A DNA stretch of 44,332 bases. Source: Escherichia phage EK99P-1. Where the stretch lies: sequence record NC_024783.1, one strand, 5' to 3'. The notes beneath the pieces were generated by a model. It had not been told where the DNA came from. It saw only the letters and a program-made list of their open reading frames with translations, and did no database searches. The translations under genes were made by a program, and so were the position numbers. This document shows positions 1 through 44,332 of this stretch, piece after piece; the stretch's first letter is position 1, and each line of letters starts with the position of its first letter.

Positions 1-55
1 TATAATCCCACTTAGATGGCAGGGCCGTCTCCTATGTTGCCGATGGTCGGCGCAT

Positions 56-628
56 ATGCACAAAAGGGCTTATATCATGGCAGAAATTAAAGTTAAAGGC
101 CGTCGAGCTAAACTGGACGGACGAGTAGCAGTTACCCCGCGCCGTAAACCAGGCGAGCAAACCGAGCATACCAATCTCGGACCTGAAATCGAGTACGGAA
201 AGCGCCGTAAAGGCGGCAAATGTGGACGCCCTACTGACTACCGATCCGTTTACTGCGACCAGCTTCGCCGCTATTTTGCCGACGCCGACGCCTGGCAGGT
301 CAACTACTCCGATAAAGGCGCTGCGCAAGTAATCCCCCGCAACAAAATGCCAACCTTCGGCAGATTTGCCGCGGAAATAGGTGTGGGCGTTGCCTGCCTG
401 TACCGCTGGGCGCGCGCACATGAGGAGTTCGCCGAGGCTATGGCGGACGCTATGGAATTGCAGAAAACTTTCCTGATGGAAGCTGGCGGCGTGACTATCG
501 CGGCAGGCTTCGCGACCTTCCTGCTCAAAGCCAACCACGGCGTACGCGACGATATCCCACTGGATGACGACGAAGATGATAACGGCGACGTCGTTGTCGA
601 ACCTACCGGCAAAGGCCAGGGCGAATAA
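56..628 (+). CDS. terminase small subunit (putative)
   Basis: First gene of the packaging operon, stop overlaps the terL start (TAATG). Basic N-terminal region, acidic C-terminal tail. Alternative start at 77 (MAEIKVKG) has a better RBS. Confidence 0.6.
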   Translation: MHKRAYIMAEIKVKGRRAKLDGRVAVTPRRKPGEQTEHTNLGPEIEYGKRRKGGKCGRPTDYRSVYCDQLRRYFADADAWQVNYSDKGAAQVIPRNKMPTFGRFAAEIGVGVACLYRWARAHEEFAEAMADAMELQKTFLMEAGGVTIAAGFATFLLKANHGVRDDIPLDDDEDDNGDVVVEPTGKGQGE

Positions 629-2013
629 TGCGTAACTATGCTGCAGAACACCGCGCACTGGAACGCGCGATCGCGAAGCGCAACCGACCACCGCGCCCGA
701 CACGCGTTGCGCAGGCGGTGCGGCTTTACCAGCCTGATTGCCTACCGCACCAGGTCGAACTACTGCGGGACACGAAGACTAAAATCCTCGGCCTGTGTTC
801 CGGCTTCGGCGGCGGCAAGTCATGGGTCGCAGCCCGTAAGGTAATCCAGCTTTTAACCCTGAACCCGGGTCATGATGGCATCGTTACAGAACCGACTATT
901 CCCCTCCTGGTTAAAATCATGTATCCAGAATTGGAGAAGGCTTTCGACGAGGCTGGCTTCCGGTGGAAGTTCAACAAGCAGGACAAGATCTATAGCGTTC
1001 TGGTGAAAGGCAAATGGACCCGCGTGATCTGTGAATCAATGGAGAACTATACCCGTCTGATCGGGGTCAACGCCGCGTGGATTGTTGCCGACGAGTTCGA
1101 CACCACGAAGCAAGACGTCGCAATGGCGGCTTATCACAAATTGCTCGGTCGTCTGCGTGCGGGCGTGGTCCGTCAGTTTGTCATCGTATCCACGCCGGAA
1201 GGCTTCCGGGCAATGTATCAAATTTTCGAGGTGGAGAAGGATAGCCAGAAACGTTTGATCCGGGCGAAGACCACCGACAACCACCATTTACCGGCAGACT
1301 TTATCGACACGCTGCGCAGTCAGTACCCGGCGAACCTTATTGACGCGTACCTGAACGGCCTGTTTGTTAACCTTACGTCGGGCGCGGTGTACAAGATGTT
1401 TAATCGCGAGGAGAACGCCAGCACCGAAGAAGTACAACCGGAAGACACGCTGATTATCGGTATGGACTTTAACGTCACGAAAATGGCGGCGGTCGTGTAT
1501 GTAAGACGGCAGCGTACCACCGAGAACAAGGAGTTCCGCGACGAGATTCACGCCGTGGATGAATTCGTGGACCTGTTTGATACCCCGGCTATGATTGAAG
1601 CGATCGAGGAGCGCTACCCCGATCATTGCGCTGCCGGTAAGGTCGTCGTGTACCCGGATAGCAGTGGCAAGTCGCGTAAGACGGTCAACGCGTCGTCGTC
1701 CGATATAGCGCAACTGGAAGACGCAGGCTTCGAGGTGGAATACGACAGCGTTAACCCACCGGTGAAAGACCGATTGATCGCGATGAATACGATGATGTGC
1801 AACTCGAAGGGCGTGCGCCAGTATTTTGTCAACCTGGATAAATGCCCTACACTAGCGAAATGTCTGGAACAGCAGGTTTACGACCTGAAGAAAGGCGAGC
1901 CGGATAAAACCGCCGGTGTGGACCACATGAACGATGCCGCGGGTTATCCAATTGCGCACCTGTTCCCAGTGATTCGCCCAATCGCCGTTGTTCCAACTGT
2001 AGACTTCTACTAA
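628..2013 (+). CDS. terminase large subunit (ATPase and nuclease)
   Basis: 461 aa; Walker A-like GFGGGKS and Walker B-like VADEFD; size and position between terS and portal. Confidence 0.85.
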   Translation: MRNYAAEHRALERAIAKRNRPPRPTRVAQAVRLYQPDCLPHQVELLRDTKTKILGLCSGFGGGKSWVAARKVIQLLTLNPGHDGIVTEPTIPLLVKIMYPELEKAFDEAGFRWKFNKQDKIYSVLVKGKWTRVICESMENYTRLIGVNAAWIVADEFDTTKQDVAMAAYHKLLGRLRAGVVRQFVIVSTPEGFRAMYQIFEVEKDSQKRLIRAKTTDNHHLPADFIDTLRSQYPANLIDAYLNGLFVNLTSGAVYKMFNREENASTEEVQPEDTLIIGMDFNVTKMAAVVYVRRQRTTENKEFRDEIHAVDEFVDLFDTPAMIEAIEERYPDHCAAGKVVVYPDSSGKSRKTVNASSSDIAQLEDAGFEVEYDSVNPPVKDRLIAMNTMMCNSKGVRQYFVNLDKCPTLAKCLEQQVYDLKKGEPDKTAGVDHMNDAAGYPIAHLFPVIRPIAVVPTVDFY

Positions 2014-2023
2014 GGAAACGACC

Positions 2024-3544
2024 ATGACCGTTAACGTTGACAACCAGCACCCGCTCTATGCGCGCATCGCGCCAGAGTGGAAAATGATCCGTGATTGTGT
2101 GGCAGGGGAGCGCGCCGTGAAGGCGTGCGGCCCCTTGTACCTGCCTCATCCCGCCAGTGGCGACAACACTGACCCGAAAGCACGGGCGAGATATAAGGCG
2201 TATAAGCAACGCGCTGTATTCCTGAACGCCACCGCCCGCACACTTAACGCACTGTTAGGCGTTGCCTTCGCTAAACCGGTAAGTCTGGACCTTTCCGGGG
2301 CGATTGCGGACCTTATTGACGACGTAGACGGCAGTGGTATGCCGCTGCCGCAACTCCTGCGCGGTGCTATGTCGGAAGTGCTGCAATCAGGCCGTGCGGG
2401 CTTTATGGTGGACTACGATCGCCAGGCGCATTTTGATGAGCTGGGTAACGTAGTGCCGCAGACAGCCGCTGAGATGGCGTCACACCGCCCACTTATCCGC
2501 CTGTACACGGCAGAACAGATCATCAACTGGCGGCAGACCCACGGCGTAGATACGCTAATTGTGCTAAAGGAAACGGACGAAATCAGCACCGAAGACCCGG
2601 ACGACTTCGCAAACCACGAAGTAACAATATGGACCGAGCTTCGCATGATTAACGGTGCGGCACACGCCCGCCGCTGGTTTTATAACGCGGACACGTCCGA
2701 GGTGCAAATGGACTTGCCGCGTGGATTCACCCGCACCGACCTGGTGCCGCTGGTGGATGCCTCCGGTAAGGCACTGACTCAACTTCCGTTTTGCTGGTGT
2801 GGCGCGGTGGACAACAACGCGACGCCAGACGCCGCTCCGCTGGCAGATATCGCATCCATCAACATTAAGCACTACAACGCCGAAGCGGACGTCGCCGAGA
2901 TCGCGCACATCGTGGGCCAACCTACCCTGGTTGCGACGGGCTTGACTCAATCATGGGCGGACAAAAACCTGAAAGGCGGCATCGCGCTCGGAGCGACTAA
3001 GGGCGTTATTCTCGGTCAGAACATGGATGCTAAACTGATCCAGGCCGAGGAGCGCAACTTGTCTGTTGCACTGTGTGAGCGACGCGAATTGCAAATGGCT
3101 AAACTGGGCGCGGCCCTGGTTGAGAAGGGGACTGCACCTAAGACGGCAACCGAGGCGGCCTACGATGCGCAGACTGATAACAGTATCCTGTCGCTTATTG
3201 CCAGTAACGTTGAGAAGGCTTTCAACCGTGCGCTGCAAATCGTGCAGCTATTCACGGGGGACACCGCAGATCAACGTGTAACGCTGAATAAGTTCTACAC
3301 CGAGATCACGGTTGATGCACAGCTTATGACCGCGATGATGGCGGGTGTGCAGACGGGTACGGTCCGCCTGGCGGACTTCATCAAGTGGATGATGGCGCAG
3401 GGCGTCATCGACGACTCGCAAACCGTCGAGCAGGTTGAAGACGAATTGCGAAATCAGAATCCATTGCCTCAAATGTCCCCGGATGCGGTAGAATCTACCG
3501 AAGAAGACCCGGACAAGGTAGCGGACAATGGCGAAGACAATTAA
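2024..3544 (+). CDS. portal protein
   Basis: 506 aa, immediately downstream of terL, acidic C-terminus, RBS AAGGA before ATG. Confidence 0.8.
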   Translation: MTVNVDNQHPLYARIAPEWKMIRDCVAGERAVKACGPLYLPHPASGDNTDPKARARYKAYKQRAVFLNATARTLNALLGVAFAKPVSLDLSGAIADLIDDVDGSGMPLPQLLRGAMSEVLQSGRAGFMVDYDRQAHFDELGNVVPQTAAEMASHRPLIRLYTAEQIINWRQTHGVDTLIVLKETDEISTEDPDDFANHEVTIWTELRMINGAAHARRWFYNADTSEVQMDLPRGFTRTDLVPLVDASGKALTQLPFCWCGAVDNNATPDAAPLADIASINIKHYNAEADVAEIAHIVGQPTLVATGLTQSWADKNLKGGIALGATKGVILGQNMDAKLIQAEERNLSVALCERRELQMAKLGAALVEKGTAPKTATEAAYDAQTDNSILSLIASNVEKAFNRALQIVQLFTGDTADQRVTLNKFYTEITVDAQLMTAMMAGVQTGTVRLADFIKWMMAQGVIDDSQTVEQVEDELRNQNPLPQMSPDAVESTEEDPDKVADNGEDN

Positions 3545-4631
3545 TCAATATATGGCGGATCGAATGATTCGCCGACACATCTTCACCCAGCGCCTGAGTA
3601 ATGACCAGGCGCGGCGGGTGCTGGCTATGTGGGAGAAGTTCCGGCCCACGTTACTGGGTAAGCTGACCGAGTTACTTGATGGCAAAAAGTCCATGAACAA
3701 CAAGGCACTTACCACTCTGTTAACGCAACTCGACAAGACCGTCAAAACGGAACTGCGCACCGAGTTTAAGGCGTTGGCTGAAAGCCTTCAGGAGTTCGCC
3801 GACACCGAGGCCGATTATCTCGCCGACACATTAACGGCAGCGATCCAGCCGGTGGTCGCCGTACCTGCGGTCGAGGTGGTTGGCGTAGTGACCGGTGCTC
3901 AGATCGCAGCTACTGCAATGAAAAACCCGTTCCAGGGTAACACCATGATGCAGTGGCCCGATTCACTTTCCGAGTGGACCAGGACGCAGATCGGCAATCA
4001 GGTGCGCGCCGGATTCATCCAGGGCAAGCCGACGATGGAAATTATCGCGGATGTGAGGCGCACGCTAGGCGGTCGTAGTGCGCAAGCAATCTCAAGCGTT
4101 GTTAAGTCCGCGGTCAACCACTATGCGGCGACCGCCCGCGAATTAATGGTAAAAGCTAATGACGATATTCTCGAAGGTCGCCAATGGTTGGCTACATTGG
4201 ACACTCATACTTCCCCAATGTGCCAGCTACGCGATCGCCTGTTTTATCCTGTTGACGTCACTCCCGACACCAAAGGCAAGCGCGGCGGGAAAGTGGTGGC
4301 GGGATCACAATATGGCGCTGGACCGGGCAAGCTGCATTATTGCTGCCGTTCGACGGAGACGTGGAAAGTTAAGGGCATGGAAGATTGGCCCAGTGGTAAG
4401 CGTCCGGCACTGAAGCCTGACGCGGGCCGATTGCTGAGTGAGCAGGTCGACGCGCGGACTGATTTCTTCTCATGGGTGCAGCGCCAGCCGCGCCATATCC
4501 TGGAGGAATTATATGGAGTGCAACGCGCCGACCAGATTATGCGCGGCGTGAAAGTGCCGAAGATGTTTACCGATTCTGGCGAACTGATGACTATTGCACA
4601 GCTTAAAAACCGGGGGCTATGGCGTGATTAA
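3528..4631 (+). CDS. head morphogenesis protein (Mu F-like / SPP1 gp7-like minor head protein)
   Basis: 367 aa, overlaps the portal stop, conserved position after portal. Confidence 0.65.
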   Translation: MAKTINQYMADRMIRRHIFTQRLSNDQARRVLAMWEKFRPTLLGKLTELLDGKKSMNNKALTTLLTQLDKTVKTELRTEFKALAESLQEFADTEADYLADTLTAAIQPVVAVPAVEVVGVVTGAQIAATAMKNPFQGNTMMQWPDSLSEWTRTQIGNQVRAGFIQGKPTMEIIADVRRTLGGRSAQAISSVVKSAVNHYAATARELMVKANDDILEGRQWLATLDTHTSPMCQLRDRLFYPVDVTPDTKGKRGGKVVAGSQYGAGPGKLHYCCRSTETWKVKGMEDWPSGKRPALKPDAGRLLSEQVDARTDFFSWVQRQPRHILEELYGVQRADQIMRGVKVPKMFTDSGELMTIAQLKNRGLWRD

Positions 4632-4953
4632 GTATGCAGCTATTGGACTGGTTATAGGTCTGGCGGTAGGATTCTGGCTAGGTGACTCCTATCGCGCTGG
4701 CGTAGTGGCGGAGGCGGCGCAAGAAGCGCAAGCCAAAGCCCAACGGCAGCAAACTAAAGTTGTTGAGCGATCCGTGCAGGCCGAACAAGCCCGCGACGTA
4801 GAATACCGGACTATCACGAAAGAGGTTGTGAAATATGTTACGCGTCCTAACCGTCCTGATTGCAGTTTTGATGCTGAGCGCGTGCGGATCAAGCAGCGTG
4901 CCGTTGATGCCGCTAACGGAGTCGGCACTGCGACCGCCGTGCAAGTTCGATAA
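4624..4953 (+). CDS. Rz-like inner-membrane spanin (i-spanin)
   Basis: GTG start with GGGGG RBS. N-terminal TM helix (IKYAAIGLVIGLAVGFWLG), then a Q/A/E-rich helical periplasmic region. Partner lipoprotein ORF embedded in the +1 frame. Confidence 0.7.
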   Translation: MIKYAAIGLVIGLAVGFWLGDSYRAGVVAEAAQEAQAKAQRQQTKVVERSVQAEQARDVEYRTITKEVVKYVTRPNRPDCSFDAERVRIKQRAVDAANGVGTATAVQVR

Positions 4954-5065
4954 CCCGTCCGCGGACCCCGACGAAGATTTGATGATTGACGTGAAAAATA
5001 TGGAATGCGGGGCGAAGCTGAGGGCGCAGGTCCTGGAGTTGCAGCAGATAATTCGGGGGCCGTAA
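4835..5065 (+). CDS. Rz1-like outer-membrane lipoprotein spanin (o-spanin)
   Basis: Starts inside Rz in another frame and extends past the Rz stop. Signal peptide plus lipobox MLRVLTVLIAVLMLSAC, short Pro-containing mature part, RBS AGAGG. Confidence 0.7.
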   Translation: MLRVLTVLIAVLMLSACGSSSVPLMPLTESALRPPCKFDNPSADPDEDLMIDVKNMECGAKLRAQVLELQQIIRGP

Positions 5066-5080
5066 TGGCCCCCTTTTATT
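5055..5080 (+). terminator. rho-independent terminator after Rz1
   Basis: GGGGGCC-gtaat-GGCCCCC hairpin followed by TTTTATT, between convergent genes. Confidence 0.6.
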
Positions 5081-5843
5081 AGCGCGGAATACCGCAGATT
5101 TCGTTTAACGTCTTCACGTCCAGTGCCACCGCCGTGGACTTCGGCTTGTCCGGGTATGGAATAAACTGTTCCACTTCAGGCCACGCCTTGATCAGCTTCT
5201 TATCGGTATTGTGCATATCCAGCACGCCGGTCACAGTCAGCTTGAATGCGTCATACTTCGCACGCAACTCGCGGCGGGCCTTGTCGTTACGGTCCAGGCG
5301 CTTGCAGAAATCATGGTCCGCCGGGTAGTCTATACGACCGCATGACTTATATATCGGCAGCGCTTTCCCATCCTCGTCCACTTCGCACACAGAAGCCAGC
5401 ATTACTTCTTCGTACCCTGGTACAATATCGCCGAGATCTGGAGATAGCGTATTCATGTATTTATATTCCCAGTATCCGCGATGTACTCGGTATTGTCGTC
5501 CGTCACCGCTCAATGACAGTGTGCGCACATTTCCGCCCGCGTTGATTTCGAAAGTGGCGTCGTAAACGCTGCCGATGCCTTTTGGGCGGTCAGCATTATA
5601 TCTATACGTCGCCTTGTTGGTGTATACGCTTACTCCGTACATCTGCGACGGGTCATCGCCGATTGCTTTAATGCGCGCGAGTAGCTCGGCGAAAGTGCGA
5701 ATGCCTTCCGGCATACAGTCCAGCGTAATGGCGTACGCCAGGTCGCGCGAGTCCATCATGATGGATTTGGCTTCGGTCGCGATTTCATGGTCGCGCAGGA
5801 TGTTAGCCAGAATCTGGTTTTTAATGTCTTTCGTCAGTCTCAT
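5079..5843 (-). CDS. hypothetical protein (minus-strand moron in head module)
   Basis: 254 aa from the ATG at 5843 (RBS AAAGAGGA). Opposite strand to all flanking structural genes. No family recognised by eye. Confidence 0.6.
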   Translation of the reverse strand: MRLTKDIKNQILANILRDHEIATEAKSIMMDSRDLAYAITLDCMPEGIRTFAELLARIKAIGDDPSQMYGVSVYTNKATYRYNADRPKGIGSVYDATFEINAGGNVRTLSLSGDGRQYRVHRGYWEYKYMNTLSPDLGDIVPGYEEVMLASVCEVDEDGKALPIYKSCGRIDYPADHDFCKRLDRNDKARRELRAKYDAFKLTVTGVLDMHNTDKKLIKAWPEVEQFIPYPDKPKSTAVALDVKTLNEICGIPR

Positions 5844-5857
5844 TTGTGTGTCCTCTT

Positions 5858-6019
5858 TTAGTGGTTGTATAATTCGCCGCGTGCGTCGGCATCTTCCATT
5901 TGGTGTAGTGCGTGTTTCTGGTCCTGGCAAGGAATCCAGCGTTCCTCTAATTTATGCCAGAAGTAAAACACCCCGTTATCCAGCTTAATCTCGGCAATAC
6001 CGTTATTGAAAGTTAGCAT
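5858..6019 (-). CDS. hypothetical small protein (first gene of moron)
   Basis: 53 aa from the internal ATG at 6019 with RBS GAGGG, immediately downstream of a promoter-like element. Confidence 0.45.
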   Translation of the reverse strand: MLTFNNGIAEIKLDNGVFYFWHKLEERWIPCQDQKHALHQMEDADARGELYNH

Positions 6020-6036
6020 TTTGTTACCCTCATTTG

Positions 6037-6078
6037 TTGGTATGCAACCAATATACTGCAACCAATCCACCAATGCAA
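6037..6078 (-). promoter_or_regulatory. sigma70-like promoter for the moron, with downstream palindrome
   Basis: Minus strand: -35 TTGCAT (6073-6078), 17-nt spacer, -10 TATATT (6050-6055), then TTGGT-tgcat-ACCAA (6037-6051). Contains two ATTGGTTGCA boxes. Confidence 0.45.
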
Positions 6079-6168
6079 GCAAATTTTGCGATTATTTTTA
6101 TCGCTGATAATATTAGAAGCGTGAAGTCGAGCGGGTGGCCTGCTCTGCCACAATCCCAGGGGGATAGC

Positions 6169-6873
6169 ATGAAACTTACTAAAGCAGAATATGACGCGTT
6201 GCCGGAAGGTATGAAGGCGCTTTTTGTTGCCGATGGCGACGGGTATAAATCAACGTTCATGACCGCAGAAGAAGTACAGGCGGAAATCAAGGGTCTGAAA
6301 GACAACAACGCTAAGCTGGTGAGCGAGAAGAAAGCAGAAGCTGAACGCCGCGCCGAAGCTGAGCGCCTTGCGAAAGAGAAAGAGGAAGCCGCCGCGCGCA
6401 AAAATGGCGACCTCGAAGCGATCGACAAGTCCTGGAAAGATAAGTTTGCGAAACACGAAGCAGACACATCGGGAAAAATCGAAGCCTACCGCAAGCAGAT
6501 CCACGATCTAACCATCGGCAGCGCTGCCAAAGACCTGGCGTCGAAGCTGTTCGGTAAGAATGCGGGCATCATGCAACGCCACGTAATGGACCGCCTGACG
6601 CTGGAAGACGGCGAAGACGGCAGCTTGAAAGTGCGAGTCTTGCAGGATGGCAAACCGTCCGCGCTGACTATGGAAGAGCTGGAAAAAGAGTTCCGTAATA
6701 ACGCCGATTTTGCATCCGTCCTGGCTGGCACGCCAGCCGGTGGCGCGCCTAGCAAACCGACGCAGGTTGTCGAAGATGTGAAGTCGAAAATCACTATGGG
6801 CCACAGCTTCGGTATCACTGACCTTACGAAACAGGCAGGTGAAATCATCGCTAAGATGGGCGACGACGAGTAA
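6169..6873 (+). CDS. scaffolding protein
   Basis: 234 aa from the ATG at 6169 (RBS GGGGGA). Charged coiled-coil stretch (EAERRAEAERLAKEKEEAAARK), directly upstream of the capsid gene. Confidence 0.65.
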   Translation: MKLTKAEYDALPEGMKALFVADGDGYKSTFMTAEEVQAEIKGLKDNNAKLVSEKKAEAERRAEAERLAKEKEEAAARKNGDLEAIDKSWKDKFAKHEADTSGKIEAYRKQIHDLTIGSAAKDLASKLFGKNAGIMQRHVMDRLTLEDGEDGSLKVRVLQDGKPSALTMEELEKEFRNNADFASVLAGTPAGGAPSKPTQVVEDVKSKITMGHSFGITDLTKQAGEIIAKMGDDE

Positions 6874-6970
6874 GCAGATTGCCCGCGAAAGCGGGCAATT
6901 TTGCGAGCGCGTAAATCTAAGGTAACATTAACGTCACTGGGCGAATGCTCACAACTCAAAGGATTTCGAT

Positions 6971-8071
6971 ATGTCTTTAACAGTGTTCCAGCGTAAACTC
7001 GTTACCGCGGTTACGCAAATGATCCCCGACAACCTGAACGTTTTCAACGCTGCCGCCAATGGCGCTGTTGTTCTCGGTACTGGTGAAGTGCTGAAGGACG
7101 TTGTAGAAAAAATGTCCGTAGGCTTGATCGCCAACCTCGTTACCGACCGTAACGCCTATGCCCCTGTCGGTACTCCGGCGACCGCAAAAGTGCTGGCGCG
7201 TATGCTGACCAACTCCGTCAACCTGTCCGCGAAAGTGGGTCCGGTAGCAATCACTAAGGCTATGATGGCTAAAATCGAAACCAACGTTAACAGCGTTGCG
7301 GCTGAGATTGCGGCACAGGCTACTCAAGCGATTATGCTGCATTACCTGAAGGCTGGCATCGGCGCAAGTAAAGCGGCGATCGAAAGCAACGCAGCGGCAA
7401 AATACACCCAACCGGCGCGCGTTGACGGCGTTGGCGGTCGTACCTTCCCGACCCTGGCAGACTTCCCGCTGGCGGCTTCTAAGTTCGGCGATCAGGCGTC
7501 TTTGATTAAGTCCTGGTTTATGGACGGCGTTACCTGGGCAAACTTCATTGCGTACCAGGCACTCCCTTCCGCGGAACAGGTATTCGCAATTGGCGATCTT
7601 CAGGTAATGGGTGATGGCCTGGGCCGTCGTTTCATTATCTCCGATGCCGCTGCTGATGCTATGGGCACGGGTAACATGCTAGGTCTGGTCCCTGGCGCGG
7701 TTGCCGTTACCACCAACGGCCTCGATATGCTGGCGCAGGAGAAAGGCGGTAACGAGAACATCGAACGCTGGTGGCAGGGCGAGTTCGACTTCAACGTGGC
7801 TGTTAAAGGCTACCGTCTGAAGGCGTCCGCTCGTACACCGATCGAAGGCGTACGCTCGTTCAAGCTGTCGGATATCACCACTTCCGCTAACTGGGAACTG
7901 GACCAGGGCCAGGTAGACAACGCACCGGCAACCGTGCAGGACGTTGGCGATGTTGGTGATGGCGATACTAAAGGCCGTCGTAAGACCCAGGCAGCACAGG
8001 CAGTGCCGACCCGTCACATCAAGGAAACCGCTGGCGTACTGGTTACGCTGACGGCGACTACCGCGTCTTAA
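6971..8071 (+). CDS. major capsid protein
   Basis: 366 aa, Ala/Gly/Val-rich, RBS AAAGGA, follows scaffold and is followed by a strong terminator. Confidence 0.75.
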   Translation: MSLTVFQRKLVTAVTQMIPDNLNVFNAAANGAVVLGTGEVLKDVVEKMSVGLIANLVTDRNAYAPVGTPATAKVLARMLTNSVNLSAKVGPVAITKAMMAKIETNVNSVAAEIAAQATQAIMLHYLKAGIGASKAAIESNAAAKYTQPARVDGVGGRTFPTLADFPLAASKFGDQASLIKSWFMDGVTWANFIAYQALPSAEQVFAIGDLQVMGDGLGRRFIISDAAADAMGTGNMLGLVPGAVAVTTNGLDMLAQEKGGNENIERWWQGEFDFNVAVKGYRLKASARTPIEGVRSFKLSDITTSANWELDQGQVDNAPATVQDVGDVGDGDTKGRRKTQAAQAVPTRHIKETAGVLVTLTATTAS

Positions 8072-8090
8072 CGGGCGCACATCCCAAATG

Positions 8091-8114
8091 GGCGGGCTTA
8101 TGCCCGCCTTTTTT
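8091..8114 (+). terminator. rho-independent terminator after capsid gene
   Basis: GGCGGGC-ttat-GCCCGCC followed by TTTTTT. Confidence 0.7.
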
Positions 8115-8129
8115 ATAGGAGCAAATAAG

Positions 8130-8630
8130 ATGTATGGCGACCCGCAAACCTTTGTCGATTATGCCGCTGCGCGAGGCGTTGAAATTACGCTGGGCGATGC
8201 AACTCGACACCTTACCGTCGTTAATGACTTCCTTAACGGCATCAACTGGATCGGCGAACAAGCGGACCAGACCGGAATCGACGCATGGCCCCGCATCAAT
8301 TACCCATCGGACGGTAAGCCGGTGCGCGACACGCTAACCGAAGTCGTGGCGGTAGTGCCTGTCGGGCAAATCGTAGACTTTGCATCAATCCCCGTTGCCG
8401 TTGAGCAAGCTGTTTACCGGCTGGCGCTGTTGGTGGCGGACGAGATCGATATTTCTCCGGTCGGCGATGGTAAAGAGACTATCCGCGAAACGGTCGGCCC
8501 GATCACGATGGAATATGACCCGGCGTCGATTGGTAGCGGGGTGTCGTTCCCGTGGTGGGATGGCTTGTTAGGCCACTGGGTTGATTCAGGCGGCAACGCC
8601 GCAGGCAATTTCGACGTATTCAGGGGGTAA
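8130..8630 (+). CDS. head-tail connector / head completion protein (putative)
   Basis: 166 aa from the ATG at 8130 (RBS AGGAG). The ORF-track start at 8088 lies inside the terminator hairpin. Confidence 0.5.
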   Translation: MYGDPQTFVDYAAARGVEITLGDATRHLTVVNDFLNGINWIGEQADQTGIDAWPRINYPSDGKPVRDTLTEVVAVVPVGQIVDFASIPVAVEQAVYRLALLVADEIDISPVGDGKETIRETVGPITMEYDPASIGSGVSFPWWDGLLGHWVDSGGNAAGNFDVFRG

Positions 8631-8737
8631 TATGAATCCTGCATTACTCGCGGCGATAATCGCCGCCAACACTAAACAGCCGCCGGAACAAGAACCGGAG
8701 CCAGAACAAGTACAACCGGCACAGGAGAGCGAAGAAG

Positions 8738-9091
8738 ATGGCGGGCTTTAATTACGCAGGATTAAAGCGGAAAGTGAATCCGCTGATTAAAAAATTCGGC
8801 ATGACCGTTACGGTTACGCGTCCGGGATCGGTTGACCGTGTAGACGGCGACGAAGTGGTAATCCCGCCAACGTCGTTTGACGTCATCGGTCTTCGCGAGG
8901 AGTACAAGCCTAGCGAGATCGACGGAACGCGTATCGTTGCCGGTGATGTGAAGTTTTTATGTCGGGCGGTTGAGCAATTGCGGGTGGGCGACCTTGTTAA
9001 CCTGAACGGCACTGACTACCGGGTCGTCAACCCGAACCCACTGCAACCGGCTGGCACTACCATGCTGTTTCAACTACAGCTAAGGGGCTAA
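8738..9091 (+). CDS. head-tail adaptor protein (putative)
   Basis: 117 aa, in the connector block between capsid and major tail genes. Confidence 0.45.
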   Translation: MAGFNYAGLKRKVNPLIKKFGMTVTVTRPGSVDRVDGDEVVIPPTSFDVIGLREEYKPSEIDGTRIVAGDVKFLCRAVEQLRVGDLVNLNGTDYRVVNPNPLQPAGTTMLFQLQLRG

Positions 9092-9092
9092 C

Positions 9093-9686
9093 GTGGCTGA
9101 AGTCTACTCATTCGCCGCCACTATTGCTACGTGGGTGGATAAGACGAAGGAGAACAACGATAAGGCGGTGCGGGCGTACGGTATGCAAATACTCGGACGC
9201 CTTATTGAAATCTCCCCGGTGGGCGATCCCCGCCGGTGGAAGATTAACAAGGCTTACGCGATGGCCCGCCAGCACGCGAACAAGGTGAACGCCGCACAGC
9301 GCCGCAAGAATGGCGGCAAACTGAAGCGCGGGCAGAAGAAGCACGCCAGTGTGCTCATCTCATTCAAAACTAAAAACGGCAACGTCACGTTCCGCCAGCG
9401 TGGCTGGGCCGCGAAGAATTACACCGGTGGGCGCTTCCGGGGAAACTGGCAGGTTACGTTCGACCGCCCGGCTGTCGGCGCTATTGACCGCGTGGACAAG
9501 GCCGGAACTGCAACATTAGCCGCGGGGCGTGAAGTGCTGGCGCATTACGATTCCGGTGAATACGGGTCGATCTGGTTTACTAACAATGTGCCGTATGCGC
9601 AGCGACTTGAGTATGGCTGGAGTAAACAAGCGCCCGCGGGGATTGTTCGCGTCGTAGCGGCAGAAATCAATTCGAAGGTGAAATAA
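9093..9686 (+). CDS. neck / tail completion protein (putative)
   Basis: 197 aa, GTG start with RBS AAGGGG, tightly packed with neighbours. Confidence 0.45.
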   Translation: MAEVYSFAATIATWVDKTKENNDKAVRAYGMQILGRLIEISPVGDPRRWKINKAYAMARQHANKVNAAQRRKNGGKLKRGQKKHASVLISFKTKNGNVTFRQRGWAAKNYTGGRFRGNWQVTFDRPAVGAIDRVDKAGTATLAAGREVLAHYDSGEYGSIWFTNNVPYAQRLEYGWSKQAPAGIVRVVAAEINSKVK

Positions 9687-10108
9687 TGAGCAATACTCTA
9701 ATCCGCAAGGCGCTTAACAGCGTTGTCGAAGAGCTATCGGTTAGCCTGAGCACTAGCGCGCGCCCGATAAAGGTTAACTGGGAGAACGTGAGCGGCGACC
9801 ACGCAAACGGCAGCGGTGTCTACCTGGAACCATATTTGCTTCCGGCCCCGACCCAGTTTGTGGGCTTCCAGCAGAAGGGCCGGATCTATGCAGGCGTGTA
9901 TCAGGTCGCCGTGGTATTTCCTGCGGGCACGGGCACACAGTACGCGAGCGAACTGGCGGACGCCATCGCGACGTCTGATAAGTGGCGGGCCGTAAGACTT
10001 ACCGGTGCTGCGTTCCAGCTTCAGGACGCGCCATACACCAGTTCGGTGATTGAGGATGTTGATCGTGCCCGCATCGTGGTTACAGTACCCTACACCTGTT
10101 GCGCCTGA
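9686..10108 (+). CDS. tail terminator-like protein (putative)
   Basis: 140 aa, last gene before the major tail protein, overlapping ATGA junction. Confidence 0.45.
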   Translation: MSNTLIRKALNSVVEELSVSLSTSARPIKVNWENVSGDHANGSGVYLEPYLLPAPTQFVGFQQKGRIYAGVYQVAVVFPAGTGTQYASELADAIATSDKWRAVRLTGAAFQLQDAPYTSSVIEDVDRARIVVTVPYTCCA

Positions 10109-10168
10109 TTTGGCGCAATTCTATGCGTGCGGTATCATTAATCCGTATATCTAAACAGGAGCGTCATT

Positions 10169-10894
10169 ATGGGTTATCAACTTCCTAACGGGTCCAGCGT
10201 CCAGATTGGGTCCGTACTGGGTAGCGGCATCGCTGTTACGGCAGCTACCAACGCCGCCGCGTCTATCTCTGATCTTACGAAAGGTTGCGTTATCACCTGC
10301 GCGGCTTCTCATGGCCTGAAAGTCGGCGACGTGGTAATGTTCACTAAAACCCCGTGGGTACGTGCGCTGAACCGAGCGTTCATCGTGGGTAAAGTGGCTA
10401 CCAACGACGTTACGCTGGCGCGCTTCGACACCTCGGACGTGACCAAATATCCTACTGGCGCGTTTGGGGCAGGCACTCCGGGCGAAGTGGTGAAGGTGTC
10501 GAGCTTTATCGACTTCCCTTTCATTACTAACGTTGCCGTATCCGGTGGGGATCAGCAGACGACCACCTTCCAGCCGTTACAGGTGAACACCGCAATCAGT
10601 CTGAACACCACGAAAAACCCGTTTGTTCAGACTTACACCTTCACCCACGACGAAGAAGACCCGATCCGCCCAATCCTGGAAGACCTGGACGGCACACAGA
10701 AAACCACTGTGATTAAGTTCACTAACCCGGCAGCGGCAAGCGGCAAAGGTGAGATCCGTATTTACCCGGCTAAGGTATCTTTCCAGAAGATTCCATCGGC
10801 TGAAGTAAACAACGTGGAGACGGTGGAGTCCACCCTCACTATGCAGTCCGATATGGTTATTTACCGTAAGGACCTGGTTGAAGCGCTGTCGTAA
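10169..10894 (+). CDS. major tail protein
   Basis: 241 aa, RBS AGGAG, followed by a strong terminator and the G/GT chaperone pair. Confidence 0.75.
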   Translation: MGYQLPNGSSVQIGSVLGSGIAVTAATNAAASISDLTKGCVITCAASHGLKVGDVVMFTKTPWVRALNRAFIVGKVATNDVTLARFDTSDVTKYPTGAFGAGTPGEVVKVSSFIDFPFITNVAVSGGDQQTTTFQPLQVNTAISLNTTKNPFVQTYTFTHDEEDPIRPILEDLDGTQKTTVIKFTNPAAASGKGEIRIYPAKVSFQKIPSAEVNNVETVESTLTMQSDMVIYRKDLVEALS

Positions 10895-10924
10895 TTTGGT
10901 CGCTTAAATAGCGGGTGTTAATAT

Positions 10925-10948
10925 GGGGCCAGTACGGCCCCTTTTTTA
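10925..10948 (+). terminator. rho-independent terminator after major tail gene
   Basis: GGGGCC-agtac-GGCCCC followed by TTTTTTT. Confidence 0.7.
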
Positions 10949-10963
10949 TTGGAGAATTACATA

Positions 10964-11326
10964 ATGGCTAAAGCACCACTCTTTACACTTGACCCTAAAC
11001 CGACTTTTAAGCTACCGATTGAGATCCCGCGCCCCGGAGAAAACGAACCTGGCAAAATGACGTTTACCGTGCGCCACCGTCCGATCGACGAGTTTTCGCA
11101 GACCATGCAGGATACTGAGCGCAAGTTGTCAGAATATGACGACAATGACCCGGACGGCTTTAATGTTATGGTCGAGGCCATCATGCACGTCGCAGAAGGC
11201 TGGAATCTGCCGGACGAATTTAACGCGGAGAACGTCCGCCGCTTGGTGGTCAACTACCCGCGCGCGTTCGGCGTGTTCCATACGTCGTACTATCTCGAAC
11301 TGATGGGATTGCGTGAAAAAAACTAA
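10964..11326 (+). CDS. tail assembly chaperone G
   Basis: 120 aa from the ATG at 10964 (RBS GGAG). Acidic protein ending at a slippery A AAA AAC heptamer. Confidence 0.75.
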   Translation: MAKAPLFTLDPKPTFKLPIEIPRPGENEPGKMTFTVRHRPIDEFSQTMQDTERKLSEYDDNDPDGFNVMVEAIMHVAEGWNLPDEFNAENVRRLVVNYPRAFGVFHTSYYLELMGLREKN

Positions 11327-11640
11327 TTGAGGCGGCGCGACGCTTTTATGGCCCGCCGCCACCCTCCGAAGATTTAGCCGCGAGTTTATGGGGCGCGACA
11401 CCTGAAGACGTGTGTCCGCCCGTTGCGCTGTGGCCCGACAACGCGAAGGTAGTCGCAGTCTTCACAGATTGCTCCACGCAATGGCGTACCGGATTTGGCG
11501 GGGCATACGGCATCGACTACGGCGTACTGGAATGGTTATTTAAGATGCACGGCATCGAAAACGCGCAACGTGCGTTTAAAGATATCAAGCTAATGGAACG
11601 CGTTGCGCTGGATGAAATGGCGCGGCAGAACCCCGCATAA
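10964..11640 (+). CDS. tail assembly chaperone GT fusion (programmed -1 frameshift product)
   Basis: The -1 frame is open from 11317 to the stop at 11640. A slip at 11317-11323 joins G to the downstream frame. Confidence 0.6.
11317..11323 (+). other. slippery heptamer A_AAA_AAC for -1 ribosomal frameshift
   Basis: gaA AAA AAC TAA at the end of G. The -1 frame continues open for 105 codons. Confidence 0.6.
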
Positions 11641-11956
11641 CGAAGCGGGACAGGCGGGAAGTACCGTTTTGTCCCGCCTCTGTAAAACCGCATATCTAAT
11701 CACTTTCATTGCATAAACTCAAAGCGGGACAGGCGGGACGTCCCGTTTTGTCACGCCCTGTAAATGTGCATACCTATGCAGATTTCGTGCATAAACCAAA
11801 CGGGACAGAAAGCGGGACAAACAAGAGGCGGGACAAAGCGGGACAGCACCCCGTCCCAGCCAGTGCTGCCGCGGTTTTCAGCCGATCGGGACAGCGGGAC
11901 AGCACCCCAGTCTTTCAGACTAGACGGGGGTCAGTGGCCCCCCTCGTCTGAGACTG
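11641..11956 (+). repeat. GCGGGACA iteron region with terminal long hairpin (copy A, extended)
   Basis: About 10 GGGAC(A) units on one strand, several short GGGAC..GTCCC palindromes. The last 169 bp (11788-11956) are repeated at 39166-39334. Confidence 0.8.
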
Positions 11957-12024
11957 AATAAGGTTTGTTTTGAAATCGCTGATACAATATCCATCGGCAA
12001 CTGCATAAAAAAGGGGACTGCATA

Positions 12025-14667
12025 ATGGCAGATCAGGCAGCAGGCATCACGCTAAAGGCTGATGTTGCACAAATCAGAACGGCAAATACTGTGCTGGACT
12101 CCTTCGCACAGAAATCCGAGAACACAGAAAACAAGGTTAAGAAATTAAACGACACCCTCGGCAAATCCAAAAAGGTGACGAGTGACGCCGCGGGCGGAAT
12201 GGAGAAGCTGGCGACTGAATCGCAGCGCGCCGCCGATGGCATGACGAAACAGGAGCGACTTGCCAACAGGTTAGGCATGTCGACCAAAAACCTGGGCTTT
12301 GCCTCGCGTAACGCCGCATTCCAGTTACAGGATATCGCAGTTACGCTTGAGATGGGGATGCCTGTTCACCGCGTCATGCTTCAGCAGTTACCGCAGCTAA
12401 CTGGGGCGTTTGGCGGACTGGGAAACACGCTGCGTTATGTCGTCGGCACACTCGGCCCGTTAGGGATTGGCATCGCTGCATTAACGGCAACGCTCGGCGT
12501 AGGGGTGGCAATTACGACCCGCGCAGAGAACCAGGTGGCGGCGCTTAATAAGACGCTGGCGCTGTCCGGTAATATTTCAGGCCTGACAGCTAACCAGATC
12601 CTTGTGCTGTCCGAGAACGCCGAGCGCATGGGCGGGTCATTTCGCAAGACGCGTGACACAATCCAGGCGCTGGCGGCGGCGGGTGTGAAAGCGGGTGGTG
12701 ACTTTGGCGCATTGGCTAAGGTAGTGAATGACTTTGCGAAGGTGTCCAGCCAGCCGATCGAGGATGTGGTGGCGGCGGTGGCGAAGCTGTCAACCGACCC
12801 GGTAGGCGGCTTGCGCGCACTGGCGGATAAGTATCACGTCGTAAACGAAGCGCAGATCCAGCAGGTACAGTCGCTGGTTGATGCGGGTCGTGAGACAGAC
12901 GCAGTTGCGTTGGCTAACAAAACAGCCGCTGCGTCGTTCACCAGCATGACCAATGAGATCAAGGCGAACATGGGCACGCTTGAGCGGTCTATGAACGTCG
13001 TCACATCGGCAGCTAAATCGATGTGGGACGCTATCCTGGATGTGGGCCGCGCGCAGTCCTCCAATGAGTCCGAGATGAAAGCGCGCGAATCACTACAGCG
13101 CATGACCACGGCATACTATGCCGAGATGAAAGCGGTAAACGCTGCCGGTGGGGTAATGACCGAAGCGCAGAAAGCGCGTATTAACATGCTTTACAGCGAA
13201 CTGGTCGCCCAGGAAAAAGTAGTGGCGTCGCTCACCCTGCGTAACCGTGCGGAGCGAGACAACGCCCGCGCCGCGGACGAATCAGCAAAGGCGAACGAGG
13301 AGGCCAACCGCACCGCTCGCGACCGCGCCGCGTTCGAGAAGGAGTACGCAACTAACGCGAAGAAGCGCGCTGACGAGATCGCCCGCCTCAATTTGCTGAA
13401 TAAGCGCGGCGTTATCGACGAGAAAGAGCTTGCTGAGGCGGTGAAGCAGGTAAACGAGCGTTACAAAGACCCCGCCCCGAAGAAGGCCGCGGCTGTTCGC
13501 GTGGATGCCGGTATGAAAATGCTGGAAGTCGCACGGAGCGAACTGGCCCAGCTTCGAGAATCCGGCAAGCAGATCGAAGCCAACGCATCGACGCAGACCC
13601 GAACGCAACGCGCTCAAGCGGCCTTAAACAAGCTGATCGCGGATAATGAGCAGTTAATCGCCGCAAGCAAAGAAAGAGCGCTAACGGCAGCCGAAAAGCA
13701 GCAATTAGTCGAGTTCGGGCGCGTGAAGGAAGTCCGCGAGCAGATCGTCGAAGAAGCCAAATTGCTGGACGCGAAAGAGAAGCAGGTTAAGGCGCACGCG
13801 CAGATCGATGCCTTCGTTAAGAACCAGAACGCCGAACTAAAAGCCACCGCCGCGGGCTATGCCCTTTCCACTCGCGAAGCGGCAAACCTGCGCGAAGAAT
13901 TGCAGCTAATCGACCGCCTGAAGCGTGTAGGCGCTAACGATACCGATATCGACAAGGCGGTGTCTAAGCTGCGAGAAGTGCAGGAAGCACAGACCGGCGC
14001 TAACGCCTCGTTATGGGATGGATTCAGTCGCGGGCTTAAGGATAGCGTGGATGAGATGGGTAACGGATATACGCAGATGGCGTCTCTCACGAAATTCACA
14101 TTCAGCGCTATGCAGGACACGATGAACGAGTTTTTCGAGACTGGCAAGCTGAACGCAAAGGATATGGTTAAGTCCATCCTGAGCGAATTAATCAAGCTGG
14201 CTACCTCGCAGGCGTTCAAGTCCATCGTTAGCGCTTTCGGTGGTGACGGCGGCAAAAACGGATTGTTCGGCGCTATCTTCTCTGGCCTTACTAAGAATGC
14301 GGACGGCGGAGCGTACGCAGGAGGCAATCTCGCGGCCTATTCGGGGAAAGTGGTAAGCCAGCCTACCTTTTTCAGTTATGGCGTCCAGGCGTTCGCTAAG
14401 GGCGCTGGGTTGATGGGTGAGGCTGGACCCGAGGCCATCATGCCACTGAAGCGCGGGCCGGACGGGAAACTGGGCGTTGCCGCGTCTGGCGCAGGCGGTG
14501 GTATGGTCGTGACGACTAACGTTTACACGGGGACTGGTAAAACGGATACCAGTGTCAGCGGGCCGGACCCCCGTACTGCGCAAGCGTTCGGCAAGCAAAT
14601 AACCGAGGCGGTGAAGGCCGAGATCGTGAAAGCTACGAAACCGGGTGGAGTACTTTACAAACGATGA
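12025..14667 (+). CDS. tail tape measure protein
   Basis: 880 aa, Ala- and coiled-coil-rich with a Gly-rich C-terminal part, directly after the G/GT chaperone genes. Confidence 0.85.
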   Translation: MADQAAGITLKADVAQIRTANTVLDSFAQKSENTENKVKKLNDTLGKSKKVTSDAAGGMEKLATESQRAADGMTKQERLANRLGMSTKNLGFASRNAAFQLQDIAVTLEMGMPVHRVMLQQLPQLTGAFGGLGNTLRYVVGTLGPLGIGIAALTATLGVGVAITTRAENQVAALNKTLALSGNISGLTANQILVLSENAERMGGSFRKTRDTIQALAAAGVKAGGDFGALAKVVNDFAKVSSQPIEDVVAAVAKLSTDPVGGLRALADKYHVVNEAQIQQVQSLVDAGRETDAVALANKTAAASFTSMTNEIKANMGTLERSMNVVTSAAKSMWDAILDVGRAQSSNESEMKARESLQRMTTAYYAEMKAVNAAGGVMTEAQKARINMLYSELVAQEKVVASLTLRNRAERDNARAADESAKANEEANRTARDRAAFEKEYATNAKKRADEIARLNLLNKRGVIDEKELAEAVKQVNERYKDPAPKKAAAVRVDAGMKMLEVARSELAQLRESGKQIEANASTQTRTQRAQAALNKLIADNEQLIAASKERALTAAEKQQLVEFGRVKEVREQIVEEAKLLDAKEKQVKAHAQIDAFVKNQNAELKATAAGYALSTREAANLREELQLIDRLKRVGANDTDIDKAVSKLREVQEAQTGANASLWDGFSRGLKDSVDEMGNGYTQMASLTKFTFSAMQDTMNEFFETGKLNAKDMVKSILSELIKLATSQAFKSIVSAFGGDGGKNGLFGAIFSGLTKNADGGAYAGGNLAAYSGKVVSQPTFFSYGVQAFAKGAGLMGEAGPEAIMPLKRGPDGKLGVAASGAGGGMVVTTNVYTGTGKTDTSVSGPDPRTAQAFGKQITEAVKAEIVKATKPGGVLYKR

Positions 14668-14703
14668 TAAAATGGCCCCCACATCCATCGTGGGGGATCT
14701 TCT

Positions 14704-15303
14704 ATGGCACAAGGTACAATCACACTAACGAACGGAAGTAAGACCGTCACGGGCGCGGGAACGGCGTTCTTGAGCGAGGTCGGGAAGGTACGCGTATTCG
14801 CCCGCATCGACGGCAACGACTACACCGGAAAAATTGCGGCATTCAACTCTAACACCGTCATCACTCTGGTGGATAACTGGGCCGGTCCAACGAAATCCGG
14901 TGCGGTATATGAGCTAATCGAAGCACACGACCCGCGATCAAACGAATGGCCCTATTACTGGCACATGCAATTGCAAGGCGGCGGAGACGTGCAGTTGGCT
15001 TTCCGGTCCGAGGAATTGCAATTCGGTAACGGTTACGGACAGAACATTGCGGACGGCCCGAACGCCGAAACGAAACAGTTCCCCGTGCAATTCATAGGAC
15101 TGACTACCGACAAGTGGTGCAACCCTAAACTGGTTTACAACTTCCTTCGCGGGCACTTCGTAAAACCGTTCATCGTCACCGCGCCGGATGGCGAAACAGG
15201 TTTATTCGTGGTCGAGCGCTCGAGCTTGTCGTACACTGACAACGGACACTACACGGCAACTGTATCCGCCACCCTTAAGACTGCTATTGGATTCGTAAGA
15301 TGA
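14704..15303 (+). CDS. minor tail protein (gpM position)
   Basis: 199 aa, RBS GGGGGA. N-terminal 26 aa closely resemble the N-terminus of the side tail fibre at 22179. Confidence 0.55.
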   Translation: MAQGTITLTNGSKTVTGAGTAFLSEVGKVRVFARIDGNDYTGKIAAFNSNTVITLVDNWAGPTKSGAVYELIEAHDPRSNEWPYYWHMQLQGGGDVQLAFRSEELQFGNGYGQNIADGPNAETKQFPVQFIGLTTDKWCNPKLVYNFLRGHFVKPFIVTAPDGETGLFVVERSSLSYTDNGHYTATVSATLKTAIGFVR

Positions 15304-16088
15304 ATAAACTTTATCGCGAGGCGACGCGCTTTGACCCATCGGGCCGCGTTCGCCTGATTCACATTGACGCGCAGGACGTGGAACCAGGCGACGGCGCGAT
15401 CGGAGCGGGCCATCACTATTTTCATTACTGCTTTATTCCACACACTGCCGAGGATATTGCTGCCGCTGGTGGTGACGAGGATAAGCTAAAACCCAAATCA
15501 ATCTTCTTCGGCGGGCAGGAGTTCGAATTTTGGCCCTTCGATCTGTCTGGACTTAACTTCTCCACCTCGGCGGCAGCAGAACCGCAACTAACAATCGTCG
15601 ATATTGGCGGCATAATAACCCGGCTGTCGCTGAACCACGACCAGCTACTGGGAGCGAAGGTTGAGATCATTGATACGTTCGCGAAGTTCCTGGACAACGG
15701 GACAGATCCAGACCCGACGCAGAAACGAGTTCAGGAGTATTACATCGACTCGCAGGTCGGGCGCAATCCTGGCAAGCAAATCACCTTCGCACTATCCTCC
15801 CCCGCGGATATGGAAGGGCAGGTCGTCCCCCGTCGCCAAATCATGAATATGTGCGAATGGGCGCTCAACGGGAAGTACGCCAGCGGGGACGGGTGCACCT
15901 GGAACCTTGCGAAGCCCGGTATCAAGTATTACGACGAGCGAGGTAATGAAGTCATTGCGATGAATATGGACCGATGCGGCGGCTGTTTGTCCGACTGCTA
16001 TCTTCGTTTTGGGCAAGGGCTTGCGGACCCTAAAGCGGCGGTGTTGGACTTCGGTGGTTTTCCTGGGTCCAAATTGATTAAGGGGTAG
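15300..16088 (+). CDS. minor tail protein L-like (Fe-S cluster type)
   Basis: 262 aa. C-terminal cysteines (CTWN..., RCGGCLSDC) match the pattern of lambda gpL-type tail tip proteins. Confidence 0.65.
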   Translation: MNKLYREATRFDPSGRVRLIHIDAQDVEPGDGAIGAGHHYFHYCFIPHTAEDIAAAGGDEDKLKPKSIFFGGQEFEFWPFDLSGLNFSTSAAAEPQLTIVDIGGIITRLSLNHDQLLGAKVEIIDTFAKFLDNGTDPDPTQKRVQEYYIDSQVGRNPGKQITFALSSPADMEGQVVPRRQIMNMCEWALNGKYASGDGCTWNLAKPGIKYYDERGNEVIAMNMDRCGGCLSDCYLRFGQGLADPKAAVLDFGGFPGSKLIKG

Positions 16089-16090
16089 CC

Positions 16091-16831
16091 ATGTTAACGA
16101 AAAAGGTTAAAAGCGATATCGCCGCACACGTTGCGGCGTGTCTGCCGGAAGAAGCCTGCGGCCTGGTTGTCATGGTTGGTCGTAAGCAAGTATTCGTCCC
16201 ATGTCTGAACGTATTCGAAGACCCGACCGGCGTGCGCTCACGCAAGGACGCGTTTACTATTAGTGATATGGCCTGGATGGATGCCGAGGATATGGGCGAC
16301 GTCGTGCGCGTAGTCCATTCGCATCCGGGCCAGCGAGAGCTTACCCCCTCACTGGGCGACGTTAATGGATGCAACGGCAGCGGCGTAGTCTGGACCATCA
16401 CTAACGAATATGGCGACTTTATCGAGATCGACCCTGAAGACCCGCCGCTGGTAGGCCGCCGATTTGTTCTCGGAATTACGGATTGTTACGGCCTCGTAAT
16501 GGACTGGCACAAAAAGCAGGGAGTAAACCTGCCAGACTTCCGCGTGCCGTATAACTGGTGGGAGACAGGCGAAAACCTGTATATGGACAATTGGTACGGT
16601 GCGGGCTTCAGGGAATGCGAGGAGAATACGCCTGGGGCGATGGTCATCATGCAGATTAGCGCGCCTGTGCCAAACCACGCAGGGATATTCCTTCCGGGCA
16701 ACCAACTACTACACCATATCTACGGCAGTCTGTCGAGCGTAGTCCCCTTCCGGGCAGGATTTTTCCGCGACAATGTGGTTAAATGGGTCCGTCATAAAGA
16801 CCTACCGGGGGATATCACAAAATGGCAATGA
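16091..16831 (+). CDS. tail assembly protein K-like (JAB/MPN plus NlpC/P60-like)
   Basis: 246 aa with a JAMM-like HSHPGQRELTPSLGD motif and downstream Cys/His residues. Confidence 0.7.
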   Translation: MLTKKVKSDIAAHVAACLPEEACGLVVMVGRKQVFVPCLNVFEDPTGVRSRKDAFTISDMAWMDAEDMGDVVRVVHSHPGQRELTPSLGDVNGCNGSGVVWTITNEYGDFIEIDPEDPPLVGRRFVLGITDCYGLVMDWHKKQGVNLPDFRVPYNWWETGENLYMDNWYGAGFRECEENTPGAMVIMQISAPVPNHAGIFLPGNQLLHHIYGSLSSVVPFRAGFFRDNVVKWVRHKDLPGDITKWQ

Positions 16832-17439
16832 CCACGTTTAAATTGTACGGCGTCTTAGGGCGTCGTTTTGGTAAAGTGCATAAGCTGGACTGCTTCACAC
16901 CAGGCGAAGGACTCACCGGCTTGTGTGTGAAGCTGCCTGGGTTACAAGACTTTTTAATGTCCGCCCACCTGGACAACATGATGTTCAAGGTGCGCAAAGG
17001 CGACCACACAATGACCGGCTATGATGAGCTAGGCGAGTTCCACGGCAACCGCGTCGTTACCATCGCGCCGGTTATGACTGGCGCAAAAAGAGGATTGGGG
17101 CAATTGCTGGCGGGTGTCGCGATCGTAGTGGCGTCGTTCTATACGGGCGGACTTGCTACTGCCGCTTTCGGGGCTTCGGCTGCAACCGCTGCCGCTATCG
17201 GTACGGCTACATTTTCGTTTGGCATGTCGCTTGCGCTGGGCGGTGCTATGCAATTGCTGTCGCCGCAGCCGAAAGGATTGCAGACCCGGCAGGACGTGGA
17301 TAACAAAGCGTCGTATGCGTTCGGCGGCCCTGTAAACACGACCGCGCAAGGTACGGCGCTTGGTGTATTATGGGGCGAGCGTGAGATCGGCGGCGCTATT
17401 ATTTCAGCCGGAATCGTAACCGAGGATTTGAACGAATGA
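16822..17439 (+). CDS. tail assembly protein I-like
   Basis: 205 aa, Gly/Ala-rich hydrophobic C-terminal half, position between K and J. Confidence 0.65.
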   Translation: MAMTTFKLYGVLGRRFGKVHKLDCFTPGEGLTGLCVKLPGLQDFLMSAHLDNMMFKVRKGDHTMTGYDELGEFHGNRVVTIAPVMTGAKRGLGQLLAGVAIVVASFYTGGLATAAFGASAATAAAIGTATFSFGMSLALGGAMQLLSPQPKGLQTRQDVDNKASYAFGGPVNTTAQGTALGVLWGEREIGGAIISAGIVTEDLNE

Positions 17440-20400
17440 CGATTGTCTATGACGTCACAGGCCATAAAGGCGGCGGTGGCAAACAGCACACCCCACAGGA
17501 GACACCCGATAGCCTGCATTCGCTGGCTAAAATCCGCATCTTGCTTGCGCTGGGAGAAGGTGAGTTCGAAGGTATTCCAGACCCTAACGAATTACGGCGG
17601 CGCGTATATCTGGACGGAACACCGATCCAGAATGCAGACCTGTCTGAAAACTTCCCAGGCGCGCGTGTGGAGTTCCGCCCCGGAACACAGCACCAGGATG
17701 TGATCCACGGATTTTCAGCGGTGGAAAGTGAGCAATCTGTCGGCGTAAAACTGGAAAACGGCACGCCGTGGGTGCGCCAGATTAACGACACCAGTTTGGA
17801 CGCCGTGCGCATTCGCATCGGCATTCCGGCCCTGTACACAAACGAAGATAATGGCGACCTGGTGGGCGGGCGCATCGACTATAAGATCGTTGTGTATACG
17901 GATAACGCGGACCCGCGTGAGTTCAGATTCGCCGCCGTTGGTAAAACAATGTCGCTATATGAGCGTGACCACCGCATCGAGCTACCGTCGAACGTGAATA
18001 CCGGTTGGCGCGTGGAAGTTCACCGCACAACGGCAGATTCCACATCGGCGAAAGTGGTGAACGATATTCAGGTACAATCAATTACTGAGATTATCGACGC
18101 CCGCCTGCGTTACCCGCTAACCGCGCTGTTGTTTGTGGAGTTCGACGCCAAAGCGTTCCAGAACATCCCGCGCGTGTCCATCAAGTGCAAAGGCCGCAAA
18201 GTTCTAATACCGAACAACTACGATCCGATTAATCATACATATTCCGGGGACTGGGACGGCACGTTTAAACGCGCATGGACGGATAACCCTGCGTGGCACT
18301 GGTACGATATTTGTATTACTGAGCGCTTCGGCCTCGGTCGGCGTATCAAACCGCAAATGTTAAACCGGTACGCGCTCTACCAGATTGCGCAGCGCTGCGA
18401 TCAGTTGGTCAGCGACGGCAACGGCGGTCGAGAAATCCGCTTTAAGAACGATATGTACATCCAGTCGCAGACAGACGCCTGGACCGTGCTTAAGGATTTA
18501 GCAGCTATCTTTGCCGGTATGACTTGGTGGGGAAACCAGATGTTGAATATCGTAAGTGACCAGCCGGTCGCAGCGGTATCGCACACTATCACCAACGCCT
18601 CGGTTATTGATGGCAGATTCGACTACGCGTCAGGGAGCCAGAAAACTCGCTATTCCACTTTCGCGGTAGCATACGGCAACCCGAAAAACCACTACGACGA
18701 TGCCATCGCAACGGGACAACGTGTCGAACTGGTACGCCGCCATAAGATTAACCGTCTGGATATAACGGCGATCGGCTGTACGCGTGAATCAGAAGCGCAA
18801 CGCCGGGGGCACTGGGCGCTAATCTCCAACCAGCTTGACCAGCAAGTTAGCTTTAAGGTTGGCATGGAGGGACTATTCTTTATTCCGGGTAGCGTAGTCG
18901 CGATCGCCGATACAAACATTTCTGGTGGCTTCGAGACACGCGGCGGTCGCCTGTTGTCGGACCCTGGCACGCGTACCGTGCTTAACACGGACAGCGAAAT
19001 CACGTTCCGCCCAGGAGATAAATTCCTGGTACGCACCGATAGCGGTAATGTGGAGTCTCGCGAGATTGCCAGCGTCAACGGCAACAAGGTTACGCTAAAA
19101 ACCGCACTGGATGCCGACCCGATTCCAGATCAACCGTTTTGCGTGGATGGCAACGATATCCAGTTGCAGAAATTCCGCATCACCGACCTGGAATATGACG
19201 ACTCTACCAGCACTTTCTCGGTGCGCGGGATCGAGTACAACGATAGTAAATACGATGCCGTTGATAATGGCGCTCGCCTTGATCCGGGCATCTTCACGCA
19301 AGTTCCTGACGGAGTAATGAAGGGGCCGGAGTCCGTGACCATTACGCCGTCGCAGATTTCATCGCAAGGCCAGCTAATCACCAACGTGGATATTGTATTC
19401 CCGCCGGTGAAGGATGCCGTGGTGTATGAAATCCAGTGGCGACGTACCAGCTTGCAGAATATGGCGGTCCAGTGGGGGAATGACTGGGTAAACATCCCAC
19501 GTACGGCATCTAACGGCGCGCACATCCCGAACGTGTTTTCCGGTAACTACCAGGCACGCGTCCGCGCGATCGGTATGGGCGAGATTTCATCCCCGTGGGT
19601 GTCGTCTGCCATCACACCGATCGAAGGTCGTCTCGGCGGGCTTAACGCGCCTATCATCACCAACGCGATTTCGGGACTCCACCAAATTTTGTGGAAGTGG
19701 AACCACAACAACGCCGCGACGGATATTTCGTATACCGAGCTTGAAGTACGCAAGCTGGGCGAAACGGAATGGAAGTTCTTGACCAACGTCCCATATCCGG
19801 GGTCGGACTATGCGCAAACGTCGCTGGAGTTCGGCATCTACCAGCAGTTGCGCGCCCGCGTAGCGGATAAAATCGGCAACCTGTCGGACTGGTCCGCCCC
19901 GTTTGAAGGCCAGGTGAGTGACAAAGTTGACGAGTACATGAAGGGGCTTGATGACGCGTTCTTGACTTCCGAAGATGGTAAACACTTCCAGGAAGCAATA
20001 GACACCATTCCGCAGGGCATTTATGAATCAATGCTCACGGACGCCCAGCAGCTATTCAATGCCCGCGCCGAGTATCAAGGTATTTACGCAGAAATCAAGG
20101 TGGCGTATAACGTGGCAGCGGATGCCCACAAGGCGGTCGCACAACTTGAGACGCTGATCGGCACTCGCCTTGACGATGCGGAAGCGGCGATCCACACGTT
20201 GCAGACAGCGCAAAGCACGCATGAACAAGCGTTCGCCCAGTACCAGCAAACTGTTGCCGCTAAGTTCGGTGAACAGGAAGCCGCCATCGATCAGGTACAA
20301 ACGGCAACGGCAGACGTAGCGGGCGCACTGGCGGAGTATAAGACCCAGGTCGCGGCGCAGTTCGGTCAGCAGTCCGCAGCTATCGAGCAGAAGATGACGT

Positions 20401-20882
20401 CCTCGTTTAACCATGCTGGCGGTAGCGCCACATATAGCCTTAAAGCTGGCGTGACGTATAACGGAACTTATTATGATGCCGGTATGCAGCTTTCAGTTGT
20501 GGCGGAAGGCGGCGCGGTTAAATCCCGCATCGCGTTCAAGGCGGACCAGTTCTACATCATGCACCCGTCGAATGGGTCGCTTTCGTCCGCGTTTATCGTT
20601 GACGGCGGTCAGGTGTACATCGACACGGCGCGCATCAAGAACGCGTCCATCAACTTCGCACAGATCACGGACACGCTGCAATCGAATAACTGGAATCCGG
20701 GGAGCAGCGGCTGGCGTATCGCGAAGGATGGCGGGGCGGAGTTCAACAACGTCACGGTCCGCGGCAACTTGTACGCGACTACGGGTAATTTCGGATTCTC
20801 CGGCGGGTCCGTTACGATCGACTCAACGGGCGTTAACGTGCCATTACCTGGCGGTGGTAGGGTGAAAGTAGGGACGTGGTAA
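17436..20882 (+). CDS. central tail fibre / host specificity protein J-like
   Basis: 1148 aa, largest ORF, follows M-L-K-I in lambda order. Confidence 0.85.
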   Translation: MTIVYDVTGHKGGGGKQHTPQETPDSLHSLAKIRILLALGEGEFEGIPDPNELRRRVYLDGTPIQNADLSENFPGARVEFRPGTQHQDVIHGFSAVESEQSVGVKLENGTPWVRQINDTSLDAVRIRIGIPALYTNEDNGDLVGGRIDYKIVVYTDNADPREFRFAAVGKTMSLYERDHRIELPSNVNTGWRVEVHRTTADSTSAKVVNDIQVQSITEIIDARLRYPLTALLFVEFDAKAFQNIPRVSIKCKGRKVLIPNNYDPINHTYSGDWDGTFKRAWTDNPAWHWYDICITERFGLGRRIKPQMLNRYALYQIAQRCDQLVSDGNGGREIRFKNDMYIQSQTDAWTVLKDLAAIFAGMTWWGNQMLNIVSDQPVAAVSHTITNASVIDGRFDYASGSQKTRYSTFAVAYGNPKNHYDDAIATGQRVELVRRHKINRLDITAIGCTRESEAQRRGHWALISNQLDQQVSFKVGMEGLFFIPGSVVAIADTNISGGFETRGGRLLSDPGTRTVLNTDSEITFRPGDKFLVRTDSGNVESREIASVNGNKVTLKTALDADPIPDQPFCVDGNDIQLQKFRITDLEYDDSTSTFSVRGIEYNDSKYDAVDNGARLDPGIFTQVPDGVMKGPESVTITPSQISSQGQLITNVDIVFPPVKDAVVYEIQWRRTSLQNMAVQWGNDWVNIPRTASNGAHIPNVFSGNYQARVRAIGMGEISSPWVSSAITPIEGRLGGLNAPIITNAISGLHQILWKWNHNNAATDISYTELEVRKLGETEWKFLTNVPYPGSDYAQTSLEFGIYQQLRARVADKIGNLSDWSAPFEGQVSDKVDEYMKGLDDAFLTSEDGKHFQEAIDTIPQGIYESMLTDAQQLFNARAEYQGIYAEIKVAYNVAADAHKAVAQLETLIGTRLDDAEAAIHTLQTAQSTHEQAFAQYQQTVAAKFGEQEAAIDQVQTATADVAGALAEYKTQVAAQFGQQSAAIEQKMTSSFNHAGGSATYSLKAGVTYNGTYYDAGMQLSVVAEGGAVKSRIAFKADQFYIMHPSNGSLSSAFIVDGGQVYIDTARIKNASINFAQITDTLQSNNWNPGSSGWRIAKDGGAEFNNVTVRGNLYATTGNFGFSGGSVTIDSTGVNVPLPGGGRVKVGTW

Positions 20883-20888
20883 ATGCGA

Positions 20889-20910
20889 AGGGGCCATCTG
20901 GCCCCTTTCT
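20889..20910. terminator. hairpin terminator between convergent J and RBP genes
   Basis: AGGGGCC-atct-GGCCCCT followed by TTCT. Weak U tract on both strands. Confidence 0.45.
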
Positions 20911-21874
20911 AATACATGTTAGGGATGACTAGTAACGGTGTGGGTACGGTTACATTACGATTAGGCATCTGGAATTGCTGCCGTGAGTAGTTACCGATCA
21001 CGCGATTTCGTGCCGCGCTAACCACGTTGCCAGCCATGCGTATCCCGCTCATTCGCACGTGGTTATATCCGCTGTTGTTCTCAATGAGCGCGCCGGTATA
21101 TGAGAGCTGTACGAGGCTGTTGCCAATATTCTGACCACCAGTGCTGATATTAATTACGGAATTGAGGACAAACGGCTTATTCACAGTGGAGAACGTGACC
21201 TGGCCCTGGTTGTTAGTCATAGTAATGCCGGTCCCCGGTGATGGCGGCGTATTGTTGAATATCACCAGGTCCATATCCACCGAAGCCGCCACATCGTCAA
21301 TACCGCCATAGGACGCATTGCGGACAATAATACTGCCGCCGTCGAAGCCTACTGATACGTTGCCATCGTCCCATCGGGCGAACGGGACACCGCTAACGGG
21401 CAATGCCATACTACCGTTGACGCGCACGCGCTGTGCGTATCGGCAGGTCATTAGCTTAGACACGTTGGATATGGCGGTGAAGTCCGTCGAGTTCTCCACC
21501 AGTAAGCCCGCGTTGCGTGAACCAACCGGCAGCACTTCCATTATGACGCCAGCCCATTGTGGTAAGCCAGAGTACGCGCCATACGCATCCTCCCCGCGCA
21601 GGGTGATACCACTATTCCCGTTGCGGGTAACAGACGTAACGTAAAACGGGTCGGGAATTACCAGGGTCTGGTCGAATACCTCAATCACTTCTACCGGGCG
21701 AGTGAGCGCGACGACGACCTGCGACCCCTCCGTAAGCGGGGTGTTAATGGTTAGCGTCTTGTTGGACTGTGCCCGCTGGTTAAAGCTGGTGCAGTATGAC
21801 GGCGCGCGGAGTCCAGCGGTTATCTCCATTACAGGCCTGCCGTCGTTATAGTCGATAAGTATTCCAGCGCCCAT
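20909..21874 (-). CDS. putative receptor-binding protein, encoded antisense to tail genes
   Basis: 321 aa from the ATG at 21874 (RBS GGGAG). Gly/Asn/Ser/Thr-rich beta-type composition, immediately after J, coupled to an upstream lipoprotein gene. Confidence 0.5.
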   Translation of the reverse strand: MGAGILIDYNDGRPVMEITAGLRAPSYCTSFNQRAQSNKTLTINTPLTEGSQVVVALTRPVEVIEVFDQTLVIPDPFYVTSVTRNGNSGITLRGEDAYGAYSGLPQWAGVIMEVLPVGSRNAGLLVENSTDFTAISNVSKLMTCRYAQRVRVNGSMALPVSGVPFARWDDGNVSVGFDGGSIIVRNASYGGIDDVAASVDMDLVIFNNTPPSPGTGITMTNNQGQVTFSTVNKPFVLNSVINISTGGQNIGNSLVQLSYTGALIENNSGYNHVRMSGIRMAGNVVSAARNRVIGNYSRQQFQMPNRNVTVPTPLLVIPNMY

Positions 21875-21876
21875 TA

Positions 21877-22098
21877 TTACCACTCCCGTGATTTAACTGA
21901 TACTGTGCCTGAGAAGTTGCCGTCGCTATCGGATGACAGCCCGGTGAATCGCATGTCCACATCTCCTGCCGGGACTTTTTGCCCGTCAACGTAGCGCAAC
22001 ATGCAGCTACCGTAAGCAACCGTAACGCAATCGCCGTTGTTGCGTTCTACGGCGCAACCGGACAACAGAACCGCACAAATCATAATTAAAGTTTTCAT
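21877..22098 (-). CDS. small lipoprotein, putative superinfection exclusion protein (Cor/Llp-like)
   Basis: 73 aa. Signal peptide and lipobox MKTLIMICAVLLSGC, RBS GGAGATGA. Stop lies 3 nt before the RBP start. Confidence 0.55.
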   Translation of the reverse strand: MKTLIMICAVLLSGCAVERNNGDCVTVAYGSCMLRYVDGQKVPAGDVDMRFTGLSSDSDGNFSGTVSVKSREW

Positions 22099-22128
22099 GG
22101 TATCATCTCCTATATTTGGTTGAGTTTT

Positions 22129-22157
22129 AGTATTACACCGCTCAGCCAGGATTGCAA
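22129..22157 (-). promoter_or_regulatory. putative promoter for the lipoprotein-RBP operon
   Basis: Minus strand: ATTGGTTGCAA box with TTGCAA as -35, 17-nt spacer, weak -10 AATACT. Confidence 0.35.
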
Positions 22158-22178
22158 CCAATTTATGAGGATTCAGCT

Positions 22179-23840
22179 ATGGCAGCGGGTACACTATCCG
22201 TAACGAATAACAGCAAGGCGGTTGCCGGGGTAGGCACGACGTTCACCGCGTTTAAAGCTGGCGACTTCTTAACGCTGGTGGTGGGGCAAGTCCCTTACAC
22301 TGTCGCGATTGCATCCGTAGAAAGCGATACCGCGCTTACGCTGGTGCTTCCGTTCGACGGTCCCACGGCAACCGGCCTTGCCTGGGATGGCGTTGCGCGC
22401 GATACCATGTCACTGGCGACGATGGGCGTTACCGTACAGGCCCAGAAAGCGTTGCGATTGATGATCGCCGATGAAAACAACTGGCGTGCGATCTTCGGAG
22501 ACGAAGAAGAAGTTACGGTAACGCTGCCGAACGGGCAGGTTATGCAGGGTATGTCGTGGGGCTACCTGTCGCGATTACTGAAGGAAGTTGACCCCGTTGA
22601 AATGCGCGACCTGCAACAACAAGCCGCCGCATCGGAAGCCGCCGCACTAGCATCACGTAACGAGGCTGAAGGATTCAAGAACGAGACGGCAGGCATTCGC
22701 GACGCCACCGATCAGATTAAGACGGATACGCAGGCAATCCACGACGCCACCAACGCCATCAAGACGCAAACCAACCAGATTAAGACAGATACTGGCGCTA
22801 TTCGCGACGAGGCCAACCAGATTAAGACGGATACCGGGGTTATTCGCGACGAGGCCAATACCGCGAAGATTGACGCGCAAACCGCCAGCACTGCCGCGCA
22901 GGGATTTCGCGATCAGGCCGAAGAATGGGCGCGAAGCGTAAACGCCGATAATCTGCTAACTAAAACCGGCAACCTGGCAGGCATTGCAGACGCTGCGGCA
23001 GCGCGCACCAATTTAGGCTTAGGTACTGTCGCCACGTTAAACACTGTTCCTGTCGCTAATGGCGGTACAGGTGCGACCACGGCTGCAGCAGCGCGCACCA
23101 ATTTAGGCTTAGGTACGACTCAGGTTGTATCTTTCGGGTCAGTGGCGTTGACTAACGTTGTTACGGGCGCTTACGCTAGCGGTTTTGGGGCAACCGTAGC
23201 TGGCGGCAGTTTTGGGGAACAGTATACCAACCCCACAGCAATTGCTGTAGATAGCACCGCTGTCGAAGGTTACATTACGTTAATGAGGGTTACAATACCC
23301 GGTGTGGGTAACCCGGGTGGCATGGACTGCTTCATGTACGCTAATGGTACGTCGTTCTTCAGAATAAATACCGGTGTTGCAAATTACGTGTTTAACAGTA
23401 CTGGGGTAGCCACCGCTACACAGTGGTCGAGTACATCTGACGAGCGAATCGAAGAGGATATTGCACGGATTGATAACCCGCTCGAAAAAATGAAGCGTAT
23501 CAAAGGTGTGTCATGGCGACTGAAGACAAACGGTAGTATCGGTCACGGTTTCATCGCTCAGGATGTGGAGCAAGATTTCCCTAGCGCTGTCAATCCGTTA
23601 CAAGATATGCAATTGTCCGACGGTAGTGTCGTAAAAAACGTCAAGTCTGTTGACACGTACGGCGTGGCCGCAGCTTTGCATCATGAAGCTATTCTCGCAC
23701 TCATGGCTAAAATAGAAGCACTGGAGGCCACCATGCGAGCGTTGCCGGATACGATGAAACAGGTGGAGGAGTTGAAAGCCGCACAAGCGGGCTTTCGTAA
23801 TATTCCTTTCCGTCCACTTCCACTAAGGGCCAATCGTTAA
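22179..23840 (+). CDS. side tail fibre with C-terminal intramolecular chaperone (peptidase S74-like) domain
   Basis: 553 aa from the ATG at 22179 (RBS GAGGA). Repeated IKTDT and AARTNLGLGT motifs. C-terminal DERIEEDI...KRIKGV...HGFIAQDVEQ...AILALMAKIEALE resembles the endosialidase-type chaperone. Confidence 0.7.
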   Translation: MAAGTLSVTNNSKAVAGVGTTFTAFKAGDFLTLVVGQVPYTVAIASVESDTALTLVLPFDGPTATGLAWDGVARDTMSLATMGVTVQAQKALRLMIADENNWRAIFGDEEEVTVTLPNGQVMQGMSWGYLSRLLKEVDPVEMRDLQQQAAASEAAALASRNEAEGFKNETAGIRDATDQIKTDTQAIHDATNAIKTQTNQIKTDTGAIRDEANQIKTDTGVIRDEANTAKIDAQTASTAAQGFRDQAEEWARSVNADNLLTKTGNLAGIADAAAARTNLGLGTVATLNTVPVANGGTGATTAAAARTNLGLGTTQVVSFGSVALTNVVTGAYASGFGATVAGGSFGEQYTNPTAIAVDSTAVEGYITLMRVTIPGVGNPGGMDCFMYANGTSFFRINTGVANYVFNSTGVATATQWSSTSDERIEEDIARIDNPLEKMKRIKGVSWRLKTNGSIGHGFIAQDVEQDFPSAVNPLQDMQLSDGSVVKNVKSVDTYGVAAALHHEAILALMAKIEALEATMRALPDTMKQVEELKAAQAGFRNIPFRPLPLRANR

Positions 23841-24324
23841 CAATCACGTACGGCTCAGCAATATCCTCAATCACGCCGTGCGCGCTATGTTGTCCGAAAT
23901 CTACGCCCACCAGGATAACCCCGGCAACGCGACGAGTGAGATACTCGCGAGCGCAACGAGCCTCTACCAGTCCGCGACGGATGCCGCTGGTGGCCTTAAC
24001 CTCATAGGTCCAGACGGCATCAATCATGTGTTCCCGGAAGTCGGGGCCGGACTTAACCTTGCGCTTACCGACCATGATAATATCGCCGCGGTCGATAGTG
24101 TTAGCACTAAACAGGCCGGTACGCATTAGCAAACCTTGCGGTATGCAACTACGCCCGCCCGCCTGCCCCTCAAGGTACATGCCCGCAAACATCTCGCCCA
24201 GCACACCGACAAGACGGCTTTGCTTGCACGCGTCAGACTTTAGGCGCCACTGGTCAAACTCTATGCTTGCGATCATTGCCGCCAGGTGGAATTGTTTACC
24301 GGATATTTCATATTCGCCGTACAT
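23707..24324 (-). CDS. hypothetical protein
   Basis: 205 aa, RBS GAGGA. The 3' end overlaps the tail fibre 3' end by 134 bp (convergent). Confidence 0.5.
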   Translation of the reverse strand: MYGEYEISGKQFHLAAMIASIEFDQWRLKSDACKQSRLVGVLGEMFAGMYLEGQAGGRSCIPQGLLMRTGLFSANTIDRGDIIMVGKRKVKSGPDFREHMIDAVWTYEVKATSGIRRGLVEARCAREYLTRRVAGVILVGVDFGQHSAHGVIEDIAEPYVIVNDWPLVEVDGKEYYESPLVRLSTPPPVSSYPATLAWWPPVLLF

Positions 24325-24366
24325 CGTGTGGTCCTCATTGATGCGGGCCGAAGCCCGCGATTAGAA

Positions 24367-24888
24367 TTATTTCAGTGCGCTACGTACCAGTGTTTTTTCC
24401 ATGTTACGGAAATCTTCCGGCGTCATGAGGATTTTGGACCCATCTTCGCCGGTGAGCACGACCATAGGCTGGACTTCTTGGTCTGCAATGCCGAAATTGG
24501 CGGCTTTTACAGTCTTACCCACCGATGCAGAAGGATTCCACGTCCCCGCGGTGGCGATGGGCCAACCTTTAAGGCTGTCGTATTGCGCTGCCGTTGTATC
24601 GACCTGAATCTCATCATGTACGGTCATGTAAGACTCGCCCAGCAGGGCGGCATACGCCACCAGATCCACGATGTTATCTTCCTGGTGCTTACGGTGCTGG
24701 CGCACCAGCTTCAGGCAGATCAGGAAGGTCCAGGCTTCTTGCTCGGTAAGGTCGCGACCGGTAAGCGCGTTAAACACGGCAGCGATTTGTTTAGCGCTGC
24801 GTTCTTCTTTCGCGTTGTCATAGCCGTTTTCTTTCCCGCGCTGTTCCATAGTGGTGGCGGCGTTTTTGCAGTATTCGTATGCTTTCAC
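24367..24888 (-). CDS. hypothetical protein, possible MazG-like all-alpha nucleotide pyrophosphohydrolase domain
   Basis: 173 aa, GTG start with RBS AAGGG. The pattern EQRGKENGYD...AWTFLICLKLVRQHRK...DNIVDLVAYAALLGE is suggestive only. Confidence 0.4.
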   Translation of the reverse strand: MKAYEYCKNAATTMEQRGKENGYDNAKEERSAKQIAAVFNALTGRDLTEQEAWTFLICLKLVRQHRKHQEDNIVDLVAYAALLGESYMTVHDEIQVDTTAAQYDSLKGWPIATAGTWNPSASVGKTVKAANFGIADQEVQPMVVLTGEDGSKILMTPEDFRNMEKTLVRSALK

Positions 24889-24935
24889 AGTATTGCCCTT
24901 TTTAGCGAGGGGGCGGTAATGCCCCCGACACGTTT

Positions 24936-24965
24936 ACTATAGTGCAACCAACCTATTGGTTGCAA
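24936..24965 (-). promoter_or_regulatory. putative promoter with palindromic box pair
   Basis: Minus strand: TTGCAA (-35), 18-nt spacer, TATAGT (-10). The perfect inverted repeat TGCAACCAA-cct-a-TTGGTTGCA spans the -35 and spacer. Confidence 0.45.
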
Positions 24966-25423
24966 GTGAATTTCGCAACATTTATCGCGTAAATTTTCGG
25001 GACCAAATCACCACACGCCCGACGAATTGCCGCGATGTTCTTCTCGCAATCTTCAATGATGACCAGTTCCGACACGTCCGCATAGCAGACCATTTTGAAC
25101 ACGGCGCACGCCTTAAACTCAGGCGGCGGGGTGTCGTCCAGCATGTGGCGCATAAACAACCGGCCTACCGGGAAGACCTCCAATTGCTCGGCGGTGGTGT
25201 CCCAGCATTCGCGCTGCCGGTTGGTCAGATACGCGATCTCGAAGCCTTGCTCTTTATACATGCGCAGTAGCGGCAGCATATCCATGTTCAGGTCTTCGCG
25301 GACGTGCGCCTTGTGCCACTTCGCCCAGAAGGTGGATTTAGTTTTTATGCCCGGCACCAGGTCGGCGCGCGCATCGCTTGACCCATTAATAACGCCATCC
25401 AGATCACAAATCAGTAATTTCAT
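24953..25423 (-). CDS. HAD-superfamily phosphatase / nucleotidase-like protein
   Basis: 156 aa. N-terminal LICDLDGV matches HAD motif I (DxDG). Confidence 0.6.
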   Translation of the reverse strand: MKLLICDLDGVINGSSDARADLVPGIKTKSTFWAKWHKAHVREDLNMDMLPLLRMYKEQGFEIAYLTNRQRECWDTTAEQLEVFPVGRLFMRHMLDDTPPPEFKACAVFKMVCYADVSELVIIEDCEKNIAAIRRACGDLVPKIYAINVAKFTCNQ

Positions 25424-25653
25424 TTCAATTCCTCAATAAGGGTGTATCGGGCGCTGCGCGCGGTGTAAGAGTTGCACACGAAATGACAACGTCGGGTAAT
25501 GACAAGCCACCCGGTAAGGTCCATACCCAGGAGGTGTTCAGGCCGTGACACGCGACGCACACGATCGCGGCGCGGGTCAATGTTATAGTCTTTTTGCATT
25601 TGGTCTACGACCGCGTGGTCGCGGTCAACGATTAAGATATTCATGTAGCTCAC
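25420..25653 (-). CDS. hypothetical protein
   Basis: 77 aa, overlapping junctions with both neighbours. Confidence 0.4.
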   Translation of the reverse strand: MSYMNILIVDRDHAVVDQMQKDYNIDPRRDRVRRVSRPEHLLGMDLTGWLVITRRCHFVCNSYTARSARYTLIEELK

Positions 25654-26110
25654 TCTCGCTCATTATTTCAATTTGTGCGCTGCCGCTGGGCGGCGCTTCG
25701 TCAAAGATTATCAACTGCTGGCACTTGTTATTGCTCGGCCCGACTTCACCGGTTACAGCGTGTATAAATCGGATACGCCAGTCCAGAAGAATTATCAGGT
25801 TTGCAGTCTTCCGGGCCAGCTTTGCCCACTTCGTCGACGTGTCCTGATTCAGCAGCATGACGGTCCGGCGTCCGTGCGCTGCGCACTTGACCCACGGCAG
25901 CGGATCGGAATACGGCGGGTTGCACCACTTCCACCCTTTCAACTCAGACCAGTCCGCATCGAGCGCGCTGTGCTCTGCCGTGAAGTAACGCGGTAGCAGG
26001 TGGTTGGTGTCGCTTGCCGCCATATCGTAACGGAATCGGTACTTACGGCGCAGCGGTTTAAATAAAGCTGGCGGCGTGCGCCAGCTATCTTTTTGCTCAC
26101 TCTTCTGCAT
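25625..26110 (-). CDS. DNA N6-adenine methyltransferase (small phage Dam type)
   Basis: 161 aa with WRTPPALF and catalytic NPPY motifs. Confidence 0.8.
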   Translation of the reverse strand: MQKSEQKDSWRTPPALFKPLRRKYRFRYDMAASDTNHLLPRYFTAEHSALDADWSELKGWKWCNPPYSDPLPWVKCAAHGRRTVMLLNQDTSTKWAKLARKTANLIILLDWRIRFIHAVTGEVGPSNNKCQQLIIFDEAPPSGSAQIEIMSESELHEYLNR

Positions 26111-26555
26111 GATCTGGATCTATCGCGTACAGGGCAATTTTCTTATTACTGTTTAGAACGCGTTGCACGCGCTTTGATTCCTCGGTGCCGAGTGGTCGGC
26201 AGTCGGAGTAGTAAGACCCGTTCCCTCGCCACGCAACCAGCACCAGGTCTTTCCGGTCAATCTTAGACTGGCGGCCCTTCGGACGCACGTACTCCTCGGC
26301 CCGTTTGCAATGTTCACGCAAACCATCGGCAGTGATGCGGTTTAGTGCAACGCTGGTGGTGTATCCGGTGCGCTGCATAATCCCCATCAATTCGAATAGC
26401 AGTTCGAAGCGCTCCTCTAGCTCCTGGCGCACTTTCTTCTCCCCTTCATATAGCGTCTGGTTGGTGTCCGCCAACGCGTTCGCACGTTCGGCCTGTTCGC
26501 GGGCTTCGAGGCATTGCGCGGCCCAGTAGTTTTTCTCTTCTTGTAAAATTTTCAT
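26097..26555 (-). CDS. hypothetical protein
   Basis: 152 aa, charged coiled-coil-like N-terminus. Confidence 0.45.
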   Translation of the reverse strand: MKILQEEKNYWAAQCLEAREQAERANALADTNQTLYEGEKKVRQELEERFELLFELMGIMQRTGYTTSVALNRITADGLREHCKRAEEYVRPKGRQSKIDRKDLVLVAWRGNGSYYSDCRPLGTEESKRVQRVLNSNKKIALYAIDPDHAEE

Positions 26556-26798
26556 TTATTTAAGCTCCGTTGTGCGAATCTCATCGCGAGGAATAAATTT
26601 GCCATCCATTTCAACCCAGCAGACACCGTATCGCCATTGTGTGTTACGGCCTGTTTGCTCGGGGTACACAGCCTCGCATTCGTAGCGTTCCGTGTAGTAA
26701 ACAGCTGCGGTAGGTACGCAAACACAAACGGCAATCATGAGGGTGAGGAGCACCCAAAATCTAAGGTCGCCGTCGTAGTCGAAAAATAATGATTTCAT
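26556..26798 (-). CDS. small membrane protein
   Basis: 80 aa from the ATG at 26798 (RBS GGAGACGG). One TM helix (FWVLLTLMIAVCVCVPTAAVYY). Confidence 0.45.
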   Translation of the reverse strand: MKSLFFDYDGDLRFWVLLTLMIAVCVCVPTAAVYYTERYECEAVYPEQTGRNTQWRYGVCWVEMDGKFIPRDEIRTTELK

Positions 26799-26844
26799 CT
26801 CACCGTCTCCAGGTATTAAAAAGGGCGTCCAACCGGACACCCTC

Positions 26845-26878
26845 AATATAATGCAACCAATATAATTACGCAACCAAT
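26845..26878 (-). promoter_or_regulatory. putative sigma70-like promoter with two boxes
   Basis: Minus strand: ATTGGTTGCGT (-35 TTGCGT), 17-nt spacer containing a second ATTGGTTGCA, -10 TATATT. Confidence 0.45.
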
Positions 26879-27202
26879 TTACGCATAAAAATTTGGGTCG
26901 CGCGCTACGTCTACCAGATACAGGTTACTAATGCGGTTGCCGTAGTGCCCAGGCGTGCGCTGGCGGCACACAACGGCGAATCCTGGGGGGATTGTATTGC
27001 CTGTCTCAATAATCCACGCCACGCGCGCGCCCGACAGCGTCTTGCCGTTGCACTCGATGCGCGTGCCGCCATCGGCAGTGTTAAGGTTGCCAATCTTGCA
27101 GCCTGTGGACTTCAGGCGAATGACGCCGGTCTTGCTGTCGTAGGAAAAAAGCTGATTGGTCATTGCCACTGAAAAGTCGATGGCTTCGAATGTAGTATTC
27201 AT
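26879..27202 (-). CDS. hypothetical protein (possible degenerate HNH/NUMOD-like fold)
   Basis: 107 aa. The C-terminal GHYGNRISNL is only weakly HNH-like. Confidence 0.35.
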   Translation of the reverse strand: MNTTFEAIDFSVAMTNQLFSYDSKTGVIRLKSTGCKIGNLNTADGGTRIECNGKTLSGARVAWIIETGNTIPPGFAVVCRQRTPGHYGNRISNLYLVDVARDPNFYA

Positions 27203-27909
27203 TTTAAATTTTCCTCGTTAACCGCTATCGCGAAGCCGCGCGGGGTGAGTGAGTGGATTAATTTTGTACGAGCGGATTTACCACCGAGGCGACTATACTG
27301 CTTCGAGTACCCTTTTTCAATGAAAACAGGTTTCTTCTCTGGCATACGGAAGCCGTTGCCGGTCCATAAGCAGGTCAGCTTCGGATATGAATCGCGGGCG
27401 TTGATGTATTCCGGGAAGAGCGGGTGTACGTCATCCTCCGGCAGATATCCCCCATACTCCCACGGGTTGAATGAGTGATCCGGCTTGCGCCACTGGGTGG
27501 AAAGCACACTGCGCGGATTCTCAATCATATATGGCACTTCGAAGAAGTCACCCAGGTAAGCGGCGATCTTCGCGGTGCGCACCGCCTTAAGCTGAAAGGC
27601 TGGGTCTTTAGCCCGCTTGCGCGGGAAAGCTGGCGCACCGCTCACTGCCAGATCCGTACACGGAGGGAATGCATAGATGATATCCGGCGTACCGAAATCG
27701 CCATTCATCGCGCGGTCTACAAAGTCCAGATCGATAAACTCATTGCGATACCGGATTCCGCGACCATAAATCCGGTAGTCAAGGTAAGACCCGTGATCGG
27801 CTTCGGAGTAGTTGAAGCAATAACACTTATGCCCCATCTCGGCAGCACGCTCAATCATCAAGCCGCTGCCGTCAAACAACGACCAGATTGTCATTTTAGC
27901 AATAGTCAT
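27199..27909 (-). CDS. C5-cytosine DNA methyltransferase-like protein (compact)
   Basis: 236 aa with LFDGSG (motif I-like), FPPC (motif IV-like catalytic Cys) and ENP (motif VI-like). Unusually short for a C5-MTase. Confidence 0.5.
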   Translation of the reverse strand: MTIAKMTIWSLFDGSGLMIERAAEMGHKCYCFNYSEADHGSYLDYRIYGRGIRYRNEFIDLDFVDRAMNGDFGTPDIIYAFPPCTDLAVSGAPAFPRKRAKDPAFQLKAVRTAKIAAYLGDFFEVPYMIENPRSVLSTQWRKPDHSFNPWEYGGYLPEDDVHPLFPEYINARDSYPKLTCLWTGNGFRMPEKKPVFIEKGYSKQYSRLGGKSARTKLIHSLTPRGFAIAVNEENLK

Positions 27910-29330
27910 TTGCGCGCCTTTTTAGCTTTCATGTATTCCATCAGGTCGTCCTGGATATCTCGCTTACTGTCGCGACGCTCGGCGACCAATTCATCCAGTG
28001 TCCCGCGCGCCTGGATAATGTAGACGAATACCGGTCGAGGGTGTCCGGCCTGCATCTGGCGAACCGGCCCGATACGTTCAACGATCTGCGAAAAGTGCTC
28101 AAAGTTCCAGGTATCGGAGAAGATTGCCAGGTGATGTCCGCCGTCCTGCAAGTTAAGGCCGTGGCCTGCCGATGCCGGGTGTGCAAACATGATGGGGATC
28201 TCGCCCCTGTTCCACGCTTCCATATCCTTATTGCCCTGCTTACCTTTACCCAACGCAACGCCGTGCGGAAATTTCTTCTTAAGACGTGCCAGGTCATGCT
28301 TATACTGATACGCAACGAGCAACGGCGCGCCGTTCAACTCCTCCACGATACTTTCCAGCGCGTCCAGTTTGGCGTCGTGAATCTTCACCCACTCGTCGGT
28401 CCGTTCGCCGTCTTCGTCCACCTTATACACAGCGCCGGAAGCAAGCTGAAGGCACTTAATTGTCTTCGATGCCGCGTTCGCCGCTTCCACTGTTCCGCTT
28501 TCCAGTTCGGCAAATAGCTCGCTTTCAAACTGGTCGTAAATCTTGCGGGCTTTCTTCGGCAGGTCCACAACAACCGGCGTATAGATTGGCTTGTCGCACC
28601 CGAAGTATTCAGCCGCGTCAACGGTGAGGGATACATCTGACAGACGTTGTTGTATCTCTTTCTCGGAGTTCTTTAGCGGAGCGTGCTGCATAGTGAAGCT
28701 GCCAGGCTTAACAGGCTTGCTAATGAACCAGCGGTCGGTAAATGCCTTATAGCTACTGCCGAGGCGTTCGCCTCCGTCGACAAACCACGTCTGACCCCAT
28801 AAGTCTTTAAGCCCGTTTGGCGCTGGTGTGCCGGTAAGGTTAATCCAGCGCTTGACGTGTTTATGTGCAATCGCCGCCAGTGCGCGGGCGCGCTTGCTCC
28901 CCTGCTTGCTACGATAGCCTTTCAGCTTAGTCGATTCATCGGCAACAACGACCGTAAAGGGCCACGCATCGCCGTAATAGTCGACCAGCCACTCAACCAC
29001 ATCGTAGTTAACACAAACCACGTTAGCGTCGCTCTCCAGCGCTGCAATACGGTCCTTCTCCGGCCCGGTGCCGTCTACGACCAGCAGGGATGAGAACCGC
29101 CATTTCTCCTGTTCCGGGGGCCAGGTGCCGGATGCAACGCGCAGCGGGGCCAGCACCAGTACGCGGTCCTCCTGGTTTGACAGGATGCCAGTCTGGAACA
29201 TTTTATTCAGCGCCCACATTGTCGCGCCGGTTTTACCGGATCCCATTGTCGCCCATATATTGCATCGCTTATGCTTGAGGATGAACGCGGTTATCAACTT
29301 CTGATATTCGCGGCGTCGGAATCTTGCCAT
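27906..29330 (-). CDS. SNF2/DEAD-like helicase
   Basis: Walker A MGSGKTGA and DExx-like VVADEST. Start taken at the ATG at 29330 (RBS AAGGCGGA); the ORF-track start at 29420 is a GTG. Confidence 0.7.
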   Translation of the reverse strand: MARFRRREYQKLITAFILKHKRCNIWATMGSGKTGATMWALNKMFQTGILSNQEDRVLVLAPLRVASGTWPPEQEKWRFSSLLVVDGTGPEKDRIAALESDANVVCVNYDVVEWLVDYYGDAWPFTVVVADESTKLKGYRSKQGSKRARALAAIAHKHVKRWINLTGTPAPNGLKDLWGQTWFVDGGERLGSSYKAFTDRWFISKPVKPGSFTMQHAPLKNSEKEIQQRLSDVSLTVDAAEYFGCDKPIYTPVVVDLPKKARKIYDQFESELFAELESGTVEAANAASKTIKCLQLASGAVYKVDEDGERTDEWVKIHDAKLDALESIVEELNGAPLLVAYQYKHDLARLKKKFPHGVALGKGKQGNKDMEAWNRGEIPIMFAHPASAGHGLNLQDGGHHLAIFSDTWNFEHFSQIVERIGPVRQMQAGHPRPVFVYIIQARGTLDELVAERRDSKRDIQDDLMEYMKAKKARK

Positions 29331-29334
29331 GTCT

Positions 29335-29568
29335 TTATTCCGCCTTTTTCCAGACTTCTGTCTCACTGTTCCAGTTCCTTTTTGTGGCGTCGTAGTTGGT
29401 GGCGTGTCCGATGTGGACACCGGTAGCCCGGAAGCTCTTAAATTTTTGCCAGCACACCGTCAACGGCAGCGGATCATTCATGCCTGCGATAAACCATACG
29501 CGATCGCCCGGTTTACATTCGCCCAGCTTGGTTAGTCGGTAATGTTCTTTCATCGTCATGTCTCCCAA
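29335..29568 (-). CDS. hypothetical protein
   Basis: 77 aa, ends 4 nt before the helicase start. Confidence 0.4.
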   Translation of the reverse strand: MGDMTMKEHYRLTKLGECKPGDRVWFIAGMNDPLPLTVCWQKFKSFRATGVHIGHATNYDATKRNWNSETEVWKKAE

Positions 29569-29596
29569 AAATGGCGGGACAAGCCCGCCGTATTAA

Positions 29597-29770
29597 TTAT
29601 TTTTGTTCTGCACGGTAGCGGCGCTGCCGTTCACGCTCTTTCTTATTGCGGCATGATTTGCACTCGGCCCGATACCCGTCCGGGCTGCGCGCAGTCTTGC
29701 CAGTGTATTTGTGGAACTGGGATAGCGGTTTAACGCAGCCGCAATTACTACAACGTTTTTCTTCAATCAT
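29597..29770 (-). CDS. small zinc-ribbon protein (CxxC...CxxC)
   Basis: 57 aa from the ATG at 29770: MIEEKRCSNCGCVKPLSQFHKYTGKTARSPDGYRAECKSCRNKKERERQRRYRAEQK, four Cys and a basic tail. Confidence 0.45.
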   Translation of the reverse strand: MIEEKRCSNCGCVKPLSQFHKYTGKTARSPDGYRAECKSCRNKKERERQRRYRAEQK

Positions 29771-29801
29771 CTCTAAAATCCTCGATATGGCTAACCGGCA
29801 C

Positions 29802-29835
29802 ACTATACCGCTATGCGACCAATTCAGCAACCAAT
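29802..29835 (-). promoter_or_regulatory. putative sigma70-like promoter with two boxes
   Basis: Minus strand: ATTGGTTGCTG (-35 TTGCTG), 17-nt spacer containing ATTGGTCGCA, -10 TATAGT. Confidence 0.4.
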
Positions 29836-30089
29836 AAATCGCAGTCGGATATGTTGTCGATAACGCGAACGTCAGCACCGCGGCGGGCCATTCGCTCATG
29901 TTCACGTACCTGGTGCGGCTTCGGTTTTCCTCCGGGGCGCTTCACTTCGACGAAAACTATCTTGCCGTTGATGATGATAATCAGATCGGGCGCACCCGAG
30001 CGCCCCTCCCATGCCACTTTGCGGCAGAATCCGCCGACGGCTTTCACCCGTCTCATCAAGTGACTTTGAATCTTGCCTTCTGGTGTCAT
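29811..30089 (-). CDS. VRR-NUC domain nuclease
   Basis: 92 aa from the ATG at 30089 (overlaps the polymerase stop, TAATG). PD-(D/E)XK-like D...EVK core in GAPDLIIIINGKIVFVEVKRPGGKPKPHQ. Confidence 0.65.
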   Translation of the reverse strand: MTPEGKIQSHLMRRVKAVGGFCRKVAWEGRSGAPDLIIIINGKIVFVEVKRPGGKPKPHQVREHERMARRGADVRVIDNISDCDLLVAELVA

Positions 30090-32380
30090 TATTTCCTGTA
30101 CCTGTACATAATGTCGCCTTCCGCTGCAAGCGGGAAGCCTTTCGCCCAAACCGGCAGGTCGCACATCAGCGCGCACAACTCCTCGGTTGTGTAGTCGTCG
30201 GTATCCGGCACTTCGGTTATCAGTTCATCGTGTACGGACAGTACGATCTCATATCCCGCAGCTTCAACGCCAGGCATGGACCATGCGAGGATATCGCGAC
30301 ACAGCGCCTGCACGATGTTTTCCGTGAGTTTGCCGCCGTAGGTGTACTGGAATCCCCACTGGCGCGTCGTCTGATTCTCACCCTGATATTTAATGCGGGT
30401 GCTGGTGCGCTTCTTGCCGGTGTCTTCGTCGATCTCGGTCGTGACAGACAGCGCGATGCCGGGGTAGCTCATGATGCGCCCCGACGGTAACTCAATTTTC
30501 AACCACCACCCCGCGGCGTTCGGACCGTCGCGCTCCTCGTCGAAGGTTGGGTCATGCTTCGCCTTCGTGCGGACTATCTTGAGCGCTTTCTTACCATCCG
30601 GGCGAACGTTCGCGCCAGCCCAGTACGCTTTGCCCGGATTGCGGATCGCGCAGAGCACCGCGTCTTCCAGTTCGGCCCAAAATGCTACCGTCTTCGGGTG
30701 CGACTCACGCCACATACGTTTGATCGCATCACACGTCAGCCATACGTTTTTCGGCAGTATATAAGTTGGGCGCTCGTCTTTCTTGCCAGGCTTCGGCGGG
30801 CGCTTAGCTTCGTTAATGCGGGCGTATTCATATCCACGTTTCGCTGCTGCCCAAATGTGATCGGGGAATGTGCCCTTCATGACGTCCGCCATCGCGTAAA
30901 GGTCGAGGCCCAGGTTTTTAGCGAACTGCAAGAACGCGGCAACGCCACCTCCATAGCCCAACCCCAATTCGCACGCCTTACCAATCTGGCGCAAGTCTTT
31001 GCGGTTGGCTTTAATGTATTCCGGGTCGAGGCCGAACATTTTACCGGCAGTCTCACAATAAATATCGCGACCGGCCCTAAATACCATTAGCGCGGTTTTC
31101 TCGCCAGCGATCCAGGCGAGGCCGCGCCCTTCCACGTTGGAGTAGTCCGCTACGACAAACTTCTTGCCCTTCGCCGGAATAATGCACCCGCGAACGGTCG
31201 AGGCCGTTAGCTTCGATATGTCATATGCCCAGTGCGCTGTCCCGCGTAACAGGGAGTTGATGCCGTTGGTGAGCATGTGCGACCGCACCCAAAAGGATAT
31301 ATCGCTCTCGCCTTCACGGCGTTTAATCTTCCCTTCGTGGTCGTCGCTATACTCGCCGCGTGCCAGGTTTTGAGGCTGGAATCCTTTACCGGCCCAGCGT
31401 AGCGTGCGCTTTGCGCCACCATACTGAAGACACCCACGGCGGCGACCATCGGCGGATAGGCCGTTAACGAGCGGATTGTACTTAGTCGATGCCGTTGATG
31501 ACGCACCGAGGCGCATTTCGATAAGCGCTTTGCCTTCGTCGGGGAAATCCGGGTCTTCAAGCAGGTCGTTAAGTGTGGATTTCTGCGCGTTGTGGATCGT
31601 GAACGCCGGGGCGATATCACGCAGGATTGGCAGGAAGTCATTGCCGGTCAGCTTACCGCCAAATCGCTCCCAGGCTTCTTCCTTCAATTCTTCCTTATGC
31701 GCCTGCACCGCTTTGATCGCGGCGTTCGCCAGGTCAACGTCCACATAGAAGCCGCGGTCGTTGATCAACTGGTCGATATGTAGGATTTCATCTTCCTTCG
31801 GAGTATTACCCCAGTCCGGTATGCGCCAGTAGACTTCACGCATTGCGATAATATCCAGCGCGGCATAGCGCAGAAATTTGGCCCATTCTTCCGGGTGAGT
31901 CTCGCGAGTGTAGCGGCGTATTTTGTAGGTCTTAGGGGTAGGCTTACAGAATCGTTTAATCAGCGCCTTGCCTGCCTTATCCTTCGCGTGCTCTGCGTCA
32001 ACGCCCAGCACCTGGCACTGCATATCGAGGCTACCCGGCAGCGCGTGGCGAAAGGCCATAATCATGGTGTCTTCGATCTGGCTTACCGGCAGGTCGATGC
32101 CCCACTTCTCACGGATAACCAGGCGGTCAAACAGGAGGCCGTTAGCCATCACTATTTTTGCTTTCTTGCGGGATACATGGCGGAGCGCCTTGCGCAGTTC
32201 ACGCGGCATTGTGGGGGATTCAGTGCAATCCCATGTCTGCACGCGGCCTTCGTCGATGGCGTAGGTGCAAATCATAATCTCGGTAGTTGGGTGTTCCGCG
32301 TAGGCGTATGCGCCCACTTTCTTCAGATCCACCCCGCTAAATGTCTCGGTATCGAGGAAAAGTCGTTCGAAGTCTTTCAT
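30089..32380 (-). CDS. family A DNA polymerase with 3'-5' exonuclease domain
   Basis: 763 aa. Exo I LFLDTETFS, motif A DYSNVEGR, motif B RQIGKACELGLGYGGG, motif C VHDE. Confidence 0.9.
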   Translation of the reverse strand: MKDFERLFLDTETFSGVDLKKVGAYAYAEHPTTEIMICTYAIDEGRVQTWDCTESPTMPRELRKALRHVSRKKAKIVMANGLLFDRLVIREKWGIDLPVSQIEDTMIMAFRHALPGSLDMQCQVLGVDAEHAKDKAGKALIKRFCKPTPKTYKIRRYTRETHPEEWAKFLRYAALDIIAMREVYWRIPDWGNTPKEDEILHIDQLINDRGFYVDVDLANAAIKAVQAHKEELKEEAWERFGGKLTGNDFLPILRDIAPAFTIHNAQKSTLNDLLEDPDFPDEGKALIEMRLGASSTASTKYNPLVNGLSADGRRRGCLQYGGAKRTLRWAGKGFQPQNLARGEYSDDHEGKIKRREGESDISFWVRSHMLTNGINSLLRGTAHWAYDISKLTASTVRGCIIPAKGKKFVVADYSNVEGRGLAWIAGEKTALMVFRAGRDIYCETAGKMFGLDPEYIKANRKDLRQIGKACELGLGYGGGVAAFLQFAKNLGLDLYAMADVMKGTFPDHIWAAAKRGYEYARINEAKRPPKPGKKDERPTYILPKNVWLTCDAIKRMWRESHPKTVAFWAELEDAVLCAIRNPGKAYWAGANVRPDGKKALKIVRTKAKHDPTFDEERDGPNAAGWWLKIELPSGRIMSYPGIALSVTTEIDEDTGKKRTSTRIKYQGENQTTRQWGFQYTYGGKLTENIVQALCRDILAWSMPGVEAAGYEIVLSVHDELITEVPDTDDYTTEELCALMCDLPVWAKGFPLAAEGDIMYRYRK

Positions 32381-32547
32381 TGCTTAATCCTCACTACGGC
32401 GTCAGCGCTGCCGATCATAGAGAAGATACCGTCGGAAAGGGTTATCTCCTCGCCGTTGTTGCGAACCTCGGCAACGGTGAAATATTCCCCCAGCAATTTG
32501 GACCATACCTGCATTCCGACTTTTACTTCGCTGGCTTTAATGCGCAT
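32377..32547 (-). CDS. hypothetical small protein, translationally coupled to the polymerase gene
   Basis: 56 aa (MRIKASEVKVGMQVW...), RBS AGGA, stop overlaps the polymerase ATG (ATGA). Below the ORF-track length cutoff. Confidence 0.4.
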   Translation of the reverse strand: MRIKASEVKVGMQVWSKLLGEYFTVAEVRNNGEEITLSDGIFSMIGSADAVVRIKQ

Positions 32548-32561
32548 TTTTCATTGTCCTA

Positions 32562-32586
32562 TTAAAAAGCCCGCACTAAGCGGGCT
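32562..32586 (-). terminator. rho-independent terminator (minus strand)
   Basis: On the minus strand AGCCCGC-ttagt-GCGGGCT followed by TTTTTAAT. Confidence 0.55.
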
Positions 32587-32605
32587 TGAATAGTGGGCTT
32601 TGCCC

Positions 32606-33331
32606 TTAACGGCGGCGACGTTTACGCGGTGCTTTGTCTTCGTCGTCGTCGTCCTCATCTTCGTCATCGCGTGGCTTACGACGTTTACGAGGTTTTTTAT
32701 CTTCATCATCGTCATCGCGACGTTTTGACTTTTTGGACTTGCGCGGCTTGTCATCTTCATCATCGTCGCCCAGGTCCTCGTCTGAGCAAGAAGACCCGCC
32801 ACCTCCGAAGGCTTCGCCGTCTTCACGGAATCGCAGACCCAGCAAGCCAGCCCCGAGGCCCTTGCCGTTGGTATTGTTCCATGCCCAAATATCAAGGGAC
32901 ACGTTGCAATAACAACCGGAGTAGATCTCCTGGCCTTCAATCTCGTCGCCTTCTACGGTCAGACCTTGTTCAGTCTGCTTCTCGCCGAGTGACGTTTGAA
33001 TGATAGGCTGTTTGAACGATTTGGCGTTGATATACAACATGCCTTCGAATTCTTCTGTCACTTCGTCGCGCTCGTCACCGTCGCGAACTGCGCATTCCTT
33101 AGAATCCTGGGCGTAGTGGCGGTCCATCCACTTATCGGCATTCTTCTCGGATTTCAGCTTATCGGTGAGCACTGCGCGCGCTGCCGCTTCCACTTTGTCC
33201 ACCTGCGGATCTTCTTTATCCAGAAGAATCACGGCACGGTATGCCGGTTTTTGTCCATCCTGTTTAGGGGTATCACGTTCCCAGATTTTCAGGAAGCATA
33301 CGCGCACATTTTTCAGGTTGACTTTAGCCAT
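32606..33331 (-). CDS. ssDNA-binding-like protein (DUF2815-like) with hyper-charged C-terminal tail
   Basis: Start taken at the ATG at 33331 (MAKVNLKNV, RBS GAGGA). C-terminal ~60 aa alternate D/E blocks with K/R blocks. Confidence 0.5.
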   Translation of the reverse strand: MAKVNLKNVRVCFLKIWERDTPKQDGQKPAYRAVILLDKEDPQVDKVEAAARAVLTDKLKSEKNADKWMDRHYAQDSKECAVRDGDERDEVTEEFEGMLYINAKSFKQPIIQTSLGEKQTEQGLTVEGDEIEGQEIYSGCYCNVSLDIWAWNNTNGKGLGAGLLGLRFREDGEAFGGGGSSCSDEDLGDDDEDDKPRKSKKSKRRDDDDEDKKPRKRRKPRDDEDEDDDDEDKAPRKRRRR

Positions 33332-33421
33332 TTTCCAATTCCTCATTTTCACATGTATCGGGGTTATTGGAAGCCACCCCGTTCGGCTTGGTTGCTAATC
33401 TACTTGGTTGCGCCTGAGCGG

Positions 33422-33664
33422 TCAAGCATTTTCGTTAAAAAGATTTCGGGTAACGTAGTTGGTAGCGTTATCGATCCAGCTTAACGGCGGGCGGTCGATG
33501 TTCTTCTTCACCCAGTCGACGGCAGCGTCACTATACCCGTCATCAAGCCAGCGGGTTGGATGGCGAATCATCCACGCCACCATTAACACGCCTTGCACGC
33601 AATGCAGGATAAAGCCCAGCGCGCCGAGCAAAAACATCAATAAGATTGCGAATACTTTATTCAT
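33422..33664 (-). CDS. small membrane protein
   Basis: 80 aa with two hydrophobic helices (ILLMFLLGALGFIL, GVLMVAWMI). Confidence 0.45.
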   Translation of the reverse strand: MNKVFAILLMFLLGALGFILHCVQGVLMVAWMIRHPTRWLDDGYSDAAVDWVKKNIDRPPLSWIDNATNYVTRNLFNENA

Positions 33665-35087
33665 TGCTTAAGTCCTCGTCAGTAGCTTCCGACCACGCAG
33701 GGCGCGGGTCGTCGATTGGGGCTAACACCGGTTTGGCAGGTGCGCGCGTGATTTTATCACACAGCTTAGCCCACACTTTCGGTTTTTCGTCCTTCAGTAC
33801 CTTCTCGGCATCCGTAGGGCTGAGCAATGTTTCTTTGTACATCACATCGCGCTTGATCCGGGCCTTCGTGAAGATTTCAATCACTTCGCTCTCGTCCGCC
33901 CACTTGCGGATCCCTTCCTTACCGGCAACCATCTTGAGGCCCAGCGATTCGCCGTCGCCCGCCATTACCGCCTTAAATACCGCGGACTCGATAGCTTTGA
34001 TGTGCTGGCGCATTGCGTCCAGGCCTTCATAAGCCTTGCGCAGTTCAGCCGCGCTCATAGCGCCGGGGGCCGCTTCTTTCTTGCCACGCTTCGCACGTCG
34101 CGCCGCCTTCCTGGCTTCACGCGCCATATTGCGATCGTGGTTGGCGCATTCTTCCTCGGTCGCAATAATCACGTCGTCGCCCAGGTCTTCGTCAGTTGCC
34201 GTGGTTGGTGTCATCGTATCGATTGCGGCCTTCGCGCGGGCACTACACTGATCCGCAAATCGGCACCACTGACACGCATCAACGCTGGGCCGGAAGTCTG
34301 CGCGAGTGAGTCCCTTCTTGCCTCGGGAATATGCCTCCAGTGCGGAAATAGCGCGCTTGGATGCAAACTTCGCGAATATCTCCAGTGCTTCTACCGAAAT
34401 ATCCCACTCCGACGCCCCGCCGCAATACGGCTGGAAGATAACCAGGCGAACGGTCGTAATGTCGTACATAGTTTGCAGCTTGCGCAGCAGGCCGAGCGCG
34501 TACAACATAAGCTGTTTGTTCTCTTTCGCCTCGACCTTATGCCGCCCGGTCTTCAGGTCGCCAACAATCAGCATGTACGTTCCATCGGTCTTTTTCATGA
34601 CCATGACCATATCGGCAGTACCGAACGTTTTAATCCGGTTGCCGTCGATCTCGTAGCCTGAGTGAAGGACGCGGGTCAGATCGGCGCGCATCTCAAGCTG
34701 GACAAACTCCGCCACCTCGAGGAGTGGTCGCCAGTGGTCGATGTACGCGTCGCACTGTTTCACCATGTCGTCATTGACCAGTACGCCGCCTTTCGGCGCT
34801 TTCGGATGTGCCTTCACTGGCCCCTTGCCTTCGTTCTCGACGTAGCTCCCTTTATACGTCTTTGCGGTTATCAGCTTTTCACCGGCGATAATGCGGTTTA
34901 GCACCACTTCCGATACGGTGTGCATACTCGTACCGTTAATCGCGGCTTGCCCGGATTCGTTCGGGATATCTTTTTCTACCACCAGGGCGGCAGGGCAACC
35001 CATCCATTTTTTAGCACCGGATGGCCCGAGTAATGAGTGTTCCGTATTGCTGCCGGATTGCGTCTTACGTTTTGGTTTAATCGCCAT
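33657..35087 (-). CDS. PD-(D/E)XK exonuclease-like protein (Cas4-like / DUF2800-like) with C-terminal Cys cluster
   Basis: 476 aa. N-terminal LLGPSGAKKWMGCPA pattern and CQWCRFADQCS cysteine cluster. Confidence 0.5.
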   Translation of the reverse strand: MAIKPKRKTQSGSNTEHSLLGPSGAKKWMGCPAALVVEKDIPNESGQAAINGTSMHTVSEVVLNRIIAGEKLITAKTYKGSYVENEGKGPVKAHPKAPKGGVLVNDDMVKQCDAYIDHWRPLLEVAEFVQLEMRADLTRVLHSGYEIDGNRIKTFGTADMVMVMKKTDGTYMLIVGDLKTGRHKVEAKENKQLMLYALGLLRKLQTMYDITTVRLVIFQPYCGGASEWDISVEALEIFAKFASKRAISALEAYSRGKKGLTRADFRPSVDACQWCRFADQCSARAKAAIDTMTPTTATDEDLGDDVIIATEEECANHDRNMAREARKAARRAKRGKKEAAPGAMSAAELRKAYEGLDAMRQHIKAIESAVFKAVMAGDGESLGLKMVAGKEGIRKWADESEVIEIFTKARIKRDVMYKETLLSPTDAEKVLKDEKPKVWAKLCDKITRAPAKPVLAPIDDPRPAWSEATDEDLSNE

Positions 35088-35275
35088 TATTCCACCCTTG
35101 AAAACTGAGCAATGTAATATTCATGTTTAACCCCAGCCCGCTTCGCGGCTTCGTTCATGGTAGCCGCCAAACCTCTGGCTTGAGTCCAGCAGCAATTCCA
35201 GTTCTGATTCATAACGATTTCCGGTTGCTCATCGCCGGTAATACGGCAACGAAATAAAACAAAGAATATAGCCAT
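35087..35275 (-). CDS. hypothetical protein
   Basis: 62 aa, adjacent to the exonuclease gene. Confidence 0.35.
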   Translation of the reverse strand: MAIFFVLFRCRITGDEQPEIVMNQNWNCCWTQARGLAATMNEAAKRAGVKHEYYIAQFSRVE

Positions 35276-35527
35276 TTATTTTGTCTCCCAGCGGTCAATT
35301 GTTTTTGCTTCGGATGCAACTGCGAAGCGAACATATTCCAGATTGGAATCCGCCCAAATATAAAAGTCGGGGTTAGTAAAGGTGGTGCGCTTAATTTGCG
35401 CGGGGGTGTTACGGCGTTTATCTATTACGGCAACGCGTGACTGAAAGCTGCCGATGCGTTCGAATAGCCAATAGTACGGGCGCTGGTCGCGGGAGTCCAC
35501 CGCCTCGATTAGCGTGAAGCGTGCCAT
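35276..35527 (-). CDS. hypothetical protein
   Basis: 83 aa, RBS GAGGA. Confidence 0.45.
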   Translation of the reverse strand: MARFTLIEAVDSRDQRPYYWLFERIGSFQSRVAVIDKRRNTPAQIKRTTFTNPDFYIWADSNLEYVRFAVASEAKTIDRWETK

Positions 35528-35540
35528 TGTCTCGTCCTCT

Positions 35541-35567
35541 AAAAAGAGGCCCGCAGATTAGCGGGCC
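35541..35567 (-). terminator. rho-independent terminator after the first early-left gene
   Basis: On the minus strand GGCCCGC-taatct-GCGGGCC followed by TCTTTTT. Confidence 0.55.
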
Positions 35568-35575
35568 GGATAATA

Positions 35576-36061
35576 TTAATCTTCCAGTTCGAAATAAGTT
35601 TCGACGATTTCTTTAAGTTCTGTGTGGAAGTCTTCGACGTCTTCATCTTCCAGCTTGGCGATTGATTTGATCTCGAACGATTCCAGCAGGTCGTCAAATT
35701 CGTCGTTCGCGTCGTCGTCGTCACCACCAGCGATAATAGCGGCATATTGTTTGATTTCGTCGCGCATCTCAGCCAGCGGATCGGCATCTTTCTTGCCTTT
35801 GCCTTTCGCCGGGGCTTTTTTACCCTTAGCTGGTTTTACGTCATCAGCGTCATCGTCGTCGTCATCTTCTACGACTTCTTTTTTGGCTTTCGCCGGAGCT
35901 TCGTCGTCAGCGTCGTCATCTTCTACGACTTCTTTTTTCGCCTTAGACGGCTTCTTGTCTTCCTGCTTGCCAACGGCAGCGCCAACGGTTTCATAATGCT
36001 TAGCGATGGTTTCCAGTGCTACTACGCCGCGAGTAATCAGGTTTACGATTTGTTCAAACAT
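35576..36061 (-). CDS. highly acidic repeat protein (possible DNA mimic / anti-restriction candidate)
   Basis: 161 aa, runs of D/E, internal duplication AKKEVVEDDDADDEAPAK / AKKEVVEDDDDDDADDVKPAK. First gene downstream of the leftward early promoter. Confidence 0.5.
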   Translation of the reverse strand: MFEQIVNLITRGVVALETIAKHYETVGAAVGKQEDKKPSKAKKEVVEDDDADDEAPAKAKKEVVEDDDDDDADDVKPAKGKKAPAKGKGKKDADPLAEMRDEIKQYAAIIAGGDDDDANDEFDDLLESFEIKSIAKLEDEDVEDFHTELKEIVETYFELED

Positions 36062-36259
36062 GTTTTATATCTCCGATTGGTTAAGTTTAGGTGTCGACCA
36101 TTAACCTCGTCGGTGGCCTTAACATAGTGCCTGGTTACGCGTTCTCCCGTTCGGGTAGTGGACCAGGTTATATAATCACGGTTGGGAATCCTGACACTTC
36201 GATCCGGCCCCTGCGTTGCCCCTCTCCAGTTTGCGTCCTGCATCCTGTCGACGGAGTGA

Positions 36260-36288
36260 ATATTAGATTGGTTGCAGAATGGAGTCAA
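36260..36288 (-). promoter_or_regulatory. leftward early promoter (PL-like)
   Basis: Minus strand: TTGACT (-35), 17-nt spacer containing TGCAACCAAT, TAATAT (-10). About 190 nt of leader before the ATG at 36061. Confidence 0.5.
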
Positions 36289-36299
36289 CAACTAATTTC

Positions 36300-36334
36300 A
36301 AAAAAAAAAGCGCCGAGGCAAAATGCGACGGCGC
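36300..36334 (-). terminator. minus-strand intrinsic terminator between the divergent promoters
   Basis: Plus strand A10 then GCGCCG-13 nt-CGGCGC. On the minus strand this is hairpin plus U10. Confidence 0.45.
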
Positions 36335-36406
36335 TAACCAATAAGAGACAATGAGACGGGAATTATTATTACACGCGTGCGCGCCCGTTTCAATATATCA
36401 AAGGAG

Positions 36407-36452
36407 TTGACACCCTGCTGTTTTAGGTGTAGTTTCGTTGGTCATTAACCAA
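36407..36452 (+). promoter_or_regulatory. rightward early promoter (PR-like) with operator palindrome
   Basis: TTGACA (36407-36412), 17-nt spacer, TAGTTT (36430-36435), then TTGGT-catta-ACCAA (36438-36452) before the RBS. Confidence 0.55.
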
Positions 36453-36466
36453 CCGGGGACAGAAAA

Positions 36467-36796
36467 ATGAATATCAACGACGCAATCGAAATGTTAACTA
36501 AGACTGTTTGCAGTGAAACAAGCCGGTCCTGGGCGTATACCGATGCCGTGGGGGCGGTGCTATTTGAAATCGAACGCCTGCGACTCACCGAAAAAGAATT
36601 GCGCGCGAAGCTGGAATTACTCAACGGTACGGCAGCCAGCAAGCTGCAAAAGCACAATGAAGAAATGGAAGAATACAAAAAGCAGGTTATCCGTCTACGT
36701 GAGGAAGGTAAATCCTGGGCTATGATCGCCGAGCTAACCGGAATCAACCAGAGCACTGTGCGCTCCTGGGTACGCAATAATAAAACTTCCAAATAA
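36467..36796 (+). CDS. small HTH DNA-binding protein (candidate early regulator)
   Basis: 109 aa. C-terminal helix-turn-helix GKSWAMIAELTGINQSTVRSWV. First gene after PR. Confidence 0.55.
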   Translation: MNINDAIEMLTKTVCSETSRSWAYTDAVGAVLFEIERLRLTEKELRAKLELLNGTAASKLQKHNEEMEEYKKQVIRLREEGKSWAMIAELTGINQSTVRSWVRNNKTSK

Positions 36797-36806
36797 GGCT
36801 ACGACC

Positions 36807-39071
36807 ATGAGTTTAATTAAATTCGCCGTAACAAGACCCGCTAAAAAAGGCGAAAAAGCCAGGGCGGAAAACCTCCAGATGACCACCGATGAATTTTTCG
36901 AATTTATCAAAGATGCGAAAGAAATCTCATCGGTGCATATCAACAAGACGGAGGATAAAGCCGAGTATGCGCGCCGCAAGCGTAAGGCCGATGGCATCGT
37001 GGCATATACCAGTGACGGACTTCGCCGCAAGACCAGTGCGGTGGACCGCTCGATCCTGTTCTTTGATATTGACCGCACCGACACCCGCACCCTACGCCGC
37101 TGCCGTAAGGCGTTCATTGACGCGGGTCTGGAACACGTATTTCACACCACAACCGGCGACCGTCACCCACTGAAAGGCGGCACGCGTTGCGCCCGTTTCC
37201 TGGTGTTAACTGACAAGCCTGTACCGGCGGAAGACCTGGGCCGCGCCCAGTATGCCTTGTTAGCCCAACTGGGTCTGTCCGATGTGGACTTCGACGATTG
37301 CACGAAAGACACAAACCGCCTTATGTACCTGCCACACCAGCAATCTGTCATTAAATGCCACTACGGCAAGCGCGCCCGCGTCCGTCGTCTGCTCCGCCTG
37401 GCGGACAGGCTGGGAGTTGAGAAAGAGGAAGTGCGCCGCGAACTAACCCAGGGTGATGACGGCATGGCGGACGGTATTCTGGATTGGTGCTTCCAGGCAG
37501 GATTCGAACCGCTGTCGTCCGGTCGTGGTTATGAAGTTCCATGCCCGAACGAACATCTGCATAGTGGCGAAGGGTCCACCGCTATCATGGTTAAGGATGG
37601 CGAGATCCGTTTCAAGTGTATGCACACCGGCAACGAGTGTTGCTCGGAACTGAATAGACACCAGCACCTGGCGCTACGTCTCATCGGGATACCGGACCAC
37701 CTGAACGTCGAGCCGCACAACATGTCCCGTAAGCAAATCGCCGCCATCCTCCCAGGGCTGGACGACGAGGAAGTCGAATCCTTATATGAACATATTGTTG
37801 ATGCGGTTGGCGACGGCGAAGAATACGGCGTGTGCACCGATGCGGATCTGGATAACGAGCCGGTTGCGCTGTTCAGCAAGCACGACCCGATTATCGAGGG
37901 GTTGATTAACTTTAAATCAACTTGGTATATGGCTGGCGAGTCGAACATCGGTAAGTCTTTCTACGTGCTGGGGCAAATGGGTGCGGTTGCCGCGGGGATT
38001 CCGTTCGGTGGCGCGAAGGTAGTCCAGTCTCATTGCTTCTATTTCGATGCGGAAGGTGGCGAAGCCTCTAACCAGCGTAAGGAAGCATTGCAGATCAAAT
38101 ATGAGCACGATCTCGACAAGCTGCACATTATCGACCTGCAAACTCGCGGCTGGGATATCACCAGCAAATCCGGCTTGCGTGAAGTTATCAGCTTTATCAA
38201 CCGCACCGCTAACGGCGAACCGGTTGGCCTGGTGGCATTCGACTCCCTCAACCAGACTGTTGCGTTGCGGTCCGCCGATTCTAAACCGTTCGACGAGAAC
38301 AACGCCAGCGATATGGGCGAAGTGGTCAAAGCGCTGAAGGCCATTGCGGAAAATACAGGCGGCAGTGCGGGCGTCATCCACCACCCGGCGAAAGGTGCAA
38401 ACGGCAGCAGATCTCCCCGTGGGTCCGGCGCGCTGCATGGTGCTGTCGATTCCGCGTTCTTCCTGGAACAGCCGGACGACAATCAGCCTGGTCAATTGAA
38501 CCTGTATCACGAAAAGGCACGTAACGGCATCAAGCAAGCGCCGCGCGGCTTCGTCCTGCTCAAGTGCAAAGTTAAGGTAGATCTCCGCAAGTCCGAGGCG
38601 TTCGAATCGCACCAGTCCACCAGCACCGGGCCTGACTTCGGCGATGTGGTTGCCGGTTGGGACGTCAAGCCGATCGCATCCACGCCACGCGACGAGACTC
38701 TGTATCTCGTACCGGTCGCCCTGGCACCGTTCGCCATCGAACAGGCGAAGGCGGCGGGCAAAGCAGCAGTTAAGGACGAGAATGCCGCAGGACCGCGCAA
38801 CGAAAAAGAGAAAGTGCTTTATGCGGCGCTGGAAAAACTGATGGAAGATAACCCGGACCATACCGGATTCAGTAAATCGGCAATCGTCCGCCAGGCGGGA
38901 TTGGCAAAAGGTGGCACATCGACGAAGGCAATAGACGATATGGTGGAGCGCGGCGTGCTAGGTTTTTATACAGATCCGCATACCGGGGCCATCTATGGGT
39001 CGTCGAATATCGTCATAAAAACGAATATACCCATCACGCTTTCGGCGACCGATGACGACCTTAAAGATTAA
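36807..39071 (+). CDS. DNA primase / replicative ATPase (primase-helicase-like)
   Basis: 754 aa. N-terminal primase-like region and central P-loop GESNIGKS. Large early replication protein. Confidence 0.55.
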   Translation: MSLIKFAVTRPAKKGEKARAENLQMTTDEFFEFIKDAKEISSVHINKTEDKAEYARRKRKADGIVAYTSDGLRRKTSAVDRSILFFDIDRTDTRTLRRCRKAFIDAGLEHVFHTTTGDRHPLKGGTRCARFLVLTDKPVPAEDLGRAQYALLAQLGLSDVDFDDCTKDTNRLMYLPHQQSVIKCHYGKRARVRRLLRLADRLGVEKEEVRRELTQGDDGMADGILDWCFQAGFEPLSSGRGYEVPCPNEHLHSGEGSTAIMVKDGEIRFKCMHTGNECCSELNRHQHLALRLIGIPDHLNVEPHNMSRKQIAAILPGLDDEEVESLYEHIVDAVGDGEEYGVCTDADLDNEPVALFSKHDPIIEGLINFKSTWYMAGESNIGKSFYVLGQMGAVAAGIPFGGAKVVQSHCFYFDAEGGEASNQRKEALQIKYEHDLDKLHIIDLQTRGWDITSKSGLREVISFINRTANGEPVGLVAFDSLNQTVALRSADSKPFDENNASDMGEVVKALKAIAENTGGSAGVIHHPAKGANGSRSPRGSGALHGAVDSAFFLEQPDDNQPGQLNLYHEKARNGIKQAPRGFVLLKCKVKVDLRKSEAFESHQSTSTGPDFGDVVAGWDVKPIASTPRDETLYLVPVALAPFAIEQAKAAGKAAVKDENAAGPRNEKEKVLYAALEKLMEDNPDHTGFSKSAIVRQAGLAKGGTSTKAIDDMVERGVLGFYTDPHTGAIYGSSNIVIKTNIPITLSATDDDLKD

Positions 39072-39165
39072 ATTTTGCGCGCATTGGTTGCCATTTTGGG
39101 TGTTTTTATCTGGTCGTATTGGTTGCCGTGTAGTGTAGATATAATGAATAGTTATGCAATAAAAC

Positions 39166-39334
39166 TGCATAAACCAAACGGGACAGAAAGCGGGACAAAC
39201 AAGGGGCGGGACAAAGCGGGACAGCACCCCCGTCCCGCCCCGGATGGCGCGGCCTGGAGAGGAGCGGGACAGCGGGACAGCACCCCAGTCTTTCAGACTA
39301 GACGGGGGTCAGCGGCCCCCCTCGTCTGAGACTG
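39166..39334 (+). repeat. GCGGGACA iteron plus long hairpin element (copy B)
   Basis: 169 bp directly after the primase gene. Both flanks near-identical to 11788-11956, 34-bp central core divergent, one loop substitution in the hairpin. Confidence 0.8.
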
Positions 39335-39493
39335 CATAAAATCCGGGATTGCAAAATACACGGCAGCATGTTGCGGATTGCGGTCGTCGCTGAACTAGGC
39401 AACCAATGCGAGATGCGGAATGGTGGGTGGAAAATGCAGTTTGCAGTCACAGCAGATAGCGATCAACTTTTTCATGCGCGTGATTAATATTGG

Positions 39494-39535
39494 TTGCATT
39501 CAATCCGGCACCCGGCTATATTGGTTGCACACCAA
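39494..39535 (+). promoter_or_regulatory. sigma70-like promoter with downstream palindrome
   Basis: ATTGGTTGCAT (-35 TTGCAT, 39494-39499), 17-nt spacer, TATATT (39517-39522), then TTGGT-tgcac-ACCAA (39521-39535) and RBS GAGGA. Confidence 0.5.
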
Positions 39536-39550
39536 CATGAGGACTGAACA

Positions 39551-39841
39551 ATGAGAGCGTTAATCTGGAATTACACAATGGCAGTGGCAAAACAGGTCGA
39601 AGCGAGATATACCAACGGCAGAGCACCGTGGGAGCGCCTGGTAGCTCCGACCTGGTTTGCGATCATGGATGCGACCGCGGGCATGGAAGACCCCGAGCCG
39701 TTGCGCGCGGCTATCAGGGCTTACGCGCTTGCATTTGCCCGTGAACGCCTGGCCTATCGCTTCGGTATTGGCGATAAGGCAGTGACAAACGTCGCCCGGA
39801 TTAAAGCCCAGCGCGAACTATTCTCCCAGCTTGCGAAATAA
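39551..39841 (+). CDS. hypothetical protein
   Basis: 96 aa, RBS GAGGA, first gene after the promoter. Confidence 0.5.
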   Translation: MRALIWNYTMAVAKQVEARYTNGRAPWERLVAPTWFAIMDATAGMEDPEPLRAAIRAYALAFARERLAYRFGIGDKAVTNVARIKAQRELFSQLAK

Positions 39842-39850
39842 GGGGCCAAA

Positions 39851-40120
39851 ATGAGCCGTAGGCGCGCTAAACAGCTTTCCTGGCATATTCCCCTGCATTG
39901 CATACGAATATGGGCTAAGAATGCGAATGTGGGCGATTCTGTATTCTGGTGTTATCGCGATGACGTTAAGCCGTTGTCGCAGACTCGCTACCTGCACCAG
40001 TTCGCAGCACAACACGATTTCAGGGTGCGGACCTCCTTGCAACCAATGGGGATTCGTATTACATTACGCCGGAAGCCCGCCGTTGAGCGGGTAGGCAAAC
40101 ACTGGAGACTGAGCAAATGA
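39851..40120 (+). CDS. hypothetical protein
   Basis: 89 aa, basic, RBS AAGGGG. Confidence 0.45.
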   Translation: MSRRRAKQLSWHIPLHCIRIWAKNANVGDSVFWCYRDDVKPLSQTRYLHQFAAQHDFRVRTSLQPMGIRITLRRKPAVERVGKHWRLSK

Positions 40121-40308
40121 TGATTCGACTAAGCGACCAGGTGACGGACTCCGAGCTTGCGGAGTGGATTGCCGAAGGGTGGGTCAGTTATCGTTACGGG
40201 CCGCAGGTATGGGCTATTAAGCGCTGCCGTTGTGATATGCGCCCGCATAACGTGCGCAAGTTTATACGCAAGCATGGGGTATTTCTGGAGGCCGAGAAAT
40301 GTTACTAG
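40117..40308 (+). CDS. hypothetical protein
   Basis: 63 aa, overlapping start (ATGATG). Confidence 0.4.
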   Translation: MMIRLSDQVTDSELAEWIAEGWVSYRYGPQVWAIKRCRCDMRPHNVRKFIRKHGVFLEAEKCY

Positions 40309-40429
40309 GCGACTTCCCGCAGGAGCTTATGGACCTGCATATGTGCGTACTTGAATACGAACAGAACGGCATTGCTACGGTATGCGATGGCGACACGAAG
40401 ACTATCGACGAGATTGAGGAGACTGAACT

Positions 40430-41026
40430 ATGAAATTACTATTCCGCCGTAAAGCTGACGGTCGCATCCTGAAGCCGATCCAGACCCTGGATTCATACGT
40501 CCGCTTACAAAACGCGGCAGGCAATCGGGTATGGTGGGCGAAGAAAGACAAGCTGCAGGAAGACTGCGATATTCTCACACACGATATTGAGCGCGGCGAT
40601 GTGCTGCGTGATATTCGCGACGGTAGTATGTGGATCGTCGAATATGTCGGTCTTCATGGCCTGCGTATGCAAAACCGCAAGGATGGCGTAGCCGGTATGA
40701 CTTACTTCGGCCTTATCAACTACGAACGAGTGGGCCGCAAATACAGCCTTCGGGATCGCCAGCCGCATGAGCGGGCGAGCGCCATAGCGGACGCAGTTAA
40801 CCGCGTAACGCATGACGTGGCGCAGAAGACGCGTGTAGATTTCACCCGCTACGACTCCCACCAGGTGCAAGCGAAGATGGGCCGCGCCGTACACCAAATC
40901 GTCAATCGCTTCGATGCCGTGACGAATGCACAGCGCCATGCGCAGGAATACGGTTTTGGATTCATCCGGGTAGAACGCGACGGCAGCATGAAAGCCATCG
41001 ACCCGCGCTCGGTGATTCTGAGATGA
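40430..41026 (+). CDS. hypothetical protein
   Basis: 198 aa, RBS GAGGAG. Confidence 0.5.
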   Translation: MKLLFRRKADGRILKPIQTLDSYVRLQNAAGNRVWWAKKDKLQEDCDILTHDIERGDVLRDIRDGSMWIVEYVGLHGLRMQNRKDGVAGMTYFGLINYERVGRKYSLRDRQPHERASAIADAVNRVTHDVAQKTRVDFTRYDSHQVQAKMGRAVHQIVNRFDAVTNAQRHAQEYGFGFIRVERDGSMKAIDPRSVILR

Positions 41027-41147
41027 GTGCGACGATCCGAGATATGCTTCAGCATAACCGCTTTGAGATAGGCGGTCGGGTATTTCGCAATTACTTCGTG
41101 GCGCGTGCATGGGCGCGCCATATTGGCAAACCGGAAGGGGCAATTCG

Positions 41148-41435
41148 ATGTTACACGATGTGATTTATTGGTTTGGTTTGATCTGGGGGCTGTGCCTGCT
41201 TACTGCGGTGCTGTTGGTCGTCCTGTTATTCGTAGTATGGCCCGCCGTGGAAGCCGCCAGCATTACCCGCATGACGTTCGAGATCTACAAGCGCCGTGGA
41301 ATCACGGAGCACCCGACCCGGCTTCGGATGTGGTGGCTGTGGTATCGGGATATGATAGGCGGTCGAACATTTGAAGCCGTCCGATCATCCGGGTGGGAGT
41401 GGAAAGGCGTCGGCAAGTGGTCCATTTTCGATTAA
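41148..41435 (+). CDS. small membrane protein
   Basis: 95 aa from the ATG at 41148 (RBS GGAAGGGG). One long TM helix (IYWFGLIWGLCLLTAVLLVVLLFVVW). Confidence 0.45.
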   Translation: MLHDVIYWFGLIWGLCLLTAVLLVVLLFVVWPAVEAASITRMTFEIYKRRGITEHPTRLRMWWLWYRDMIGGRTFEAVRSSGWEWKGVGKWSIFD

Positions 41436-41453
41436 TTATGCAAGCGTGATATA

Positions 41454-41487
41454 GTCCCAGTGAGCTAAAACTTACTGGGACTTTTTT
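41454..41487 (+). terminator. rho-independent terminator abutting the holin start codon
   Basis: GTCCCAGT-12 nt-ACTGGGAC followed by TTTTTT, then the ATG at 41488. Confidence 0.5.
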
Positions 41488-41778
41488 ATGGATAAGCTAA
41501 ACGAGTGGTTATTCGCCATTGCGTGTCTTGCTGGTGGCTTCGTAGGCGCACGCATTCATGGCGAGGCAACGAAAGGGCCGTTGAACTTCGTTTTATATGT
41601 CGTAGTTGGATTCCTGTGCGCCATATTTGGTGCGCCAGCTATCGCCGAGTGGGCTGGTTTATCTGGCGAGCGCACTGTCGCCGGTTTGGGCTTCGTAACT
41701 GCTATCTTCTGGATGCCAATAGCCGCCCGGATCAGGGAGACTATTGAGTCGTTCCGACTTCCGGGGGGCGCAAAATGA
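41488..41778 (+). CDS. holin (putative)
   Basis: 96 aa with about three TM segments, immediately upstream of a second membrane protein and the endolysin. Confidence 0.55.
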   Translation: MDKLNEWLFAIACLAGGFVGARIHGEATKGPLNFVLYVVVGFLCAIFGAPAIAEWAGLSGERTVAGLGFVTAIFWMPIAARIRETIESFRLPGGAK

Positions 41779-42020
41779 TTATCTCCGTCCTGTTGTTTGT
41801 TATCATAGGGGCTTCGTCCCTGTTTAACGTGTATGCGCCGTCCGTCCAGGATGGCTTCTTCGGTCGGGTGTTATATCTGCTAACGGCAATGACCTGTATT
41901 GTCGGTCTGTTGCAAACAGGAGACGTATCTGACACCACCTGGACCGCGTTAATCTGGTTGTTTGCATTGCGCACGCTGCGTAATGCTGTTTTGAATGGGG
42001 TAAAACATGCGATTCAGTGA
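41775..42020 (+). CDS. second holin / antiholin-like membrane protein
   Basis: 81 aa with two to three TM helices, overlaps both neighbours. Confidence 0.45.
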   Translation: MIISVLLFVIIGASSLFNVYAPSVQDGFFGRVLYLLTAMTCIVGLLQTGDVSDTTWTALIWLFALRTLRNAVLNGVKHAIQ

Positions 42021-42498
42021 CAACGGTCTACGATTTACGGCAGCATGGGAGACTTTCATCCCGGTGCCGTATTTCGCGACCAAGAAAGAGCAGGCCCGCG
42101 GCCTGTACACCTGGGGCTATGGTCATACTGGCACTAATCCGCCTCGAAGCATTACCCGTGCGGAAGCGCTGGAACTGCTCAAGCGTGATGTGGCGTATGC
42201 CGAGGACTGGGTGAACAAATACGCGCATAAGAGCATTAACCAGGCGCAATTCGACGCGCTGGTGGACCTGGTAATCAACGCTGGCCCTGGTCCGATCGTA
42301 CCGGATGACGTCGCGAATGATTTCGATGATGCGGTGCGGTTGGGCGACTGGGCGAAGGTCCGTGCTACGCTGCCGCTATTCCGCAAGCAAGGCGGGGAAG
42401 TGCTTAAGGGTCTTGTGCGCCGTGCAATCGGCAGACAGGCGTTATTTGATGGTAAGCAGTGGGACGTTGCCGAGCGAATCGGTCGTAACGCAGCATAA
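42007..42498 (+). CDS. endolysin, lysozyme (GH24-like)
   Basis: 163 aa. SDNGLRF...WGYGHTG matches the catalytic region pattern of P22/lambda-type lysozymes. Confidence 0.8.
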   Translation: MRFSDNGLRFTAAWETFIPVPYFATKKEQARGLYTWGYGHTGTNPPRSITRAEALELLKRDVAYAEDWVNKYAHKSINQAQFDALVDLVINAGPGPIVPDDVANDFDDAVRLGDWAKVRATLPLFRKQGGEVLKGLVRRAIGRQALFDGKQWDVAERIGRNAA

Positions 42499-42514
42499 TA
42501 CGAGGTGACACAGT

Positions 42515-42682
42515 ATGTTAAAAAGTATTCTTGATCATAATGCGGACGCGCTTGCCGCACTGGCTAAAACCGAAGATCCTGGCGCACGCGCTATCATCGC
42601 GGACACTATCAGCCACGCGGGGGTCTTCGATGCGAAGCTGCCAAGCCCGCCACCACCGGAAGAACCAGGCCCCGCAGCATAA
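42515..42682 (+). CDS. hypothetical small protein
   Basis: 55 aa (MLKSILDHNADALAALAK...), RBS GAGGTGA, followed by a terminator. Below the ORF-track cutoff. Confidence 0.35.
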   Translation: MLKSILDHNADALAALAKTEDPGARAIIADTISHAGVFDAKLPSPPPPEEPGPAA

Positions 42683-42688
42683 AACCAC

Positions 42689-42714
42689 AAGCCCGGTTAA
42701 TTCCGGGCTTTTTA
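42689..42714 (+). terminator. rho-independent terminator after the lysis genes
   Basis: AAGCCCGG-ttaatt-CCGGGCTT followed by TTTTT. Confidence 0.65.
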
Positions 42715-42776
42715 TTGCTTTACTTGCAACCAACTATCAGACTATACTGCGACCAATCAACGAGAGGAGTAATACT

Positions 42777-43004
42777 ATGGAACCTGAATTAATCTGCATG
42801 GTCATCTGTCATGAATCTGCTACGCGCGCCGTAATCACGTATCTGGAATATGGTGTTTTCCTGATTGACGATAAGTATTACGTTATGAATGAGCACGGGA
42901 ACTGGACTGAAGTATTCAAGTTTAGCGATACGCGCGGTGTATGGATAACTATCGACGGCATAAGCGCCGCTTTCACTGAGATTGAGTTACACTATGGCAC
43001 GTAA
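42777..43004 (+). CDS. hypothetical protein
   Basis: 75 aa, RBS GAGAGGAG, preceded by TTGCAACCAA and TATACTGCGACCAAT elements. Confidence 0.5.
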   Translation: MEPELICMVICHESATRAVITYLEYGVFLIDDKYYVMNEHGNWTEVFKFSDTRGVWITIDGISAAFTEIELHYGT

Positions 43005-43135
43005 AGATATTTGGGTATTAGCGATCTGGACCACCGCGGCTTTTATCGGCATGGTTATTTGCGAATTGATATAGCCCGCCGCCATACGGACCGTGGTATA
43101 TTGTCCACGGTCCACTAATCAGGAATTAATTAAAT

Positions 43136-44278
43136 ATGCACCCGCAAACTAAAATTACCGATGAGCAATTGATCGCAGAAATCCAGGCAGGGACTACAGT
43201 TAAAGAGATTGCGAAGAAATACGGGATTGCCCTACGCAATGTCTATATGCGTAAAGCCCGCCTGTCGAAAAAAGGCATTGGACACGGCAACGATGCCGTA
43301 ATCCGCAAGCGCGTTGCCGACGGCTTTGGGGTTAAGCGCGTATCGGCCCTGGTGCGCGGCAATGGTGAAGAGGTCATGTCGTGGGTCATCACTGAGCAGG
43401 ACAAAGAGCGCCAACTCGAAGCCATGCGCGCTGTTGTCGATGGTATGAACAGCGAAATCACACCGGCAGCGCCAGTAAAAGCCCCGCCAGTACCGATCCA
43501 GGCGCTCGACTTGCTCAACCTGTATACTGTGTCAGACTTCCACCTGGGCATGTTGGCATGGGGTGAGGAGACTGGCGAAGACTGGGATATGGCGATCGCC
43601 GAAGACCTGTTCTACCGCTGGTTTGTCGAAGCCTTCGCACGCGCCCCGGACGCAGGCACTGCCGTAATTAATATTCTCGGTGATATGGCGCACTTTGATA
43701 GCCTCGATGCTGTCACTCCGGCAAGTGGTCACATACTGGACGCTGACACCCGCTACCAGAAACTGGTCCGATACATGATTCGCATGGTGCGCAACGTAGT
43801 AGAACTGGCGCTGCAAAAACACCACAAAGTAAAACTGCTAATCGTCCAGGGAAATCATGACGAGTCGGGTATGATTTGGCTGGCGGAGATGTTCAATACT
43901 CTGTACGAGAACGAGCCGCGCGTCGATGTGGATACGTCCCCGGACGTCTACAAAATGGTGCAGCACGGCAAGACCACGCTATTCTTCCACCACGGGCACA
44001 AAGCGCGATTCGATGCTATCGAGCAGGTTATGATTTCTAAATTCAGACAGGCTTTCGGGTCCAGTGAGTACAGCTACGCGCATGTCGGTCACTTGCACCA
44101 CCAGAAGATTGTAGAATCCCGTAACATGATTGTTGAACAGCACAGGACGCTTGCCGCGAAAGACGCATATGCAAGCCGCGGCGGTTGGATGTCCGGTCGT
44201 AGTGCCAACGTCATCACATACAGCGCCAATTACGGCGAAGTGGCGCGCTTAACCATTAGCCCGGAAATGTTGAAGTAA
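43136..44278 (+). CDS. HTH-domain / calcineurin-like metallophosphoesterase fusion protein
   Basis: 380 aa. N-terminal HTH-like TVKEIAKKYGIALRNVYMRKARL. Phosphoesterase motifs DFHLG, GDMAHFD, GNHDE, HHGH, GHLHH. Confidence 0.65.
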   Translation: MHPQTKITDEQLIAEIQAGTTVKEIAKKYGIALRNVYMRKARLSKKGIGHGNDAVIRKRVADGFGVKRVSALVRGNGEEVMSWVITEQDKERQLEAMRAVVDGMNSEITPAAPVKAPPVPIQALDLLNLYTVSDFHLGMLAWGEETGEDWDMAIAEDLFYRWFVEAFARAPDAGTAVINILGDMAHFDSLDAVTPASGHILDADTRYQKLVRYMIRMVRNVVELALQKHHKVKLLIVQGNHDESGMIWLAEMFNTLYENEPRVDVDTSPDVYKMVQHGKTTLFFHHGHKARFDAIEQVMISKFRQAFGSSEYSYAHVGHLHHQKIVESRNMIVEQHRTLAAKDAYASRGGWMSGRSANVITYSANYGEVARLTISPEMLK

Positions 44279-44295
44279 CGGCAACCAGTAATCCG

Positions 44296-44326
44296 CCCAG
44301 CCTGCCGATTTGGTGGGCTTTTTTGT
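44296..44326 (+). terminator. putative terminator at window end
   Basis: Imperfect GC-rich hairpin followed by CTTTTTTG. Confidence 0.4.
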
Positions 44327-44332
44327 GCCTGT

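Follow-up and report, generated by a model that had tools for sequence, protein, structure and literature searches.

A candidate replication origin just 3' of the primase-helicase gene of Escherichia phage EK99P-1

The oriV of RSF1010 and the IncQ plasmids combines iterons (20 bp) with ssi hairpins and is served by the RepA helicase together with RepB' and RepC. In satellite phage P4, 8-bp type I iterons are reportedly present at two loci, ori and crr, both of which are said to be needed in cis. The alpha protein of P4 is primase and hexameric helicase in one polypeptide, and with a winged helix at its C-terminus it binds the origin repeats (PMC4234260, PMC2777425). The origin of PICIs is made of iterons and directly follows the 3' end of the pri-rep gene, and allelic Rep variants are found with matching origins (PMC6092414). 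The origin of pRN1 is a stem-loop (~100 nt), essential in cis, which is located just 3' of a primase-helicase-winged-helix gene (PMC4234260).

Here we describe a repeat element in a comparable position in phage EK99P-1 (NC_024783.1), which is most likely a new example of this known design and not a new kind of element. The window that was analysed, 44,332 bp in length, is a complete Dhillonvirus genome (HK578/SSL-2009a/SO-1 group, E. coli siphophages) and has the sequence of IMG/VR contig UViG_2706795331. Few E. coli siphophages are isolated more commonly than Dhillonviruses, which are used for therapy cocktails, as part of the BASEL collection and to screen defence systems. A literature search for a replication origin of Dhillonvirus or Guernseyvirinae found no paper.

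Position and anatomy of the repeat element

The open reading frame of the primase-helicase ends at 39071 and copy B of the element begins 94 nt past the stop, in agreement with the initial annotation, which had placed an iteron element ~95 bp behind this gene. The repeat word GCGGGACA occurs 16 times in the window compared to 2.2 expected occurrences, a count that none of 100 shuffles attained, and 12 of the 16 fall in two loci, regions A and B. Copy A (11788-11961) and copy B (39166-39339), which make up repeat family D1, lie 27,378 bp apart and are 89% identical over a gap-free alignment; both are co-oriented with transcription and located at operon junctions. Their homology reaches ~20 nt further upstream, as GTG(A/C)ATAnnTATGCA-N7-TGCATAAA, and has its 3' limit at 39340. 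All five occurrences of TGCATAAA in the window are in regions A and B. On the plus strand of copy B, CGGGAC starts at 39179, 39191, 39207, 39217, 39265 and 39273, with an inverted copy at 39232, giving six direct cores and one inverted core in total (Table 1). The repeats are far above chance. The unit is not a long iteron but a core of 7-9 bp with irregular spacing (12, 16, 10 and 8 nt), and this irregularity, unlike the helically phased iterons of many plasmids, counts against an origin.

Table 1. Coordinates of the element and its neighbouring features in the window
Feature	Position	Strand	Remarks
109-aa HTH protein gene	36467..36796	+	Just upstream of primase; Pfam HTH_23 and Sigma70_r4_2
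754-aa primase-helicase gene	36807..39071	+	Candidate initiator
Coding part for C-terminal winged-helix domain (aa ~665-740)	38799..39026	+	Proposed iteron reader; fold prediction
AT-rich spacer	39072..39165	+	38-39% GC; holds two ATTGGTTGCC boxes, TATAAT and GAATAGTTATGCA
Two ATTGGTTGCC boxes	39083-39091, 39118-39126	+	In AT-rich spacer
TATAAT	39140-39145	+	In AT-rich spacer
GAATAGTTATGCA	39146-39158	+	In AT-rich spacer
Inverted repeat TTATGCA-N7-TGCATAA	39152..39172		5' edge of element; kept in both copies across 15 genomes
Iteron block 1	39179..39224	+	Four direct CGGGACA cores, spacing 12, 16, 10 nt
Inverted iteron core	39232..39237	-	GTCCCG on + strand
Middle segment	39238..39263		Copy-type-specific (B type CCGGATGGCGCGGC, A type CAGTGCTGCCGCGG); spacer ~26 nt
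Iteron block 2	39264..39281	+	Two direct cores, spacing 8 nt (spacing-9 allele exists)
49-nt imperfect palindrome/hairpin	39286..39334		CAGTCTTTCAGACTAGACGGGGG-loop-CCCCCCTCGTCTGAGACTG; folding; arms invariant, loop varies
Closing 3' TGCATAAA motif	39333..39340	+	
ACGGCAGCA motif downstream of element	39360..39368	+	Conserved in related lineages examined
Two ATTGGTTGCA boxes over weak promoter for gene at 39551	39489..39528	+	TTGCAT 39494-39499, 17 nt, TATATT 39517-39522; by eye
ATTGGTTGC(A/C) boxes	6044-6066, 22154, 24955, 26853-26878, 29827, 36267, 39083, 39118, 39399, 39489, 39520, 40039		Intergenic
Region A leader	11643..11787	+	Two extra 79-nt tandem units (family D7), each GCGGGACAGGCGGGA...TGTCCCGCC, ending TGCATAAA; carries further cores
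Copy A of element	11788..11961	+	Between DUF1799 tail-chaperone gene (11410-11640) and tape-measure gene (12025-14667)

The initial annotation had also described an AT-richer stretch, boxes and a promoter behind copy B. We found the most AT-rich sequence, with 38-39% GC at 39050-39199 compared to ~55% for the genome, mainly upstream of the array, the downstream side having 45-46% GC. This stretch also houses promoter/operator boxes, and it is short and merely moderately AT-rich, a second point against an origin. Two copies of GAATAGTTATGCA, a sequence of this spacer, also stand behind the primase gene in Cornellvirus FSL SP-031. Host DnaA boxes are present in many, though not all, iteron-type origins and are not required for phages that encode a helicase; two boxes of the form TTWTNCACA were found in the window, neither near the element.

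The boxes do follow copy B, but they fail as a signature of an origin, since ATTGGTTGC(A/C) boxes stand on both sides of the element and in intergenic positions throughout the genome. There are 14 exact boxes in the window and 26 at one mismatch or fewer compared to 11.8 expected, and box pairs overlap promoters at the -35 and the start region; ATTGGTTGC is a promoter/operator motif of the whole genome and is not specific to the origin. Other lineages have different boxes (GTTGGCAGC in contig L039 and TTGGCCGC in L041). As for the promoter, a sigma-70 consensus scan called none in 38900-39700 and a consensus promoter scan gave nothing at the element; a weak promoter was recognised by eye at 39494-39522. 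The ACGGCAGCA motif downstream of the element occurs eight times in the window compared to 0.8 expected (others at 4743, 38401, 40980 and 42037 on the plus strand, and at 4341 and 20976 on the minus strand). Its form (A)ACGGCAGC(A/G) is kept downstream of the element in L005, L006, L039, L040 and L041, and the motif also stands after the second repeat cluster of Klebsiella phage VLCpiS11a, which is described below. Between the element and the next promoter there is a possible 17-codon mini-ORF (MQFAVTADSDQLFHARD; 39434-39487, plus strand) with a GGTGG-type ribosome-binding site, and its frame stays open, albeit with changed amino acids, in SO-1, LM40P1 and Ioannina.

The hairpin that closes the element could be taken as the core of a structured RNA, with the element forming part of the primase and tail-operon transcripts and acting in antitermination, processing or stability, or as a GGA protein sponge. 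In favour of such an RNA, both copies lie on the transcribed strand, the hairpin arms are strictly conserved, and folding of the plus strand is somewhat stronger than that of shuffled sequences (z -2.25 and -2.13), the minus strand giving z -0.98. However, an Rfam scan of the window gave no match at gathering score, and a scan of both regions at E up to 10 gave chance-level matches only. In addition, a covariation test with eight diverged hairpins returned one compensatory pair, which may point to conservation of the sequence more than of the pairing, and the hairpin lacks the T-run of a terminator. We consider an RNA element improbable, and the orientation of the repeats in relatives (see below) also speaks against it. 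A consensus terminator scan found none at the hairpin, which is followed by CATAAAATCC, and an intrinsic terminator was rejected on this basis. A CsrA-type GGA sponge RNA, a pac site and a DGR template/variable repeat pair were also considered and rejected.

Other repeats were observed elsewhere in the window. GTC/GAC-rich runs (families D2, D3, D6 and D9) at 32616-32770 and 35690-35950 are located in minus-strand ORFs, where they encode aspartate-rich, highly acidic stretches; these could be DNA-mimic-like or disordered acidic proteins. The 562-aa ORF at 22152-23840 contains a 42-nt unit three times (two in tandem) and a 35-nt repeat 90 nt apart (22708-22858 and 22992-23116), which make up a repeated module of what is probably a tail-fibre protein.

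Repeat words of related phages and their candidate reader

Homologues of the primase-helicase at 42-49% identity were found in Guernseyvirinae and in metagenomic phages. In nine further lineages with a homologous primase, a repeat array follows the gene and the repeat word varies by lineage. The gene is followed by a non-coding gap of 300-650 bp that contains, in this order, short repeats, a hairpin and ACGGCAGC (L005, L006, L007, L039, L040, L041, L042 and L043), and in L044 the contig stops within the repeat array after the primase gene. The hairpin of the related lineages is long, G-rich/C-rich and placed after the repeats (the L044 contig ends earlier). The word is GCGGGACA in Dhillonvirus and L007 and GGGGAGA in Salmonella phage FSL SP-031 (six direct, one inverted). 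Klebsiella phage VLCpiS11a and contig L041 share the word TTGCGAG, which is present in both orientations, L040 has TTCCGCACA/TGTGCGGAA pairs and L039 has GGGATCA-N-TGATCCC pairs. That the words occur in both orientations or as palindromic pairs favours recognition as double-stranded DNA and not as RNA, which also speaks against the transcript element considered above. Kagunavirus Golestan encodes a homologous primase (33% identity) with a different layout, having no gap or array after the gene, and this exception counts against an origin at that position. In the Golestan genome (L038), a (CTCA)n microsatellite (37801-37830) and several hairpins were observed in a 474-bp gap between divergent early operons.

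Sister lineages in which primase identity is 67-70% retain the entire scaffold of copy B, comprising the ATTGGTTGCC boxes, GAATAnnTATGCA-N7-TGxATAAA (TATGCA-N7-TGxATAAA), the number and order of the repeats, and the hairpin. On this same scaffold all cores, including the inverted one, are exchanged to GTGTGGCA in L043 and L044 and to GTGTGCCA in L042, with the inverted core reading TGCCACAC or GCACAC; L007 retains GCGGGACA. The three words have the common frame G-N-G-N-G-N-C-A, and beyond these same-scaffold words, five further repeat words are found in more distant lineages. When viral contigs were scanned for GTGTGGCANGTGTGGCA, the 98 that matched were unrelated and none was a sister Dhillonvirus. 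Tandem GTGTGGCA arrays with 4-6 copies within 200 bp were also seen in many unrelated IMG/VR phage contigs (L068, L107, L061 and others), and short-word arrays like these may be a widespread kind of phage protein-binding site.

A protein with a predicted sequence-specific DNA-binding domain is encoded next to the array, in the form of the primase-helicase itself, whose C-terminus is predicted to be a winged helix and is the least conserved part of the protein. Pfam and fold searches showed that the helicase is of the RecA-fold (AAA_25/RepA-like). For the N-terminal primase fold there was no Pfam match at E up to 10 and fold searches matched the helicase domain only; for the C-terminal part Pfam at E up to 10 gave nothing, and when the primase and its profile were searched against PDB sequences, nothing came up beyond a marginal match to RepA and a spurious one to BurrH. 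Residues in helices 2 and 3 of the winged helix differ in step with the iteron word (KS..T(S/N)T(K/T)A, RR..SSTKP and AR..STSKP). The corresponding signatures are GFSKSAI(V/L)(R/K)QAG..GGT(S/N)T(K/T)AI for GCGGGACA, GFSRRAIL..AG..GGSSTKPIN for GTGTGGCA and GFSARQIMLNAG..GGSTSKPVY for GTGTGCCA, and the two TTGCGAG lineages have a common signature of their own. Iterons and candidate initiator were found to change together, with three words on one scaffold and three winged-helix signatures, a pattern that is confounded with phylogeny. From this co-variation, in a comparison of the primase and the small HTH protein in which word and phylogeny are confounded, we infer that the winged helix of the primase reads the iterons. 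That the arrays are sites for this winged helix is probable, and we hold it somewhat more firmly than the assignment of an origin discussed below.

The small HTH protein, a DNA-binding protein from the same operon, might be proposed to read the GGGACA cores in place of the primase. Its HTH segment, however, is identical in five close lineages with differing iterons, being the same whether the word is GCGGGACA, GTGTGGCA or GTGTGCCA, and the ATTGGTTGC boxes are likewise unchanged. An HTH that is invariant across lineages with differing iterons is a poor candidate for the iteron reader, and we judge this assignment very unlikely. Invariant boxes together with an invariant HTH in the sister lineages suggest a regulator/operator pair, so that the 109-aa protein probably pairs with the ATTGGTTGC boxes and not with the iterons, as far as a co-variation confounded with phylogeny can indicate.

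The second copy and the conservation of both copies

The CGGGAC copies of region A comprise nine direct and two inverted ones. When an 801-bp query around copy B was used, 157 GenBank phage records matched at 80-95% identity, and the element is present in all 157 of the GenBank Dhillonvirus records having a match, at 355 places in total and at 2-4 places in each of the 60 listed records. In the 13 genomes from which both copies were recovered, they occupy the same two loci. An alignment was made of 30 copies, drawn from 13 IMG/VR genomes (A and B) and from two others (B only). Neither the CGGGACA cores nor the two hairpin arms vary in it, and the spacers and the hairpin loop do. The middle segment is 53% identical between A and B, compared to 78-87% among orthologous copies. 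At the last two repeats and in the loop, A and B have shuffled alleles with each other, and A-B identity is slightly higher within a genome (0.904) than between genomes (0.883; 14 of 2000 permutations), indicating that the copies exchange sequence and are kept under the same constraints. One-nucleotide indels between copies rule out a coding constraint on the element, and the 'hypothetical proteins' that some GenBank Dhillonvirus records (e.g. L004, 387-773) annotate over it, on either strand, are therefore probably spurious.

The contigs L160 and L161 (GGGACA type) contain 10-12 CGGGAC cores and the same hairpin before the tape-measure gene. In L162, copy A has GTGTGCCA cores and there is no CGGGAC in the 5.4-kb locus; L162 and L042 are from the same sample and their contigs total ~44.5 kb. 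Copy A and copy B thus change repeat word together (L162/L042), which requires selection by one shared reader. The junction of the DUF1799 chaperone and tape-measure genes is a hot spot for inserted material: one or two small opposite-strand genes with their own ATTGGTTGC boxes were observed there, adjoining copy A (L160 3174-3554, L161 3174-3922 and L162 3162-3335).

Two copies that have the same 8-mer flank and exchange alleles, as the identities above indicate, could also be regarded as selfish or passive repeats, that is, a functionless MITE-like insertion or recombination relic that was duplicated into the tail operon, with TGCATAAA as its target-site duplication. Such repeats would not be expected to keep two fixed positions (in the 13 genomes with both copies, and with 2-4 places in each listed record), to preserve cores and hairpin arms unchanged alongside drifting spacers, or to switch their word in both copies at once, which needs selection. 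In addition, TGCATAAA is the same at both sites and is part of the conserved element in other lineages. We regard a functionless repeat as highly improbable. The target-site duplication of a mobile element was itself rejected because the flanking TGCATAAA is conserved in other lineages.

In distant relatives there is no gap before the tape-measure gene and copy A is absent there. In Klebsiella phage VLCpiS11a (L005), another, homologous cluster of TTGCGAG occupies 35684-35908, where it separates the head-morphogenesis gene from that of the Rz spanin and ends in AACGGCAGCAA, and FSL SP-031 has a single repeat cluster, suggesting that the primase-adjacent site is constant and that the second site is frequent but movable. 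According to a table in PMC3025963, Edwardsiella phage eiAU has a gap ahead of its tape-measure gene.

The location of the second site bears on whether the arrays do a job other than initiation. Bound by the primase winged helix or by another lineage-specific phage protein, they might serve in autoregulation of the replication operon, as a roadblock or insulator between operons, in DNA looping or genome organisation, or in the control of late (tail, lysis) units that start just downstream. This would suit their place at operon junctions in the direction of transcription, copy A being directly upstream of the tape-measure gene and the second Klebsiella cluster upstream of the Rz/scaffold/capsid genes, as well as the conserved ACGGCAGCA motif and promoter-like sequence after the element, and it would explain two copies more naturally than a single origin does. 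Nevertheless, the array is tightly tied to the 3' end of the primase gene in ten lineages, and the second site is the one that changes place or is missing (one cluster in FSL SP-031), which suggests that the function of the array is linked to the replication protein. The array, the AT-rich stretch and the hairpin also make up the standard origin triad, and a helicase with its own sequence-specific domain plainly needs a loading site. Overall, we find a role outside initiation possible but unlikely.

Origin reading and comparison with known replicons

On balance, we favour the reading that copy B is a cis loading site, and hence probably an origin, for the phage's own primase-helicase. The initial annotation had proposed copy B as a candidate origin and, in that case, copy A as a possible second origin or a site where the same protein has a different role, and the comparative results lend weight to this, namely the layout in nine other lineages, the co-variation of word and winged helix, and the joint switch of A and B; its supporting details fared less well, as the boxes are a separate matter and the AT-rich stretch lies mainly upstream. 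We count in favour of the origin the palindromic and both-orientation words, the word switching, the adjacency to the primase, the AT-rich stretch and the precedents, and to the points against it given above, which include the confounding with phylogeny and the N-terminal region in which no primase fold was recognised, must be added the conserved second copy within a late structural operon, which is unusual for an origin.

In the proposed mechanism, the 7-9 bp GCGGGACA cores would be the iterons, bound by the C-terminal winged helix of the 754-aa protein. Several protein molecules would occupy the array, upon which the RepA-like hexameric helicase would assemble. The adjoining AT-rich stretch, the 49-nt palindrome, or both, would be the site of duplex opening and of the first primer, and the palindrome, if extruded as a hairpin, could resemble an ssi signal or the stem-loop of pRN1. 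The array of copy A would be bound by the same protein too, and would serve as a second origin or, like crr of P4, as a partner of copy B in cis. That binding leads to initiation, and what the hairpin and copy A each do, is inferred here.

The cumulative GC-skew minimum lies at ~35-36 kb, 3 kb from the element, which also counts against an origin there, though the skew simply tracks gene orientation. It coincides with the divergent intergenic region at 36040-36470, between the minus-strand replication genes and the HTH/primase operon, which is the least GC-rich part of the genome (the 2-kb stretch 35001-37000 has 48% GC). In this region we observed an A10 run beside a GCGCCG...CGGCGC hairpin, and no iteron array.

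More tentatively, the two copies may not be redundant. Copy A could be an obligatory cis partner (a crr-like enhancer acting via protein looping) or a second helicase-loading site in the late operon, in which case the phage would have a two-site origin whose specificity is re-programmed by a few winged-helix residues and a three-position change in an 8-bp word (G-N-G-N-G-N-C-A). If this rather speculative proposal is true, co-infecting relatives would show an incompatibility-like isolation of replication. The analysis provides an origin candidate, a candidate reader domain and a natural matched series of iterons and winged helices (GCGGGACA, GTGTGGCA and GTGTGCCA), which amounts to a natural experiment on the DNA recognition code. 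In phage engineering, removing or moving the gap before the tape-measure gene, or swapping primase alleles, may break replication.

The same two loci are annotated as repeat_regions A and B in the record of Sodalis phage SO-1 (GQ502199), the visible text of which describes them as 'consisting of direct, inverted and palindromic repeat sequences' that are mutually similar. As far as that text goes, the annotation is descriptive only and is without a repeat word, its switching or a winged-helix analysis, and a literature search found no paper analysing SO-1 repeat regions A and B or placing the origin of this group. With RSF1010 the phage shares iterons, a hairpin and a RepA-like helicase; unlike RSF1010, it would fuse three functions in one protein, and the ssi role of its hairpin is a proposal. 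PICI/SaPI origins differ from the phage locus in that their two iteron sets flank an AT-rich region at a single locus, whereas the AT-rich stretch of the phage is on one side. The phage also has a long hairpin after the array and a distant second copy, and is virulent and not a satellite.

The order of a small DNA-binding repressor gene and then a primase-helicase-winged-helix gene, as for pRN1 ORF904 (and phage replicons such as BIP-1), is matched here, as is the conserved stem-loop immediately 3' of the gene, which in the phage is the hairpin at 39286-39334. In contrast, pRN1 has no iterons and an SF3 helicase, while the phage hairpin is 49 nt in length and preceded by the iteron array; a pRN1-type Prim-pol (AEP) domain was not detected, the N-terminal domain of the phage protein being without a Pfam match at E up to 10. 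P4 alpha, too, differs in the enzyme, combining an SF3 helicase with a DnaG-type primase, whereas the phage helicase is of the RecA-fold AAA_25/RepA-like type, and PDB sequence searches gave no P4 alpha match. Since its helicase is RecA-fold and not SF3, the phage protein stands outside the P4 and pRN1 families. In the arrangement of its sites the phage resembles P4, having 8-bp cores at two separate loci, A and B, as P4 has at ori and crr, and by analogy the system may work like P4 alpha with ori and crr.

Follow-up and report, generated by a model that had tools for sequence, protein, structure and literature searches.

Burst size and phage fitness depend on when lysis occurs, and the means by which a holin gene is kept silent until then have, to our knowledge, been worked out mainly in lambda, T4 and a few other models. 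The closest described arrangement is that of T4, in which gene e (lysozyme), soc, 49 and I-TevI carry a hairpin that sequesters the ribosome-binding site (RBS) and a late promoter located in the DNA of the 5' strand of that hairpin (McPheeters et al. 1986; PMC3014915, PMC2988022). Gene e is a lysis gene lying downstream of earlier transcription, its long RNA pairs the Shine-Dalgarno sequence (SD) and/or the AUG in a stable hairpin, and the promoter transcripts without the 5' strand are translated. In lambda, the pR'-tR'-S region has an intrinsic terminator directly before the holin gene, at the boundary between regulation or replication and lysis, and the sdi stem-loop, at the 5' end of S, extends over the SD region and tunes initiation there. 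In dual-acting expression platforms and attenuators, a single stem-loop with a U-run ends transcription, and the SD of the following gene lies in its 3' arm. Finally, type I toxin mRNAs (hok, tisB, dinQ) encode small hydrophobic membrane-damaging proteins and hide the ribosome-binding or standby site in a 5' structure, the full-length RNA being untranslated and a shorter species active.

The DNA in front of the first holin-like gene of Escherichia phage EK99P-1 shares features with each of these systems. The window, that is, the whole stretch of DNA analysed (NC_024783.1; 44,332 nt), is the complete genome of this Dhillonvirus. As in T4 gene e, the lysis gene lies downstream of earlier transcription and the SD and the AUG are predicted to be paired in the long RNA; a candidate for an equivalent promoter overlaps the 5' arm. 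As at lambda tR' and in the attenuators, the stem-loop has the form of a terminator, and as in sdi and the attenuators it overlaps the SD. We propose that the hairpin acts as a cis-acting insulator of the lysis cassette against the upstream operon, the holin being expressed from its own promoter in the 5' arm, a reading to which we give about an even chance of being correct.

Results

The hairpin is positioned 3' of a block of rightward-oriented replication genes and small genes, the final gene of which is the 108-aa open reading frame (ORF) listed in Table 1; its stop codon (TAA, 41433-41435) is followed 18 nt further 3' by the foot of the hairpin. Family similarity, the small membrane protein encoded and a gene position next to the endolysin gene together identify the product of holin-like gene 1 as a predicted holin, while Pfam and NCBIfam scans gave no match for this product. 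The gene has a single ATG start and its protein begins MDKLNEW, with one Met; the dual-start motif (two in-frame starts 1-2 codons apart with one basic residue) was not found in it, and the holin of the L014 type begins MEVFHKLEEW. The start of holin-like gene 2 overlaps the stop of gene 1 (ATGA), and 3' of the hairpin that closes the lysis cassette is a promoter-like site, TTTACT-18-TATACT, at 42719-42748. Scanning of a genome collection for the holin family returned no relatives, hence no prophage examples; the metagenome scan for the holin was run with a five-sequence holin alignment.

Table 1. Coordinates of features at and around the EK99P-1 lysis cassette and at the ends of the window.
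Feature	Position	Strand	Description	Basis
Upstream ORF	41109..41435	+	108 aa, predicted membrane protein, function unknown	phrog_2531
Upstream part of conserved non-coding module	41421..41446	+	contains weak -35-like hexamers	alignments
Mini-ORF	41438-41449	+	ATG-CAA-GCG-TGA, 3 codons	sequence
Extended -10-like box	41447..41455	+	TGaTATAGT; TG 41447-41448, hexamer TATAGT 41450-41455	
Hairpin 5' arm	41453..41464	+	AGTCCCAGTGAG	sequence, terminator scan, folding
Predicted start-site window	41461..41464	+	6-9 nt past the -10 hexamer	standard sigma-70 spacing
Hairpin loop	41465..41470	+	CTAAAA	sequence
Hairpin 3' arm	41471..41482	+	CTTACTGGGACT	sequence, terminator scan
T-run	41482..41487	+	6 T; first T pairs with A41453; abuts holin ATG at 41488	
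Holin-like gene 1	41488..41778	+	96 aa	phrog_2359 'holin', E = 3.6e-32
Holin-like gene 2	41775..42020	+	81 aa	phrog_2508
Endolysin	42007..42498	+	Phage_lysozyme	Pfam PF00959, E = 2.8e-20
Bidirectional terminator-like hairpin	42689..42710	.	closes the lysis cassette	terminator scan
Terminator and start of second box	44299..44332	+	terminator 44299-44319, then TGT, first three bases of TGtTATAATCCCA	
Rest of second box	1..10	+	TATAATCCCA; upstream of terminase small-subunit gene (ATG 56 or 77)	

The hairpin (41453-41482) has 12 pairs, six of them G-C and one a G.U (41462.41473), closed by a 6-nt loop, and its stem is the longest that the terminator scan found in 38-44.3 kb. Folding of 61 nt gave -24.8 kcal/mol (z = -5.7), with 0 of 200 shuffles as stable, and folding of 85 nt gave -29 kcal/mol (z = -4.4); the hairpin by itself accounts for -17.9 to -19.8 kcal/mol. 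The T-tract score was 4.56 and the terminator discriminant about 26, compared to 17-44 for other terminators in the EK99P-1 genome. These results support the view that the holin hairpin has all the sequence features of an intrinsic terminator, at which termination itself is predicted. The SD-like GGGA (41477-41480) lies in the 3' arm, with its end 7 nt from the ATG, and its pairing partner in the 5' arm is UCCC (41455-41458); since UUUUU alone separates the stem from the ATG, GGGA is the sole SD candidate for the holin. In the predicted fold, an outer helix of 5 bp (CGUGA:UUAUG) extends the stem to a 17-bp interrupted helix, so that the holin AUG is also paired. The first-pass annotation had described a terminator hairpin before the holin gene, a U-tract running into the start codon and a single SD-like run enclosed in the downstream arm, and all three descriptions agree with the 12-bp stem and its score, with the T-run that meets the ATG, and with the paired GGGA. 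In Rfam, the search revealed no known antitermination RNA, no ligand-binding or leader-peptide sensor and no alternative anti-terminator fold at the hairpin. One Rfam match, NsiR1 (RF02399), scored 29.3 bits against a gathering threshold of 39 and was rejected, being read as a generic match to a hairpin with a U-run.

The module upstream of the holin gene hardly varies among 24 distinct Dhillonvirus sequences. The mean minor-allele fraction was 0.021 in the intergenic DNA, compared to 0.029 at holin codon positions 1 and 2 and 0.149 at position 3, indicating that this non-coding module is conserved above the first two codon positions of the gene that it precedes. No difference in the module was seen even where identity in the lysis cassette drops to about 85%, nor in L095, which has a different upstream gene; the module travels with the holin gene. 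Within it, the T-run is invariant (5-7 T), as is AUAU (41449-41452) though unpaired in the predicted fold, and the loop is the most variable part. In the sequence L124, an A-to-G change yields a G.U pair, and together with the single G.U pair of EK99P-1 this change points to pairing at the RNA level, on the + strand. Pairing across variants was judged from folds of each sequence (15 distinct variants) and from a manual comparison anchored at the foot of the stem, while RNAalifold applied to a MAFFT alignment of both clades (Dhillonvirus and its relatives described below) returned no pairs, the stems being out of register, a result treated as an alignment artefact.

The holin of Kagunavirus and Jerseyvirus is about 46% identical to that of EK99P-1, and about 60 loci of these genera carry ATCCUCCAG...CUGGAGGAU, ending 5 nt before a UUG start. 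The distance from hairpin to start is 5 nt, as in Dhillonvirus, so that the geometry is alike and the bases are different. The hairpin of these loci pairs an anti-SD with a perfect SD, GGAGGA, and has TCATC instead of the T-run, with terminator scores of -55 and -38. As judged from these two clades, the conserved feature is the predicted occlusion of the SD, and termination is an addition seen in Dhillonvirus and not the conserved function. The comparison also bears on translational coupling, in which ribosomes ending the 108-aa ORF or the mini-ORF would unwind the hairpin at its foot and release GGGA before re-initiating at the holin AUG. The stop of the mini-ORF is 4 nt before the foot of the stem, where a terminating ribosome would cover UCCC, and the mini-ORF is retained in the L014 type despite substitutions. 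However, the mini-ORF has no SD and no equivalent in Kagunavirus, the stop of the 108-aa ORF is 18 nt from the stem and beyond the reach of a terminating ribosome, and in L088 the start codon of the mini-ORF is changed to ACG with the rest of the module intact. We rejected coupling through the mini-ORF on the evidence of L088, and we consider coupling in general very improbable.

To a ribosome, the holin start would be among the least accessible in the genome. Opening the SD and start codon in their local context costs 16.7 kcal/mol, which ranks 2 of 62 ORFs, a rank to be taken as approximate since the background set includes some mis-called starts; the site at rank 1 itself looks like one. 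An SD within a hairpin is not unique in the EK99P-1 genome, gene 14704 being likewise arranged. The holin SD is weak, with -3.9 kcal/mol against the anti-SD compared to a genome median of -6.2. In folding of RNAs with different 5' ends, opening of SD and AUG cost 16-21 kcal/mol when the RNA started at 41300 or 41436, and 1.4-1.6 kcal/mol (2.3-5.4 for the whole ribosome footprint) when it started at 41460-41464. In welsh, the L014 type, LSPA1 and K1G as well, the short RNA was computed to be more accessible than the long RNA, by 5-15 kcal/mol; the gap was smallest in K1G (just 4.9 kcal/mol). Because an upstream-initiated or read-through RNA contains both arms, and because 16-21 kcal/mol stands against an SD of -3.9, such an RNA is expected to be essentially untranslatable for the holin. 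A leaderless start at the holin ATG was also considered and rejected, as the sequence 7 nt upstream is TGGGAC, with no -10-like hexamer.

These energies bear on the reading of the first-pass annotation, namely that the holin is translated from read-through or upstream-started transcripts. With a leaky terminator, rare read-through would supply the only holin mRNA, and SD occlusion would slow its translation and delay lysis. The hairpin is indeed terminator-like in form and score, there is no experimentally known promoter downstream, and the terminators of the structural operon at 8090 and 10925 must also be read through. At those two sites, however, the SD is free and outside the hairpin, a contrast suggesting that the holin arrangement is deliberate, and the energies above predict essentially zero initiation, not slow initiation, so that translation from such transcripts was not borne out. 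Moreover, Kagunavirus and Jerseyvirus combine the lock with a perfect GGAGGA and no terminator, which makes little sense unless something opens the lock. We regard a leaky terminator as an unlikely source of holin mRNA.

Similar considerations apply to antitermination of the lambda type, in which a phage factor (a Q- or N-like protein or a put-like RNA) would cause late read-through of a tR'-like terminator and the holin would then be translated. The gene order recalls lambda Q-tR'-S, and an ORF a short way upstream encodes a 198-aa protein of unknown function. Nevertheless, Pfam, PHROGs and NCBIfam scans of the upstream ORFs gave no match to Q, N or any other antiterminator family, nor did a PDB sequence search with the 198-aa ORF, whose one match was by chance (E = 1.1). 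No candidate for a late promoter with a Q-binding element and pause site was recognised ahead of the terminator; the AF2 model of this protein had a mean pLDDT of 52, too low for a fold comparison with Q. The Rfam result argues in the same direction, the SD would stay locked in a read-through RNA that still folds, and the sister clade has no terminator to antiterminate. This possibility appears distinctly improbable.

RNA processing often controls small toxic membrane proteins, and cleavage of the upstream RNA in or near the hairpin, with RNase E acting on the loop or RNase III on the extended helix, for example, and with translation of the 3' product, would recall how type I toxin mRNAs or the lambda N leader are activated. 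In support, the loop CUAAAA is A/U-rich and the outer helix is predicted to lengthen the interrupted helix to 17 bp. Against it, 12-nt arms cut in the loop would remain paired at about -18 kcal/mol, RNase III typically acts on stems longer than 12 bp, conservation within the module is lowest in the loop, and most upstream RNA in Dhillonvirus would stop at the terminator, before the AUG. We therefore hold processing to be improbable as the route to holin mRNA.

A start inside the 5' arm would separate the two kinds of RNA, and a candidate promoter lies at the corresponding position. The extended -10-like box TGaTATAGT is invariant in the 24 distinct Dhillonvirus sequences, and its final AGT forms the first three bases of the 5' arm. 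The counterpart in Kagunavirus and Jerseyvirus is TG[G/C]TATCCT, whose sole variable base is the free 'n' (G or C). The hexamers of the two clades differ (TATAGT and TATCCT), with TG, TA and the final hexamer T invariant in both, and TATCCT is a weak -10 hexamer (4/6). The -35 region of the candidate holin promoter is poor, the candidates being TTCGAT at 41427-41432 (17-bp spacer, 2/6) and TTTCGA at 41426-41431 (18-bp spacer, 3/6). Around 34 chance matches of 7/8 to TGnTATAAT are expected in a genome of this size with equal base frequencies, and the case for a promoter rests on position and conservation, not on the motif match itself. Genome-wide, 20 extended -10 candidates were found compared to 10.9 ± 3.4 in shuffles, several of them intergenic and in the same orientation as the downstream gene. 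With a start in the predicted window, no more than 3-4 nt of the 5' arm would remain in the RNA, and the hairpin could not form. In the + strand from 38000 to 41453, scanning revealed no sigma-70 -35/-10 promoter, and a literature search for transcript mapping returned no mapped 5' end in any Dhillonvirus or Kagunavirus.

Parts of the box may be constrained in other ways as well. The conserved GUG may also reflect RNA pairing, with UAU of the start region in EK99P-1 and with CAU of the spacer in Kagunavirus, and ATCCU in the Kagunavirus hexamer is constrained regardless because it is the anti-SD. An alternative Kagunavirus -10, GATAAT, located further upstream, was disfavoured, as L117 and L125 have GATAAA while TGnTATCCT is invariant.

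The motif TGnTATARTCCCA occurs in exactly two copies in the circular genome, with about 0.01 further copies expected by chance. The second copy spans the ends of the window upstream of the terminase small-subunit gene (Table 1), with a -35-like TTGGTG in the 3' arm of the terminator at 44299-44319. This second box is kept in relatives that have three different upstream genes, and in the divergent phage L084 it is replaced by TGaTATAAT in surroundings of otherwise different sequence. Terminators followed by such boxes are also found elsewhere: in Pantoea phage MED16 a terminator leads directly to TGcTATCGT upstream of the holin homologue, and in LIET2 a terminator is followed by TATAAT.

An overlap of box and repeat could alternatively mean that the 30-bp inverted repeat is a DNA operator, bound by a dimeric protein of the phage or the host that controls the promoter, with the RNA hairpin incidental. 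The repeat is nearly perfect and overlaps the promoter-like box, and a further inverted repeat (43081-43111) has a second box within it. In contrast, the sole imperfection is a G.U in + strand RNA that would be a mismatch in DNA, and the A-to-G change in L124 again gives G.U; the arms are wholly different in sequence between the clades, while they still pair and the 3' arm still contains the SD, and both the T-run and the constant spacing of 5 nt to the start codon are features of RNA. An operator as the main function is most unlikely.

If the candidate start inside the 5' arm is real, holin expression is independent of read-through. The first-pass annotation had named a start site between the hairpin and the ATG as the observation that would speak against it; the 5 nt available there leave no room for one, and the conserved -10-like box instead implies a start inside the 5' arm. 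Its suggestion that the hairpin serves to time lysis would hold in part, in that insulation would still help timing, whereas the dependence on read-through would be lost with an embedded start.

Discussion

We propose that the two RNAs from this locus would have different fates. RNA from an upstream promoter would carry both arms, and in Dhillonvirus its stem and U-run have the form of an intrinsic terminator; in any RNA that escaped termination, the weak GGGA and, in the predicted fold, the AUG would be paired and the holin should go untranslated. Host sigma-70 RNA polymerase, we infer, would recognise TGaTATAGT and start at about 41461-41464, producing a short RNA in which, for want of the 5' arm, neither the terminator nor the SD lock could form. 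Its free GGGA-U6-AUG leader would then be used for translation of holin 1, followed by holin 2 and the endolysin, and commitment to lysis would pass through the embedded promoter alone, with no spill-over from the upstream operon. In its fullest form the proposal is that one 40-nt element terminates the operon, locks read-through RNA and houses a sigma-70 lysis promoter, with a lock-promoter core common to Dhillonvirus and Guernseyvirinae; this we put forward tentatively, as somewhat more likely to be wrong than right. Latent periods reported for the genus are 10-20 min (PMC5945888), and so short a period fits a host-polymerase promoter needing no late factor. If the promoter were active as soon as infection began, lysis timing would need some other explanation, such as the kinetics of holin accumulation.

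If the proposal is true, the holins of Dhillonvirus, Kagunavirus and Jerseyvirus, together a large and widely used group of therapeutic and model coliphages that includes members of the BASEL collection, would be controlled by a compact cis element predictable from sequence alone. The strategy of T4 gene e would have evolved or persisted in siphophages that depend on the host polymerase, suggesting that insulation of holin genes by a promoter within a hairpin is a general and overlooked design. For phage engineering, a payload inserted ahead of the lysis cassette would not spill over into the cassette, and synthetic biology would gain a natural compact part that combines terminator, insulator and promoter. 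For annotation, a terminator right before a gene need not imply dependence on read-through.

In lambda, tR' lies about 200 nt past pR' and the ribosome-binding site of S is outside it, while the EK99P-1 hairpin holds the SD itself; read-through in lambda depends on Q, whereas no Q-like protein was detected among the upstream ORFs of EK99P-1 and read-through RNA is predicted to be locked. The sdi structure sets the S107/S105 start ratio, while the EK99P-1 holin has a single start and its hairpin is far more stable and terminator-like. Dual-acting platforms switch conformation, whereas the escape proposed here is an alternative start site. The parallel with type I toxins lies in a full-length RNA predicted to be inactive and a shorter one predicted to be active, but in those systems the active RNA arises by processing and is opposed by antisense RNA, neither of which was seen in EK99P-1.

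The T4 e system remains the nearest parallel, with a computed discrimination in EK99P-1 of 16.8 kcal/mol for the long RNA compared to 1.5 for the short. The gene controlled is a lysozyme in T4 and a holin-like protein here, and EK99P-1 is a siphophage of an unrelated lineage in which no late sigma that modifies RNA polymerase was identified. The T4 promoter is of the late, gp55-dependent type (TATAAATA), with mapped 5' ends, while the EK99P-1 box does not match this type and is a predicted host sigma-70 extended -10 box. The Dhillonvirus hairpin has a U-run and should terminate, which is not described for the T4 e hairpin. Together, these comparisons suggest that the EK99P-1 element would work like the T4 e system, given the predicted promoter, while lying outside the T4 late-promoter system, and that it differs from T4 in a putative host sigma-70-type promoter and, in Dhillonvirus, in a hairpin that would double as a terminator.

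The holin ribosome-binding site lies within a conserved hairpin

EK99P-1 is an HK578-like siphophage of the genus Dhillonvirus with a complete genome of 44,332 bp, and a 2.2-kb query around the hairpin that precedes its first holin-like gene matched 155 phage records, nearly all of them Dhillonvirus. The rightward unit encodes a small HTH protein, a helicase-primase and a series of small ORFs; 3' of it, the hairpin is followed in order by a first (phrog_2359) and a second (phrog_2508) holin-like gene, an endolysin gene (PF00959) and an ORF of 55 aa. The first gene of this operon (36467-36796) encodes a 109-aa protein with a likeness to sigma-70/ECF region 4 HTH domains that falls below the cut-off (NCBIfam TIGR02937, E = 1.5e-4); its PHROGs family is named 'transposase', and it may be a small regulator of transcription. 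A 198-aa protein (40430-41026; EK99P-1_0054, 100% identity) has a notable location just 5' of the lysis cassette. Among the matches listed it occurs in Dhillonvirus only, with at least 69% identity in all 120, and it has no match in Pfam, NCBIfam or PDB.

Features of the EK99P-1 genome discussed in the text
Feature	Position	Remarks
Divergent promoter region	near 36.4 kb	origin of rightward unit; perfect TTGACA at 36407-36412
108-aa membrane protein gene	41109-41435	last ORF of rightward unit
Mini-ORF ATG-CAA-GCG-TGA	41438-41449	three codons; starts 2 nt past stop of 108-aa ORF, ends 4 nt before stem; retained in most Dhillonvirus sequences, ATG to ACG in one relative (L088)
Hairpin 5' arm	41453-41464	AGTCCCAGTGAG
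Hairpin loop		CTAAAA, between 5' arm and 3' arm
Hairpin 3' arm	41471-41482	CTTACTGGGACT
T-run	41482-41487	followed by holin ATG at 41488
Bidirectional terminator	42689-42710	end of lysis block
Gene 14704 hairpin	14676-14696	CCCCCAC/GTGGGGG, containing SD GGGGGA of gene after tape-measure gene
Second TGnTATARTCCCA copy	44330-44332 + 1-10	across window ends; just past terminator 44299-44319, upstream of terminase genes
Inverted repeat	43081-43111	GGACCGTGG-N8-CCACGGTCC; upstream of exonuclease gene (43136); extended -10-like TGgTATATT in loop (43094-43102)
Element like holin box	43067-43077	TGATATAGCCC; last base C
27-nt direct repeat	35858-35884, 35912-35938	GTCGTCATCTTCTACGACTTCTTTTTT; two identical copies 54 nt apart within minus-strand ORF 35576-36061; flagged terminator-like on + strand

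The hairpin comprises 12 pairs, one of them G.U, and none of 200 shuffled sequences folded as well (z = -4.4 to -5.7). The sole purine run in reach of the holin ATG, GGGA (41477-41480), is paired with UCCC (41455-41458) and the T-run abuts the ATG, which confirms the observation in the first-pass annotation. This Shine-Dalgarno sequence (SD) is weak (-3.9 kcal/mol, compared to a genome median of ~-6.2), and the cost of opening it together with the start codon in the local context, 16.7 kcal/mol, ranks second among 62 ORFs, the first rank belonging to a site that resembles a mis-called start. At the terminators at 8090 and 10925, which follow likely capsid and tail genes, the downstream SDs (AGGAG and GGAG) are free and outside the stem, which makes the holin arrangement unusual for this genome. 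The only other SD placed in a stem is that of gene 14704, where the stem begins 9 nt past the tape-measure stop codon (14665-14667); its opening cost is 16.2 kcal/mol, its terminator score of -33 is not that of a terminator, and it probably serves translational coupling.

Across 24 distinct Dhillonvirus sequences, the mean minor-allele fraction was 0.021 in the 52-nt intergenic stretch, and in the holin gene 0.149 at third and 0.029 at first and second codon positions. The T-run and an extended -10-like box, TGaTATAGT (41447-41455, + strand), were invariant in this set, the loop varying most. The module is unaltered in phages with a lysis cassette only ~85% identical, and also in a relative with a different upstream gene (L095). 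In a divergent type (L014; holin 71% identical), GGGA has become GGGG, the 5' arm has gained a C, and stability is kept at -19.4 kcal/mol. Selection acts on the hairpin element.

SD occlusion, and not termination, is the constant feature

Holin homologues of ~46% identity were found in Kagunavirus (K1G-like) and Jerseyvirus (LSPA1), preceded by CGTG[G/C]TATCCTCCAG...CTGGAGGATtcatcTTG. In the resulting hairpin of 9-13 bp, a strong SD (GGAGGA, -9.3 kcal/mol) is paired with UCCUCC, an exact anti-SD; the hairpin stands 5 nt from the start codon, as in Dhillonvirus, without a T-run. On a terminator discriminant that serves as a relative measure only, the EK99P-1 holin hairpin scores ~26 (other terminators of the genome, 17-44), the K1G hairpin -55 and the LSPA1 hairpin -38; the natural Dhillonvirus variants welsh and L003 score ~2 and -6, with the SD still paired. 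By folding, a hairpin with the SD in its 3' arm was present in 15/15 distinct variants from ~110 loci (-11.5 to -23 kcal/mol). The sister-clade hairpins lacking a T-run, the low-scoring variants and the uniform folds together identify SD occlusion as the constant feature. Of the terminator hairpin proposed in the first-pass annotation, the terminator form and the occluded SD both stand, but it is not termination that is conserved: terminator form comes as an addition in Dhillonvirus.

In Kagunavirus, the box is preceded at 8-10 nt by a small inverted repeat, AGGAtaatTCCT (2416-2432 in the locus L016, with equivalents in ~60 loci), and two loci (L117, L125) have AGGATaaATCCT in its place. The AUCCU of the main 5' arm could be an alternative partner for the AGGAU of AGGAtaatTCCT, which would then act as an anti-anti-SD; this hints at an additional switch in Kagunavirus. 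The SD-locking hairpin of LSPA1 has a canonical terminator (CTCCGAA...TTCGGAG plus T-run; L017 2290-2340) ~170 nt to its 5' side, and the homologue of the holin-like class II gene, which starts with TTG at 2501, is unannotated in the LSPA1 record.

A candidate promoter would bypass the 5' arm

With the SD in the 3' arm, closure of the hairpin need not await transcription of the AUG. Folding indicated that exposure of SD and AUG costs 16-21 kcal/mol on any RNA with both arms; the 5' arm must therefore be removed or bypassed. These energetics, and the sister clade, contradict the earlier proposal that holin translation depends on read-through. We consider it quite probable that the hairpin exists to stop upstream-initiated RNA from expressing the holin. 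Our best model, for and against which we lean about equally, would be an insulator of the T4 gene e type, by analogy, with an embedded host-type promoter.

The box agrees with the extended -10 consensus (TGnTATAAT) at 7/8 specified positions, and the stem begins with its final three bases. From standard spacing, the predicted +1 would fall at ~41461-41464, and RNA begun there would be unable to form the hairpin. The folded short RNA has an opening cost of 1.4-1.6 kcal/mol for SD and AUG; in four relatives the short RNA was likewise easier to open than the long RNA, by 5-15 kcal/mol, and the computed gain in K1G was a modest 4.9 kcal/mol. The match alone is not significant, as ~34 would be expected by chance at equal base frequencies. 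The TG, TA and last T of the box are invariant in both clades, in which the hexamers differ (TATAGT vs TATCCT), and the free 'n' is its sole polymorphic base in ~60 Kagunavirus loci. AUAU (41449-41452) is invariant although the predicted RNA leaves it unpaired. The circularised genome has exactly two copies of TGnTATARTCCCA, with ~0.01 further copies calculated by chance. Extended -10 candidates number 20, compared to 10.9 ± 3.4 in shuffles (~2-fold), several lying between genes and in the orientation of the gene that follows, the early divergent region included. Invariance in both clades, the unpaired AUAU, the two-copy motif and the -10 excess add weight to the reading as a putative promoter. 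The -35 is weak, the predicted fold also offers the GUG of the box a pairing partner in the start region, and the Kagunavirus hexamer, being in part the anti-SD, is to that extent constrained regardless. A literature search found no mapped transcript ends for these phages.

The second-box module is kept behind three different upstream genes, and a divergent relative (L084) has a different sequence in its place, again with TGaTATAAT. When 44299-44332 is joined to 1-31, a promoter-like module severed by the window ends is restored: the terminator, a -35-like TTGGTG within its 3' arm, TGtTATAAT, and a small hairpin (AGATGGC/GCCGTCT; AGGTGG/CCACCT in L084) where the terminase transcript is predicted to begin. 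Two phages with more distant holin homologues show an uncompressed version of the EK99P-1 layout: a terminator followed directly by TGcTATCGT in Pantoea phage MED16, and a terminator with TATAAT after it in LIET2, in both cases tens of nucleotides before a free SD.

Comparison with known systems

Control of the lambda tR'/Q type is very unlikely: no Q- or N-like protein was detected by Pfam, PHROGs or NCBIfam among the upstream ORFs or by PDB sequence search with the 198-aa ORF, and the SD would stay locked under antitermination. A check of the 198-aa protein for a Q-like fold gave a low-confidence AlphaFold model (pLDDT 52). Dual-start control as in lambda sdi is ruled out by the single start codon, and an Rfam search returned only NsiR1, below threshold.

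The logic inferred here for the EK99P-1 holin is the one established for T4 genes e (lysozyme), soc, 49 and I-TevI. In T4, a hairpin on early read-through RNA covers SD and AUG and lowers lysozyme synthesis ~100-fold, and late promoters within the DNA encoding the 5' strand yield late RNA that lacks this strand and is translated (PMC3014915, PMC2988022). EK99P-1 differs in having a box of sigma-70 type where T4 has a gp55 late promoter, in controlling a holin rather than a lysozyme gene, and in the predicted terminator function added to the Dhillonvirus hairpin.

Follow-up and report, generated by a model that had tools for sequence, protein, structure and literature searches.

A T1 gp16-like helix-turn-helix metallophosphoesterase of Escherichia phage EK99P-1 as a candidate stand-alone DNA nuclease

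In phage T5, A1 is the only pre-early gene that is both necessary and sufficient for host DNA degradation; its product is "predicted to function as a metallo-phosphatase" and resembles double-strand-break-repair and proofreading nucleases (bioRxiv 10.64898/2026.04.02.716235). Mycobacteriophage A10ZJ24 encodes Gp48, a metallophosphoesterase (MPE) homologous to Bxb1 gp47, which has phosphodiesterase and DNase activity in vitro, is toxic, and degrades the genome of the host early in infection (PMC12287305). A further gene, of the T1 gp16 type, is persistent in the Drexlerviridae (508 of 522; PMC13164509). Our literature search on the T1 gp16/PHROG 704 family found no report of an activity, a phenotype, an escaper mutant, a hit in an essentiality screen or a biochemical characterization. 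That T1 itself degrades the host chromosome is known from classical work. Here, we describe the member of this family encoded by phage EK99P-1 and weigh what it may do.

The 44,332-bp stretch of DNA that we analyzed, referred to below as the window, represents the complete genome of an E. coli siphophage of the Dhillonvirus type. Its region 42994-44332 shares 94-96% DNA identity with Dhillonvirus LF50P3, EC115, SM_A8, and approximately 150 other phages. With the end of the window joined to its start, the sequence aligned without a break to one contiguous stretch of phage vB_EcoS-UDS3lw, where terS comes next after a phosphoesterase gene. It follows that the window is circularly permuted, with its opening placed just before terS, and because its ends are contiguous, the MPE gene lies directly upstream of terS, as the first-pass annotation had proposed, with a terminator-like hairpin intervening. 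The gene itself, an HTH-metallophosphoesterase (T1 gp16-like, PHROG 704), was taken from the list of open reading frames and occupies 43136-44278 on the plus strand, with an ATG start and 380 codons; an AGGA is located at 43121-43124, 11 nt upstream of the start of the ORF. Close relatives differ from it by 4-6% in DNA (94-96% identity) and by 0.5-3% in protein (97-99.5% identity). Protein identity thus exceeds DNA identity, which indicates purifying selection, and the gene is certainly real.

The MPE unit is preceded by two holin-like genes, a lysozyme gene, and a 55-codon ORF. This lysis cassette is closed by a bidirectional terminator-like hairpin, found by consensus scan at 42689-42710 on both strands, and a 72-codon ORF that is missing from most relatives stands between the hairpin and the MPE gene. 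A weak match to an extended -10-like pattern, TGGTATATT, lies 34 nt before the start codon, at 43094-43102 on the plus strand. Matches of the sigma-70-like and extended -10 kinds were no commoner than in shuffled sequence, so we regard TGGTATATT only as a candidate promoter and make no claim about the timing of expression. On the other side, the MPE gene is separated from terS by a second terminator-like hairpin from the consensus scan, which also has a T-run (plus strand; 44299-44319, or 44299-44326 as annotated here). It is formed by a 9-bp stem with 5 GC pairs, followed by a TTTTTTGT tail, and is conserved in a relative. The sequence TGTTATAAT spans the junction of the window, and terS comes after it. 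Owing to the hairpin after its stop codon, the MPE gene appears to form its own short transcription unit, bounded by terminators and outside the packaging operon, despite adjoining terS.

The protein matched PHROG 704, named "DNA repair exonuclease," with an E-value of 1.4e-161 (residues 5-380 against profile positions 2-390 of 390), and it is 45% identical to T1 gp16 (ST16) over 377 aa, the full length. The two proteins share the same order of HTH, hairpin, and MPE domain, and both genes come last in a terminator-ended unit. The surroundings differ: the T1/Drexlerviridae gene precedes a (SH3/HNH)-holin-endolysin-spanin cassette, whereas the EK99P-1 gene follows the lysis cassette and precedes terS. 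Full-length homologues were detected by tblastn in 2061 phage records, and an exhaustive HMMER search yielded 4679 clusters at 50% identity, of which 1133 had E-values below 1e-30; nearly all are 370-420 aa long. The gene was present in all Dhillonvirus matches. In GenBank, family proteins are called "hypothetical protein," "phosphoesterase," [quoted passage not shown] "DNA repair exonuclease," or "winged helix-turn-helix domain-containing protein." The T1 gp16/PHROG 704 gene is thus not new; it is a core gene, abundant and already catalogued, in several lineages of siphophages. Hundreds of phage genome records already include an annotated, near-identical protein, and the gene itself is no discovery. 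It is also among the most persistent non-structural genes of groups used as therapeutic phages, namely Drexlerviridae, Dhillonvirus, Jerseyvirus, Kagunavirus, and Webervirus.

Some searches contributed less. The NCBIfam scan of the protein returned no meaningful match, and neither did PADLOC, whose library of defence proteins makes the scan uninformative on anti-defence functions. Matches to designed armadillo-repeat proteins in phmmer were discarded as a repeat-summed artefact with no individually significant domain. Confinement of the family to virulent phages was also ruled out, as several members from species-representative bacterial genomes sit inside Mb-size bacterial contigs and are prophages.

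The predicted architecture combines three parts, all on the plus strand. An N-terminal three-helix HTH (residues 9-45; 43160-43270), similar to LuxR/GerE and sigma-70 region 4 domains, was delineated from the AlphaFold 2 helices, Pfam, and the family profile. It is followed by a conserved module of a beta-hairpin and a helix (residues 64-107; 43325-43456), recognized from the model and from conservation, and then by the MPE catalytic domain (residues 121-380; 43496-44275), defined by its metal-ligand motifs and by the sandwich fold of the model. The catalytic domain contains the motifs DxH (D134-x-H136; 43535-43543), GD (G182-D183; 43679-43684), GNHD (including N240-H241-D242; 43850-43861), H286 (43991-43993), and GHxH (G318-H319-x-H321; 44087-44098). 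Across 109 diverse sequences, D134, H136, G182, D183, N240, H241, H286, G318, and H321 are invariant, while H186, D188, D242, H285, H288, and H319 are at least 90% conserved; H186 belongs to a GDxxH motif that the protein also carries. Loss of metal ligands, which we looked for among the 109 homologues, was therefore not seen, with nine motif residues invariant and H319 at least 90% conserved. In the hairpin module, G77 and W83 are at least 90% conserved among the 109 sequences and invariant in a 12-sequence alignment.

A single-sequence AlphaFold run was unusable (pLDDT 43), and the model was built with the 109-sequence alignment, reaching a pLDDT of 92.4 and a pTM of 0.79. The HTH was modeled as helices 9-17, 22-29, and 33-45 at a pLDDT of 94-96, residues 46-60 as a low-confidence linker, residues 64-107 as strands 64-73 and 79-88 with helix 90-107, and residues 121-380 as an MPE beta-sandwich. 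For the query alone, the Pfam matches to an HTH were sub-threshold (GerE with an E-value of 0.015, HTH_28 with 0.029, and HTH_7; residues 8-48). Across the 109 family members, Sigma70_r4_2 was detected in 13 (best 1.5e-9) and GerE in 7 (best 2.4e-8), together with HTH_1 in 22 and HTH_8, HTH_23, and HTH_28 in 9-12 each. The family profile run against all PDB sequences also gave weak matches to LuxR/GerE-type HTHs (E-values of 0.02-0.4). On the catalytic side, the query fell short of the Pfam gathering scores, with 20.7 against 21.5 bits for Metallophos and 22.8 against 27 bits for Metallophos_2, which marks the family as a divergent branch of the MPE superfamily. Just 27 and 18 of the 109 members, respectively, matched these two models at an E-value below 0.01; the family being too divergent for the Pfam models, its superfamily membership rests on motifs and fold. 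The first-pass annotation had described an HTH-like module fused to a complete calcineurin-like phosphoesterase motif set, and the alignment, the HTH matches across the family, and the AlphaFold model all bear this out. The ORF at 43136-44278 very probably encodes an active MPE that carries an HTH.

The predicted fold is unambiguously that of an MPE. In structure comparison, the highest score was obtained for the PolD DP1 proofreading exonuclease (15.5), followed by S. aureus SbcD and T. maritima Mre11 (15.0 each), LpxH (14.5), MJ0936 (14.1), P. furiosus Mre11 (13.9), the Pol delta B-subunit (13.5), GpdQ (12.5), and Rv0805 (12.4), with the protein phosphatase PP5 (9.5) and a P. putida nuclease MPE (9.3) at the lower end. 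Foldseek returned similar E-values (1e-8 to 1e-7) for Mre11, DP1, Rv0805, and GpdQ, at TM-scores of just 0.3-0.46. In the BFVD library of viral folds, the only matches were uncharacterized phage MPEs and proteins auto-annotated as "DNA polymerase II small subunit." The single MPE reached by the family profile among all PDB sequences was T. maritima Mre11/SbcD, at an insignificant E-value of 0.49 (12.6 bits). The sub-family is new to structural biology, and the lean towards nucleases among the neighbors of the predicted structure is real but small. DP1 is 13% identical to the EK99P-1 protein and has different N-terminal domains; the phage uses a family A polymerase and so has no PolD large subunit. 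Identity to Mre11, SbcD, and T4 gp47 is 14-17%, and the EK99P-1 protein differs from them in having an N-terminal HTH instead.

The two characterized phage MPEs resemble the EK99P-1 protein in being solo enzymes, T5 A1 likewise acting without a Rad50 partner. At 556 aa, A1 is longer and has a far more extensive N-terminal region, and it is encoded by a pre-early gene on the first-step-transfer DNA. Several A1 homologues nevertheless carry N-terminal HTH domains of Pfam families HTH_23, HTH_38, HTH_7, and CENP-B, so the HTH-MPE arrangement recurs. When the MPE regions of the T5 A1 and T1 gp16 families were compared by hhalign, they were colinear through motifs III-VI (Prob 46%, E-value 2e-4) and shared an NHD-x2-S-x-WL stretch, while the full-length comparison with the A1 family matched just the N-terminal HTH (Prob 23%). 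Gp48 (Bxb1 gp47/L5 gp54) is 255 aa long and lacks an HTH, since its motif I starts at residue 10; hhalign against the Bxb1 gp47/Gp48 family gave a Prob of 8%. The Bxb1 gp47 record is annotated as a metallo-phosphoesterase only, and gp47 is also the recombination directionality factor for the Bxb1 integrase. A Prob of only 46% does not demonstrate homology to T5 A1 beyond the superfamily. On these alignments, A1 and Gp48 are best described as analogues and superfamily relatives of T1 gp16.

To survey the gene neighborhood, loci were retrieved with the 12-sequence alignment, and 80 viral-contig loci plus seven annotated phage records were reduced to 32 loci with less than 70% mutual identity. 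After clustering of the genes within four positions, each neighbor family was confined to at most 4 of the 32 loci. In a PHROG scan of the 144 neighbors within three genes of the MPE gene, the named families seen most often were HNH endonuclease, HAD "polynucleotide-kinase-like" (PNK-like) phosphatase, dATP/dGTP pyrophosphohydrolase (MazG-type), ATP-dependent ligase, exonuclease, dNMP kinase, endolysin, and holin, with counts of 3 for PNK-like, 2 for ligase, and 2 for dNMP kinase; neither a terminase nor an SbcC/Rad50-like family was among the top 25. The individual loci are varied. The T1 gene follows dam and two small ORFs and is succeeded by its own annotated terminator, an HNH gene, and the lysis cassette, with terS 32 kb away. 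In Webervirus, the MPE gene precedes genes for a HAD hydrolase, a dNMP kinase, and lysis proteins; in Vibrio phage pYD21-A, it comes after the lysis genes; in a Ruegeria phage, it precedes methyltransferase and dNMP phosphatase genes; and in a Jersey-like Salmonella phage, it lies with an HNH gene and an anti-repressor gene between tail genes. Kagunavirus-like and other loci have the HAD PNK-like phosphatase gene immediately downstream. Campylobacter phages carry an HTH-less version, annotated "T1 gp16-like," just after a DNA ligase gene, with a Holliday-junction resolvase encoded three genes upstream. Directly upstream of the MPE gene are a RusA resolvase in a Stutzerimonas prophage and an endolysin in a Phenylobacterium prophage. 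Based on this survey, the MPE gene has no obligatory partner protein, its adjacency to terS is specific to Dhillonvirus, and its usual neighbors are genes of DNA and nucleotide metabolism bordering the lysis module.

Of the three roles considered in the first-pass annotation, a nuclease, a protein phosphatase, and a phosphodiesterase acting on a second messenger, the nuclease is the best supported, given that PolD DP1, SbcD, and Mre11 are the top structural neighbors, that the HTH is of a DNA-binding type, and that the neighboring genes belong to DNA and nucleotide metabolism. Specifically, we propose a stand-alone, catalytically competent, HTH-tethered Mn2+/Mg2+-dependent DNase that functions in phage DNA or nucleotide metabolism, a reading to which we give an even chance. 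Whether the substrate is DNA is, taken separately, also close to evenly balanced. Two metal ions held by D134, H136, D183, N240, H286, H319, and H321 would activate a water molecule for hydrolysis of the phosphodiester, while the HTH would tether the enzyme to DNA. The module at residues 64-107 might conceivably close over the active site and so replace a capping domain. Cutting would proceed without an ATPase of the Rad50/SbcC type. In the likeliest version, the enzyme would break down host or other non-phage DNA, thereby shutting off the host and feeding nucleotide salvage; processing of DNA ends would be the alternative. The genes for dNMP kinase, HAD phosphatase, and MazG that adjoin the MPE gene in relatives point to such a role in the turnover of DNA to nucleotides.

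Host-DNA degradation as the specific role is a tentative suggestion that we consider unlikely on balance. A broader version is at least as doubtful: T1 gp16 and PHROG 704 as a whole would be HTH-guided, Rad50-independent DNases that destroy the host chromosome in T1-like phages, Dhillonvirus, Jersey-like phages, and many other siphophages, acting as T5 A1 does and perhaps being distantly related to it. The window also encodes two methyltransferases, which might label the phage's own DNA. The prophage members count against the proposed host-directed nuclease, since they show that the family is not restricted to virulent, host-chromosome-destroying phages. Were the broader version correct, it would identify the long-unassigned host-DNA-degradation function of T1 and define a widespread class of HTH-MPE host-takeover nucleases. 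A nuclease of this kind would bear on host shut-off, nucleotide supply, and transduction risk, as phages that destroy host DNA transduce less, and it would offer a compact, partner-free, DNA-targeted MPE to study alongside T5 A1 and mycobacteriophage Gp48.

A nuclease could also serve the phage's own DNA, as an Mre11/SbcD-type end-processing enzyme for recombination, concatemer processing, or headful packaging. We consider this unlikely, and several observations speak against it. No Rad50/SbcC/gp46-like ATPase was found in the window, where all ORFs of at least 500 aa encode the portal, tape measure, tail tip, tail fibre, helicase, PolA (the family A polymerase), or primase-helicase, nor was one among the top 25 PHROG families of the neighbors within three genes of the MPE gene in the 32 diverse loci. 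In the model, the chain ends at residue 380 within the MPE core, so the protein has neither a capping domain nor C-terminal Rad50-binding helices, its extra domains being N-terminal. The match of the family profile to SbcD, in the form of T. maritima Mre11, stops at the E-value of 0.49 given above. EK99P-1 also encodes a dedicated recombination pair elsewhere in the window, a DUF2800 PD-(D/E)XK exonuclease (33657-35087) next to a gp2.5-like annealing protein, and T1 has RecE-like and Erf proteins besides gp16; with such separate exonuclease/annealase pairs, the MPE is not the main recombination exonuclease. The link to packaging suggested in the first-pass annotation did not hold up either, as a terminator separates the gene from terS and the synteny with terS is absent from T1, Webervirus, Jerseyvirus, Vibrio, Ruegeria, and Campylobacter phages, in line with the lack of terminases among the top 25 neighbor families. 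The claim of an Mre11/SbcD-like nuclease therefore survives in part: structural neighbors, HTH, and gene neighbors favor the nuclease role, while the missing partner gene, the missing capping and Rad50-binding regions, and the insignificant profile match argue against strict membership. Any likeness to Mre11/SbcD is at most one of chemistry.

The remaining explanations depart from DNA cleavage. A counter-defence phosphodiesterase would degrade a nucleotide second messenger, such as the cyclic oligonucleotides of CBASS, type III CRISPR, or Pycsar or the signals of Thoeris. The known anti-signalling enzymes have, to our knowledge, other folds, Acb1 being a 2H protein and Apyc1 a metallo-beta-lactamase. 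Structures of phosphodiesterases scored below those of nucleases in the comparison, and a conserved HTH of the DNA-binding type has no obvious use in a small-molecule hydrolase. Moreover, anti-defence genes are typically patchy, unlike this persistent core gene (508/522 Drexlerviridae, PMC13164509; all Dhillonvirus matches). We regard a counter-defence role as quite improbable. The same superfamily as lambda phosphatase and the position of the T1-type gene just before the lysis cassette would suit a protein Ser/Thr/Tyr phosphatase of the lambda-phosphatase (NinI) type that reprograms host proteins; lambdoid phages carry their MPE phosphatase between the replication and lysis modules. However, the PPP features that we looked for in the EK99P-1 protein (the GDxHG, GDxVDRG, and GNHE motifs and the PPP fold) were not present, leaving this earlier candidate very unlikely.

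A final explanation is healing of nucleic-acid ends, in which the enzyme, as a 2',3'-cyclic phosphodiesterase or 3'-phosphatase comparable to the MPE module of bacterial Pnkp, would act with the phage HAD phosphatase or ligase in mending tRNA or DNA that nucleases of the host defence have cut. C. thermocellum Pnkp and lambda phosphatase are described as MPEs with 2',3'-cyclic phosphodiesterase activity (PMC2190708), which counts in its favor, as do the HAD PNK-like homologues encoded right after the MPE gene in Kagunavirus-like loci and elsewhere and the recurrence of PNK-like, ligase, and dNMP kinase families among the neighbors. We nonetheless judge end healing a distinctly improbable function. 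One variant, in which the MPE would supply the 3'-phosphatase missing from a kinase-only "PNK," was ruled out: the "PNK" proteins of the window and of T1 carry a DxDG(T/V) HAD motif and match a HAD acid-phosphatase family, and are thus phosphatases rather than kinases.

An N-terminal HTH joined to a metallophosphoesterase (MPE) domain, as in the product of the EK99P-1 MPE gene, recurs among homologues of T5 A1, the phage T5 host-DNA degradation factor and predicted metallophosphatase. T5 A1 homologues of approximately 530 aa (P0343, P0345-P0347, P0349, P0373, and P0385) carry N-terminal HTH domains in Pfam, of the HTH_23, HTH_38, HTH_7, and CENP-B N-terminal types; the HTH-MPE arrangement is therefore one that the T5 A1 family shares. 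A second MPE type was found in Vibrio phage pYD21-A, which encodes a NinI-like Ser/Thr phosphatase (positions 883-1545 of its locus, L005) as well as a T1 gp16-like protein. Given that one phage holds both, the NinI-like and T1 gp16-like MPEs are not redundant.

PHROGs names the gene at 24953-25423 (minus strand) "polynucleotide kinase," the label also carried by T1 ST64, and places both proteins in phrog_415. The EK99P-1 product displays a DxDG(V/T) HAD motif, matches only the HAD acid-phosphatase family, and lacks a kinase domain, thus equating to the phosphatase half alone of T4 Pnkp. At Kagunavirus-like loci (L012-L024) and at three others (L027, L037, and L043), the gene that directly follows the MPE gene encodes a homologue of T1 ST64.

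A DUF2800/PD-(D/E)XK exonuclease (33657-35087) and a gp2.5-like ssDNA-binding and annealing protein (32606-33352) are encoded side by side on the minus strand, and probably form a recombination module that belongs to the phage itself and is distinct from the MPE. Within the head-morphogenesis block, on the opposite (minus) strand, lies a gene for a "nucleotide modification associated domain 5" (Nmad5) protein (5079-5930; Pfam E = 1.7e-57), a hint that EK99P-1 may modify DNA or nucleotides. The "DNA ligase" label that PHROG 10530 confers on a 152-aa protein (26097-26555, minus strand) looks doubtful; the protein has no Pfam match, and charged residues abound in its N-terminal half, as they do in coiled coils.

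A plus-strand ORF of 72 codons (42786-43004) follows the lysis-cassette terminator and precedes the MPE gene; it belongs to PHROG 16851 (function category unknown) and has no Pfam match. Because most Dhillonvirus relatives align to the window only from 42994 onward, this ORF is a variable insertion that only a minority of relatives carry, phages SP1 and 101114BS4 among them. On the far side of the MPE gene, an extended -10-like element, TGTTATAAT, spans the artificial window junction (44329-44332 joined to 1-5), and scans of the linear window miss it. Its placement immediately 3' of the MPE-gene terminator and approximately 70 nt upstream of terS makes TGTTATAAT a candidate promoter, predicted from sequence, for the packaging and head operon.
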